This document shows, piece after piece, positions 1 through 64,000 of a stretch of DNA of 64,000 nt. This DNA is from Phoronis australis (taxonomy: Eukaryota > Animalia > Phoronida). The position numbers and the translations under genes are program-made. The notes under the pieces were generated by a model. The model was not told where the DNA came from and ran no database searches. It saw only the letters and a list, made by a program, of their open reading frames with translations. The stretch covers positions 335,621 through 399,620 of the forward strand of contig NMRA01000020.1 of NCBI GenBank assembly GCA_002633005.1, read 5' to 3'. Position 1 is the first letter of the stretch. Every line of letters starts with the position of its first letter.

Positions 1-98
1 TTCCACCTTTTATTGGGCAGACTGATTTTGCTACTTTCCCCTTGTCTAGTTTGCCTAGTTTCCACAGAGGGCTCAGTGCTTACCTCTTGATTTTATCA

Positions 99-176
99 GG
101 TGTTGTTAAAGGGGGTGTTGTTAAAGGGGGTGTTGTTAAAGGGGGTGTTGTTAAAGGGGGGTGTTGTTAAAGGGGT
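99..176. repeat. 15-bp tandem repeat (ggtgttgttaaaggg) x~5
   Basis: Units read directly; they explain the LLKGV-repeat ORF 100..336. Confidence 0.9.
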
Positions 177-817
177 ATTTCTCCCTATAGCGCCTTGGGG
201 TTTAAAACTACCAGGCTCATCTGATCTTGAATTATTCCCAAATGAGGCAAAAACTCCAGTCAAAGCAATGTACACCCACCATTTTCAAATTCACAATTTT
301 ACGATTGACCAACTCTTATCATGCCCAGAATTGTAGGATGACATTTGATTTTCCCAATTTACGCCTGGCCAACCCCAATAAACTCTGGAGCCTTTTCTCC
401 AGTCTTTGCTTAACAGAGCAAAATGCAGGTGGAGTTTACCGATTACTCTCAACTGGATTGTAGTGGGTTGATGTTTGAATTTCATTTAAGGATATGTAGA
501 ACCCTGGACGGATTCCTCAAAACATAGATTAGAAATGGATGATAAAATTTATATGAAACTTTCAGACATTACATGCTTCATGCGATATGTTCTCTAAAAC
601 ACGGTTAGCAATTGTCTGGTTTTTAATATTCCTTTTTGCATGAAGGGCTATCAAAAGAGGGCTTTAATGATCTTCATGGAGAAAGGGAATGATAATTTAG
701 AAAACTGCAAGAATGCGTTTGAGATTTTATCTTGAACATTCAATGCAACTGTGGCTAATTAATATGATAATCTTTTCACCTTTCTTTTTGGTAAATGTTA
801 CTGGAGAGTCAAATTCG

Positions 818-1126
818 TTAGACTTTCTACTTCTAGAATGAATCCACTTTGGTACCTTTACTGAGTGTTTAGACTTTCTACTTCTAGAATGAATCCACTT
901 TGGTACCTTTACTGAGTGTTTAGACTTTCTACTTCTAGAATGAATCCACTTTGGTACCTTTACTGAGTGTTTAGACTTTCTACTTCTAGAATGAATCCAC
1001 TTTGTTACCTTTACTGAGTGTTTAGACTTTCTACTTCTAGAATGAATCCACTTTGGTACCTTTACTGAGTGTTTAGACTTTCTACTTCTAGAATGAATCC
1101 ACTTTGGTACCTTTACTGAGTGTTTA
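818..1126. repeat. 51-bp minisatellite x6
   Basis: Unit ttagactttctacttctagaatgaatccactttggtacctttactgagtgt occurs six times, nearly identical. Confidence 0.95.
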
Positions 1127-1881
1127 AGTCTGTAGTTGTGTGTATGTTTAGCTTAATACAGACCTGTTGAGTAGATCCAACACAATCTTGATCATATTGT
1201 GTCTGGCTTCAAAATAATATTTTGGTTTGACTATGAACATGGGCTAAGCCATGTTTTCCTCATGGATCATCTTTCAGGTTTGGGGCTGTGGCGCCTTTTT
1301 CAGTCTCCTTACTGAAGTGCACTACGATATCACTAGCAGTTTTTCAATGGCAAAACCATTTAGCATGTTAGCCTGAAGAGCTGTCCGCAAAGAGGTTATT
1401 TTTGCCAGCTGTTAGTTTGTTTCCTCACCACCTGAATCGCCTTTAAGGCCAAACTTGCAAGCAATGATAAACAAAGGGTCTCTGTTTATTGCCCACCTGT
1501 CCTATGAAGCAAGCGGTTTGGCTACAAAAGTGATAGAGAAAATGCCTGCAGTTTTAAGGTAACTCATATTGCCAGCAAAATGCCAGCAAATATGTTAGCG
1601 AAAATGTTTTAGTCGGTTTGTGAACTGGGTATGACATGTTGTTATGGTGCAATCCAGTGGAGGGAGCTGAGATTGAAATTGACATTTTTTGCCTCAAGTG
1701 GCTTTTGAAAGCTTTGAGGTTGTCATCGTTGTAGAACTTGTTAAAAGTGCTCTTTACCCTAATTTGAGCAAACTGATGGGTATTCCCCAGATGTGCATAA
1801 GTGCTGAAGTGTTGTTTGACTGTAGTTCTTAAAAGTCATTCTTTCATGTCTTTCAGACCTGTCAGCCTGTTGTCATTCCTA

Positions 1882-1966
1882 ATGGCGAGTCTTAGCACTG
1901 TACTGGTGCTGCTTGTTGTTGGTGGTGCTCTTTTTTGCCACGTTGCTAGGGGCAATGGTAACATAG
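1882..1966 (+). CDS. Ig/FN3 ITIM-bearing receptor, coding exon 1 (signal peptide)
   Basis: Acceptor tttcag at 1856, ATG 1882, MASLSTVLVLLVVGGALFCHVARGNGNI (hydrophobic signal peptide), donor ag|gtaagt in phase 1 matching the next exon. An upstream non-coding exon is implied. Confidence 0.75.
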
Positions 1967-2879
1967 GTAAGTTCTTACATGGTATTTTGTGAATCCCTGT
2001 CCAGATACTTACCGTAACAACTATGAGTCTATGAATAATTTCGCGTATGCGTGTGACTCCTGGTTCTACTTGCTTTCAGAAAAAAAACATCTTCAAGGCG
2101 AAAGTTATTGATAGCAGCAGGCAAGCAATTCTGATGATTTATCAGTGCTGTAGTGGGGCGTAGGTGCACGTAGGCATATCCAACCACTTTTGGCATTTGA
2201 ACTTAGGGCCTACGCACCGTAAGAAACGTTATAGTAGGACGTAGGCGCAGTCACCCATCTTTTTACATTATGCATTAAGACTCATCGAAATCAGATGGTC
2301 CCGAGGAAACACCCCATGGGCGACTAAAAATGCTGCCAATATATCGTTTTTGGGCGTTACGCACCTAAATTTTCCTTTATAATTGTGTTTGGGCCTCCTT
2401 CAAAGACTACTTGGAATGCACGCGGACCTTTGCCTTCCTTTTTGTGTGGTTGGGCCCTCTTTCTGCGACATCCTAGATTCGCCACTGCAGACTCGAAGTA
2501 AATACCCACCCGTGAGTCAAAAATAGGCGTACATGTTTGTGAGGTGTTGCGAATGTTCACAGTTTTTCAAAACATTGTCTGATGTAGCTGTATTACACAA
2601 GTTAAAATTGACAAAGTGTTACTTTTATGCTTCCTCTTGTTCACTGGGGAAAAATGAGAAAATAAAAAATAAAATTATGTTTGTCAGCCATACTGTGTCC
2701 TTAATGGTTGAGATATTACCATAATGAAAGTGTGCTTTTATTCAGTTTCAGAGTTGAGCTTCAAACTTTATTTGTGTTGTTGGATGCATTAACACAGTGA
2801 TAGTACAATGTAGCCTTTATACCCTCAGAACAATGTTTGTACCAAGTCCACCTCTATCAGTTCAGTCAACCAGACCAAT

Positions 2880-4403
2880 AGCGGATTTGCAGCGCAGACG
2901 AACTACGCATTGCGCATGTGCGAGTTACTTCCTTCGCGAAGGCTCATGGGATAGCTTGTGGTCAGGCATGTCTTGAGCAGGCTGGATAGTGTGTGCATTT
3001 GGAGTGATTTGCAAACAAAAAACCATGTTTCATTTTTTTGCTTTATAATACCAAGCAAGTCCTCTCTCTCGTTTGTAAACACAGCGTAGCTATGATCAGT
3101 GACCGTGTGACCGAGGGCACGACTGTCGTCATGTTCAGTATTGGGGCTATCGGCGTTGATTTTGAAATCTTCTCCGGTTTCAGACAAGTTGAGAGTTCTT
3201 GGGTTGCTTAACTTTTGTATCTTTCGCCGTGGATATCCTAGAGACGTTAATTTTAAGAGGAAACTCCGTCGGACTGTTGTTCTCATACGTCTTTTTTCCA
3301 CCAGGAAAATATTCGCTGCACACACGATGGCCCCTAGGCAATTACATCACACTGGATGCCGTAGGCATTCAGGGGCGATAGTATATACATCCTCACAAAA
3401 AGTTACTCATTTCAAAAAACAGCAAATAAAATCAAATGAACCATACATATAGGAACACGGAGTTATAATAAGCACATAACACGACTCTGAATACAATTTA
3501 GTCAGCAAAACTTGAAGAAATCGATGAAAATCTGTCACGGTTTGCTCGAGTTTCTCTCAGTTACCGGGTGCCATTTTGAGGAAGTTACGTGAAATAACGC
3601 AGGTTGACGAATAAAAAGTCCAAGGGACACACATCTTACAAGTTTCACCCGATACCTTCTATGCTATTTTACAGGTGCCGTACGCTATTGTCACGCGCTA
3701 GCGTCACGCGCTTCGCTCAGTCTCGCGCTAACCTTTGCCTAACTCATGTAATTCAGTTGACATGATTTGTGGTTATCGCGCACGCGGTGATAAAATTAAC
3801 GGCAACCAAAAAAGTGGAGTTGTAATACTTCGCCAAAGTCATCTTAATTCTCACAACTAAGCTTCATCAAAGATATGTATAGAAGTAGAAAGGACCAATG
3901 ATGAAAGTAAGCGTTTTTCTTAAATGCCTTTAGTTTTAAGTGTAGAATGTATTTTTGACGAGGTGAAAACTCGAAATCGGTAACCCAAATCCGGTCACGG
4001 CCCGTTTACAATACACTGAAGTAACGAAATGAGTACAGAAAGCGAATGGAAGTATTGTAGCCCCTATATGGCCAACCGGTGGGCTACGGGTTGCCTACTA
4101 GATGGCCCCGCGTTGGTTTGAATGCGCTAAATCTCCCCTTACTCCCAACTCTCCTAATGTTGTTTGTCCATTTTTCACGAAGTTCTTGGTTTGCAGGGAA
4201 TACATAAAAACTCAGAGTTTTATCTCTCTTGTTGTTTTTGAAGCAGCCAGGAACACAACAAGTGCATCCGCCGTAAGTTTTCTTCGCGCTGGCTCATACC
4301 GCGTATTATGCTTGTTACTATGGCCGCTTTCGGAATCCTGACCACAGCACCCACAATGCACCATTTTAACCTAATTTCAATATGGCGTCGCTGCAAATCC
4401 GCT
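2880..4403 (-). mobile_element. Non-autonomous TIR DNA transposon with a decayed THAP11-like gene (apparent AT target; ISL2EU/Harbinger-group-like)
   Basis: Perfect 19-bp inverted repeat caatagcggatttgcagcg (2876-2894) / cgctgcaaatccgctattg (4389-4407). Minus strand reads CTCCVPGCFKNNKRDKTLSFYVFPANQELREKWTNNIRRVGSKGRFSAFKPTRGH, then RVCSEYFPGGKKTYENNSPTEFP, then DHSYAVFTNEREDLLGIIKQK after a frameshift. Superfamily is inferred from the AT flanks only. Confidence 0.85.
3335..4100. mobile_element. 766-bp nested insertion with 9-bp TSD and TAG...CTA ends (AcademH- or MULE-like, non-autonomous)
   Basis: gatggcccc at 3326-3334 and 4101-4109; ends taggcaa... / ...ttgcctacta; subterminal hairpin gtagccc...gggctac. 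Removing it restores the THAP frame. Confidence 0.8.
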
Positions 4404-6715
4404 ATTGACCAAAACATTCTTCAATGTATCCTTTTGATCACACAGTCAATGTATGACCAGAAGAGCCTTTGAGTGATTCTGAGTTTGGCAAATCCTAAGT
4501 ATTTACTCTGAGCTAATAATCATTTGATTCAATATTACACTTCTGTTTAAATGGCAAAGCTCACTGGTTTCAGCACAACTGTTGAATTGTGTCTAACAAT
4601 GAGGCATTATGGGATTTTGTATATAGCACAATGAAGGCAAATGGTATGCAGTAATTCCTCACTTATTTAGCCTACTCTATGGCCCATGAGCACAATTTTT
4701 TTATGTGAAATTTCTAGACAAAACTGAAGATAAAGAACATTTTAGTCCATTACCAGCATGGGTTGTAGTGTGGTTGTCATTGAACAACATTTGTTAAATT
4801 TCCCCTTATTTGCAGTAAGGTTTAATCAATCTTTGTGAATGACTATTTTGGCAATTATTTCTGTGCGGAATATGAGGAGAATCACCTGAGTTGAACTTCA
4901 ATAACGTAGAACTTCTGAATACTTATGGGTTTCCCTTTTAGTGGCCAGGCAGACGGGCAGCAATGCATGAAAGAACCCTTGAGATTTGTATAAAGATTGC
5001 AGTTTTGTTGAGGAGATTTGAAGAGTTTATGTTTACAGTGCTGTTGGAATGAACGCTGAAGGGAAATCTGTTTTTTGTTAACAGGCATTGTGTTTGTTTT
5101 AGAATGCTAAAAGGTTTTAATACTGTGCACTGTCCTTTTAACTGTCAATATGTTTTTCGTCAACTTTAAAATGTTTTCATTTTCTATTTTAGTATTCAAG
5201 TTGGCATTTGTACCCTAGGCACATTTTCTCAGGGAATCAAAATTCAAATGATTGTTCAAACCATTTATTTAAGCAAGACAATTTATACAAGAAAATTCAT
5301 TTTGCTAAAATGTCTATTTAGAAAAATGCTATAACTCCAGATATAACTCTCTACTTTAGCTTATGGGGTTGTCATTAATTATGCGAAAATAAACTCAACA
5401 AAATTTGTAAAGTTCACCTTGACAACTCTTTGGTGCATTTCTACGGTTAGGACCTAGTCTCACTAATACAATATAGCGAGTATCAAGTTCCCATCTTCAT
5501 GAGATCACTGTATGAGGCAGTGTACAGAGTTATACCCTGTTTTAAGGTATTACTATGACACAAAATGATCGTTGTCAAACAGCCATCTACTCACACAACT
5601 TGAGCGACAAGGCGTCTGTTGTTGACAAGAAAGCGCAGTGGGCAATTGAACATGTCCAGGGATACAAATGACGGGAGCTGTAATTGGTGTCGGAAAGGGG
5701 AAAATGAAGCAAAGTTTGCATATATAGATTGTATATGAAGAGTTTGTTGAAGATTTAGTAGTTATAGTGTAGAGCTAAAAGGCAAAGGAAGTCGGTTAGC
5801 AATGGGGGCAAGCTTGGGTAATGTGGCTGCTTGTGTCATGTCACAGGTTGTGTTTAGATGTATAGGTGACATGGAACGAGATGATTGAGCGTTTGTTGCG
5901 CCACCTGGTGACAGAATTGACACCACAATTGACACCCAGTCATCCCCGTGTGCCTCCTGTTGTGAAAGTTTATTTCCTCACACAACTGAAGGGGGCAGGA
6001 CAGTCAATGGCTTTGGGTCACTGTACACAGAGATCTATGAACAGAGATACCTGCCTCGAATAAATCGTAGCTGAACTGGCAGTTCACGTCAAGGCATGAA
6101 AATACAACAGCAATTGAATGAACTAGCTGCTTTTCTCACCTCGATATGAGCTGTCAGGTCTGCCATCGTTCTCTAGAGACAGACAGCTCAGCTCCTTGCT
6201 TTAAATTTACGGTGACCATTATAGTTGTAAATGTCAAGCCTCTCACCAGAAATGCACGTATTTTTAGCATTGTTGTTTAATCGGTTGTGAATAGCAACTG
6301 ACATCACTAGCCCTCTAGTCAATAAATTTTGTGACAGGTCACAATTTGCATCTTGGTCAAAATCTCAGGTCGCGTTTGTAGAATTCAGGTCGCATTTACA
6401 AATTCCAGCGTATGACATTCATAGTTGTCGATGTTTGAGAGTGAAAAAACTGAGCATCAAGGTTTAAAAAGTGATAAATTTCGATGGAGATCAGCCAGTT
6501 AGAGTAGCATATTTGGAGCTGGCATACAAGTTTTGCCGTCACATTTTTTGCTTCAATGGTAAGTGCCTTGTCTGAAAGCAACCAAAATCGTTTGCACGTC
6601 ATTTAGTGGGGTCCACCGTAGCTCACATGACCAGGAATTTGCAAGTCTTCTAGTTCATGTGAGCTGTCACAAGCCTCAACTTAAATTTCCAAATTTTAAT
6701 ATTTTGCCGCTCGTT

Positions 6716-7325
6716 TTCTTGAGCTCTGCTGTTTATTCACTGTTTTATGATACTGGAGATACTGAAACCATATTATATGTATTACATTTTACATTCTTGA
6801 GCTCTGCTGTTTATTCACTGTTTTATGATACTGGAGATACTGAAACCATATTATATGTATTACATTTTACATTCTTGACCTCTGCTGTCTATTCACTGTT
6901 TTATGATACTGGAGATACTGAAACCATATTATATGTATTACATTTTACATTCTTGAGCTCTGCTGTTTATTCACTGTTTTATGATACTGGAGATACTGAA
7001 ACCATATTATATGTATTACATTTTACATTCTTGAGCTCTGCTGTCTATTCACTGTTTTATGATACTGGAGATACTGAAACCATATTATATGTATTACATT
7101 TTACATTCTTGACCTCTGCTGTTTATTCACTGTTTTATGATACTGGAGATACTGAAACAATATTATATGTATTACATTTTACATTCTTGAGCTCTGCTGT
7201 CTATTCACTCTTTTATGATACTGGAGATACTGAAACCATATTATATGTATTACATTTTACATTCTTGAGCTCTGCTGTCTATTCACTGTTTTATGATACT
7301 GGAGATACTGAAACCATATTATACA
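6716..7325. repeat. 78-bp minisatellite x8 abutting the exon-2 acceptor
   Basis: Unit ttcttgagctctgctgtttattcactgttttatgatactggagatactgaaaccatattatatgtattacattttaca; the 26-codon unit creates the spurious ORF 6563..7351. Confidence 0.95.
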
Positions 7326-7347
7326 TAGTATACATTTTACATTTCAG

Positions 7348-7611
7348 ATAACTACTTCACTGTGAAGGGGGGCTACATCTGGATAAACTGCACTCTAGAT
7401 AGCAGCTCCTACATCCGTTATGAGAGTGCAAGAGACTCCACTTACTACGTTTTATTTTTCATTGATGGGGGATCATCAGTCCCATTGCCATCTGGCTGGG
7501 CCGTGTTCAATACAAAACGTGTGCGCATACAGGCGTCCAAGTGGGAAAGTGCAGGAGAGTACTCTTGTACCAGCGGCCGTAAAACGCAACGTTTTTATTA
7601 CTCAATCATCA
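7348..7611 (+). CDS. Receptor exon 2, Ig domain 1 (V-like)
   Basis: tttcag| ... a|gtgagt, phase 1-1; DNYFTVKGGYIWINC...ESAGEYSC...FYYSII. Confidence 0.85.
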
Positions 7612-7879
7612 GTGAGTATCGTTTTGACACAAGCGTTAAAAGTTGTTAAACATTTATTTCTTTTTCAGCTTGCCAAATTTCATTGTCGAGCATGTGAACG
7701 CCAAATGTTCTTGGAGACTCAACTTGAAAATTGACCAATCACATCATGTTAAATTGGAAATTCAACTCCAGACTTGGCGCGCAAAATTCATTAATTTTTG
7801 GGTCGAGATATGCGTAAAGTTTTGGTTGTTGACATATTGTGTTTTTATGTGATTTGGACTTCAAGGCAGTAATTAGCTA

Positions 7880-8110
7880 GTACCTCCATCTAGTGTTCAT
7901 CAGCTGGTCGCTTCCTCTAGACGTGTTTATTGACTAGTTCTCCATCCAATACTCATCAAGTAATCACTCTATCTACTGTTGATTGGTTAGCAGCTCCATC
8001 TTGTGTTAATCAGCTAACAGCTCTATCTAGTGTTTGTTGACTGAGTTGTTCATCAGCTCCTGTAGCTCCATTTAGTGTTCATCAGCTTGCATAACTCCAT
8101 CTAGTGGTCA
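7880..8110. repeat. Degenerate ~30-bp tandem repeat (ctccatctagtgttcatcagct core)
   Basis: Diverged variants of the core recur through the interval. Confidence 0.6.
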
Positions 8111-8338
8111 GTCACTGAACCTGCAAATTATTGTTGGGTTGAACGCCGTATTTCTTCGGGCGCATGAATTGAGTTAATTGCTTATTAAGTTTAGTCTTAG
8201 TCAACAATGCTCAGTTCTTGCTGTTTAAGTAAGGTAGGGTTGAGACAAATTTTCAGCGTTACATAGCCTAATCCAATGTTTTTGGCATAAAAATTTGCTG
8301 CAGGCGAGTGCATTGTGTCATTAAATTCTGCGTTTCAG

Positions 8339-8650
8339 GTCCTGCAGTCATCCATGGCAGGGAGACCTCCGTGTTAACAGTCAGGACTACTACTAGTTCA
8401 ATGCTCACCTGCAGTTCCGCCGTGAGATTAGGTAACCTCGGGCAGACCTTGCCAACAATTACGTGGATGCTGCCCTCTGGTGAGGAGGCCGGGGCTCAAG
8501 GTGTTGAAACAGTTGCAAACAACCTAAAGAATGTGTCGAGTCGCCTGGACAAACGGTTTAGCCAGGAAGATGATCAGAAGGAGATCACATGTCGTGTCAT
8601 GGCTGACAATAAAGTTGTGCAGGAAACCAAGGCAACACTGAATGTTTTAT
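8339..8650 (+). CDS. Receptor exon 3, Ig domain 2 (C2/CD80-like)
   Basis: tttcag| ... t|gtaagt, phase 1-1; MLTC...PTITW...DDQKEITCRV...ATLNVL. Confidence 0.9.
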
Positions 8651-11297
8651 GTAAGTGTTTGTGTTAGTGTTTAGCTCATCCTTTATAATTCAAAGTTCAA
8701 GTTAAATATTAGCTTTTCTATTAAACTAATATACAATGTTCTTTTTCGTCATATATACCACACGGAGTGGTGGAAAGATGGTGTTTTGATCAAATTTGTC
8801 AATAACGATTGAAAATTCTACCCCATGGTTAGCAGAGGCTGTGCTATGTATCTGTAAAAAAAATCAAGACAATACATGATGACGTTTTATTTTGTGCAAC
8901 ACAGTTGCTTACGTTTGAAAGACAGTGAGGGTAAAACTTGCATTGGACAGATCAAATTCGAGAACTATGAAAAAGTTAGATAAAACATAATTTTGTTTAA
9001 TATCTTTGTATGAATGAACTGAAGAATTATTGGGCATACTTGATACGAAAAAATTGTCTCTGTAATTAATTTCCTGGTTTTGACTCCAGGTGTTTGTTTG
9101 TACACTCCAAATTAATTCCCGTGTTCGTTTTGTGTTCCAACTTCCTATAGCTGTGGGCGTAGTTGAACCATTCAAACAGACATTTAACCTTTAGTTTAAT
9201 GCTGATGTGCATGTAACAGACACTCAGGTAAACACACAATGTTGGTTTTAGAAATTAAGCATTAAGTCTGCTCTACTTGCCTCATCTGGAGTGTCACCAA
9301 TTCTTCCTGACCAACATTATGCAAGTTATAATGGCAGTTTGGCTCAAACTATAACGGTATTCTAATGTTTTCGATATAGATGCTTGACTGGATAATATTA
9401 CAGAACTCATTGTGTTGAGTTGTAAGCCATTTCAGTCGACCCAACGTGACTCATGTCAGTAGTTGAGATGAGGCGAGTTGAGTCGAGTCGCATAGTGTGC
9501 GCCAGACTTCAAGTTTATGTCATCTTTGTTTCAACTGACAACTGTTGTCAGTGCACGAAGCATCTGCAGAAAGAGATGGACAACTTTGTGCACTGTTGGT
9601 GCAAATGAATTGCACATGAAACGATATTAACCTAGTAATTTCTAAAACAAATTTGGGCATCTTTAAAATATTTTTGTTTCCCCTTGTTTTACCATCACTC
9701 TTCAGAGGTGGGTAGGCTCCCATGTAAAATATTGTATTTTTACTTGTCTTCTTTTGGTAGTCTTATTTTGTTGCCAAAATATTTTGTTTTTACAATTTAA
9801 AAACTGTTCAATTGCGAATAAAAAGTTTTGAGTCATGCACATACTATATGGTTGGTTGCAGTGGACGAAAACAGTCTTGATATTTTTACAGGATTTTCTT
9901 ATCACATTTGTATGTTTAAGTGGTTCAGTCTTTTACTGTCTTCTGACATTGAGGCTTCTCCTCTGGCTGTGTTAACTGAGTATGACGACACATTTTCGAT
10001 GTGCAATAGGATAATGTGGTGATATAATACTAGTTTTGAAGTGTCCCCTTATGGCATCATCTACTCTTGACTTTAATTTCCAACTAAACCTTTCTTGTTT
10101 AGTCTGGCTTCAGCTTACTTTCTTTTGGCAAATTCTTGACGCCATGTATAACATTATTGTTGTCAAAAATCTTCATTTTAAGGAAGTATTGTAACCTTTT
10201 TTAAAACGGGTAATAAAATCTTTTTATATTAATCGCACTAATGGACTGCGTGGATCTCGATTTTGCTTCTTTTACTTGATTTTCTAAGTACATCGTGCAA
10301 AACTAGATTATAGTTTTGAAGAACTTGATCTGAAATTCGGCTAGTAGTGCAGATCATTGAGATGTGCTCAAGGGTCATGTTTCCTGGCTCAACAGCTATT
10401 TTGTGATAGCTTTGCCAATGTACAAAGTCATTCCTTCCGGAGATGTACCCAAATTTTTGCCCAGGACTTCTCTGGAAATTAATTAGTCCACACCCTTTGG
10501 CAATTTTCAAGTTTATACACCATGTTATCTTGTACATCCTGTGTAACTTCTGCCTTATTCTTGTCTGACTTAACATCTTATTAAAAATTAACTATAATTT
10601 TCATGTTGTATGTCCCTGCTAATGGGTTCATTATGTAATCCTGCTTTTCCCACTTGTAGAACGGGATAGGTACGTATGTATATTTGTATTGTTGTATTTC
10701 ATAGCGTTGTTGTATTTCATTGCATTGTTGTATTTTGTCGTTTTGTGTTTTACTGGTTATTTATTCTCTACAGTCTGTTGAAGTTCTTCTTTTCATTTCT
10801 TTGAATGCCACGCTGTCTTGTTCTAAATATGCCGCATCTTAAAATGCAGCGAGACGAATCTTCTTCAGAATATTTATCAAAAATTTTGTTTTAAGACAGA
10901 GACTACAATTAACATTAAATTGGTCTCTGAGTTTTTTCAGTTGATGACATTTAGAACCCTGTGCACATCATCTGAGGTCAAATTGAAGCAGTGCTAACAC
11001 TTCCTATTAAAATGTATTGTAAAATTGTATGGTTTATTTTTTGCCAATCATAGATGAAACTAGTAGGCCATACAAGGTCGGCTGGCTCCATGGAACGTGG
11101 ACAGCAAAGCCTAAAGTTGGTAGACAATAGTTACGTCACTGCTGTATTGCAGAATTTATTTAAATTTAACCATTGTGTTTTTAATTCCGTAATTGTACTT
11201 GTGATACAAATTTAAATTAGCTTCAACTATTGCACCTTTTTCCATAGATGTTTTCCTATTTCATGCAATTTGAAAGTAATTATAAACTTTTTGAAAA

Positions 11298-11473
11298 TTT
11301 TTATGAAGTGTGCAATTGCAAAGGAGGTTAATGACTGGTGTGCACAATTTTAGTTTTTATGAAGTGTGCAATATTGCAAAGGAGGTTAATGACTGGTGTG
11401 CACAATTTTAGTTTTTATGAAGTGTGCAATTGCAAAGGAGGTTAATGACTGGTGTGCACAATTTTAGTTTTTA
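11298..11473. repeat. ~57-bp tandem repeat x3
   Basis: tttatgaagtgtgcaattgcaaaggaggttaatgactggtgtgcacaattttagtt repeated three times. Confidence 0.9.
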
Positions 11474-14400
11474 CGCTTACATCTGTATCTTCGAAGGTCC
11501 TCAACGGATTTTCATAAAATTTGTCAAATAGATGACTGTCTGTTAGTGGGATGACACTACCCTCAGATGCTTTTTTGAAATTTATCAAACCAGTTTATGG
11601 ACATTTTTAATATTTTTAGTTCGCTTTTTGTCTTCTGTTTCTGTATGTGCCAAACCATGCAGAGAATCAGAATGAAAATTGGCAGATGTGTTCCTACTGA
11701 CAAGAACATGACTGTCTTGGTTTTTCAAACGGGTCCAACTACTGTGGTGCCCCCTAGTGACATCTTTTGCTTCTACGACTGTATCTCCTAAACCCTGGCA
11801 ATATGTTTTTGAAATTTTGCAATTGTATTCATATTAACTTGGCGATTTATGGATTCGACTACGGCTGTGATTCATGTTGGTAGTTTGTTTTTTCGCTTGC
11901 CCTTGTATCTTTGGAGTTCTTTGATGGATTTTCATGTAATGGCCATTTTTACGTTAGAAAGTAAACACCACTAAAAGCACACTGTTTGTGGTGCTGTCAT
12001 GGGTTCATTTCAATGCTCTGCATTGCTCTTGTTTAGTGTGCATTTGATGGCGATTTTAATTAAAATTACGACCGTTCCCTAATAACGATATGAAGATGTA
12101 ACTGAAAATTTTGCTTCTGAATAATAAAAGCTATTTAGGAAGCACTTTGAAACTAGTTTTTCACCCTTTGGTGTCAAAATTCTAGAACGTTCTATTTCAA
12201 AGCACTGTAGTGTCTGCTCATCATTTGTGCAGATGCCTATGGATGAAACTGTTTTATCTCTGTCATGAGGATTTGTTATAATGTTCTTTTTTCATTGTTA
12301 TTTATTTCAACTACTGTACAGTTCTGCAACACCTGGGATTTTGCTGAATATCTACGGTATCATTAGAATATCTAATCATTAGGTCTTTGGCTTATTGCCA
12401 GCCTAACTTTCACTGAAAATTTCACTGAAATGAACTCAAAATCTGATTATCTTCTTCTATGCTTATTTTCCGGATGTACAAAAACTTTTTTCTGTGAAAA
12501 CTGTGTCAAACATGCCGGAGATCCTTGTGCCCACATCCAACAGTGACATTGCAAGCACTGGTTATTATTCAGTACGTATGTACCACCAATTGGACGGGGA
12601 AGCTCTCAAGGAAAAATAAGTTTGTACACTTATGTTAGAGAAAACACTGTAACCCTCATGTGAGGTTTTATTACCGGAACATGCTGGTTTGAAAGCAAAC
12701 ACCATTTTGTGATAATGGATGAAGATTTTCTGACGATTATGTTGTAAATACCGTCTTTCAATTAAATCCAAAGCAGCGATTTGTTTCATGAAAGTGACTT
12801 TATAACACAGAAATTTGGTCTTATGCTCCACACAACCTTTTGAAAAATAATTAAATCTCACTTAAACAAAAATGTAAAGTCACTGAGTATATGCACTTTA
12901 CTGCTAGATATTTAGATAATTTCAGTAAGTTGTATCTACATCGTGATGCACTCATAATTACTTGGATAAACTTTTTTTCAGCATCTGTGAAGTGGGAATG
13001 TAAGAACAAATTTCTATTTCATAAGACAGACTACTGAAGTTGTCAAATTACCTTTTGGGTTATGTACTAACTACCGTATATACCCTTTCTTGCTCAGATT
13101 AGAGTATATATATTGATGCATGTGGAGAAAATGGACAATTGGTTAAATATTGTTTAAGGCTATGCTCAGACATAATGGAGTAGGTTATTGACCCTGGTCT
13201 TGAGTCATAGCTTCTAATAGTCCAACACTAACTCCTGTAATCTCAGTAAAAATAATAAAGAAGCCAGTTTTATTGGCAGGAGTAGTCTAAAAGTTGTGCT
13301 TTAGCTTTACCAGGGCAGGTTTTAGGCACCAAGATGGCGGTGAGCCACCCACAGAGTTGCTGTGTGATCTCAGTGTTGTGGTGAACTGCTCATCTATTTT
13401 GGTCTCTTGCCCAATTCCTGGGATTCCATTGTATTGCAAGGCACATTTCTGATGAAATTCACAGTACATTGTGATATTGCCAATATTAACATAACTGCCA
13501 ACTCACTCAGTCTCAACCGACCCTTATTCATAATATTAGTCCTGTTTATTTCTGAGCATATTGATAAGTGAGAGTTACTTCAGCCAGTATTACCAGCATG
13601 ACGATATCAAGAATTAATGAGCAGAATCTTATTACTAGTTTCATGCCTTCATTTCCAGTCTACTAATATTTACACCCAGTAATGTGAAACTTTTGTTTAT
13701 TTTGTGCTTAAATGTGTGGATCATCTTCCTCAAAATGGGGGTGGGGGCTGAGATCCTGTTAAAATGCTCCTTGGAAATGATAACAAATGATGACATGCCA
13801 ATATTTGAAAATTAGCTTTGTCGAGCTATCTTATGAGTAAGAAATGAGGCGTGACTCGGTTGCATTTAAATCTGTTTTGTCGATGTCAAGTTTTTCCTTA
13901 GAATGATCTGCAGTTACTCTTAAGTGTAAGAATTGTGCAGCCAAAAGTTTTGAAAAGGAGGCTTATTCCATGAGCAGAAGAACATTAAAAAGCCCAATAG
14001 CAGTTCACATAATCATCAAGATTGTTTGCTTCCTGCATAAAACACAGAACTTTGTGTGAACAATGAGAATTGTCTCATGACCAATTCCGGGTGAACTATC
14101 CCTCGTGGTCCGAGCCAACGCTCTACCTAAGTAAGAGCGTCCTTTGCTCATTTGCTCATTTCAGTTCTTATGAAATACCTTTTTCTCACAAACCATAACA
14201 CACCAGGTTTCATTGATAACTTTAAGTATGAGCTAATGCACCATATGTACAGTACAATATGTATCAAATCTATCTTACCTATGTCCACAGTGCAATATGT
14301 ATCAAATCTATCTATGTCCCCATTTCAGTGGATAACAATTCCTATCAGACTGTTGATAAAGGGTTATCAGTCTGATGATCATTTATAGTGTCATTCATGG

Positions 14401-17400
14401 AAAATCTTTTTTGCTCATTTGTTGTTACTCAGTGATAAGAAATCCTAAATAATCTCACTTTGTGTGGTAAATTGTATCTACCATTCACATGAATTCTTAT
14501 CAACTAATTGTATATCCAGTGTTCTCAATAACCTGTTTTGACTAGTCACTGTGTCGAGTTTGAGTTTTGTCATGATCAGTTTGCCCCTCTCGCGTGGAGA
14601 AAATCTATGTAACGAGTTTGACATATTGGGAGATTGTCATTTCTTAAGTAAATTGGGACATTTTGGACTTTTGGTGGCAGTTCAATGTATTTATTTGGAA
14701 AATTAACGTGCAAACTCCTGACAGTGTAGACATTGACTTTTGAACACACATACATGAGTTTTGTTATTCCAGTTTAGTTTGAATTTTCTGTTGTGGAGAA
14801 CACTGTATATCGTATAAAATCCGTAAGACTTTATGTAAAAGTCATTTATGGTGAATTATGGTTAAGCCCACTTGCCTGTGTACACCACGAACATGTGAGA
14901 GAGATGAGAAAAGAGTGTGATATTCCAAGAACAAAATTGCGGTTCATGAGAAAAGAATTTGCTCGTGAGGAAATTAAGTATATTAATGAGAAAAGAACGA
15001 TATTAACGAGACTGTGCTTATGGTGATAGAGCCGTAAAATTGACTATGAATATTCAAGGAAATTTCCCTATGAAGTTTGTACGATGTTTATTGTTGATAA
15101 AAAATTCAGTTGTCCAAAAACTTGTAATTATCCTTGCTAATAATCTGTTTTGATAATTGTATATTGCATTTATATGTTTTTCATGTTATTTTAGCAGCAT
15201 TCAGCCGTAAAAAATCTTATCTCTAATTTGATGTGAAGTGTAAAACTTGGGTACCCTGTAAAATATGTAGTAGACTCCAATTCGAAATAAATCCACACAC
15301 TGAAAGTTTTCAGGTGTCTTAATAGTCTTTGACACTAACGTCTAATGAAGTTGCTAATCTACGTAGGTTTGAACTGACATTTCAGCACATCTCTGAATAA
15401 GTTGATTTTTAAGCAATTTTTGTCATTCTACATGGTGTCCGACTGGGAATATTTTTGAATGTTTGAAATATTCAGATTCCTCAGATGAAAGGTTATGTTG
15501 CGAATGGGTACCGTAGTGGGTCTGACCTTTTTGTGTTGACCTTTATCAGAAACACTTGAACTAGGACTAGGCTTTCTTAAATTAGTTATGACAGGCATGT
15601 TGCATGTCAATGTCAGTAGCATTACATGTTGATATTGGGAATCAGAGCTGACAGATGTCTAATGTTTTTTTGTAGAAAATAATAGAGTTCAGCTTATTGT
15701 CAATCTGGACAAACTATGATTGCTTGTAAAAGATATTTGCTATGGCTGAATGCCTTGGAAGAGCTTAAAACCAGCCAGCTTTGTAAACTTATTCACTTTT
15801 GTGGACCTGGTAGCCTAATGTGCACAATATTGCCTGGCTCCATGATAACTCAATGCAGATGGCCTGGTAATTTTTCACTTGTTCAGCACATGATGTGGCC
15901 GACAAGACAAATTCTATTTTGTTGAATTTTTGCACAAAAGTAGAGATTACAAACATTATAGTATATTGCGAGCATGCTTTGCAGTGTATAGATTTCATAA
16001 AACAAAATTCGTTAAAGTTCCCGATATTTGCAAGAAGGTTTAATCAGCCATGAAAAGTGAAAAATGTCCATTTTGGCAATTATTTTTGTGGGAAATGAGG
16101 GGAGGATTGTTGTATTTTGTTGGCAACTCTCCCTTCCATTCTGTGGTCTTGTGTTACTTATGATTGGCAGTTTGATAGAAAGAGGAGTTGGTTGCTAAGT
16201 TACGGTCTTAATGAAGGGGCTTTCAAAATGTTAAGTAGCTGAACTCACTTATGATCATCGACTTTCCTAGTTTCCATCCCATAATTGTCTTACCAATAGA
16301 AGTAAAAATTGATCCAAAAGAATGTTATTGGTAGGGAAAGGCACAGTTTCAGAAACTATTCTCACAGCAGGGGATATCCTAGCAGTAATCTGTTCAAAAA
16401 AACATTTACCTGATTGTAAATCACTAAAATACAGATAAAACCATAAATTATTAGCGGAGATATTCAAAATTTCATCACATCCCGCATCAGTCACCACTTG
16501 TGGCACTTTTTCTTCTATTAATTAGTTTCTCGTTAACACCTGTGGATGTTATGTAATTCTACCTTGTACGTGAGCTGAGATAATGCGTGTGTGTGAACTG
16601 AGACAACGCGTGCGTGTGCAATTTCGGCTTATTTTTGTAGGCGTTGGCAAATTTAAGTGAAAAGCATAGCCATGTTGAACATGTGTGCTGCATATGTATT
16701 GTAAATGTTGAAATGGTTAAAGAGCAACTATTGAGTGAAAACAAGGATGCCAGTTCATTTATTGTAGTCTGGTATAGAGGTGAAATTTCACAAATTTAAT
16801 ACATAACATGACGCAGAGAAGTGAAGTTTCATTTTTTCGTCACTTCGAAAATCTAAAATAAAACTAACAATTGCTTAATTCGTGTTCTACGCCAAAGCTT
16901 CCATTGGGCAGTGTTTTGAGATACAAGCCTTTTTGGAGATATTTTTGTCCAAAATCGGTTATATTTTATCGAGATTGAGCGGATGTCCATGCTATGACAG
17001 GTTGTCAGTGGTTAGAAGGACCTAATGTCCACTTTAGTTTAGCTTTGTTACTTAGCAGAAACATTATCACACTGTTTCAAGTGTTTGGGGTCTGTGGTGT
17101 TTTACCCCCTAAATTTAGGTCTTAACTAAGTGCGATGGCAGTCCTTATTTTGAATAACTAATCAAAAGCACTGATTACCATTGTACAATATGAGCTAAAA
17201 GTATTCAGACAAAATAATCGAGAATTTCACTTCATAACAGCTGGATGAAGCCGAATTCATCGTCATAGTCTCCCCTGATGAGCATGAATAAAGGGGAATT
17301 AACAGGAAAGTCAGTAAGGTGGTTAAACCACTCTGTAATTGAACTATCGCCAGGATTTTGAGTGATGACTTAACTGACCAATCAGCATTCTTGACACATC

Positions 17401-18149
17401 TTTTGTGTCCAAGCCGCCATTTTACCCGACAAAAAACACATTGCTGGGTAAAACTTATTGTTTGTTTGTCAAATCTTTGTAAGGGGGCGGAGCTTGCGAT
17501 AAGTCAATTGGAACTTCGCTGTCCAGGTAGTTATTACCAGTCATTTTTGCTGTTAACAGAATTAGGTGTCATGCCGGGGAATGGATGGTATTTTGTCTGA
17601 ATAATTGTATCTCGTCTTGTAATTTTGCTCTGCACCTTGTCATTTATTTGCACATGTCCACATTTTGTGTTGTTATCTATTGTTTATTTCAGTAATCGCA
17701 ATTCATTTGCACTTCACAGTGTTTTTCCTCGCAAACATTTTGGAATAGGGGCCTAGTAGCAGTTTTTTTTGGAAATTGAATGCTGTTTTTCAAAATACAA
17801 GAAATGAGGATATTGTCAGGTTGGCTCTTGCATGGACTGTTAGTGGCGCTCACTGCTTGGTGTCGTAAAGATACCTTCAGGTATCTTTTTAAGCATTTAC
17901 CAAGCAATCTGGTTAGTAGTGAACCAGGCCAGATATCTTTTATTAAGGATGGCTGTGGTGAACGCTTTTTTGACACAGAACATTATAAAAATAATTGCAG
18001 GCGGTCTGATATAGGTTGTACCAGACATGCACAGGCCGCGCATGTGGGCCCATTGCACTGATCACCTGGAACCATTTTTATGCTTTGTTAATAATTATAT
18101 AGTTGAAACCGAGCTGAGGAGCTAGAAACCTGACACAAAGGTCTACCAG

Positions 18150-18228
18150 CAGGCCTCAGTGGGACTCGAACCCATGACCTTGAGTAAAGGGAGCAGAGGA
18201 TTATCCCATTAGGCCACACTGCCTCCTC
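18150..18228 (-). mobile_element. tRNA-derived SINE head
   Basis: Minus strand A box TGGCCTAATGG (18206-18216) and B box GGTTCGAGTCC (18162-18172) at tRNA-like spacing; no convincing cloverleaf. Confidence 0.55.
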
Positions 18229-18511
18229 TGCAGGACAGAATGTGGTGGACGAGTGGACTTTAATTTTGTTAAATTTCTCAACAATAATATACATTTACAA
18301 AAATTATTCTTCTCTTTTAACTTGGTTTGCTCTGAATATCCTACTGTATATTATAAAACTTTTTAAGCTTTTTAACAATACAATCAACTTTTGAACATGG
18401 AAACCTGCAACTTTGACTATTATTGTTATGGGAAATTGAAAAGAGTAGATAGAGTGGGTTGAAACTACCAGAAGAATTATTCTTTAGTTTGTTTCATTGA
18501 TTGTTTTACAG

Positions 18512-18775
18512 ACCCTCCACATGGCGTAACTGTGACTACCACCACTTTGAAAACGATATTCAGCGAGGGTAACAGGGTGCAGCTCACCTGTAAAGTGGCC
18601 AAGGCTAAGCCTGGCGTGCACCGCTACGTCTGGTTCAAACAAGGAGCCGAGGTGAAAGAGACATCCAATCAGCTTACCATTGATGCCATCAGCAAGGATG
18701 ACGCTGGAGCTTACAAGTGCCAGGCAATTAATGACGTTGGGATGGGTGTTGCAGTAGAGAACATTCTAGTCAAAT
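18512..18775 (+). CDS. Receptor exon 4, Ig domain 3
   Basis: ttacag| ... t|gtgagt; YPPHGV...EGNRVQLTC...YVWFK...DDAGAYKCQAINDVG. Confidence 0.95.
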
Positions 18776-18828
18776 GTGAGTGGAGAGAAGTGAATAGCGT
18801 AGTAGTGGGGGGCAGTTGACAGGTGTGT

Positions 18829-18906
18829 TGTATTGGAGTGCTATGTATTGGAGTGCTATGTATTGGAGTGCTATGTATTGGAGTGCTATGTATTTTAGTG
18901 CTATGT
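18829..18906. repeat. 15-bp tandem repeat (tattggagtgctatg) x~5
   Basis: Units read directly. Confidence 0.9.
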
Positions 18907-19481
18907 AGTCTGTCATCCCTTGTCAATAATATTCGTGAAGATTTGACATGGCAGTAGATGAAGCAATTTGGACCCGGAGATAAGAATAGACCTGCCATCA
19001 CACTGGGCCCAAAACATCATGCTAAACATTCCCATAGATTAATTATGAAAGCGATGATGTGTCATCAGAGCCACCCTTGCTTTGTCAAACTTTTGTCATG
19101 AAAGTTTTGTCACAAGCATACTTAAGCTGTGCTGCTTAATACTGTGGCATTGTTACTTGTTGAAACTTTCTCTTCCTGAACCTTAAACACAAACTGGACC
19201 TACTGTGTGATCACAGCTGATTGGCTGGAGTATTATGTATGTCATATGTACTCTGACTAATCACTCTATCTGTGGAGGCAGTATCTGCTAGTAGTATTTA
19301 CTCACTCCGACCATGGGAATTGGAAGTCAGTCCTGCTGTGTTTTTGGTCTGGCTTCAGGGTTTTTTGGTGTGGCCAATTAATTTTAATTAGGTTTCTGGT
19401 GAGAAGAAAGCATTTTTGTGAGCTTGGCCCCTGAAGTGATTCCTTTGCTATATCTTATCTGATGCTCCTTTGTTGTTTCAG

Positions 19482-19754
19482 ACTTGACAGTTAACGTAAT
19501 GGTCAGCGAACCTGCCATTTCTGAGGGGAGTTCAGTCACCTTCACGTGCGAAGCGATGGGTCTTCCAGGGACGGTGAACTTTGGTATGTGGAAGCACACA
19601 TCGGTGGATGGCATCACTCGATTCGTTGCAAACTCTGCTGGGCGGAGTCAGCTCGTTATTGACAACGTTCAGTACCACCAGGCGGGAAAATACTGTTGTT
19701 CGTCCAGCAACGGTGACTTCAATAAGACCAGCTGCACCGATCTGGAAGTGAGGT
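19482..19754 (+). CDS. Receptor exon 5, Ig domain 4
   Basis: tttcag| ... t|gtatgt; EGSSVTFTCEA...WKH...QAGKYCCSSSNG...LEVR. Confidence 0.95.
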
Positions 19755-20137
19755 GTATGTATTATTTCATAACGTGGCTCACACTGAGAAGTGATATAAG
19801 CAGTTCACAGTTATCAACCCTCTCACGTGTACCTAGCGTACACTTTTCTCTCACCCTCTCATTGAAAGTGTGTGCGTATGTTTATGTTTATTTAAGCCTC
19901 ATTTCTCTGGATAGTCTCTGGACATCCCACTGTTGCAATGACCTCAAAGGATTTCAAAACGCTGTTACATTCGTCTCTATTCACATAGTGTGAATGAATC
20001 ATAGTTGTCCAACAAAAACTATTGCCGTTGTGAAGCCTATTTGATTTTCATCCTCCCAGAGTTCTTCCGATTACTGCCATGGGATACGGACACGTGCAAT
20101 GTGAATTTCATATATGTTTGACTAAACATTTTTACAG

Positions 20138-20431
20138 TTGGCCCTAAAGTTGATGTGTACAAACCTCAAGAGTTTGAAGTTGGCACAGACATTGGTCAGA
20201 ACAGATCGTTAACTCTGTACGTCGTTGCCAACCCTCCAGCTACCAAATTTGAGTGGTTCAAGGGGCCACCAACAGATGGCGTGAAGATGAATAAGGGGAA
20301 ATACCACAGCAACGACACATCGTCCAGCCTTAAGTTCACAAAAGTGGCAAAAGATGATTACGGGAACTACTCGTGTCGAGCTACTAATGCCGTCGGCTCG
20401 ATGGATTTTCACTTGGAGCTAAAACCCCTTG
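20138..20431 (+). CDS. Receptor exon 6, Ig domain 5 (I-set, lacks B-strand Cys)
   Basis: ttacag| ... g|gttagt; LTLYVVANPP...FEWFK...DDYGNYSCRATNAVG. Confidence 0.95.
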
Positions 20432-21384
20432 GTTAGTGTGGCATAGGTCTCTCCAGTTTTGTCATACTGAATTTCATTTTAGATAAATAATTGACGTATC
20501 CGATTTTGGTGAAATAGAATTCATTACTTACACAAATTTATAAAATCTTGTTTGTGAGATGCTTTAACTGCTCTGTTAACTTTAACAAATAGCCAAGTGG
20601 TTCACATCTTCATTTTCCTTAATGTTTCGAGATATACTCCTCATTCTCAAAGGTACCTTAACCAGTATCATGTAAAGGTCAAGTAACAAGTAAACGTACC
20701 TTGAAACATGTCAAGAAAATGACGATGTGTACTGTCGACTATTTATTAAATGTGCTTCTGCTTAACAGTTGTTCTGCTAGATTTGTAGTCTTTATATAAT
20801 TTATATATGACACAGCCTTTATGCAAGCATACAGTGTGTGGCATGGTTATCAGCTGACATGGTGTGATTAGTGTGCAATGTTTCATACATGAAATTTTGA
20901 ATATTGCAGTTATGTAAGCCCAGGTGCATATCACTATGATTCTATATTAGAAAAGGTCATATTGAAATACACATTTGTCATAGGCCAAAATTAGTGCGTG
21001 TCATCTTACTGTTATCAGGTCGAGTAATCTCCTAGTATTATCTGATGAAAAAAGCATGACATGATATTATATCAGACATGAAAAGCAATGTCAAGTGACC
21101 ATTTCTGCTTTTCATTACTACTGGGTTTCATTTCATCCACTTCACTTACACGTCATTAAAAATATCTTTTTGACAAACTATTTTTGAGCATACTCATAAA
21201 GTGCTGTCGATTTCCACGATATGTTTTGTAGTTGGTGGCTAGTCAACCCGTAGATTAGCTGGTCTCACCACCTGGTGACTGTGAAGTTTGGTCAGTATTG
21301 TGAAGTTTATCCTCATGAATCCATGTTGAAAGACTGCTGTTTGTGTCCATCCAGTTATTTCTCACCATGTCTCTCATTTTACAG

Positions 21385-21687
21385 GCCCCGCCTCTCCACC
21401 CAGTGGGTTGTCTGTCACTCACCGGTCGGCTGTCTCACTCACCATTACCTGGGTGTCCGGCTTCAACGGTGGTCGGCCACAGGTATTTCACCTGTACTAC
21501 AAGCCGAGTAACAAGGTGGGTTACGAGTCTCACTGGAACATTCTTGACCCAGGTCAGCGGCGGCTTGTCACGCACAAGCTTAGGGGTCTTTCACCGGACA
21601 CAAGTTATGACATTCAGGTTCAGAGCAAGAGTATATTGAGCAAGGAGGAGGATGGTTTGACGGGTGTCATCAAGGCGTCCACAAAAG
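21385..21687 (+). CDS. Receptor exon 7, FN3 domain 1
   Basis: ttacag| ... g|gtgagt; PASPPSGL...ITWVSGFNGGRPQVF...GLSPDTSYDIQV (nephrin/sidestep-type FN3 signature). Confidence 0.95.
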
Positions 21688-22560
21688 GTGAGTTATAGGG
21701 AGGGTGGTGATGTGGAAAGGATTGGGAATTGGAATTTTCCTCTTCTAAGAGATTTTCCTCTTTTTTGGTTTGGATTTCCTCTTGTTTGATTTCCAGTTTC
21801 CTCCTTTTTCTCGTCTCTGTTATCATTTTTTGGCTTATTCATGCAAAAACTTCTGTTTCAGTTAAATTTTCAACACAAAAAAATATTTCTATCACACAAG
21901 CCTAGATGTATTTGTGGAATGATATATCACCTGGGAAATTTTTATCTTTTTTGTCATTGATCATTACAAATCCTGAAGGATACCAAACCCTTTTTTCGTG
22001 ATTTTAATCAATTGTCACTCTGTTCCCTGCTAATGCACCATTGGTGACTCACTTGATTGATGAAACCAAAATTTGTCAACTAAAAACACAGTCATACTCA
22101 CTGTGTCACAAAATGCATATTAAGTTTGTTGGTGAGTGGTCTTGCCCTGATGTTGGGCAACTCGATCGCCTTAAGTGTCAGTCACGCTTGCTTGTTAAAC
22201 AGACTTTTTAAGGAGTTTTCAAAAGTTGCTCCCAAGCTTTCAGGGTTTGCGAGGGTTACAGAACATTATATTGTTTTAACGAGCTGGATGGGAAATTTGT
22301 TGTTAATCTCTGTTCATGGGCTAAAACTGGGTTTTGTTTGTTTTTAAGTGAGGCCAGGACAGCACCATGTATCATAAATGTTCCTTCAAGGCAGTGCTTT
22401 CCTAGAGTCAAGAAAAATTGCCTGATTTGCATTTCATGTCCATAAAAGTTGATCAGTCGGTGACACTTATAAGCCTGATGAATGTTTTTCATGGTATGTA
22501 GTAAGTTATAATTTGTTGTGTGTGAAAGAAAGGTTTAAATTAAAACCTTCTCCATTCCAG

Positions 22561-22821
22561 TACGTCCTGCCAAGCCTCAAAATGTCACTGTGGTGCGACA
22601 TGGCAACATCGCTGTAGTCAGTTGGCATCGTATCCGTGACAACATCACTCGTCTAGCTGTCGAATACTGCTCGTCGTCTATGTGTCACAAAAAGTACGTC
22701 TCCGTCGACCAAACGTCAGTGGATGTCGAAGCAGATGAGAACAGACACTTCACGTTCAAACTGCTTTTGTATGATGGCGATGACCTCGTGCAGACCTCGG
22801 AGACTTTGAATCGACAGAGCG
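22561..22821 (+). CDS. Receptor exon 8, divergent FN3 domain 2
   Basis: ttccag| ... g|gtacgt; RPAKPQNVTV...VVSW...VEYC...FTFKLLLY. Confidence 0.85.
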
Positions 22822-22884
22822 GTACGTCTTTAAGAGATTCGTCTTTTGTTTAGGCTCTCTTTCATGCTTCATGGACTCCATTAA

Positions 22885-24360
22885 AGGCGAAGGCAACCTT
22901 TTTCATGTCATTTTTAGGTTCGTTGGTTATCCCAGACATATTTTTCACTTAATTATAATTTTTTTAATTAATTACTCATCCTCTACTCCGAAAGTGATGT
23001 TTTGGTAGGCAAGAATTTCACGCCAATTTGGCACTGCGTTGAGTTTAGTTCGAGGATCTGTAATACTTTTGTTTTCGGGCTGTTTTTCTAAAATCGACGA
23101 GTATTCTATGACAAACTAGGTTGTTAGAGAACCCAATTAAGTTCAAGTTGGATTTAGGGATTCTTTAGTTTGTATTAATCTGAAAATGACTGGAGTCGCC
23201 GACCCATATCACAGTGACAGTAGTGAGGTAAGTAACGGAGACATTGTTCATATAGAAGTGGTGACAAGGAATTTTTTCTCGGACAGTCAGTGGGTGGGTA
23301 TACTTTGTATGTTTGAGCCCGAGCATATTGAGGCAGAGTACACACAGGCACAACTGTACCACTTGCTCCAGTGTCCCGTGACACACTCCCACTGGATGGT
23401 GACCTGAGCACCCAAACTACTTACATCCCACAGTGTGACTCCCTTGCCACACACCTGGCACTTTCTAAATAGCTCCAATGCTTTAGACAAGTCCACAATA
23501 AACTTATCAAAGTTTGACTCACCGATCTGTTCATTGGACGACGAACTGTCCTCTTCACTGAGTGTCGAACTGGGCCTGTATTCACTCCCACAACTCAACA
23601 TCGCTGCAGGGCTGCTTACAGGCTCTGGGCTAGAGACAACATGACAGGGCGAATCACTGCTAGTTCCCAGAATTGCACGCTCTGTACGTTCGGAGGCACG
23701 GGTGACAGTAGGTGAAGTGCCTCTAGTCACTGTAGTGGCCACAGCTCGCAAGGCTTCTTGCTTCAAAAACGCACTTCTCGGGGGTGGCGACAGAGCACTG
23801 CCAGGAATCAACAGCTACGGTATGGCACCCTTCTTCTTGTGTTGTTTCGCAGGGACCTTCATCAATTCAGCGTACACATCTCTCTCGTAATCTGACGGCA
23901 GAAAATGCTTGCCACACACTCGGTAACCCTCCACTGCTTTGAACGTTGCGTTGACGGGTAACGCAGCGTTCTTTACACAAACGAGCCAAGTACGGCGAAG
24001 TGTGTCATCCTTCGGAAAGCGATGCAAAGTCTAGTATTCCCAAAGCGCGCGTGACGATAATGAGTACATTCCGGTACGCAGCAATAGTGTGGCATGTTGA
24101 CTCACTCATAAAGAAAAGCAAACGACGACCGAACTTATCACAACCGAGGTAGAACTATGACTGACTCGACAGCTCTCACAGTCAGACTATATGAAAAGAA
24201 ATTGGCGCAAAATTTTTGCCTCCCAAAACGTCACTTCCGGAGTGGAGGACGAGTAATTGATTAAATTACAAAAAGCTGTAATTAAGTGAAAAATATGTCT
24301 GGGATAACCAACGAGCCTTATCTTTGCTAAAAATGACATGAAAAAAGGTTGCCTTCACCT
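22885..24360 (-). mobile_element. Internally deleted Kolobok DNA transposon with THAP-transposase pseudogene
   Basis: TTAA at 22881-22884 and 24361-24364; termini aggcgaaggcaacc / ggttgccttcacct; imperfect TIRs of about 150 bp. Minus strand from 24095: MPHYCCVPEC, frameshift, LHRFPKDDTLRRTW...RVCGKHF...GAIP*, then CQVCG...WECVTGHWSKWYS. TTAA plus AG ends plus THAP and a Cys/His finger are Kolobok hallmarks. Confidence 0.85.
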
Positions 24361-24622
24361 TTAAGTCTTGTTATTCTAAAAGCAAAGTCCTCCCCCATTT
24401 AAAGCCAGATGCTGTGCCATTTTTGAAAACCATCGGCCTTGTTTCATGTTTTTCGGGCAGGACTCTTTGTTTTGGCTTTTTAATATGGCAAATTAGTATT
24501 CCGATTTACTCAAAAGTCATGGTAAAAGTATGGACAAAGTGTTCATTGATTGGTTCAACATGGAAGATTCACTGCCGCTTACTTGTTCCAGTTTGAAGTT
24601 TGCGATTTTAACTTGACCCAAT

Positions 24623-25017
24623 AGGGACGTCCCGGATTACACTGGGACACTCAAATCACGCTGTATTTACCCACAATGCCGTAAACATCTGTCAGGCATT
24701 TGCTGCCTTGTTTTCATGCCACTGGAGTTTCACATGTTATTTGTTGTCTGCTTCTTTGCAAGTTTTTTCTCGGTTGCATTACTCTATTTGTTCTTCCAAT
24801 ACCAACGGAGTATTACTGCTGTGCTGTGGGCTGCAAGTCAAACGTGAGAAAGTTTGATGAATTGGACAAATATCCGTGGATGCGTAATCTGAAATTCTTC
24901 ACCTTCCCAACATCAATGAGAGACATGAAAATGTGCCCAATTTCCAAAACAAGGTCACACACTTTCTTATCTCCAGGACAAAGGAGAGTTCTATGTCCAT
25001 GTAATCCAGGACGGCCC
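24623..25017 (+). mobile_element. Short TIR element with THAP N-terminal remnant (copy 1)
   Basis: TIRs gggacgtcccggattaca / tgtaatccaggacggccc; internal YYCCAVGCKSNVRKFDELDKYPWMRNLKFFTFP; homologous to 52564-52937. Confidence 0.75.
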
Positions 25018-25916
25018 ATTAGTACAGCATAGGACTTAAATTATGAAAATTGTTTTGTAAATTTAACTACTAAAGATTTGAACAGTTTGAATTTGAAGTT
25101 GAATTTGAATTCATGATGGTTAATCTTCCCTTTGTTGTTTAAGTTCAGTTGTGCCATCTTTCTTTCCAAAGAAATCTAAACCTGCCTGCAATGAAATCTA
25201 AACCTGCCTACGTTCACACTTCAGAGTAGTCCATGTGTGATACTCTATTGCAGATTATTGAAAGATTGTCTAGTTTATTTTTACCAGCTTAGAGCGCAGA
25301 CGGAGTTTCATCAATCGAGAGACTTCACCAACAAAGCAAGATTTTGGAAATTACAGTTCACTTTGTATTTGTGTTATTACTGGTTATTCATTAAAACTGG
25401 AGGTCATTAACGTTCAATTCAAGTGGCTCCCATTTTGTTGGTGCAGCACAAGAAATTAAAAAATTATTTTGAAAATTGTGCTCAGTTTGAAAAGATTGAA
25501 ATATGTCTTAAAAGAGCTGAAGTTGGTTAAAAATTAGTTTTTTCCTTGACATGAAGTTTTAAATCAAATGAAGCCGAAAAAGGATTTTGATGTAAAGTGT
25601 TGTGTAGTGACAACTTCGTGATTCAAACATTTGTGGAATTGTAACACGAAAGATCATCACCAACTTTGCTATTACGTATGCACACAGTGGATAATTGGGT
25701 CTGCACGGATTGCATTAGATCACAAGTTCAAGCCCGCATCAGGACAGGAATCTTTTCGTTCTTCTATCTATTGGGTCTTGTAATGTGACCTTGCAATTTT
25801 GAAAAGACATTTGCGTTATGTATGTGTTAGGAATTGCTTGTTATGTGACCTTGTGACTCTGAAAAGACATCTGCTTTATATGTGCTTGTTATGGTTTCAA
25901 TATTTTTTCCATTCAG

Positions 25917-26070
25917 TGACAGACAAGGCCGCTGGTGCTGACATAGCTGGGATCATCGTTGGTCTCATCATTGTCATACTTATTGTCATCATCGTTGTCA
26001 TCGTCTTTGTCCAACGCCGGAAGAAGAACAAAAGCATAGATGAAGAGATGGAATCCGACGACTCATTTGA
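25917..26070 (+). CDS. Receptor exon 9, transmembrane helix and stop-transfer
   Basis: attcag| ... ga|gtgagt (phase 1-2); IAGIIVGLIIVILIVIIVVIVFV followed by QRRKKNK. Confidence 0.92.
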
Positions 26071-27518
26071 GTGAGTTAAGCTTGTTGTAAATTTATTTTA
26101 CGGGATGTAAAGTAGTGATACTTTTCTTCTGACGAGTGGAAGGAGTATAGGATTCAGTTAAGAATGGGTGTCTCGAATTTAGCTAGGTGGCATTAGTGAA
26201 TTAGAGGCCCTAATCAAAATAGCTACATGCATTCTGGTTGTCAGGTGGCACCTGTAGTTTGCAAATGCCGCCTTGCTGGAGAACTGCTTTCTGCTCTAGA
26301 TCTATTCAGACTTTGAAAAGAGGTACCTTTCTGCGTTAGCGCTCCCTAGTGTGCATTGCTTCGTGCGTCGCCCTGTGGGAAATCTCTACAGATTTGAAAA
26401 CCACAGTATAGATTCTTCATATAAGGACACGTTGTGGTGGAAAAGTTTATTTCTTGTCAAAACACAAAACACAATTTCTGTTATTCACAGACTTTAGACA
26501 TTTTGTTTACAAAGACAATGTCAATTTGATGGCATGCTGGACAGAATTGATAAAAAGGTGGGGAAATCCCACAAATCCATACAAGAATGCAGAACGCTGT
26601 CCATCAACTACTCTTAACGCCATCTTTTAGCGACAAGGCGTATTTCATCTTATCACTGCCATTTTGGAAAATTCGCAATTTGGTAATCCTTTGAAAACTG
26701 GAAAATGCTAACTGACCCCTCTTTCTGCCCTCATGCTATTGGTTAGAACTGTGAAAATATGGTATGCCATTCCAGAATTAAGAACAAATTGCTGTGATAC
26801 AGTTGAGTTGTAGGTGACCTCATGTTTTGGTCTGGAGCCACTTATCACAGAACGAGGACAATTTCTTGTTAAAGAAAACCGTGTACCCTGCTAAATGAAA
26901 GGCTACATCATTGTAAAATTTTTACGGTTTCGCGAAAAATATGAACGGAAATAATCAATTCCGCCAAAATTTTGCTAAGCAATACCATTTCTTGTTTTCA
27001 GTCGATCTTTGTATTGGTTTTACAGTTTGAAATACAAGAATTTCACCAGGTTTCATCCATAAATTTCAAACCTTTGATTTTAGATATCAAGGCCTATTTC
27101 TACACCGCTCATTTTGGAAGTTATTTCCGCAAAATGGCCCCTTGTAGTCGACTTTTTTTAAAGAAGCGTTATCGGTTTTACAATCTAACAATGCATTTTT
27201 GAGATAACTGTTGGATGCAATAGACATGTTGTTATTAGCTTTGACCAGAGCTGTAAAACAACAAAACCCATTGAGTTATGGGATTTTATTACAAACTGCC
27301 AATTCTCGTAGTCATCTGCAACACATTCGCTGAATTTAATGTGGTTGCTTTATGTGCAATTAAATGTGCTCAAAATACTCTTGGCATATATTGAGCAGGA
27401 GACAACTCTGCCAGCAGAGCGTTAAACTTTGACCGCAGGGGTTGCAGGTTCGATTTCGCGTGATTTTATCCATGATAATGATACTTTAAGCCTGTAATTT
27501 ACGTCCGTCTAATCACAG

Positions 27519-27619
27519 GTCTGATCACGAGCTTGAAGTCATGGATAAAGAAAGAGAACCAGAGAGTAGGACGTTGTTGCTGGACGAAACACCCAATAAT
27601 AACCATGACCTGCCTAAAG
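27519..27619 (+). CDS. Receptor exon 10, cytoplasmic
   Basis: tcacag| ... g|gtaggt; phase 2-1 fits exon 9; ESDHELEVMDKEREPESRTLLLDETPNNNHDLPK. Confidence 0.75.
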
Positions 27620-28749
27620 GTAGGTTTGATTGGTCTGCAGTGCACTGTGTGTCACTTGTTCTCGTACGGCTCGCATGATCAAATGAGCCAACACACTTTA
27701 TTAGTGCCACATAGGAACTTTAACCGTCTTTTTCTGGTGCTTTTATCTGTTGTAATTTCTATTTTATAATTAAATTTCACATAATAGCAAAGTTTGTAAG
27801 ACTGATTAAAGTTTTTTTTTAGTTGTAACTTTTTGATAGTAAATTTTCCTGTTTATTCATCACCAGCCACTTTACAAGCTAGCTTAGTGACAGGTACTTT
27901 GTTATTGCTTTTAAACTTCAGGGGCCCATCTTATCGTTCCCAGTTGTTATTAAAATATCCATGGAAACGTGATAGCGAACACGTTATTTTTTAAAGAAAC
28001 AAAACTTTACATTCGACCAACATTATTGAGATTCACAAAAAAAATTAGAGAATTAATTTTCTTCGTGTGTGCTGCCATACGTTTTGTAGTTAGTATTACT
28101 GATAGGTGATTTAGTGTTAACTTGCATTTTTAACCTCACAAATTTAGTGTCTAACAACGAGATAATTTATCAGAAAACAGTTATGGTAACAAGTGTCATT
28201 GTTGAGCCACTGAGGTCCTCTGTGACTGCTTCTCCCCTCTGCTTTTTGGCTGACAGATTGTTGTTGCGAGGGTTTTGCTGTGAGGTTGTCGCTTAAAACC
28301 TATTATTTGTGGCTGCGGTGTTTTTAATTGTACCCGAGTTGCGCATGATGACACTGATATAGTCCTTTTGCTTGGAACTGATGTTAGTTATCTACCTTGA
28401 TACAATAGACTTTGTTATTAAAGTTAACACCCTTAATTTCAAGCTCTCATTCATGGTCTTTTTTATTCATCTGATGTTTCCTTTAATATTTCTTTTGGTG
28501 TGTTAAATAATGTATATGCTAAATTATTAAAAAAAAATCTAAAATAAGAACCATTCTTTAACATAGAAAGTCCTTGACACCGTTCAGTTCTAAGTGAGAG
28601 ACTATGGTGGTGTCTTGTGTACCCCTCTTCAGTATACACCTGGTGCATTGCACCGTTTGTCAGCTACACTCGGTATGTACGGTACCTTATGATTGGCCAA
28701 CATTACCGACATAAAACTGAGCCGCTAGTGACCATGTTTGTTGTTTCAG

Positions 28750-28884
28750 ACTCCACCGTTCATGTGGTGGTTGCACAGATGAGTATCACGCCTAATAAGT
28801 CGGCCCAAGACTTGCGTGTTGATCTTCCATCTCAACGTACTAACCACTTCAGACGCAGCCGTAGTAGTGGTTATATATCTAAAG
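28750..28884 (+). CDS. Receptor exon 11, cytoplasmic (symmetric, skippable)
   Basis: tttcag| ... g|gtgtgt, 135 nt, phase 1-1; DSTVHVVVAQMSITP...RRSRSSGYISK. Confidence 0.65.
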
Positions 28885-30026
28885 GTGTGTTCACTCTCGA
28901 GGTCACGCGTTTACAATGACTTGGAAAAATATGCCACAATTTAGGGAAGACTTGTCCCTTGAATGTTTGCAATCATTAAAATGTTTTTATGTCCATCTTG
29001 CCTATAAGGTGGCTTCGTTCAAGCCATACGTGAAATCTTTAACTGCCAGTCCACTTGAGTGTTTGGTTGGGGCATATCTTAGCAAATCTGAATTGTTGAG
29101 ACTAATGCCATGTGGCTCTGAACACTCATACATCTAAAGATTTAAATCAATCTTCATAAGAGCAAACGCTATTTGTTTTTGACAGCACAAGTCATGCGCA
29201 TGTTTTTCTGTAGTGGAATATTGACAGAGTGAGTGTGCACAGTCACTGCATCATGTTAGAAATTAGACATGTACCCCGTGGAAACTTGCCCCTGGTGCTT
29301 CATTACGGTATTTGTGACTTCTTGGACATCGTAATTGAAGCAGGCTAACTTGGCACTGCCACAACAGTTTACCCTCTTTTCAAAATGGGGCAACTTGTGC
29401 CCAATACACTTGTCCAGGTGCAAATGCCTGTGCTAACAGAAACACAATCTAGGAGGAAGGTCACCGTCAACTACGCATTTAGCAATGTAGTTTGTCCTTG
29501 CATTCTTCTCCAGCTGAACTGCATATCTGCATGACTGATTGTGCAGAATAACTTTTTCCCCTTTTCCTCTCTGTCGCCAGTTGATGGATGCACAGTTTCA
29601 TCCAGGACAAGATGTTCCTGGGGGAAACCTGTCGTCTAAACGTAAGAGTTGTAGACTTGACTCAGGACTAGTGTGTCATCTAACGTTTAATGTCTTCATG
29701 CACGTATGGGTTTGCTAATCTCTTGCATAAACTGTTTTGACATTTCTTCACCAACGCATTACGTTTTTGTGTTCATTTATGTTGTTTCAGCTTCTGGTTG
29801 TTGTTATTTTTGATAATTTTATTCTTTACTTTTTGTTTACCTTAGTTTGTATATATTGAACAGTGTTAAAGACCGCAGCTGTCCTGTTGCATGTAAAACT
29901 TGCATGATGCTATTTAGCCAAGATCGGAATACTTAGTGTACATTTTATCAGTTTCAGAGCAACAATTTGCTCTGCGCTGTTTGTATATTTGCGTCCACTG
30001 TACCGTTGTTGTTTCAATTCCGCCAG

Positions 30027-30109
30027 GTAAAGACGACTCTGCCTCATTAAGCTCACGGTCCAGTACCTACAAACCCCCCAGGCCCCCACCCCCCTCGGCT
30101 AACAGTCTT
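30027..30109 (+). CDS. Receptor exon 12, Ser/Pro-rich cytoplasmic segment
   Basis: cgccag| ... ctt|gtaagt, phase 1-0; GKDDSASLSSRSSTYKPPRPPPPSANSL. Confidence 0.8.
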
Positions 30110-30346
30110 GTAAGTGTTGTGGTTTGTTTTTTATTGTCCAGATTCTTACTGCCTCTTGTTTTGCTTTTCGTTTTGATTTCTCTGTTTTATCATTGTCTTG
30201 TGCAGAAATATTCAAGTGCTATTGAGCGTTACATCGGGGGGTTAAAAATGAGTTAGTGCAAACTAAGATCATAGAATAAGAATGAAGCTGTTTAGTTAGC
30301 CAAAATAACACCACTCTGACCTCGGTACAACCATAGAAAACAAGAA

Positions 30347-30511
30347 ATGTAAACTTGCCCTACTTCACATCTTTTTATGTTCATGGCAAAGTAAATACTT
30401 TCGACACTTGCTGCTGTGTGAAACAGGATGTAAGTTTGCCCTACATCGTGTCTTTTTATGTTCATGGCAAAGTAAATACGTACGACACTTGCCGTTGTGT
30501 GAACCAGGATG
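30347..30511. repeat. ~82-bp tandem duplication
   Basis: Two diverged copies of atgtaa..ttgccctac...tctttttatgttcatggcaaagtaaatac...gacacttgc...tgtgtgaa.cagg. Confidence 0.8.
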
Positions 30512-31007
30512 TCCCAAGGTAATAGTCATATTACCTGAACAGCGCTCAATGTACCTTTAAATAGATTTATTGAAGTATTTGTTTATTTATGCGTTTATTC
30601 ACCAACTTGATCACCATATTATGTCAAATTAATTGACTTTCATTTTCATGATAACCTTTTTATGTGAAGATAAGTTAACCATGACTCCATGGATAATGAA
30701 CCTAATGTAGAAGTACACCTGACAATTTTGTAGTCTGTAATAAATATGATCTTCATGTTCAAACCACCCTCTTTTTATTCATACTGTTATAATCTAAAAC
30801 CATTACGTCGTTAATGCCAACCTGAAGGTTTTCCGTATAAGTGGTTAGTAATGTTGTTGGTTTGGTCACCTGTTCTAAAAATTCTCCAAATTTGTGATGT
30901 GTCCAATAGGTGGCTTGTCTACCTTAATAATCACGAATTAATTTTAAGTGCATTGTAGCTATAACATAACTGAGCTGTATATTCCTGATCCAAATTTTAT
31001 CTGCCAG

Positions 31008-31184
31008 GGCTCGATTGCATAAAAGTTAGAAAATTACACGCTGGATAAGTTTGATTGTTGCATTACATCTAGCACACTGTGTTGAGGTATTGTTTTGTAT
31101 TTTCTGTGATGTCATCGTTTATAGCAAGATGTTAATACGATGTCACTATTGCTGTCCAGCGTGTAACTTTTATGCAACCAGGCC
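31008..31184. mobile_element. PIF/Harbinger-type MITE
   Basis: TIRs ggctcgattgcataaaagtta / taacttttatgcaaccaggcc with CAG on both sides (31005-31007, 31185-31187). Confidence 0.7.
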
Positions 31185-31894
31185 CAGAAAAAAATCTATT
31201 TAAAAACGCCCATCACTGGGCATCCCTCGAGTAGACTAACTGCAGTTTCAGGCATCTCATGAACCATTATGTGTCACTTTTAGCTCTTTGCCACTAACAA
31301 AGTTACACATGTGATTCTGATGTCTCCATGCATTGAGAAAGGAGATTCACGATTGTGATTATGCAAGGTTTAAGAATGACGAGAGCATGGCTACATGTTT
31401 AGGCTTGATGAGTATTGTTCATAACGCTCTGAAGCTGCCTTAATCTCGTAATCTGTTGTAGAAATAAACTTTTGATTTACGTAACTTTCAGATTAGAGTG
31501 CAAGGTTCGACTTATATCTTACTCAGATAAGACGTAGTTTCTAGTCTTGGAAAGAACTGGCAATTCCTTTTAGCTTGAGGTCACGCTCGACTCATTAAGT
31601 GACCCGATGTGACGAGCCAAATTTATGAGCCTGGTCTCAAGCAATGATGAACTGTTAGACAAGTCCTTTCCAAGTCCAGAAAGCATCGCTGGTTAGAGTT
31701 AGGAACAAATTGAAACCATCTTCATACCAGTTAGTAATGTAAATATAAAGATAGTTGTTTGCATGATTTCGTTTTGTACTGTTGCTTGTCAAATGAGATG
31801 TTGACTGATTGTCTTCAGTGGCATGTTTTTGTTTTTTTCCCAGAGCACGTCAAAGTACTGAAGTTGACAGCGTAGTCTTTTTTGCCACTTTCAG

Positions 31895-32065
31895 AAACGT
31901 CGGTCACTAGTCTATGCCGATCTTCACTTTGAGCCGAGCGAGAGTCGAGAGAGCACTCCAGTGAAGAAATCCCAGCCGGAGATAGAATATGCTTCCATAG
32001 ACTTTGACAACAAAGGTCAGCGTAGCCAGACACCCAAATCTAACGACAGTCTCAGCATGTTATGA
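31895..32065 (+). CDS. Receptor last coding exon with two ITIM-type motifs
   Basis: tttcag| phase 0; KRRSLVYADLHFE...PEIEYASIDFD...LSML*; TGA at 32063-32065. Summed exons give 2700 nt (899 aa) with no internal stop. Confidence 0.85.
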   Translation, partial: KRRSLVYADLHFEPSESRESTPVKKSQPEIEYASIDFDNKGQRSQTPKSNDSLSML

Positions 32066-35000
32066 CTGCAGGATATTGTTTGAAGACAGCTGCGTGCTGG
32101 CTGGGGTTATGAGCTGAGTCACTCGAGGATAATAGTCCCAGTCTGGGGGAGGATGCATATTTCAGTGTGTTATTCATAATTGCTTTCTCGCACTCATGTA
32201 CTTGTCACGATAGAAAGGCATTGTTGACACCAGTTTCAGGGCTATTTGGCAAAGACACGTTGCTCTACAGTTATGCCTGTTGTGATTCAAACCTTGTCCC
32301 GTTGGCGAAAGAAAATCTTCAGTTACATCGCCAGTTTTTTCAGGAAACAGTGGTGGCTAGTACCTTTGATGAGGGAAAAACTTCAGTGCTGTGCATAATA
32401 ACGCTTGCAGTACTGGAGTAGTTTTCATCGAGTCCAAGGTGTGTCGCTATTTCTCGATGTACTAGTACATCCATTATCAACCTGGTGTCGATAGAAGTTG
32501 GCAGTTTTCTTATGACTGGGATAATTTCTGAGTGAAACTCACTTGGTAGTAGCTATCCAAGTCATAGTTCAGGCTTTTTGTATGTTTTTAGGTTGTTGGT
32601 ATTTTTACTGCCAGCAAACAAAAGGTGCCTTCCATGTTGACTCATGTGATTACGAAATGTGAAACATATCTCTTGTGAGTTAAAGTATTCTATTTTACGA
32701 ATGTGAATAATGTGAAACGTGACGTTTTGCTCATGTCAAGATTTCTGTGTTGTAGTTGACTGCAAGGCAGAAAATAGTTGTGACACTTTTTGTTAAAAAG
32801 TGAAAAATAATGCTAGATGTGTGGTATGCATGTTTATAAAACATTATTGTGTTATGTCAGTTGATTGACATTTTAGTTTGTGATCATTATCCTTCACTCA
32901 GATTAAGTGGTTGATGAATAAGTTATGATTTATAGTCTTTGAAACAAAAACAAACTCACTTGAAATTTTCTCCTGACACTCCTGTTTAAGTTGTCTGCAT
33001 CCTGGAGTCGTTTTGTAGGAACACCAACAGAGGGCGAATGACGCAATTTTCAGTCAGTCAATAGGAGAGGCTAGTCAGCTTCACAACTTCTGGAAAATTT
33101 TTGAGGTGAAATTTTACTAAAATTATTTTCTCATGGCCCTCAAATAAAAGCTTATGGGTCTATACTCAGACTTCTTTTTATATAAGCCACAGCTAAAATT
33201 TTGTGTGATTTGTGATTCTATTATGGTATATTATATTATATTACTGTGGATATGGTAGTAGCTGGAATTATTGTTAAGGGTGAGATGGCTGAACATGATG
33301 AAGGAAGTGTTACTGACAACTGCAACATGAAGGCTGTAAAACACAGTCGAAAGTTGGTACACTTACCAAAGGAAACCCCTCGAATGTGTTTTGTTTGTGG
33401 CAAGCATCCAAATTTAAATGCTGTCCAGCTATTGTTTTTCTCAGTTAGATGGATGTGAGGAAACTAACAAAGTTGTGGGTTGGTTTCCCGTAACTATGGT
33501 GCAAACTATACACCGTAACTATGGTGCAAACTATACACCGGCTCTAACACTTCCACACATTGCTGTGTCATTGACTGCTGCGGTGTATATTTCTAAAAGC
33601 CCCCAAGGATTATTTTTAATTACAACTAGTTGACTGCTACGTAGGTTTGTAATATTGACAAGATTTTAAGTCCATTTTGCAACTAGAGAAACATTCTCCC
33701 TGACAATATAATACATTTTCCATGTATAGCCCCCACTTACCAACTGTTTTGGTTTGTGTTCCAATGGTATTTATGGTACAAACTTCTCAGTTTAGATCAC
33801 AGTATGGCGGACAGCTGATTTTTTTATTTTTCTTATTTTTACAAGACAGAACCAAATTAATCACTGTAGAGAAAGTTTTAAAACTTTCCTGGTCTTGTTT
33901 AAGAATTTTTTATGTTTCATCGGTTGTCGGCATTTTCAAACTCCTGTATGTGACACCTGTCAGCGTGTGTCGATCCTGAGACAAACTTTGAACAAAATCT
34001 GGTCCCACACGTGATTGGTGGAATCTCGGCCCATCTTTTCTATTTGAGGAGGGTCTTCGTTTCTTTGAGAAATAAGTTCTTACGTAACATATTCAAATTA
34101 TGTATTTCTCATCTGCAGAATAAGCACGTGATCGAGATCAGCGTATTAGCAGATTCCGCGCAGTGTATGAACACGTTGTTTGTATTGCAAGTATTTGTCA
34201 ATGTATCAATTTCTCCTCCGGAAGTGGTCTAGATCTTAAGAAATTTCGACAAACCTCTTGTAAATTAGGTGTAGTTTAACTCCGCCTATCGCAATCTGCC
34301 ATTTTATCGCCTGCAACTCAATAAGCGGGTGACATTTTAATGTATTGCCATTTTAATATTTTATGATTTGTAATTGGCTACACGGAGATACACTAAATGC
34401 AGATGTGGTTTGTCTCGGTTGGGAAATGAAACATGTTTTATTAACGGAACGTTATGACACTCCGCACTCATTACATGAAGCAGTGGACCAACTTAGAGCG
34501 GAGTAGGCTACTCATTGAAGCTTGCATGAAATATTCACGATTAGTTATATTCCGTGTTTGTTAAATATTCATGACCGGGTCTCTTTGCTGTAGGGAAGTG
34601 GGCGGAAAATGCATCTGGAGTGCCGTTGGTTCTGGGCTTTTTGTATGTTTTACGAGTTGTTGTGCAATGCAGATCCGTGCGGAGAATTACACCGATTAGG
34701 TTATGTGTTTATGCACTAAAGGGGGGATGTTATAAAAATGGTATTTCGTCATAACTTTGTATATGGGGAGTTGCATACTCGTCATGAAATAAAGAAGCCC
34801 GTCTAAAACATGATTCGAACTCGACGTGAAAAAAATTCGACTGCTTGATCGTGGCTTTGGCAAAATTTTATCATCACAGCCGCGACGTTGAGGAGACGAT
34901 GGGACAATCCTGTTCTGTCGCTCCTCATAATTTTCGATCTCTGTTTTTAACCGAACAACGTGTGTACGTAAGGTGGAAGCGTTTTGGGTTATTTTGTCGG

Positions 35001-36277
35001 GATTTTGTAGGGTTTCATGTTAAGTGGAAGTAGTTTGCTTTTTTATGTTTGGAAATGTTACAACAATGCATGATAAAAATGTCCGAATGTGAACAATGTG
35101 AAGGTTTATTTATTGTTCATTTCATATGATATAGTATGATGACATAAAAGTTGTTTGTCTTCTTATTTTATCATGAATACTTAAATTAGGAACGTGTACA
35201 TTGTTAATGATTTTATTAGCATGTCTTTGTTATGATTGAAAATAAACTGAATTTCGTTTGTATTTTTGTTTTTTGTGTCTACCTTCGTCTTTTTTGTGCC
35301 ATAGTGTTTCCTTGCTTTTGATAATGTATGGACCTTTTCAACAACCCTTTGTATTTGGCCAGATATCTACATGTGTAAAACTATGGATTTCACCACGTTA
35401 AAGGTATGTATTCTAAAAGTGTATAATTTGACTTTTTCCAATCTGCCATTTATTGAGTCACGTAGTAATGTCTTTTTAGTAAAATTTAGCAAAAAAGGAA
35501 AGGTAAACTGATAGTAAAACAGCAACATAAATAACATGGCCAAATTTTTTTGACGTTGTTAGTGTTCAAGACGAAATCTTCAAACGTCAATTTTCTAATT
35601 TCGTTTCATGAAATTTTTTCATGAAAACCATCTAAGTCCAATTTTGGTAGGCTTTCTTGTAAAAAGGATCATTTTAAAAGCTATTCCTAACCTTTTTTTA
35701 GAACACAGCGTAACATATCATCTGAAAGTTTTTTAATAATCGCGATCAGGCATTTCTGAAATATAATGTTCCGAACTTGGCCAAATTTGGACATTTTCTC
35801 ATTAGCACCGTTCTTTTGACATAAATGCAGTTCTTTTCTCCAGTTTTTACAAACATGTCGAATTTCTCATGAACCACAGGTCTTAGTAGACCGACAGTAA
35901 GCGCGTGGTTAGTACAGTGTGTACAGCAAGACACAACTGCTTCACGAGAAAGAAATGTTTGAGAAAAATTTTTTGTCGGTGAGAAAAGAATTATAGAAAA
36001 TAATTGTGTAACACACGGTTTGTGAGAAAAAACACGTTGGTGAGAACGATGTGAGGTTCATGAGAAAGACTGCTTACCATGATAAATGTAAAACGGCTAG
36101 CTAGAGGATAGCGTGGCACGGCACTTAACGCAGCGATGAACTTACAACCTCCATAAAATAAAACTTACACAAGTGTTTTTTTAATTTAGTTATTGCAATA
36201 AACGGACTGCAGCACAAAGTTGTATTAGGAATTGCGTCTAGTAACCGTACATTGAGACTGATGCCATTTTCTTCAAT

Positions 36278-37912
36278 TTAGTTGTAGTGAATTACATGTG
36301 AAAAGAAGTCTTCTGTGTCTTTAGTTACTTTACCACACAGATTGCATTGAAGTGGATTGTTCAGATTATGAAGACCCATGTGGATACAGTAGAGGGTTTT
36401 CTTCACAAAGATAATGTTGCAATATTTGCACATGAGCAAACGTGATCTGTTTCTCTCCGCGAAGCTTAAAATGCTCTCTTCACCAGGTGGATGGTTTGAC
36501 ACTTCCTCATTAGTTGGAGGATTTTCATGTACACAACTGATTTTGGGTTGAATATTTCCAAATTCACTGTTAACTAGTTTTCTCTCAGCTGCAGTGCTCA
36601 GATCTAGAGGAGAAGTGCTTGTTTTGACAGCGTCAGGAAACCTGCGTTTTAATGACTTCACCTCTTCACCTCTCTTATCTTGTGGCGAGATAGACACAGC
36701 CTTTGTGGACAGATCTAGTTGTGCAGATTTCTCGTAAGCGTTCGACAACATTGAGCACTCCGGCTCCGACGCACTCCTTTGTGTCTTTGGATCATGATAC
36801 TCAGCACATTCTTTAAGATTGCTAAATGACAAAGACCTTTGCAGCTTTCTCTCAGGTAGCGGATTACGTAAACTGCAGTTGTAGGCATCGTCTTTTGTGA
36901 GACAACTTGTATTCCTCTGATTGGTTTCGGGTTCCAAGTCTGTACTTCCGGTGTTAGATTCATTACGAATGCTACCTCTAGGACGCCCCCTCTTTGGTCG
37001 ATTCAAAGAGTATTCCCTCCAGAACTGATTTCGTTTCAACACCTCCAAGAAAGTTTCCGTGCTTTCCTCATTTTTACTCGTCGTGGCTGATTCTTTATGT
37101 TCGTCTTTAACGTGTAACATCATATGCATGCCCAAATCGTCTGGTGTGTGAAACTGCTTGCTGCATGTCTTACAAGTATATGTTTCTCGGAACGTGCTGT
37201 ATATTTTACCGCTGTTGATGGCATGATTTGGCAACATGCTCGTAGAATGACTTACATGACCAGATGCTATCCCCGTTCGGATCAAATCAATTAAACTGGC
37301 TTTGCCATTGAGGCCAGACACGCTGTTTCGTTCATGCGCCAAAATGTGGATCGCGATTAATTCTCTGCTGGAAGTTTGAAACTTGCAAATTGGGCACGTG
37401 ATGTTTGATGATGGTCTCCTTCCGGAATGCAGCTGCGCAGTCAGCACCGTCTCTCCACTGTCTCTGTGCGCATGTCCTAACATGTGCATAGCCATGTGAT
37501 CCTGGTCTTCGCATACAAAATCGCACACAACACACATTAACATGTTGTTGAGTTTTCCCGCCTTCTGAGTGACCATATTTATGGTGTTTAACTCTTCGTC
37601 GTCCTGTGTGACGTCTTTGAGGCTGACGTCTCTGTTCTGCACGTGCCATAACGTATGACTGGCCAATATTTCCTTGCTGCTACACTCGTAATCGCAAGTT
37701 GGGCAGCGGAATCTTTCAGATGACGTTGACATATTCAGTGGAAATGCCGGCGAGATGTTCGTCTTTGGCGGTAAAACGTCCTCCATCACAACTAGCGTGA
37801 AAGAACCTAGGGGTTGTAAAATACTATGAGTGAAATGTCGTCTGGAAAATGACTCAGTGTCCCCCATGACCGGGTGTCCTCGTGTATATATTTGAGCGGA
37901 GTATCCGTGCAT
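36278..37912 (-). CDS. Intronless C2H2 zinc-finger transcription factor, Ikaros/Hunchback family-like
   Basis: 544-aa ORF with four dispersed C2H2 fingers, AT-hook RPKRGRPRG, QLDLS and PLDLS motifs, and the C-terminal pair CKYCNIIFVKKTLYCIHMGLH / CNLCGKVTKDTEDFFSHVIH. True start Met is uncertain. Confidence 0.88.
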   Translation of the reverse strand: MHGYSAQIYTRGHPVMGDTESFSRRHFTHSILQPLGSFTLVVMEDVLPPKTNISPAFPLNMSTSSERFRCPTCDYECSSKEILASHTLWHVQNRDVSLKDVTQDDEELNTINMVTQKAGKLNNMLMCVVCDFVCEDQDHMAMHMLGHAHRDSGETVLTAQLHSGRRPSSNITCPICKFQTSSRELIAIHILAHERNSVSGLNGKASLIDLIRTGIASGHVSHSTSMLPNHAINSGKIYSTFRETYTCKTCSKQFHTPDDLGMHMMLHVKDEHKESATTSKNEESTETFLEVLKRNQFWREYSLNRPKRGRPRGSIRNESNTGSTDLEPETNQRNTSCLTKDDAYNCSLRNPLPERKLQRSLSFSNLKECAEYHDPKTQRSASEPECSMLSNAYEKSAQLDLSTKAVSISPQDKRGEEVKSLKRRFPDAVKTSTSPLDLSTAAERKLVNSEFGNIQPKISCVHENPPTNEEVSNHPPGEESILSFAERNRSRLLMCKYCNIIFVKKTLYCIHMGLHNLNNPLQCNLCGKVTKDTEDFFSHVIHYN

Positions 37913-40900
37913 TGCAGTGAATTACTGGACCGTATGCTGACATCAAAGATGTATTTGCATGGACCTAATTATGCTTATGAACAAATTATGCTTATGAACA
38001 GCAGGAACCAAACGATAATGCTATTTGAACATCATCTGCGCTAAACAAAGTGCAGTTATATTCATTGATAACTTATAAATATAAAAACAAAAAATGCAAA
38101 TAGGTGACATTTGTACTAATGACGTAAATTGTTAGCTACCGATTTATACTTCAACACAAGATCTGAATCAGTGCTTTCTACTGTCTAAACAAAGTAACAT
38201 ATCACTTATAACTCAAAAGGATCATACTAAACCCTGTTTTGATGATTTCCACCAACTCTCGTTCTATCACCTGCTAATGTATCATTGGCGTCAATCTTCC
38301 AAGTCTGATGCAGGAATCAACTAAAATCTCATAACCTCTACGTCACAGTTTGTACATTATAGTCTTTGGTGGGTGGTGTTTTAGCCCCACAGTTGCCATG
38401 TAATTCGCTAGCAGCGCAGGTCACGCTTGCCCGTTTGGCAGACTTGGAAATGAGTTCAATTTTCTCCCCAACGTCTGGCGGTTTTGAAGAGTTCAGAGTA
38501 TTTTGTTGCAGAGAACTGAATGGCAAAGTCGGTTTTAGCATACGTTAATAGGCCAAAACCAGGTTTGGTATCCTTTTAAATGAATCGACTTTTTGGTCAA
38601 TTTTGTCAAGACTGAAAACACAAGATTGACATTCATTTCATGTTTGGGGACGGTTATCATTTCCTATAAAGATTTTAAAAGGTTTGAGAGAAATTTTGTG
38701 GTTGAGTTGCGTAATCAATGAGACGGGGATTAAATCATAAATGTTTAACTAACATTGCAATACCGTATATTGAAACAGTAATGGAGTTGCACATAAAAAT
38801 GCTGCCGTCATTTAGTTAAATCGTGTGCTAGTAATAGACCCGCCTTCTCGAAGTAGGTAGTTGTAAAAAAATCTTCGCGACAAATGTCGCGTAATGCAAC
38901 AGTTTTGTTGTCAGGGGTAATTTTTGTAATCGTTGAAAACAAATTTGGTTCCTGGTGCATCGAGTCACTTGATAGTCGTGAAAAGAGATTTTCTGAAATC
39001 AGCTTCTGCTCAGATTGGATCATGAAACATTTGCTTTACTGACGAGCTAAATGATACTCGGGAATGGCAGGATAATTCAAGGGACCATTATCGGGTTTTC
39101 GGCCAAAAAACGCATTTCAGTTATTATTGTTGGATGGAGTAGGCTTCACGTTACGAGCTTTCACCGCGAGCTACAAGACAGCAAAATCCTTTTTCTTGCC
39201 GAAAATGTCCTACGCGTATTTAACTGGCAGTCACCGACTTTGAAATCAGCAAATGTATGACAGACAATAGCGAGAATTGTTGATTTGTAAGAAAGTCGAA
39301 AAACACAACAAATTGTATTATTAGTCTTATACTGTGGTCAGAGCTAATAACTTCAAGAAATTTATCCCATCCATAAATGAACACAAAGCGTTTTTCGGCC
39401 GCAAAGCAAAAATGCCCCGTGACATGAAATGCACCACCGAAGAAGTACAGTTGCTTTACTCAAAATGTTCCGCTAAACGCTCGCAAGTGCCTGGCAACCC
39501 ACTGAAGTGACGGTCTTTCAAGGCGGCACGAAACACTTGCATTATGATACCATCTCAATCCTTCGATCTGAAGCAAAATTGTACTCTATCGAGTTTATAT
39601 TTATGAACAAGGTATTGAACATTCAAATGCTCATTCTGCTAATTGATGTTCACAGCGAGATTCGACTTCACATACTTGCACGCCACCGGAGTCCGAGGTC
39701 TAATCGTTATACTCGAAACGCGACTACATGCGAAAATAAACGCTTATGATCAATTTATAAATATTGTTCTGAAATCATGCGGCGTGAAAAGGTCTCCAGT
39801 TTGCGCCCGAATCCAGTCTGAGTTCGGAAATAGGCCCCTATCACAGATGTTTTTAATGGACCACACTTCCCTTTGCTCTTATCTGTTAAGAACCAGTCTC
39901 GTAAATTTAAACCAGGCATGTATCCCATTCTTTGCAAACAAATTTTCGAAAAATGGAATTGTCCGGTACTAGCCAGCTGTCGCTGCCATTTTGTAAGCGT
40001 ACAACAATAACATCACACTTAAATAAACTTCAAAATTCTGCAGTCAAGCTTCTAGTAAAAAATGAGCACCATTTAGAAATAGGTTCTGAATAGACTGGCT
40101 GACGTCACACTTCGTTTTGTAAAGACGATTAGTTTGTAATTAACATCAATCGGAAAGAAATCAAAATTATGGAATTGCTAAAATAACTTTAAACACCTGG
40201 CACGCCGTTCACTGGCTTATTTTGCCGCAATCATCATGTTTTCTGGTTATTCGAACGCGAGCTTCGATTTGAGAGGTACTCTTGCCTCATTTATTTATTC
40301 ATCTAATACGAAGATTATGAAAGCATCAATTTTTGATTAGATCAATTATTCATTGTGTATTGAGTTCCGGTTTTGGAAAGAAGATTTAAAGCAAAACCCT
40401 TGAGCATACAGAGTGTCATGAAACTATGTTTTCTTACTGGCAGCAAAATACGTGCGTTTGCATGTATGCACGGGTACGTGCACGCGCGCGTCCTTGTGAA
40501 TTTGGTTGATATTATCATTACTATGATGCTATTTTCAGATTAAATAAAGTGTTTGAGAAACAGTAACCTGTAAAGCTGTTCGTAGCGGACAGAATTTTGA
40601 TTTTAAAAGCGCTATGTTGGCGGTATCTCAAAACAGATTAGCAAGAAGCCATTGTTTACAGTTTCTCTTGTTCACAACCGGTGATGCAATGTGTTTATCA
40701 AGTGCCTTTTGCAAGTCTATGAGAAAAGGATTTTCCGTATAAGCGTGTATCACATCGACTCGTGATAGTTAAAATTTCTGATACTGTAATAGCAATTGCA
40801 AGAGTTAAGTTTATGAGAAATGGCTAACTTTAAATCTGAGAATTCGAAAATGGCACACGTACTCATTGCACATGACTTGAGTTACCGGCATGTTCGACAA

Positions 40901-42267
40901 CGAGGTTATGATGATGATTTTAAAGCCAAAGTCCTTCAACATTGATTACTAAACAGAGGCGACTGTCTCTTTAATAACTATGGTTATGGTTACAACTACT
41001 GACTTTCGCTTTGATGGTAATAAAATATTTATACCCGCGTTCTATACTGCTAAACTCTCACACTTTGGCGTTGTAAAACTGGTCATAGTTCGTTCCTTTC
41101 TCAATAAGAAATAATTTCCGGCTTGAAGAACCTTTTCGGATTTGTAACCGGTTAAAGACTAGACGTGCTTTAACTGTTCTTTTACCGTATTACGTTTTAA
41201 ATGAAAGTTATTAAAAAACACGGCGTCGCGCCATGATGCACTTACGTCAACGTCTACCGAAATTTCTGAAAATAGTCCCATTAGCGGATATTCGGAAAAA
41301 GACCTCTCAAAACCATTAAATGCAACCGAAAATGAAACGGTATCATTAAAATTATATTTCACACTGTGCTAATACGGTTAGTTATAAACAAAGTCATCCA
41401 ATATCTCGTGATATTCATTTGAGTGAAATTGCGATCCCAACATATTATGTCTTGCCAAAATAAACAATTTTTACAACAAAACATATTTCATACATATGTC
41501 AGTACAATCCATCCGATTTTTAAAACATGCACACAGTTATTGAAAATACGCCTATGGGTGTACTGTTGGAAAGTTCTCTGAAAGTACGCACATGGACGTA
41601 CTTTCGGTTGGGACTATTTCCGGAAACTGGAACTGCTGAACGTCCCGAAGAACGGCATAACCACACGTGTATTCTGACAACATTATGACCAGGTTATGAA
41701 AATTTTGAAATTCCATCGTAAATGGTAGATAACAGGCCTTGCCAACGAAAAAAATCATATACACTATACCTCTGATGTTAGTCGGACGTGCTTCGTTAGT
41801 GAGTCTTCAATCCGATTGTCACCGATAGCTACTGACTTACGTCTTAGACAAACCTGGTTTGACTGGGACGAATGCGGTTTTACACGCGATTAATAATTTA
41901 TTGCATTCATATTTAATGATGTTATATTATTCTTGTTCGGTTCCGCAGTATCGAGTAATGACGCTTCGTGCATTATTAATTACCCAGTAAAGCGCATTTG
42001 AGTCAGTGTTTGTTTATCGGGTAAACGCTGCGCTAGATAGACAAAACTTAAATTGCCCCTCGCATATTATTATATTGTGGCGTACTATGCATTTAAAATT
42101 AGAAATGTTTCAGAAAAGAGATGGACAACCTTGATGGTTAACAAAAAGCGACATAATATCCATCCTTTGAAATAGTCGATGTACACACACTAAACCTCTC
42201 GACGGACTTTTGTGCATTTTGTACATTTCTGGCCAACTTCAGAATATCGTGTCTCAGAATTCTTGAC

Positions 42268-42313
42268 ATAGGGATTCATAGGAATTCATAGGGATTCATA
42301 GGGATTCATAGGA
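42268..42313. repeat. 10-bp tandem repeat (catagggatt) x~4.5
   Basis: Units read directly. Confidence 0.85.
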
Positions 42314-42859
42314 AACATTGTGATACTACACTTTATGCACTGCTGTGCAAAATTCCTTAAGGAATTCTTTTTCAAATGTTTCACTCTTGCATCAGTGGCT
42401 ATCAAAAATAGGACTTTTGTGATTTTTATGAAAAATTTAAAGCTACATTAATCCAAAATGAAACGATATTTTAGAAACCTGAGCAGCTTTTCAAGATTTT
42501 GTCTTTAACATTTACGTCACATGAAATTTGGCCATGTCGTTGATCCTGTTACTTTGCTATGAATGTGCCTTTCTTTTTAGCTAAATTTTCCTACAAATGC
42601 ATGGCCACATGACCTAATATTGGCAAATTGATATATACTGAGTTGAATTACATGGTTTTGTTGATATTTTGATCAGTGTACAGACTTGCCGATAAGGTCC
42701 TACGTAACCGTAATTAACACTTCATCATCTTCAGTGGAGATCTGACAATCACAGGTCTTTAGGCCTAGACTTCGCACAGTTATGAAATTGGTCTCACGTT
42801 GCTCTTTAAACAAATTATAGGTGATTTGAGGACTTTGAAAGAACTAAAGGTTCGTTAAA

Positions 42860-43168
42860 TATTGGTTGAGACCGAGGCTGTATGAGTATCATTATTGGTT
42901 GAGACTGAGGCTGTATGATTTAGTTTATCATTATTGGTTGAGACCGAGGTTGTATCAGTTAGCTTATCATTATTGGTTGAGAGCAAGGCTGTACGAGTTA
43001 GTTTATCATTATTGTTTGAGACCGAAGCTGTATGAGTTAGTTTATCATTACTGGTTCAGACCGAGGCTGTATGAGTTAGCTTATCTTTATTGGTTGAGAC
43101 CGAGGCTGTATGACTGAGTTAGTTTATCACTATTGGTTGAGACCGAGGCTATATGAGTTAGTTTATCA
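42860..43168. repeat. 39-bp minisatellite x~8
   Basis: Unit tattggttgagaccgaggctgtatgagttagtttatcat. Confidence 0.92.
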
Positions 43169-43493
43169 CGGCGCGGTGTCTCATTTTGTGCACCGAGCAC
43201 ATTCGCAAGGAATTACGAGCATCGTTTTTTTACAAACCCAGAAATCGCGTCTTACATGGGTACGGAACAATTAGTAGAGACCAATTTCATGACAGTAAAC
43301 GTTCCAAATCAAATGTTTCGTTTGTAGAGCGTGCGTTTAAAACTGCGTTAGGTTCTACAATTAAAAATAACAGTTACACTTCATTCTCGTAAAAATGCCT
43401 CAATGATGTCACAGCGCCAGCACGTATTCGTTAAATCAACACTGATGTTAAAATATTTTACTCTGTTCATGGGTTACATCCGAGACGAGCACT

Positions 43494-43760
43494 GGGCCTG
43501 GCACAATCGCGACTGGGAACACGGGCCTGGCACAATCACGACTGGGAACACTGGCCTGGCACAATCACGACTGGGAATACTTGGCCTGGCACAGTCACGA
43601 CTGGGAACACTTGGCCTGGCACAATCACGACTGGGAATACTTGGCCTGGCACAGTTACGACTGGGAACACTTGGCCTGGCACAGTCACGATAGGGAATAC
43701 TTGGCCTGGCACAGTCACGACTGGGAACACTTGGCGTGGCAGAATCACGACTGGGAACAA
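43494..43760. repeat. 30-bp minisatellite x~9
   Basis: Unit ggcctggcacaatcacgactgggaatactt; source of several repetitive ORFs. Confidence 0.92.
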
Positions 43761-46700
43761 TTTGAACCCCCCCCCCCCTCCCCCCGGCCAACAGGCTATT
43801 CGATGCACTGAAAACAAAAAAGCATTTCTTAAAACCGCCTTGGTTTGACACTTGGGTAGCTGGTTAAAACTACAAAGTGCAAAATAGCTGCGTCGCATCA
43901 AAGAAATTTCTTTGAAATTACACAACCACACAAGTTTCGACTTCATCAATCCGCCTTAATGTGGTGATGCAGTAACATCATTTCTAAAAGCTATTGGTCT
44001 ATTTATACCAATCTCTATCCTATTTAGGTCTACATGCACATTGGCAAGGCGTTTCGGCCGGGTCATTTCTCCGTCTATCTTCGCAGTCCACCAGGAAAAA
44101 TGGAGTCCAAGTTCCCACTATGAGTGCACCTGATACCAATGTTCCTTCTTAGTATGTTGTAACACCTGAAGATGACCGACCGCAACTTTGTATCAATGTA
44201 AGTAGTGCAAAGATTTGAGAAATGTCTAAAAATTTCAGAGTATGTCGATACATACCAGGGAAACAAAGGTGTAAGAAAGTGGTACATGTCAGGTGAACAC
44301 CTTTCCTCCACTGATGAAGTTGAGGTAGTGCCTCCCTACTAAATAGGTCCCTATGGGAAGCGAGGTGATTGGGACACGTACCACCCCAATAGTTTGCAGA
44401 TGTTAAAGTGAAAACTTTGTGTACCCTCTGACACAGCGCCACCTTTACTGAAAAGTGCCCCTGTGGAAACATGATGAACGACACACGGGGCATCATCAAT
44501 ACGCTTGCCTTGGTCGGAAGTATGCCAATCACATTGCACGCTCGACTTTATGTACTGTACTAGCTTGGGCTTAAACCACTGGATTGGAGTTCTTTTGGTT
44601 TTGTTTATTTTGACCATTTCCCGTTTAATGAATTGCAACCTTTCAAATCAAAGGTGGTTGCCATACTCCGTAACAATAGACTGAAAGAGGTTTCCCAGAT
44701 TAAAACCAATGGGAATGACTGAACGTTATGACGTCGGTTTCATTTAAACCATGTTCAACACCATTCGATAGTGCTACCTTTCGTAGCACTGAGAAAGAGT
44801 GTAAACGTTTGTGACTAATGTAGATGAAGGATGGAACAGAGGATTAGCTGAGAAAGTAAAGACGCAATGAAACATGCAGAAGAGACAACAGATAAGCACA
44901 GAGATGCGGAGAAACCAGACTTACAACCAAAGATAGCTAAACAGTCCACAAGTAAATTTGCATAAGATGTTGCTGTTAGGTCCAAATGATGTGCCGGAGA
45001 CAAATTGCGCCAGTGTCGATCAATAAATATTATCCGGCGTTGATAATAGTTTTCACATATCTGACTTCCATAGACGTATAAACTGTAGATGTGCCAAAAC
45101 TACAAGAACATGATAACACCAACAGGTAATGGTGAAACAGTTACGTTCTTGTTAGAGGAAACATGAATGATAGAGCTTTCCGTAGATTTCGCAAAACAAA
45201 AATCACCATGCGTGAATTTTACCCAACCAAATGAAGAATTAATGGACGTAGTTAGGAATTGTTGTTTTTGATTTAAACTTTTTCTTTAAAATCTACGCTT
45301 GAGCCGGTGGATCCACTGAAAAAGTTGCCCAGCGTTCTGGCATGCAAATGCTTAAATATCTGTTTTACGGGGGAGGGGACTGACAACGGTTCTCTTGTTG
45401 CAGAAGGGTCACTGAACCAGCGGCCGCAGTTTCTCGTATCCATGCACAAGGAATAGAGCTCTGTTCCGCGTAAGCGAAAGCAATATATCAAATAAAATAT
45501 CAACGCAACGCACAATACAGGCGATCTTTACTCGCAAATGTCTAGATTTGCGAACCGCAGCTCAGTCCGAATAAATTTGCTTTAACGAAAAGATGCCATT
45601 TGCACATCAACTAAGTGCCAGCGTTGGATTGTTTATACACCAGGCGTTTCTGATAGTAAGACTTAGGGCTTATATTCGGAAGACGACACGTTTTTTTGCA
45701 TTTCTGGTACTCCGAAATAAGTCCGGTGGTACTTTCGGAAACGCCGGGGGTCTGTACACGGAAATGAGTCATAGATCGGGATGGGTATTTGCCTGGTTCC
45801 AACAATATTACTAAAACGAAATTGTATAATAATTAAAAACGGGATTCTAAAATTACTAACTGGCCTAATGACCGACAGTCAAGTTCGGTAAATAAAGCCT
45901 ACTGGGAATTTCTCTATAAGTACCTGTCACCACAAAGAGCCCTAGGCTCTTTCGGAAGTGAAGGAAGAAGTTAATACGTTCCAACATGCATGGGGAGTTT
46001 TCGGGAACAAAAGACCACTCGTGATGTTCAGAATGCATTCTTGCAATGACCAATGGGGAAAAGAGGAAATTTTTCCAGGTAATGTATCCTTCCACAAATA
46101 AATAGGCTTGTGTGATAGAAATCATTTTTGTGTAATAAAATTTAACTGAAATAAGCGTTTTTGTATGAATGAAGCCTACAAAATGATAAAAGCAGACGAA
46201 AAAAGTGGAAACTGGAAATCAAATAAGATGAAATCAAAACCAAAGAAGAGGAAATCTTCTTTAAAGAGGACAAGTCTAAGGCCCGATTCTCCTATCGTAA
46301 AGTGTTTATCGTTACCATTTTTCTCCGTGGTCCTTAAAGGACCGTTTTATGAATAAGTCCGACATTCTAGGTTGACAAATAACGATTATATTTTTAAAAG
46401 TAGCCCTCAAAGATCCAACAAAATTAAGTCGTGCCGGCATCTTTAGTTCATTGCCGGTGTTTCTAGGTTTTTCAGTCACTACGCAGGATGGCAGCACTGC
46501 CTCGTTCCAAAAATTGCTAAAAGAACCTACTTACTATGGCGTTTGACCATATCGTAGTTTCTTATTAACGATAAGAAATGTTATTTGGTTTACTTTCATA
46601 ATGATAAGTTTGTCCAATGTACGGTTGTCATAAAATGAACAAACTGCTTATAAACTGGCATGTATTCATCACGGTGTCATCGTTAAGTCATTTCAAACAT

Positions 46701-48074
46701 ATCAGGTTGCGTCAGCAGGACAGCCAAACCATGGCGTTTCTGCGGGAACAAAGGGCGACTTGAAAAATCTTTGTTTCCAAAGAGACGACCAAGACGCTTT
46801 ACCAGAAGGTCTGTTTGCAGTACACTTCAGATAGTGAAGCAAATACGACAAAGGCGTTCTCTCATTCAGAATTGTAAGTACTGGTAATTAGCCAGAGGAT
46901 TTGAAAACTAGGAATAATCACGAATATGTGTTATCTTTTATCGTTTAATTAGCAGCTAGGAAGTGAATCTGCAACTAGGGTGTCAAAGTAACATCTCTGT
47001 ATTCATACACAGCCTACAGTCACAATACTTAACATTCACAGCATGGAGTAAACAATGAAATTAATACGTTGCAATGCTATGTTTAACTTACAGAATCGAG
47101 TTGAGTTTACCCAAACTGTACAGATGTCGCGACATCTAGCGTTTAGACAGAGAACTTGTCTGTTTTCCCTATATTTTGGTGGCAGCGGTGTTAAGAAACT
47201 TTTTTCTGAGTAAAATAATCTTTAGATAAGTTTAATTAGCTTCGACAAAACGTCATTCTCACGTGATTGAATTCTTTCACACGACTAAAGAGGCGTTGTT
47301 TACAAAGACTCTTCCAGAATCTACGTTTCGCCCAGTTCTGCTGACTAAAACGAAAGTCTACTTAGGCCTTTTACTCTAGTCAAATTGATGTCATAATATT
47401 TCCTACCATGATAGAGCTCTATTTCCGTTACCAACAACATCTTAGAAATCATCAGCAACTTAATTTTGCTTTGAAAAAATGATTGACGAAAGATAATTAT
47501 TTGGTAACAAGGTCTTGCGTTAGAATTAGTTTCATGAGGCTTAAAATAAAAATGAAGCAGATATGGTATCACTAACAGGCAACTATACCGGCCCTGACGC
47601 CAGCTCATTAAGTTTTATCTTACTGTCAATAATCTATCTTTTATTTTGGCATAAATACAATAAAAACAAAACGAAGGCAATTAATACGCACTAAAATCGA
47701 TTTAACTGAGGCGATGTTAAAGACATTCTCTCTGTGTTTCGCGTTGTTGTTTATTTGGTGCAACTACTACAGTCGATTGTTTGAAACTTTCACCGGCACA
47801 GCTCTAACAACGGATGCGTACGTCCACGTTACAAGAATTCAAGTTCCTTTTCGCCAACTTCATATCCGTATACATGGGTATGAAGATGTACGTCACGTGC
47901 GCTTCAGCGGCCTGTAAGGTTGCCAACGTAACAACATGCAGTTACCGCGACTCAGTGTTTGAAGTTAATAACCGATCTTAACATCGTTTAAAACGAAGTG
48001 GTCATCTAGAATTAAGTCAGAGTAGCAATACTGGAGTTGGTCAAAACTTCTCACTTGGGTTGAACATTAGAAAA

Positions 48075-49055
48075 ATGTTAAACAGCTCCATTGGTGACGA
48101 AAATAGTACCCACGGCGTATTAATCGAGTTCGTAGAAATACCAACTTCTGTTCTTATCTTCAACATGTGTTTGGAGATTCTTATGTTCTTTCCAATGTTG
48201 TTCGGAAACGTGTTGGTACTAGTTGCGTATTGCGCATTCTACACAGTACGGGAGGAAAACAGCAACGTATTCCTTTTCAGTCTGGCGATCACGGACTTGG
48301 CCACAGCCGTTTCATTGCCGTTTAATATAATTAAAAAATACATCGCGCCTCTCACGGGATTTCAAGCGCCGTTTGGAAAGCATCCTCCTCTGTGTTACTT
48401 TGTTATGTTCTTGCAAACCTGGCCGTCCGGTGCTTCGATATTATCGCTCCTTATGGTGGCCGTTGACAGAGCAGTCGCCATCATGCAGCCGTTACGATAC
48501 TACAACATCATGACAAAGAGAGTGTGCTTGTGGGCGACTGTATTTGCCCACGCGTTTCCCATTGCTTTGTACATATTTGGTACTATCCACGCGGCTCTCA
48601 CCCATTCTTACGGCTCAGAAAAGTGTTTGATCGAGGTAGTGTACGATCAAACTGTCTCCACTGTTTTCTTGTCCGTCTCCTTGATTGTGCCAGTCGTGGT
48701 CACATACAGTCTACATCTCTACGTCGTAATCATAGCTGTAAAACAGCGGCGACAAGTTCGCAACGGGGATATGCAAGCCAGCGAACATCGAAGACATCAG
48801 CATAAAATTCTCCGGACCATGTCTCGCATTCTTGGATTATACGGCATCTGTTTTGTGCCAGTCGCTATCATGAAATCTGGGATACAGGCGAAACCTACCT
48901 CTCCGTGGTGGCATCAAGCCTTGAATTACCTTTTTCTGGACATATTGTATCTGAACAGCGCTTTAAACCCTTTGGTTTACTCTCGATCTGTGCAAAGTTT
49001 TAACACCTCTTTTAAGAAACTCCTGGCTCGCGGTAGAGTGGGTAATTTAACCTAG
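48075..49055 (+). CDS. Intronless orphan rhodopsin-like (class A) GPCR
   Basis: Seven hydrophobic segments; N-terminal sequons NSS and NST; TM1 GN, TM2 LAITD, TM3 VDRAVAIMQPLRY, TM6 CFVP, TM7 NSALNPLVY. First ATG at 48075. Confidence 0.92.
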   Translation: MLNSSIGDENSTHGVLIEFVEIPTSVLIFNMCLEILMFFPMLFGNVLVLVAYCAFYTVREENSNVFLFSLAITDLATAVSLPFNIIKKYIAPLTGFQAPFGKHPPLCYFVMFLQTWPSGASILSLLMVAVDRAVAIMQPLRYYNIMTKRVCLWATVFAHAFPIALYIFGTIHAALTHSYGSEKCLIEVVYDQTVSTVFLSVSLIVPVVVTYSLHLYVVIIAVKQRRQVRNGDMQASEHRRHQHKILRTMSRILGLYGICFVPVAIMKSGIQAKPTSPWWHQALNYLFLDILYLNSALNPLVYSRSVQSFNTSFKKLLARGRVGNLT

Positions 49056-50058
49056 ACGTATCTCCGATCTGAAACGAATCTTCAATATCCGCTAAAGTCA
49101 TATCATTTTTGGTTATCAGAACATAAGTTGACGCCATTACTCTTGTGCATGTCTGAGATGCTTATGACTTGTATGCAACAGCTTCATCAGGAACACCTCG
49201 GATATTTTCATAGCCTGGAATTATGGCGGCCTCTGAGCTTAGAACCCTGTCGGACAGTTCCACAGCTTTATGCTCTTGGGATACAAGTGTGTACGGCCTT
49301 TCACCCACTTATTGGTAGAATAAACAGCTTCCCGTGCATTTCTTATGAAAGTAGACGAAAAAGCAAGGTCTGATCAAAGCAACAGAGTTCGAAAGATGTC
49401 AATTGGATTGTCAAGTGGTGTGAATTAGGCCACTCCCAACAAACAGTACCCGAAGTGTTCCGAATTGGGAATCGGCTTGGAAGGAGTTAGTGTTGTAAAG
49501 AAGCTTCGACGTAAGGAATTTTTGGCCTGCAAATCTTTCTAACGCCTTATAGCGCAATATATTAAGTGCATAATAAACTAAATATCTCATTCAGTCTCAG
49601 TATTATCACGAAGACTGTGCATATTTGTAAAACAGGTCAACTGTCGTCGGATCGTTGAAACAGTGCGTTTAAAGCGTCTTAAAGTGTCAAAGATTACTTT
49701 ACTTCCACCGCCAACATATTTTACCTTCTAAGGCGACGTCACTGTGTTGGTATCCCTTGCTTGACTGAATTGAAATTACTTGTAGTAAGCAACGCTTGAA
49801 GAGCAGGGCTACATGTACTTATGTTCTTTGGCGGCTGAAACTAACCACAATCTTCTCAAGCCCAGAAATCGGGTTTGGTTTGCTGACTAATTTTGCCGGA
49901 AAAACGCTAGTTGTCTAGAGTTGTAGCTCAACAAAAATGTCAAAATGAAAACGAAGCAATGAAATTAGGCTTGATTTGAAAACTTCAACACTCAATCACA
50001 ACACAGTCGAATAGAGAGCCGGAAATTTCATAAATTCTACGATTGAACTTTAGTCCTG

Positions 50059-50873
50059 GGCCCGGTCTCCAATCTTTTTACTCGAAATGGAATTCGAAAT
50101 TAGGTTTGGCATTTTCTACTCTACTTTTGGGCGAACTCAAGATAAGTGTCTATTGTTCTATGCTCGAGTACACAATAGCTTACGTAGATAATTTATTGCC
50201 CTTAGTTCACAGTTTGAAAACCCAATACTAAAGCTTTAAGTTCGAGTTTGAAGTCCAGTGTTGGAGGCTTTAAAAAACAATGAGCTTTTCATATTTACAG
50301 TAATATTTAATGAGTAAGGAACATTTGAAATGTTAACAAAGCTCTGAGAGGCTCTTAACAACTTGCACATGGCAATTCTAGCACCAATTTAGTTCCAGAT
50401 GAAACAAAATACAATTAAAAGAAGAAAACTAAATGCACTTTTACCAGCAAAACAAGTGCATCTGATGACTGCAAAATCTATTGAAACAGTGTTCAGTGTT
50501 CAGTATTCACCTGATAAAGTGTATACAGCCCACAATAGAAATCTTAACAGTAACAGAATTCAATTGGAAATAGCAATACATTCCACAATAAAATGTCACC
50601 CAGAATTCACCAACCTGGTGGACTAGTGAAATTTTATTTTTCATTTTTCAAAAGCTCATTACACGACAATGGGGACTTAAAGATCGAAATCTGAAATATG
50701 GCTGAACTTATCTCTCTNAAGGGCAAACTTGAACAAGAAACTCCTATGCATAAACTATAATGTATTCGAGCACAGCCTGATAACCAATTATCTTAAGTTC
50801 GCACAAAAGGAGCAGAGAAATTGCCAAAAATAGTTTCGAGTTCGTTTCGAGTACAAAGATTAGAGACCGGGAC
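50059..50873. mobile_element. PIF/Harbinger-type MITE interrupted by duplicated sequence and an N
   Basis: TIRs ggcccggtctccaatcttttactcgaaa / tttcgagtacaaagattagagaccgggac with CTG on both sides (50056-50058, 50874-50876). Confidence 0.7.
50251..50717. repeat. 467-bp near-identical copy of 53039-53505
   Basis: Offset 2788 bp; two mismatches noticed; this copy ends exactly at the N at 50718. Confidence 0.9.
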
Positions 50874-51394
50874 CTGGAATGCCAACTCCCGCACGTGACC
50901 TGTGTATTCCATTTTATTGCCAGGTATTAGAGCTTGTTACCTCGAGACTAACCGCGAGAGTTTTGCACTTAGAATTTCTGGCTGCCTGCTTGACTGAGTT
51001 TTTATCGAGAATTGTAGTTACCAGACCATGTCTAATTTCATTGTTCATTTTCATTTTGTAATTAATGTTCTTCAAGCGGACTTCTTGATGTAGACTTACG
51101 TTTCCATAAATTCAGCGATTTCTCGGCAAAACTGGTCAACAAACCTGACAAAGACATTTTTTATAAGCAAAGACCTGTGGCCGTGTGTGGATTCCAGGAG
51201 TCTTAGTAAGGGCCTCTGATAACTTTTGGGCTCCAGTCCTAAAACTAGTTTCGATAACCAATCATATTGCATGCCAGGAGTTTTCCAACATGACATTTTG
51301 GGTGTTAAAATCATGTTACATGCGTCGTGTGGTTGAAAGTTTTGGCAAAAAAGATCGTTTTTACGGTTCACGTGAGAAAATAAATCCTACACTC

Positions 51395-51479
51395 GTCTCA
51401 GATTGATGACATGGGCAAAACCTCTTGGAAATTTTGACGAAGTTTCCAAGAGGTTTTGCCCATGTCGTAAACCTGAGAC
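51395..51479. other. Long hairpin with a perfect 24-bp stem
   Basis: gacatgggcaaaacctcttggaaa (51408-51431) pairs perfectly with tttccaagaggttttgcccatgtc (51443-51466), plus a 13-bp imperfect basal stem. Confidence 0.8.
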
Positions 51480-52563
51480 TCGTGTATGATTCTCTGTATT
51501 AGCGATAACAGCGAACTCACAAGTGAACTCTCACAACACGCCTCGCTGTCACCGAGTATTTTTGTGAAAAGTTGACTGAAGCCATGGGGTCGAAAGCCGC
51601 ACGCCGGTGTTTGTAAGCGAGGAACCATGTTCAGGAGTGATGCCAGCTGTGTTCATTCCTGGGGGCTGTAACGAGTAACCGAAATAACCGAGAACAGTGC
51701 TCAAGAGCTGTCAGTTCTGGTAGGCCTACACAATTGTTATTTTAGGCCTCAGTCGATACGCGGAATAATGTCTCGTGGAATATTGCTTCAACGCTTCTTT
51801 CGGTACGTTTTGTGCGTTTATTCTAGATAACGCGTATGTCATATTAAATGAATGAAAAGTACCGCTCTGCGATTCTTCAGTATAGTTTCCGTAAAGTGTA
51901 AACAATGCTTCAGTCAAACACCACCGAAATGTTTTGTACATGACTTACACCTTTTCAAACATTCAACTGTTTCAGTCTAAACTGCACGGTACTGTTTTTG
52001 ATCGCGTCTCCCGACTGACAGCAGCGGACGCCGGACGCGAATGACAGCACAGAAACGCGCGCGTGTGGGAGCCATTTTTGTAGCTAAAACACACTAGTTT
52101 GAATTTCAACCAGATATCGAATCATATTTTGGACTCGAGTCGTTCTTCACCAATTAAGTTTGGAAGTGTTTTTCTCTATTTTGGATGAACTATGTGGTAA
52201 TGCATTATTGCACCGGTGTGCTTTACATCAATTTCATCATAAAGATTAAGACTGACACAACCGGCAAGAACACATTGAAATAAAGCCAGGTCAATAAGCT
52301 AGCCTGCATCAGTCACCACAGTTGCGGTAAAATCTCGCCAATTTTGACACAATGTGGCACACAAGTTTTTAAAATTCTTTTCATAAAAGAAAAGCAACAC
52401 CAACATTGATTGAACCACTTAAAAATGCTTCATCGCTTTCAAGTTCGCATACCATCGCTAACCATAAGACAATGTTTGACCAAATAGGGGAGGACCACAA
52501 GGAAGTAAAAAAGCACTGAAAAATGAGGAAAAACCAGTTTTGGTACTTATTTTTGCCATAAAC

Positions 52564-52937
52564 AAGGTTGTCCGGGATTACACGGCGACAGAACTCTCCT
52601 TTGTTGGTTTTGGAAATCAGACACACTTTCATGTCCCGCAACGATGTCGGGAAGGCGAATTGAAGAATTTCGGATCAGATCTCGCACCGATCCACGGGTA
52701 CACGTATTTGTTCAATTTATCAAATTTCCTCACGTCGGGAGTTGCAGCCCAGAGCACAGCATTCGTTGGCATTGGAAGGACGAATAGAAAAATTCAACCA
52801 GAAAAAAACTTGCAAAGAATCGGACAAAAACAAATAACTTGTGAAACTCCAGTGGCACGAAATACCTGACCGATGCCTGTGGTATTGTGGGTAAATACAG
52901 CGAGATTCGAGTGTCGTTATGTAATCCAGGACGGTCC
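52564..52937 (-). mobile_element. Short TIR element with THAP remnant (copy 2, inverted)
   Basis: TIRs gtccgggattacac / tgtaatccaggacggtcc; minus strand ECCALGCNS...gacatgaaa...tttccaaaac...caaaggagagttct aligns with copy 1. Confidence 0.7.
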
Positions 52938-53546
52938 ACATCCATGTGACTTTACTGTACTGGGTGGCAATGTCAATGACGCCCATAACAATAGAATAAA
53001 CTAGATTCCTGCCAAAAATTATTTGAATACACTGCAACAAGTCCAGTGTTGGAGGCTTTAAAAAACAATGAGCTTTTCATATTTACAGTAATATTTAATG
53101 AGTAAGGAACATTTGAAATGTTAACAAAGCTCTGAGAGGCTCTTAACAATTTGCACATGGCAATTCTAGCACCAATTTAGTTCCAGATGAAACAAAATAC
53201 AATTAAAAGAAGAAAACTAAATGCACTTTTACCAGCAAAACAAGTGCATCTGATGACTGCAAAATCTATTGAAACAGTGTTCAGTGTTCAGTATTCACCT
53301 GATAAAGTGTATACAGCCCACAATAGAAATCTTAACAGTAACAGAATTCAATTGGAAATAGCAATACATTCCACAATAAAATGTCACCCAGAATTCACCA
53401 ACCTGGTGGACTAGTGAAATTTTATTTTTCATTTTTCAAAAGCTCATTACACGAAAATGGGGACTTAAAGATCGAAATCTGAAATATGGCTGAACTTATC
53501 TCTCTGCAATTAGCCATCACAGTTACTGATAGAACATGAACAAAAT

Positions 53547-53707
53547 TGCCCTCACTTGGCTCAGACTAATAACTCAGTCATTGCCCTCACTTGGCTCAGA
53601 CTAATAACTCAGTCATTGCCCTCACTTGGCTCAGACTAATAACTCAGTCATTGCCCTCACTTGGCTCAGACTAATAACTCAGTCATTGCCCTCACTTGGC
53701 TCAGACT
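53547..53707. repeat. 35-bp tandem repeat x~4.6 ending at an N
   Basis: Unit ttgccctcacttggctcagactaataactcagtca; N at 53708, so copy number is unresolved. Confidence 0.9.
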
Positions 53708-54511
53708 NACTATCAACATCAATTCAGCAGTAGGCCTCGCTTGGACGTTCATTGGCAATGAGCACCAAACAGATTTTTTGTAGCTTTTATGCTCTGAAAC
53801 AGACATTTGGTGAAATCAAGGCCAGTGTATACCATTGAAAATAAACTTCGGACATAGGGTGTGTAAGTGTAAGTCAAAATTTCTGACTTAAGCCTTAAGT
53901 CACTTTTCACTGAAACAAACACCAGATTCTTCAAGTGACGGTTGTTTCAATGTTTGCTAGTCGAGAAAACCTTCCCAACTTGCAGAATATGAAGGTTGAT
54001 ATAGCTAAATCTCACACATTTCAGGAAAATGGTACCTTCTTTCATTTGTGAAAGACTTCTTACATTCTTGTGAGGTTCCGCAGCTTTTCAAAGTTTTGTT
54101 TGGTCGCAGGTATGGAACACAACTTGAAAAAATACTGACACTACTCCTCTAACATTTAAATAAGAGAGAAAATAAAAACTAAATTAGTGAACTTAATAAC
54201 CTAATCAAACGATGGGAGGAGTTGACAGTGGGATTTATTCCTGTTTTTAAATTAAATAACCACTTTATGCAAAAGTGAATGCCCATCCACCAAATTTGAG
54301 ACTGGATCAAGTGGAAGTCGCTCTCATTACTCTGGAGAGTGCCAGTATGAAAAGTCCGCATGATGTCATTTCAGGCCAGTCTTTGAAATGAGTGAAAAGT
54401 TCATCCAAATATCTACAGTAGCTCTAGAAGTGAACTTTAATAACAAAACACAGCTCCAAATACCAACACCACATTCACTTCAACCACGTGTTCACTCTGT
54501 CCTGCATCGTT

Positions 54512-54709
54512 TCACGTGTCCGTAGTTACAGTTACCTCTGATCCTCCATGTGTCCGTGTTAGAATGAAGTAAACAACGAAGAAAACCACAACAAAAAACA
54601 GAGCTATATAACACATAAGCTTTCGGTTGTTCTTGCCTGATCCAATCATGTGGTTTATTCTGTTAATACTTCCCATAAGCAGGCCTTTCCCCGAGTCAAA
54701 ATCCGAGTC
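54512..54709 (-). CDS. BET1L: BET1-like protein (GS15, Golgi Qc-SNARE), exon 4 with TM anchor
   Basis: tttgcag| DSDFDSGKGLLMGSINRINHMIGSGKNNRKLMCYIALFFVVVFFVVYFILTR...DT*; the SG..NRKL motif is typical of BET1L. Confidence 0.88.
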   Translation of the reverse strand, partial: DSDFDSGKGLLMGSINRINHMIGSGKNNRKLMCYIALFFVVVFFVVYFILTRTHGGSEVTVTTDT

Positions 54710-56056
54710 CTGCAAACAGAAGACGAGTACTGCATTCACTATTAGCCTGCACTTGATTATTAACAATGACTTTTTAAAATGACAAACTGGGCAAGAAATT
54801 CAGTTTTGGGCCCCAAAAAGGACTGAAGAGCAAGATCTTGTACATTAACAGAGAGGGCACCACCTCAAAGCCAAAATTTGTACTTCTTGCTAAATGACTT
54901 AACGCTGTTGTTTGTGTTTAAGTGGAAAATACGCCAAATTCTTCATTTAAGAAGCCGGGTTGTACATACATGTGTAGATTTCTAAAATATTGAATGCTAT
55001 CTGGACTAGACACTCCTCAAGCAATAAAAATTTGAGCCTGGTGAGTGGTGTCTGGGGGTTTTGGGAGGTCACTCAAACTCTCTGACGATAAAACCTCGCC
55101 ACTGAAAGCAGCAACAACTAAAAATCGCGACGTGTCGTTAAGCAATTTTCAAAGTACTGATTGAAAACAAAAGGTGGCACAAACTGAATTAGACCCAAAG
55201 ATGTCAGCATCTCTGTTAGCATAGAGCAGAAATAGGATGGAACGTGGTCCACAACAGGACTGCGATAAATTTTAACGTGTCGCTGCAACTTGATTGCCAG
55301 CATTCACAACATGTTTGAATGGCTATTGGCCTGTTAGAGAAAACAGTGACCAGTTTGAAGCAAAGGCTGCCTGTCTATGACATGCTCCCACCTATTCAAA
55401 TTTCACTGCATTCTTTGGAGTTCTTAAGACCACTCTGATAAGGGGTGGGGCACATAAGTCAAGTCCCTCCTTTGTGTTGCTCAGGCAACTCACACAATAG
55501 AGATTGGAATATCTCAACAAATAGATAGCAATTGATTTACTGTTCTTCTGTAGCAGCTAATAAAATTTTGCTGTTCAAACAATAAATAAGTTCAATTTTC
55601 AAAGACTAGTTAGTTTTTAAAGTGTGCAGTGTCTAAAATGGAAGAGAAAGAATGTTTAGTTTGTACAAACAGGCAGTGGATATCACCCAACACTGACACA
55701 GATCTTTGATTCCTAAGCCCCAAAAGAAGCTAGACACAAAACTGCAGGCTGTGTGGTATGTGCCTATTGTAATGCTAACCTGTAAGAAGCATTCACACTG
55801 GGATTTTTTATAGATAAGCCCATGGGCGAGTATTCATAAAATAAAAATTTTCAGGCAATTTAATAGCACCAAATGAATGCCCGAGTATTAATCGGAAAAG
55901 GGGGGACATGTGAATGTAGTCATAGTTTGGGCTACACAAACACCAGTCGTGTTTTTAAATTTTATGTTGATAAAATTTATGCATAATTCGTCAACACTTT
56001 GTTTTTATACGTGAAAAATGCTCCCACTATCTGGACACTTGACATTCAGAAGTTAT

Positions 56057-56199
56057 CATGGGCGGCGCAGCACTGAAAAAAGTGGGGGCTAAAGCCGATT
56101 CAGCTCCCCTGCGGTGCACCGACTATAGACCATGTGCGGCGTAACACTGAACAAAGTGGGGCTATAGCCGCCCCAGCCTCCCATGGTGCGCTGCCCATG
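56057..56199. mobile_element. 143-bp TIR element with 5-bp TSD (unclassified)
   Basis: gttat|catgggcggcgca ... tgcgctgcccatg|gttat; internal dimer of actgaa.aaagtgggggcta.agccg. Confidence 0.7.
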
Positions 56200-57662
56200 G
56201 TTATAATACTGAATATACCCGACATTTATTTGGCATAATTTTCAGAAAAATCCCGGTAGTTGTTGGTTAGGAAGTGGGATATAATGTTGCGTAATCAGAA
56301 GTTGTCAAAATGCCCTCCTTTACCCACTTGATGTTAATCAGAAACTACAACAGACCATTGGCTAAACTACAGTGTAGGCAACAGAGGAGACACACACACG
56401 ACAACAGCCCATGTTATACACACAGTTGCGGTGCAAAGTCTACTCTGCCATTCATCAAGTCATTTTGATGCTAAGACTTTCACAGCAGTGGCATTACTTT
56501 GAGTATGAAATACTACTATTAAATAATAAAAATATTCGTGGGGACAGCTAAATAGTTTCTATTATGACTGTAATGTTCTTGATGCAGTAAACTTAATTTT
56601 AATCTTAAAAGAAACTTTGACTTTGTGTAGAATTTTTAAATCAATCACCTTGACCTAGTGGAGAAACCTAGTGGCAAAAATAAGACGGCTGTTCTGCTCA
56701 CAGCTGTCGTCAAAATCAATTCTCTTGTGACACCACTGTAGTGTTCTTACTAGAAAACATCAAAATGAATTCCTTTATCTTGTCAACATTAAGAAAGAGT
56801 CCACTACGGAGCTGCAAAAGTTTACACTTGGACTTCCCAAGTAATGTACATTAAATGAAAATTTAATTCGAGTTTGGAATTTGTATTGCAAAGAACAGTG
56901 TCATGAACAATGCCTTTGCTGCAACAGAACAACTCATTGAAACTGAACAAGCGACAAGTGGGTACTAATTAAAAGCAAATGTGCACTTCAGAGAACACTA
57001 GCTGCCGCTCACTTTTGGCACTTTTGTTGGCGTTTGCGCAATTCTGCCAGGTTCTGCTTTTCTGTTTCAATCAAGCAGAGAAAGCATTATCCACGGTAAC
57101 TCTTTTACTGTCAATGAGAGCAGACCAGAAACTGTGCGCATTAATTTCCAACTGGATTTTTCTAAGTCAGTAAAAAACAAAAAAGTTTGAAATTCCTGTA
57201 CAGTTGAACAGAGGGCGCTACAATTGTCACAATGGTCTCAGTATCACAGAATCCATGCTCTCTTCGTGTACAGAATTTCAATAAATTATATGAAACGTTC
57301 CCAAAATAATGAAAGGTAACCTCATACAGAAATGGTGAAATGGTTTGAAAAGGTCACTTTCTTTACTGGATAAGGAAATTCCTACATAAATACTGGAAAA
57401 CTAGGTAAAGTCAATCCATTTGTCAAAGGAGAAAAAATATTTTTTGCTTCTACCAAATGCTGCTAGTCAAATAAATGCTGACCGCATCTAATAGTCTAGC
57501 CGCAGTGACCAAAGTATGTTAAATACAGCTGTATGCTGTAACCTACCAAGGGATCCGTGTGTACAACACCGGCTGAAAGCGCCCAGGTACACTTTAGCTG
57601 AGATACTGCGATATTGAACATAAAAATGATATGCACCGAGTAAGTACTTATTAACTACTCAC

Positions 57663-57719
57663 CAGACCTGTAAGATAACGATTCTGATCTTTTGTTTCTG
57701 TTTCTATGTCAAATGCAAT
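57663..57719 (-). CDS. BET1L: BET1L exon 3 (SNARE motif centre)
   Basis: gttgcag|IAFDIETETKDQNRYLTGL|gtgagt, 57 nt, phase 0-0. Confidence 0.88.
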
Positions 57720-60052
57720 CTGCAACAAAACAGTATAAAAAGAAACAGAATCGAAACAGTAAACCATTCACAATCTTTCCGGTCAATTTTTTAAAGTCGA
57801 TTTTCAAAAAACCATCAAGGCTTTTGCATCATAAAAATTTCAGTCAGTTTACATTCGATCAACCATCATTTTTGTGTTCTCAAAGGTCAACATAACTGAT
57901 ACCAATTTCTATTAAGCAAAATTGAATTTTTAAATCAAGTCATGCGGGTTGTATTATGGCAGTTCTACATTCTGCAAATATAATGCTTAAGTCTTCTTTG
58001 AGAATTTTGACAAATTCAAATTCAATATTTTCAGATGTCACGCCATATTCTGTGTTAATAAGTCAGGTCAGAACACATACCTACACACTCTGATTAGTCC
58101 TACATAAATTTGCATACAACAATCTATGTCGATAGTCACATAGAAGTTTATGAAACCTTTCGAAAAATCATGGTTTGTGACAGGCTAACAGTATAACTAA
58201 CTTTAAAATGCAACTGATTTAAACCAACAACAAAAGGTCTTAACTGGCTACAATGGTTATTCTGTTCTCAGAACAGCATCGTAAAGTTGAATCAAAATGA
58301 TCCCATCCCGTCAATACACACCAAAAATATTCAGACAAAATGACCAGAAATTCCCCATCCTGACGTCTGGACAAAAGTTGAATACATCATCACCAAAAAT
58401 GAAGGCGAATTCACAGGTAAATTAGTGAGATGGCTAAACCATTCTATTATTAGAGATTAGCCACTAGTCATTACGTCATTTCTGCTGTGTATAAAATTAA
58501 CCGAGGAAACAGCTAGAGCTTTTGTCTAGTACTTTGCTTCACTGGCACGAGCTATACATTCTAATACTTGCAAAGTCAGAACTGTACCTTTTTGACAATT
58601 AACAGCCTCACCAGTTTAGGACACAATGTGGCCGACAAGTGACATGTTTTCAAGATATCAAGTACCACCAAATAAATTTTAGAGTTTTAAAGATCTATAT
58701 CATAGCTAGCATCAGACAATGATTTTTAGAAATTGTAAGTATTGCCATGTTACAAGCTGTCATGAATTCTCACGAACTTAATTAAGTGCAAGTTTCATCA
58801 TTTTCTATGACGTACAAATGTCCCAGCAAAACAGTGTAAGTTACATAACAATTCCAGGACATCTTGTGTTGTTGTTTACTATGTCACTGACCAGTGCCCA
58901 CTCATAGTGAAACCTTATATGCCAAACAGCTGTCCAGGCTCCATTCATGTTTATGGGTTGGATGAAATCACCGGAACTCTCAATATTGTTGTTTTGCACT
59001 CACAACCCACACATATTTCTATTCACAAAAAAATTGTAGCTAGAGTTAATAAACTTTGTGTGTCAGTAGAAACTCAACGACTGCGTTAGTTTTTATGCTG
59101 ATCTCCATCGACTTGCTGTTGCTACCTCGTTAGCCAACTATCTGCCATTCAACCAAGAAGCGGGTAACCCAACTATACTATTACGACCTATCCTCACATT
59201 AGAGGAGCCATATTCTCCATATTGCTGATGACAAGCATTTCGAAAACGAAAAAAGAGGCTGATCAAATTTGGCATCTATTTTTGTCTAAAATCGGCAATG
59301 TTTTTTTTAGTGAAAACAAACCCCAAAATCTAACAACAGGAAGACCTATTAAGTTATTAAGAGTTGCTATCAATTTTTTTTTAACTTAGAAATGATTTGT
59401 GTGCTTGAGAAGAACAGACAATTAACAATTTCCGTATTCGGCACTCCCACTGTCCTCAGCCGTGAGGTAAGATTATATTGATTGTACAACAGTGGCACTG
59501 TGCACACGATGGTTTTGCTGTCTCAGAACCATCGACAAGGGGTGAAATGTGACATCCCGCTTCCATGGATATTTATCCAGCTTATCTCAATTATTTGAAT
59601 CGGCATTGTAGCCCACGGCACAACAGTGATACTTTCCGGCATGACTAAGTATTCACACCAAAGAAAATACATGTGAATCTCCATAGCAGCGAAAGCGAGG
59701 CTGCTTACCTGCCTGCGTATCTGGAGGTGTGCCGCTATTTTGTACTTCACAGCATGGGAGTGCGATAAATGCGGAAGGTAAGAATTGCTTGAAACCAGGC
59801 TAAACGAGTAGCTTGACACGGCAGATCAATTTAAGCCCAGAGCAATGTGCAGAGCAATTACGTCCCAAGGCCACACATAAATGACTTCTAATCTGAGTAA
59901 TGAACACAATTTTCACCATGGCTAGTGGCCATATTAAAAACTATTTTAGACCTTCTCTAGAGCAGCTATATAAGCGAAGAAAGTCAAAAAATGTATACCC
60001 ACATCTATGACTGGCCATTTTGAACAGAACTTTTCGATTTTGTAAAACATAC

Positions 60053-60132
60053 ATTTTTCAACCTTGACACTTTGTGCGCCAAGTTTTCTGTCCTATCCCG
60101 GTTTTCTCTTTCTAGCAGATCCTCCGTTTCTT
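60053..60132 (-). CDS. BET1L: BET1L exon 2
   Basis: ttttcag|(E)ETEDLLERENRDRTENLAHKVSRLKN|gtatgt, 80 nt, phase 1-0. Confidence 0.88.
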
Positions 60133-60937
60133 CTGAAAAATAAATTTTATAACAATAGAGATTAATGTATACATGAACACACAATCATTAGAATGTTTTC
60201 AAAACCACATATGAAAAATTGCACTTAATACAAAAGTCGAATTAATTATTATGTTTAATCTAAATTTGTGAATGCACATTCTACTTTTGCTCCCATAGGG
60301 CTCATTTCCTAAATATAACTCAGCCATAATACAATAAAATAAATTATCGAGTCCACTTCTACAAAATATACAATTAGACGGACACAAAGAAATGAGTAAT
60401 TTTGCAGAAGAGTATAATTCAGGCTCATAAAAAATTGCAACATAAGAACGATTAATTAATTAAAAATGACTAATCCAATAATCACCAATTTCGTACATTG
60501 TGGAAGACTCCGTTACAAAGATATTAAGTGGTAATAGTCAAACAAAGGGGTTCCGCATTTTGAGAACCAGTTTTCTCTGGTGAACAATGAGCATCAAACT
60601 GGTTCTCAAAATCTGGAACTCTGTAAGTGACTGTTGCCTGATCACTATGTTTGGCGCATTTACATGAAGCAACCATTGTAGACAAACTGATATTGCATGG
60701 TATGTATAAAGTCCACAAAGCTGGTGAGGATGACCAGAAGGTGCATGCACTGACCGTACACCTTGAACTTTGCAAAAGCGACCACTCAAGACACCCTTCA
60801 GTTGATTGAAACTGTGAGTAAAATCATGATAAAGGACCTTATTGTCACTTCTGCTCTAATATAATGATACAAATCTGAGAACATTTCTTCATCAGCTAGT
60901 TTGGGCTAGTTGGCAGATGAAGAGGCGCACAGAACGT

Positions 60938-61309
60938 GGCGCTTCTGTACGTGAACTTGGAATCCTGTTTAATCTCATGATCACATATGCATGAACTTGG
61001 AATTGGACATTCATTAAGGCAATTGGGTGTAATGTTTTGTGAAGTGTATAGAAGTTATAAAATTATTGACCTCAAGACCCCCCATTTTCTCCTTTACCGT
61101 ACCATGTATCACATAATCAAAAATATTATTGTTTGGTGAACAAGATCACCAACAGTTGAAAAAAGGTTTGGTTAAAATTTACATTATTTTATTGATATGC
61201 AATTTGATTTAGTGCAGAGTGAACGTGTCAAGTTTACTCGTGTATTCCAAGTTCACGCATACGCGATCTTAAGATTAAGCAGGATTCCAAGTTCATGCAC
61301 AGTAGGCCC
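60938..61309. mobile_element. MITE with ~60-bp TIRs in BET1L intron 1
   Basis: ctgtacgtgaacttggaatcctgtttaatctcatgatc...gaacttggaat matches the reverse complement of attccaagttc...gattaagcaggattccaagttcatgcacag; exact ends uncertain. Confidence 0.7.
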
Positions 61310-61883
61310 TATGCTGATATCAAAATGTACCAAAAATATTTAAAAGGCCACCAGGTGGCACAGCTAGAATACCCCCAAATCTATCCGAAAGAGCGTTAAC
61401 TGCTGTCCCCTTAATAGAAACCCATTTGCTATTTCATGAAAATCCATCCAGGAACTCCAGATAAGAGGACTAAAATTGCCACTACAACTAGGGGCAGAGC
61501 AGTATTGTTGTCGGCAGTTTCACAGGAACACAACTGGAAATTTTATTATAATCCTATAAAGAGCTTAGGAGATACAGCAGCTCGGACGGCAGACACATGC
61601 ACCCGCAAGTAAATATGAGGGCCTATAAAATGGCATGGTGAGGCGTAAGCTGCAGATTTCCTGACCTCCCAAGTCCCCAGAGACTTGTTTCATGCAATTA
61701 CATCGTGATAAATGATCGCAAGTATCAAGCAAACCAAAAATTTTGCAGCGATTACAAATTTACATGGCTCTGAATCGGCCTGAATGCCTAACCTAACCGC
61801 CCTTCATGTGACATTTGAGCAATCAGAAGTAGCATTAGAGACACTACTGTGGGCTAAAGACGGTTGTCACTCTCTATCTTTAC

Positions 61884-61920
61884 CCGTCATTTTGGAACCT
61901 CTGCTGCCTCTCCAATCCAT
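61884..61920 (-). CDS. BET1L: BET1L exon 1
   Basis: caaaATG context, MDWRGSRGSKMT, g|gtaaag in phase 1. The four exons total 372 nt (123 aa). Confidence 0.8.
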
Positions 61921-61933
61921 TTTGGTTTGTTGA

Positions 61934-61964
61934 CGGAAATGACGTGTCTTGCCGGTAGATGGCG
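61934..61964. promoter_or_regulatory. Probable BET1L core promoter motifs
   Basis: ETS/CRE-like composite cggaaatgacgt (61934-61945) and YY1-like agatggcg (61957-61964) just upstream of the ATG. Confidence 0.45.
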
Positions 61965-63338
61965 AGGGGAATTGCTCAGGAAATTAAACACTTTCCTGTA
62001 TTTTGTTTCTCAACGTGCACTTTTTTAATTCAGAATAATGGAAAAATGATATTGAAGTGTAAATGCAGTTTTAAAATATTCAACTATTTCTTTTACAGCA
62101 ATGAGTATTACAAAAGTATCAAAAATAAGCTGTTTCCATTTATTATTACAGTGACACTCCTAAAATTTATTTTCATACTGCCGAGCAACGATCGAAAACA
62201 ACAGGGAGCAATTTTCACGTGTTTTAGGAAATAATTTGTGATCAAATTAAAACAAGATATCAGTATTAAAAATGGATTAAAGGCTTGCAAGGTACGTGGA
62301 GTAGATAGAACTTTCTAGATTGACAAGAATCTTGCGAATCTCACTAATGGATTTTGTCTCAAACGCTTTTGGAGTTTTGGACATTTTGCCAGCTTGCACT
62401 ACCGGGCACCTGTCGCTATTTACTGCCATAGTTTAGAGGTTGAGTACACCTGTCAACAACCATCTGAAGACTAATGCTATTGTGGACTGCCTTTTTGGTT
62501 GTTCATAGGAAGAAATACACAGTTTGGTATCTGGTAGACAGTGCCACCGTCTTTAATTAGTTGTATAACGTGTATAGTACTATAGTATAGTCTACACTAT
62601 AGACTATAGACGTAAGCCACATAGGCCGACATAGGGAGCTCCAATTCATACGCTGGAAGCTTTTCGGCAAATTATGCCTCACACTGATTAAACCATCTGA
62701 CATCATATCCCCTGGGGCGTGCTGTGCACAATTTGGCAACTGATCAAAGAAGTGTTTATAAAGTTTGATTGGAGGAGTATTTGTTCGAGTATTTGTTGAT
62801 GGCCTCCTAACGAGTAACGTGTCCCTCTGTGCCCAAAAAGTGCTTTTTGATGATTTTGTTGCAGACCAAGTAGGCCACCCGACCAAGTTAACTTGGTTGG
62901 CTTACACGGTCGGATCTCGCAGACCAAGTAGATACCAAGTGACAATGTACCGTTGATATCTGAATGTTTACCATAGTGTTATAGTGAACACTCTGACAAA
63001 TGCAGCTTCAACTGCTTTTCTAAACCAAATTTCATTTTTATGGGCTTTTTATCATTTGAGTAACCCCTATGGTGAAAAAATATATGTGGTCGACAAAAAT
63101 CTTTATTTTAATCCTTTGAACAAACGGATAATATAGTAATTAAGTTACTGAGCCAGCCAGGGCAAACTGGAGCCAAAAATGCACAACGCAGACAAATCAA
63201 ACACTTAGATTTCACATATAATTTCACTCTTTGCATCTGCTTTTCCTTAGAGAGTTATTAACCAGATTTTGCGACTGAATATGCTGTAGTTTTGCTTGCA
63301 GATTTACTTGGTCCGGTCTCGTCACAGGCCGGCCTGAG

Positions 63339-63558
63339 TAGTACTCTCTGTGACGTAGGCTATGCGTCCGAACTCGCAGAACAGAAATATTTCATAGGTT
63401 CTTTGACTTTTTCTTCAATGACCCTTCTGTTCACAACCTCGATTTTTGTAATCGTTTTTCCTTCTCTTCACTGTTCGTGAACCATTACGTTTTCTTGTAT
63501 CGTTCATTTGGTTCGCGAGTGCCGGGCATCCGGCTGCCGGGGCTGGCCTAGAGTACTA
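63339..63558. mobile_element. 220-bp element with TAG...CTA ends and 4-bp TSD (Academ-like, non-autonomous)
   Basis: tgag|tagtactct ... agagtacta|tgag with GC-rich subterminal hairpins. Confidence 0.55.
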
Positions 63559-64000
63559 TGAGGCATGCACTACCGATGTTTTGATAATTCTTAGTGGCAA
63601 AATGTTTGTCTATGTTTGTAATAAGTGATCATTAACACCTTTATTCGTTCCACAGAATACAGTCACGGACACCCCATTTAGCAACTCAAAATCTAAAGTT
63701 TCTTTTAAGTTTTACAGTTGCAGTGATTATCAAGTACGCTGTTCAGACGCCGGACATACTTGGCGCAATGTAAAGTAATTAATTTCATTTGGCATGTAGC
63801 CAGCAGTTCCAACAAAACAGTAACCTCTGGTATAAGTCTTTGGAAAGTTATCAAAAATTTTTTACTTACTCAATACGTTGTAGTTTTGCGGGCAGGTTTA
63901 CTTGGTCCGGTCTTCCAACGACTCGGACCGAGTGCGCTGTGACATCATCAAACTCGATGAATGGGAATATTTCATTTTTCTTCAAAGATCGCTTCTAAAA

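Follow-up and report, generated by a model that had tools for sequence, protein, structure and literature searches.

A repeated element in Phoronis australis DNA probably shares its origin with the vertebrate regulator THAP11/Ronin. The element occupies positions 2880-4403 (1.5 kb) of the window, the whole 64-kb stretch of DNA that was analyzed. We believe, with a probability of roughly 0.8, that it is a multi-copy, non-coding remnant of a likely ISL2EU cut-and-paste transposon, retaining both ends and a broken first third of the transposase gene, and that THAP11 was likely domesticated from the N-terminal half of a transposase of the same clade. ISL2EU transposons move by cut-and-paste with a DDE transposase, and their non-autonomous copies are moved by transposase supplied in trans. 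Judged by sequence comparison, what is new here appears to be a THAP11-type transposase clade with an HCF-1-type motif, together with a motif in the transposon ends; the element itself appears to add a non-autonomous member to an already known group.

Ends and layout of the element

The element is bounded by perfect inverted repeats, as a sequence-only reading of this DNA had claimed. A 19-bp repeat lies at 2876-2894 and 4389-4407. Because the 4 outermost bp belong to the target site, the TIR itself measures 15 bp, at 2880-2894 (plus strand; 3' end relative to the THAP gene, where read depth jumps) and at 4389-4403 (minus strand; 5' end relative to the THAP gene). The left edge reads CAAT and the right edge ATTG, the expected outcome of a 15-bp TIR inserted in an A|AT|T site. 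We place the presumed 2-bp target duplication, AT, at 2878-2879 and 4404-4405, the left copy from the sequence and the ISL2EU target rule (PMC4482050, in excerpt). A subterminal 10-bp word at 2957-2966 recurs inverted at 4337-4346.

Most of the transposase gene appears to have been lost by internal deletion. The plus-strand segment at 2895-3027 is probably left over from the opposite end of the parent element: two longer contigs follow it over 2898-3027 and part from it afterwards, and protein homology stops at the same point. This puts the likely breakpoint at 3027-3030 (minus strand), with HTH, DDE, and the second gene gone. A domain scan of the element found the THAP part alone and no HTH, DDE, or YqaJ domain; absence of the YqaJ gene is expected for a deletion derivative. 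No further copies of the element were found in the 64-kb window.

Several of these features resemble those of the ISL2EU group of PHIS (PIF/Harbinger-like) transposons. ISL2EU elements duplicate AT in an A|AT|T target and have TIRs of 6-259 bp, mostly starting with GG (PMC4482050, in excerpt). They encode a transposase with THAP, HTH, and DDE domains and a second, opposite ORF with YqaJ (PMC4482050, PMC4122938, and PMC9179366, in excerpt). The element likewise has the A|AT|T target, short TIRs, and an N-terminal THAP; its closest full-length relatives are also THAP-HTH-DDE_Tnp_4 proteins, and loci of the sister clade also have an opposite SWIM-YqaJ ORF. It differs in having no HTH, DDE, or YqaJ and in TIRs that start with AG instead of the usual GG. 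The AG start is common to the YqaJ-clade relatives, whose ends are mostly AAT|AG. Pangu, a PHIS group with a 3-bp ANT duplication and a Myb/SANT second ORF, was not matched: the flanks are AAT versus ATT, and the relatives carry YqaJ. Based on these results, the element is likely a non-autonomous ISL2EU derivative.

The broken THAP gene

The minus strand of the element encodes a THAP domain that is split by a nested insertion. We rebuilt the frame by deleting 3335-4109 and translating the minus strand, and the joined frame gave one continuous THAP domain, bearing out the earlier suggestion of a nested insertion. The 5' part of the domain (4110-4297, assigned with Pfam, PDB, and reads) contains a start codon at 4297-4295, a private 4-bp insertion near 4288, and the long loop typical of THAP11; the 3' part (3252-3334) has a zinc-ligand His read as Tyr, through base 3311. 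The gene starts approximately 105 bp from the TIR, a spacing similar to that in loci encoding homologous transposases.

The THAP domain is of the THAP11 type. Its 5' half alone matched Pfam THAP with an E value of 3.2e-9 and human THAP11 (PDB 2lau) with 71.8 bits (E 3e-19) and no gaps, in contrast to approximately 18 bits for THAP1 and THAP2. The gap-free match to THAP11 described in the sequence-only reading was found in this comparison too. The joined domain was 59% identical over 81 aa to turtle THAP11, again gap-free, and 60-62% identical to tick transposases. The window peptide is no nearer to THAP11 than to full-length transposases of ticks and a brachiopod, so it is a cousin and not the donor of THAP11.

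A frameshift downstream of the THAP domain (3225-3250) moves the rest of the homology to another frame, in which 3030-3097 encodes an HCF-1-binding-type motif, DHSY (3097-3086), and approximately 20 coiled-coil residues, after which the coil ends. The motif has the form D/E-H-x-Y ahead of a coil. Alone, this tail scored 7 bits (E 0.48) against a profile of DHxY-coil segments, ranking second among the ORFs of the window. When the alignment was anchored on DHSY, EDLL..IKQKN of the window stood opposite ELLRKLNEQRD of THAP11, and the likeness between NERED and NEQRD that had been proposed for the coil was out of register. The motif and coil had also been taken as marks of THAP11. DHSY is indeed present, but the same module is found in most human THAP proteins, and the motif does not guarantee HCF-1 binding (PMC13631171, in excerpt).

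In sum, the window shares with THAP11/Ronin the THAP sequence, the 23-residue loop, and DHSY with an in-register coiled coil behind it. It differs from THAP11, a conserved host gene that ends past the coiled coil and has a longer, low-complexity linker, in being broken, repeated, and bounded by TIRs. Nor does it look like a THAP11 orthologue, which would be single-copy, intact, and grouped with THAP11: it is multi-copy and broken, and the best trees do not make it the sister of THAP11 (see below). The element in the window is an ordinary dead copy, and it is the sole long-loop, THAP11-type member with ends visible in this analysis.

The nested insertion

The sequence that splits the THAP domain is a non-coding DNA transposon of 766 bp (3335-4100) between two copies of a 9-mer (3326-3334 and 4101-4109). 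Its imperfect TIRs of approximately 80 bp start with TAG and scored 52, versus a best score of 42 among 500 shuffles. There are many stops in all six frames and no coding sequence, and by read depth the insert forms a repeat family of its own. Target duplications of Mutator elements fit the 9 bp. So do those of AcademH elements, which are 9-10 bp (PMC10045372, in excerpt). We considered and rejected an intron as the explanation of the insert or of the frameshift: the insert is flanked by a target duplication and is repeated as a family in its own right, and the spacing to relatives agrees with a 1-base shift.

The insert is most likely present family-wide and not an accident of a single copy. 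No joint removing it (3334 to approximately 4101) was among the 15 joints listed per read comparison (77 and 70 weaker ones were found besides), read depth was steady across the insert junctions, and a single contig spanned 3125-3429. Amplification therefore most likely began from a composite that already contained the insert.

Copy number and shared and private lesions

The element belongs to a family that we read as having tens to hundreds of copies. In run X1, depth rose from 50-60 in the unique bins of the flanks to 17,000-43,000 at positions within the two parts of the THAP domain, and in run X3 it was 529 in the element and approximately 8 in the flanks; these figures are summed contig depths in public runs, not copy numbers. 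The excess had sharp edges at the TIRs and was several hundred-fold in X1 and tens-fold in X3. High depth bounded by TIRs, with no catalytic gene, is what is found for a non-autonomous DNA transposon.

Raw reads separated lesions private to the window copy from those of the family. The 4 extra bases near 4288 were missing from 88 of 97 reads of run X9 and from 96 of 115 reads of run X8, so in the majority the ATG at 4297 is in frame. Base 3311 gave a His codon in all 95 X9 reads and Tyr in the window copy. The out-of-frame start and the His-to-Tyr change are thus private to the window copy. The sequence-only reading had counted a lost start codon among the lesions; the ATG is still there, put out of frame by the 4 extra bases. 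Its change of the zinc ligand to Tyr is real at this locus but confined to this one copy. The frameshift and the missing catalytic domain that it described were both seen, and the frameshift appears to be common to the family: it persists in the majority letters, with no majority indel among the rows listed. The X8 and X9 reads were approximately equal on both strands and spanned the insert; their library strand is unspecified, and they are silent on a THAP transcript.

Small shares of runs X6 and X7, which carry two other organism labels, contained pieces up to 98% identical to window positions 2875-4362, one of which crosses an insert junction. A related species, mislabelling, and transfer are all possible sources.

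We propose that a master copy arose by internal deletion of HTH, DDE, and the YqaJ gene and would have acquired the frameshift and the 766-bp insertion. It would then have been multiplied many times by transposase acting in trans, with the window copy decaying further after amplification.

Full-length transposase relatives

The THAP domain, DHxY motif, and coiled coil together are supported as being the N-terminal half of THAP-HTH_Tnp_4-DDE_Tnp_4 transposases. A HMMER search of 1.84 billion representatives gave 312 matches, 150 of them listed; the best single-domain matches among those listed were THAP11 and transposase-type proteins, and those with names were THAP11 of vertebrates and proteins from Lingula, ticks, and a hemichordate. 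(A word-indexed search with the 56-aa THAP half gave no match; HMMER did match.) HTH_Tnp_4 and/or DDE_Tnp_4 were found in 16 of the 81 proteins scanned from the 150 listed, and P-element family domains in none of the 81. Proteins of the brachiopod Lingula (P0017/P0151) and of ticks (P0165, P0166, P0174, and P0287) have, in order, a THAP domain, linker, DHxY, coiled coil, HTH, and DDE. A predicted model of P0151 (mean pLDDT 70.5) has a 74-residue helix (129-202) that starts 7 residues past DHSY. A structure search with this model returned THAP11 on top and generic DDE folds next, and adds little. The idea that the element represents the source lineage of THAP11 gains from these relatives, although the element itself is a cousin.

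The THAP11-type proteins form a distinct part of the transposase tree. We built an HTH-DDE tree from 46 transposases and 299 columns with a quick search; 48 were intended, and P0247 and P0077 were left out for want of an anchor motif. The long-loop proteins fell within one clade of 19 (SH-aLRT 96). A DHxY-like motif was present in 16 of these 19 (one DHDAY counted) and in 0 of 20 in the sister clade; it is also present in the distant transposases P0250, P0267, and P0115. THAP and DDE identities covaried (rho 0.48; 0 of 999 permutations). The DHxY, the THAP11-type loop, and the subterminal SBS2/M4 motif described below go unmentioned in the published descriptions of ISL2EU, as excerpted.

The transposons themselves could be viewed in 27 related metagenome loci that were recovered with an alignment query. 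An opposite-strand YqaJ was present in 7 of the 9 loci scanned for opposite ORFs, 3 of them with a SWIM finger too. The loop was readable in 22 of the 27, and all 22 belong to the short-loop sister clade, so the YqaJ linkage is known for that clade only. Searches for loci with P0017 alone in metagenome contigs, and with alignment A2 in viral contigs, found none. Four loci (L003, L006, L015, and L017) have long inverted repeats that run into the 5' portions of the two convergent ORFs, and upstream of THAP in L024 (approximately 480-580) and L026 there is a small palindromic insert apparently exactly at the element terminus.

The same kind of THAP domain also occurs in other protein contexts. 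In several species of carpet sharks (P0084 and cluster P0276-P0285), an ISL2EU-type THAP is N-terminal on a 'downstream neighbor of Son-like' protein, possibly a second, independent capture from the ISL2EU group. Three DDE-less invertebrate proteins, P0019 (Glandiceps, a hemichordate), P0033 (Ornithodoros, a soft tick), and P0027 (Ixodes), have the same THAP type. Two of them, P0019 and P0033, are annotated as THAP11-like and have DHxY and a coil; one of the three is fused to C2H2 fingers. Either fragmentation of transposons or parallel domestication could account for them.

THAP11 and the transposase THAP domains

The transposases matched THAP11 more closely than THAP1 or THAP2. In a word-limited search of proteins longer than 488 aa with bowfin THAP11, the five matches were a multi-THAP protein and four tick proteins with HTH_Tnp_4, three of which also have DDE_Tnp_4; the tick matches were 59-66% identical. 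A profile of 21 transposase-type proteins, made without THAP11, gave THAP11 (2lau) 130 bits, versus 49 for THAP2 and 39 for THAP1. Tick P0287 was 64% identical to lizard THAP11 over the 83 residues of the THAP domain, with no gaps, and 34% identical over 71 residues from DHSY through the coiled coil (E 2e-6). With a DHxY-coil profile of 19 transposase-type segments, three THAP11s reached 17-22 bits, compared with 3-5 for the highest-scoring short-loop transposase. The THAP11 coiled-coil structure 5ajs was unmatched by the full-length transposase profile. The THAP11-specific signal is the THAP sequence with its long loop, not the HCF-1 motif and coil that most human THAP proteins share.

These searches bear on the published view that THAP11 descends from a P element (PMC10329844), in which the likeness to ISL2EU would be convergence. 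The P-element relative THAP9 shares the N-terminal THAP fold and also has an HCF-1 motif (PMC13631171, in excerpt), as this view might lead one to expect. However, the P-element THAP (3kde), which was present in the PDB set searched, was unmatched at an E value of 10 by either the transposase or the THAP11 profile, the catalytic family is another one, and convergence would have to account for gap-free identity of 59-66% between THAP11 and ISL2EU-type transposases. We give this origin very little credence. The target duplication of P elements is 8 bp. The proposal that the element is ISL2EU/Harbinger-like and not P-element-like holds up on its A|AT|T site, its ISL2EU-type relatives, and the unmatched P-element THAP.

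THAP11 and the transposase clade have a well-supported common origin, as far as sequences can tell. THAP trees were made from 106 rows (quick search) and from a 50-row subset of those, with no P-element or other human THAPs included. The best trees from both sets put THAP11 inside the transposase THAPs. In the 50-row tree, THAP11 (99/96) was sister to tick transposases (85/73), and the long-loop proteins were not one clade. The phylogeny had been proposed as a check on the link to THAP11; the window did fall near THAP11 among transposase THAPs, but with no settled position there. The best trees place it elsewhere than as sister to THAP11, and an AU test did not reject the sister placement (p 0.265). 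In another tree, P0019 was the nearest row to the window (89/81), and neither P0019 nor P0033 grouped with THAP11.

The direction from transposon to THAP11 rests on parsimony and is not statistically proven. ISL2EU elements of several phyla regularly carry THAP, and every true THAP11 name found was from a vertebrate. The reverse would be that THAP11 is an old host gene whose THAP, HCF-1 motif, and coil were captured by an ISL2EU lineage. Trees that place THAP11 outside the THAPs of transposons survived AU tests (p 0.278 and p 0.378), compatible with such a capture; with only about 80-110 columns, these tests cannot fix the direction. The DDE-less, THAP11-like P0019 and P0033 might also be read as host genes of this kind, P0019 being the nearest row to the window, but they do not group with THAP11. 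A capture fits poorly with THAP being standard in ISL2EU (PMC4482050, PMC4122938, and PMC9179366, in excerpt) and covarying with DDE, with the short-loop and more distant ISL2EU THAPs that grade into the THAP11 type, with the DHxY of the distant transposases, and with the limited orthology of invertebrate THAPs described in a review, as excerpted. We consider the reverse direction unlikely.

That an unrelated non-autonomous element took up part of a THAP11-like host gene, or a retrocopy of one, is more doubtful still. Such an origin would explain an element with no catalytic domain whose nearest tree row is DDE-less. Yet the ends of the element, with their AAT|AG start and subterminal motif, match those of loci that encode homologous transposases, as does the distance of the gene start from the TIR; poly-A is absent, and the gene is cut in the middle of the coiled coil, where the longer contigs diverge.

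A THAP11/ZNF143 motif in the transposon ends

The ends of the element and of many related loci contain a match to the site at which THAP11 and ZNF143 act. We scanned for the published TBS, ACTACANNTCCCA, joined to the SBS1 core (PMC3627581, in excerpt), over 16 positions with at most 3 mismatches; the motif was picked after inspection of the loci and then tested. The sole site in the 64-kb window, an SBS2-M4 match with 2 mismatches in 16, is at 4341-4360 (plus strand), 43 bp inside the TIR, and six Markov controls gave 0, 0, 0, 1, 0, and 0 sites. The 27 loci (68,282 bp) gave 14 sites, versus 0-1 in 10 controls. Thirteen loci have the motif upstream of THAP in the same orientation, and one further site is at the far end of L003. 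The 13 are non-independent and form approximately 8 groups, with 48-77% THAP DNA identity between groups (counted for in-register groups only, with the window and L027 rows excluded). Among the 14 loci without the motif, L007 and L008 carry weaker versions and the others nothing better than 6 mismatches; most of those others have less than 300 bp of upstream sequence on their contigs.

The two halves of the motif were not equally conserved. The ACTACA half had at most 1 mismatch in the window and in every one of the 13 motif loci, and also in L007 and L008, whose ZNF143 half had 3-4 mismatches. This ACTACA half lies 25-32 bp from the putative end of the element in most of the loci with an end that could be placed. 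The same ends also carry other promoter-like words (CRE-, YY1-, and NRF1-like). The ACTACA half has been credited to THAP11 (PMC5006282, in excerpt), and the isolated THAP11 domain prefers the 3' half of the site (PMC3627581, in excerpt).

There are two readings of this motif, both compatible with an ISL2EU origin of THAP11. In one, it is a mere host promoter, a ZNF143 site that drives the transposon genes and is not bound by the transposase THAP. Its fixed orientation upstream of the ATG and the other promoter-like words fit such a role, and mammalian THAP11 sites always overlap a ZNF143 site (PMC3627581, in excerpt). Against it stand the retention of the ACTACA half in 13 loci and the window, and in L007 and L008 despite the decayed ZNF143 half, and its place 25-32 bp from the putative end in most loci with an end that could be placed. 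In the other, more speculative reading, the transposase THAP would bind the ACTACA-type half, and THAP11 would have kept this specificity. We weight the promoter somewhat above inherited binding and think it slightly the better bet. Tentatively, and with the odds against it, the whole THAP11 kit (THAP, HCF-1 docking motif, dimerising coil, and DNA specificity) could have come from an ISL2EU transposase. The hyperconserved M4/SBS2 would then be its end-binding site, 25-45 bp inside living and dead ends, HCF-1 would be brought by these transposases to the ends of their own elements, and loss of the catalytic half would have sufficed for domestication.

Other features of the window

The window contains several other features. 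A second, unrelated and frameshifted THAP element at 22600-24100 (minus strand), followed by a CxxC...CxxGH-type motif, is presumably Kolobok- or Mutator-like. A 546-aa ORF at 36278-37918 (minus strand) has dispersed C2H2 fingers, and its C-terminal finger pair resembles, we assume, that of Ikaros/hunchback proteins. There is a rhodopsin-family GPCR as a single ORF at 47982-49052 (plus strand) and an immunoglobulin-domain exon at 19463-19990 (plus strand). Minisatellite arrays with 30-78-bp units are at 818-1126, 6716-7343, 11298-11473, 42860-43168, 43490-43759, and 53545-53707; the repetitive ORF at 6563-7351 is due to the array with 78-bp units.

Discussion

Published accounts place the source of THAP11 elsewhere or leave it unnamed. 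Apart from the P-element descent discussed above, THAP11 has been described as coming from an unnamed transposon (PMC5695914), and THAP genes in general have been tied to P elements or to an unnamed source (PMC3424704, PMC5753468, PMC10027918, and PMC13631171, in excerpt). DDE_Tnp_4- and Harbinger-associated THAPs are described in Hydra and oyster, with THAP11 unmentioned in that excerpt (PMC10027918), and ISL2EU is not cited as a source of human genes in the excerpted PMC5753468. We found no literature, mostly titles and abstracts, that links THAP11 to ISL2EU or Harbinger or places the motif in transposon ends; subscription journals, Repbase, Dfam, and supplements such as the THAP tree of PMC10027918 were outside this scope.

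Based on the comparisons described above, we suggest that in a vertebrate ancestor an insertion of this clade was truncated past the coiled coil, and that the truncated product would have been retained as a DNA-binding, HCF-1-recruiting dimer that became THAP11. HARBI1 and other domesticated Harbinger genes are host genes from the same PHIS superfamily. The nuclease part is what HARBI1 retains; in THAP11, only the part for DNA binding and interaction would have been retained.

In vertebrates, THAP11 is essential and regulates housekeeping genes, and its likely source would be reassigned from the P element to ISL2EU. The source clade is still widespread, with intact-looking transposases at 59-66% THAP identity, so three questions could be tested with existing proteins: whether HCF-1 recruitment was an original function of the transposase, whether the THAP11 motif is a site inherited from transposon ends, and where M4 came from. 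If this origin is true, ISL2EU joins the transposon groups that supplied vertebrate genes.
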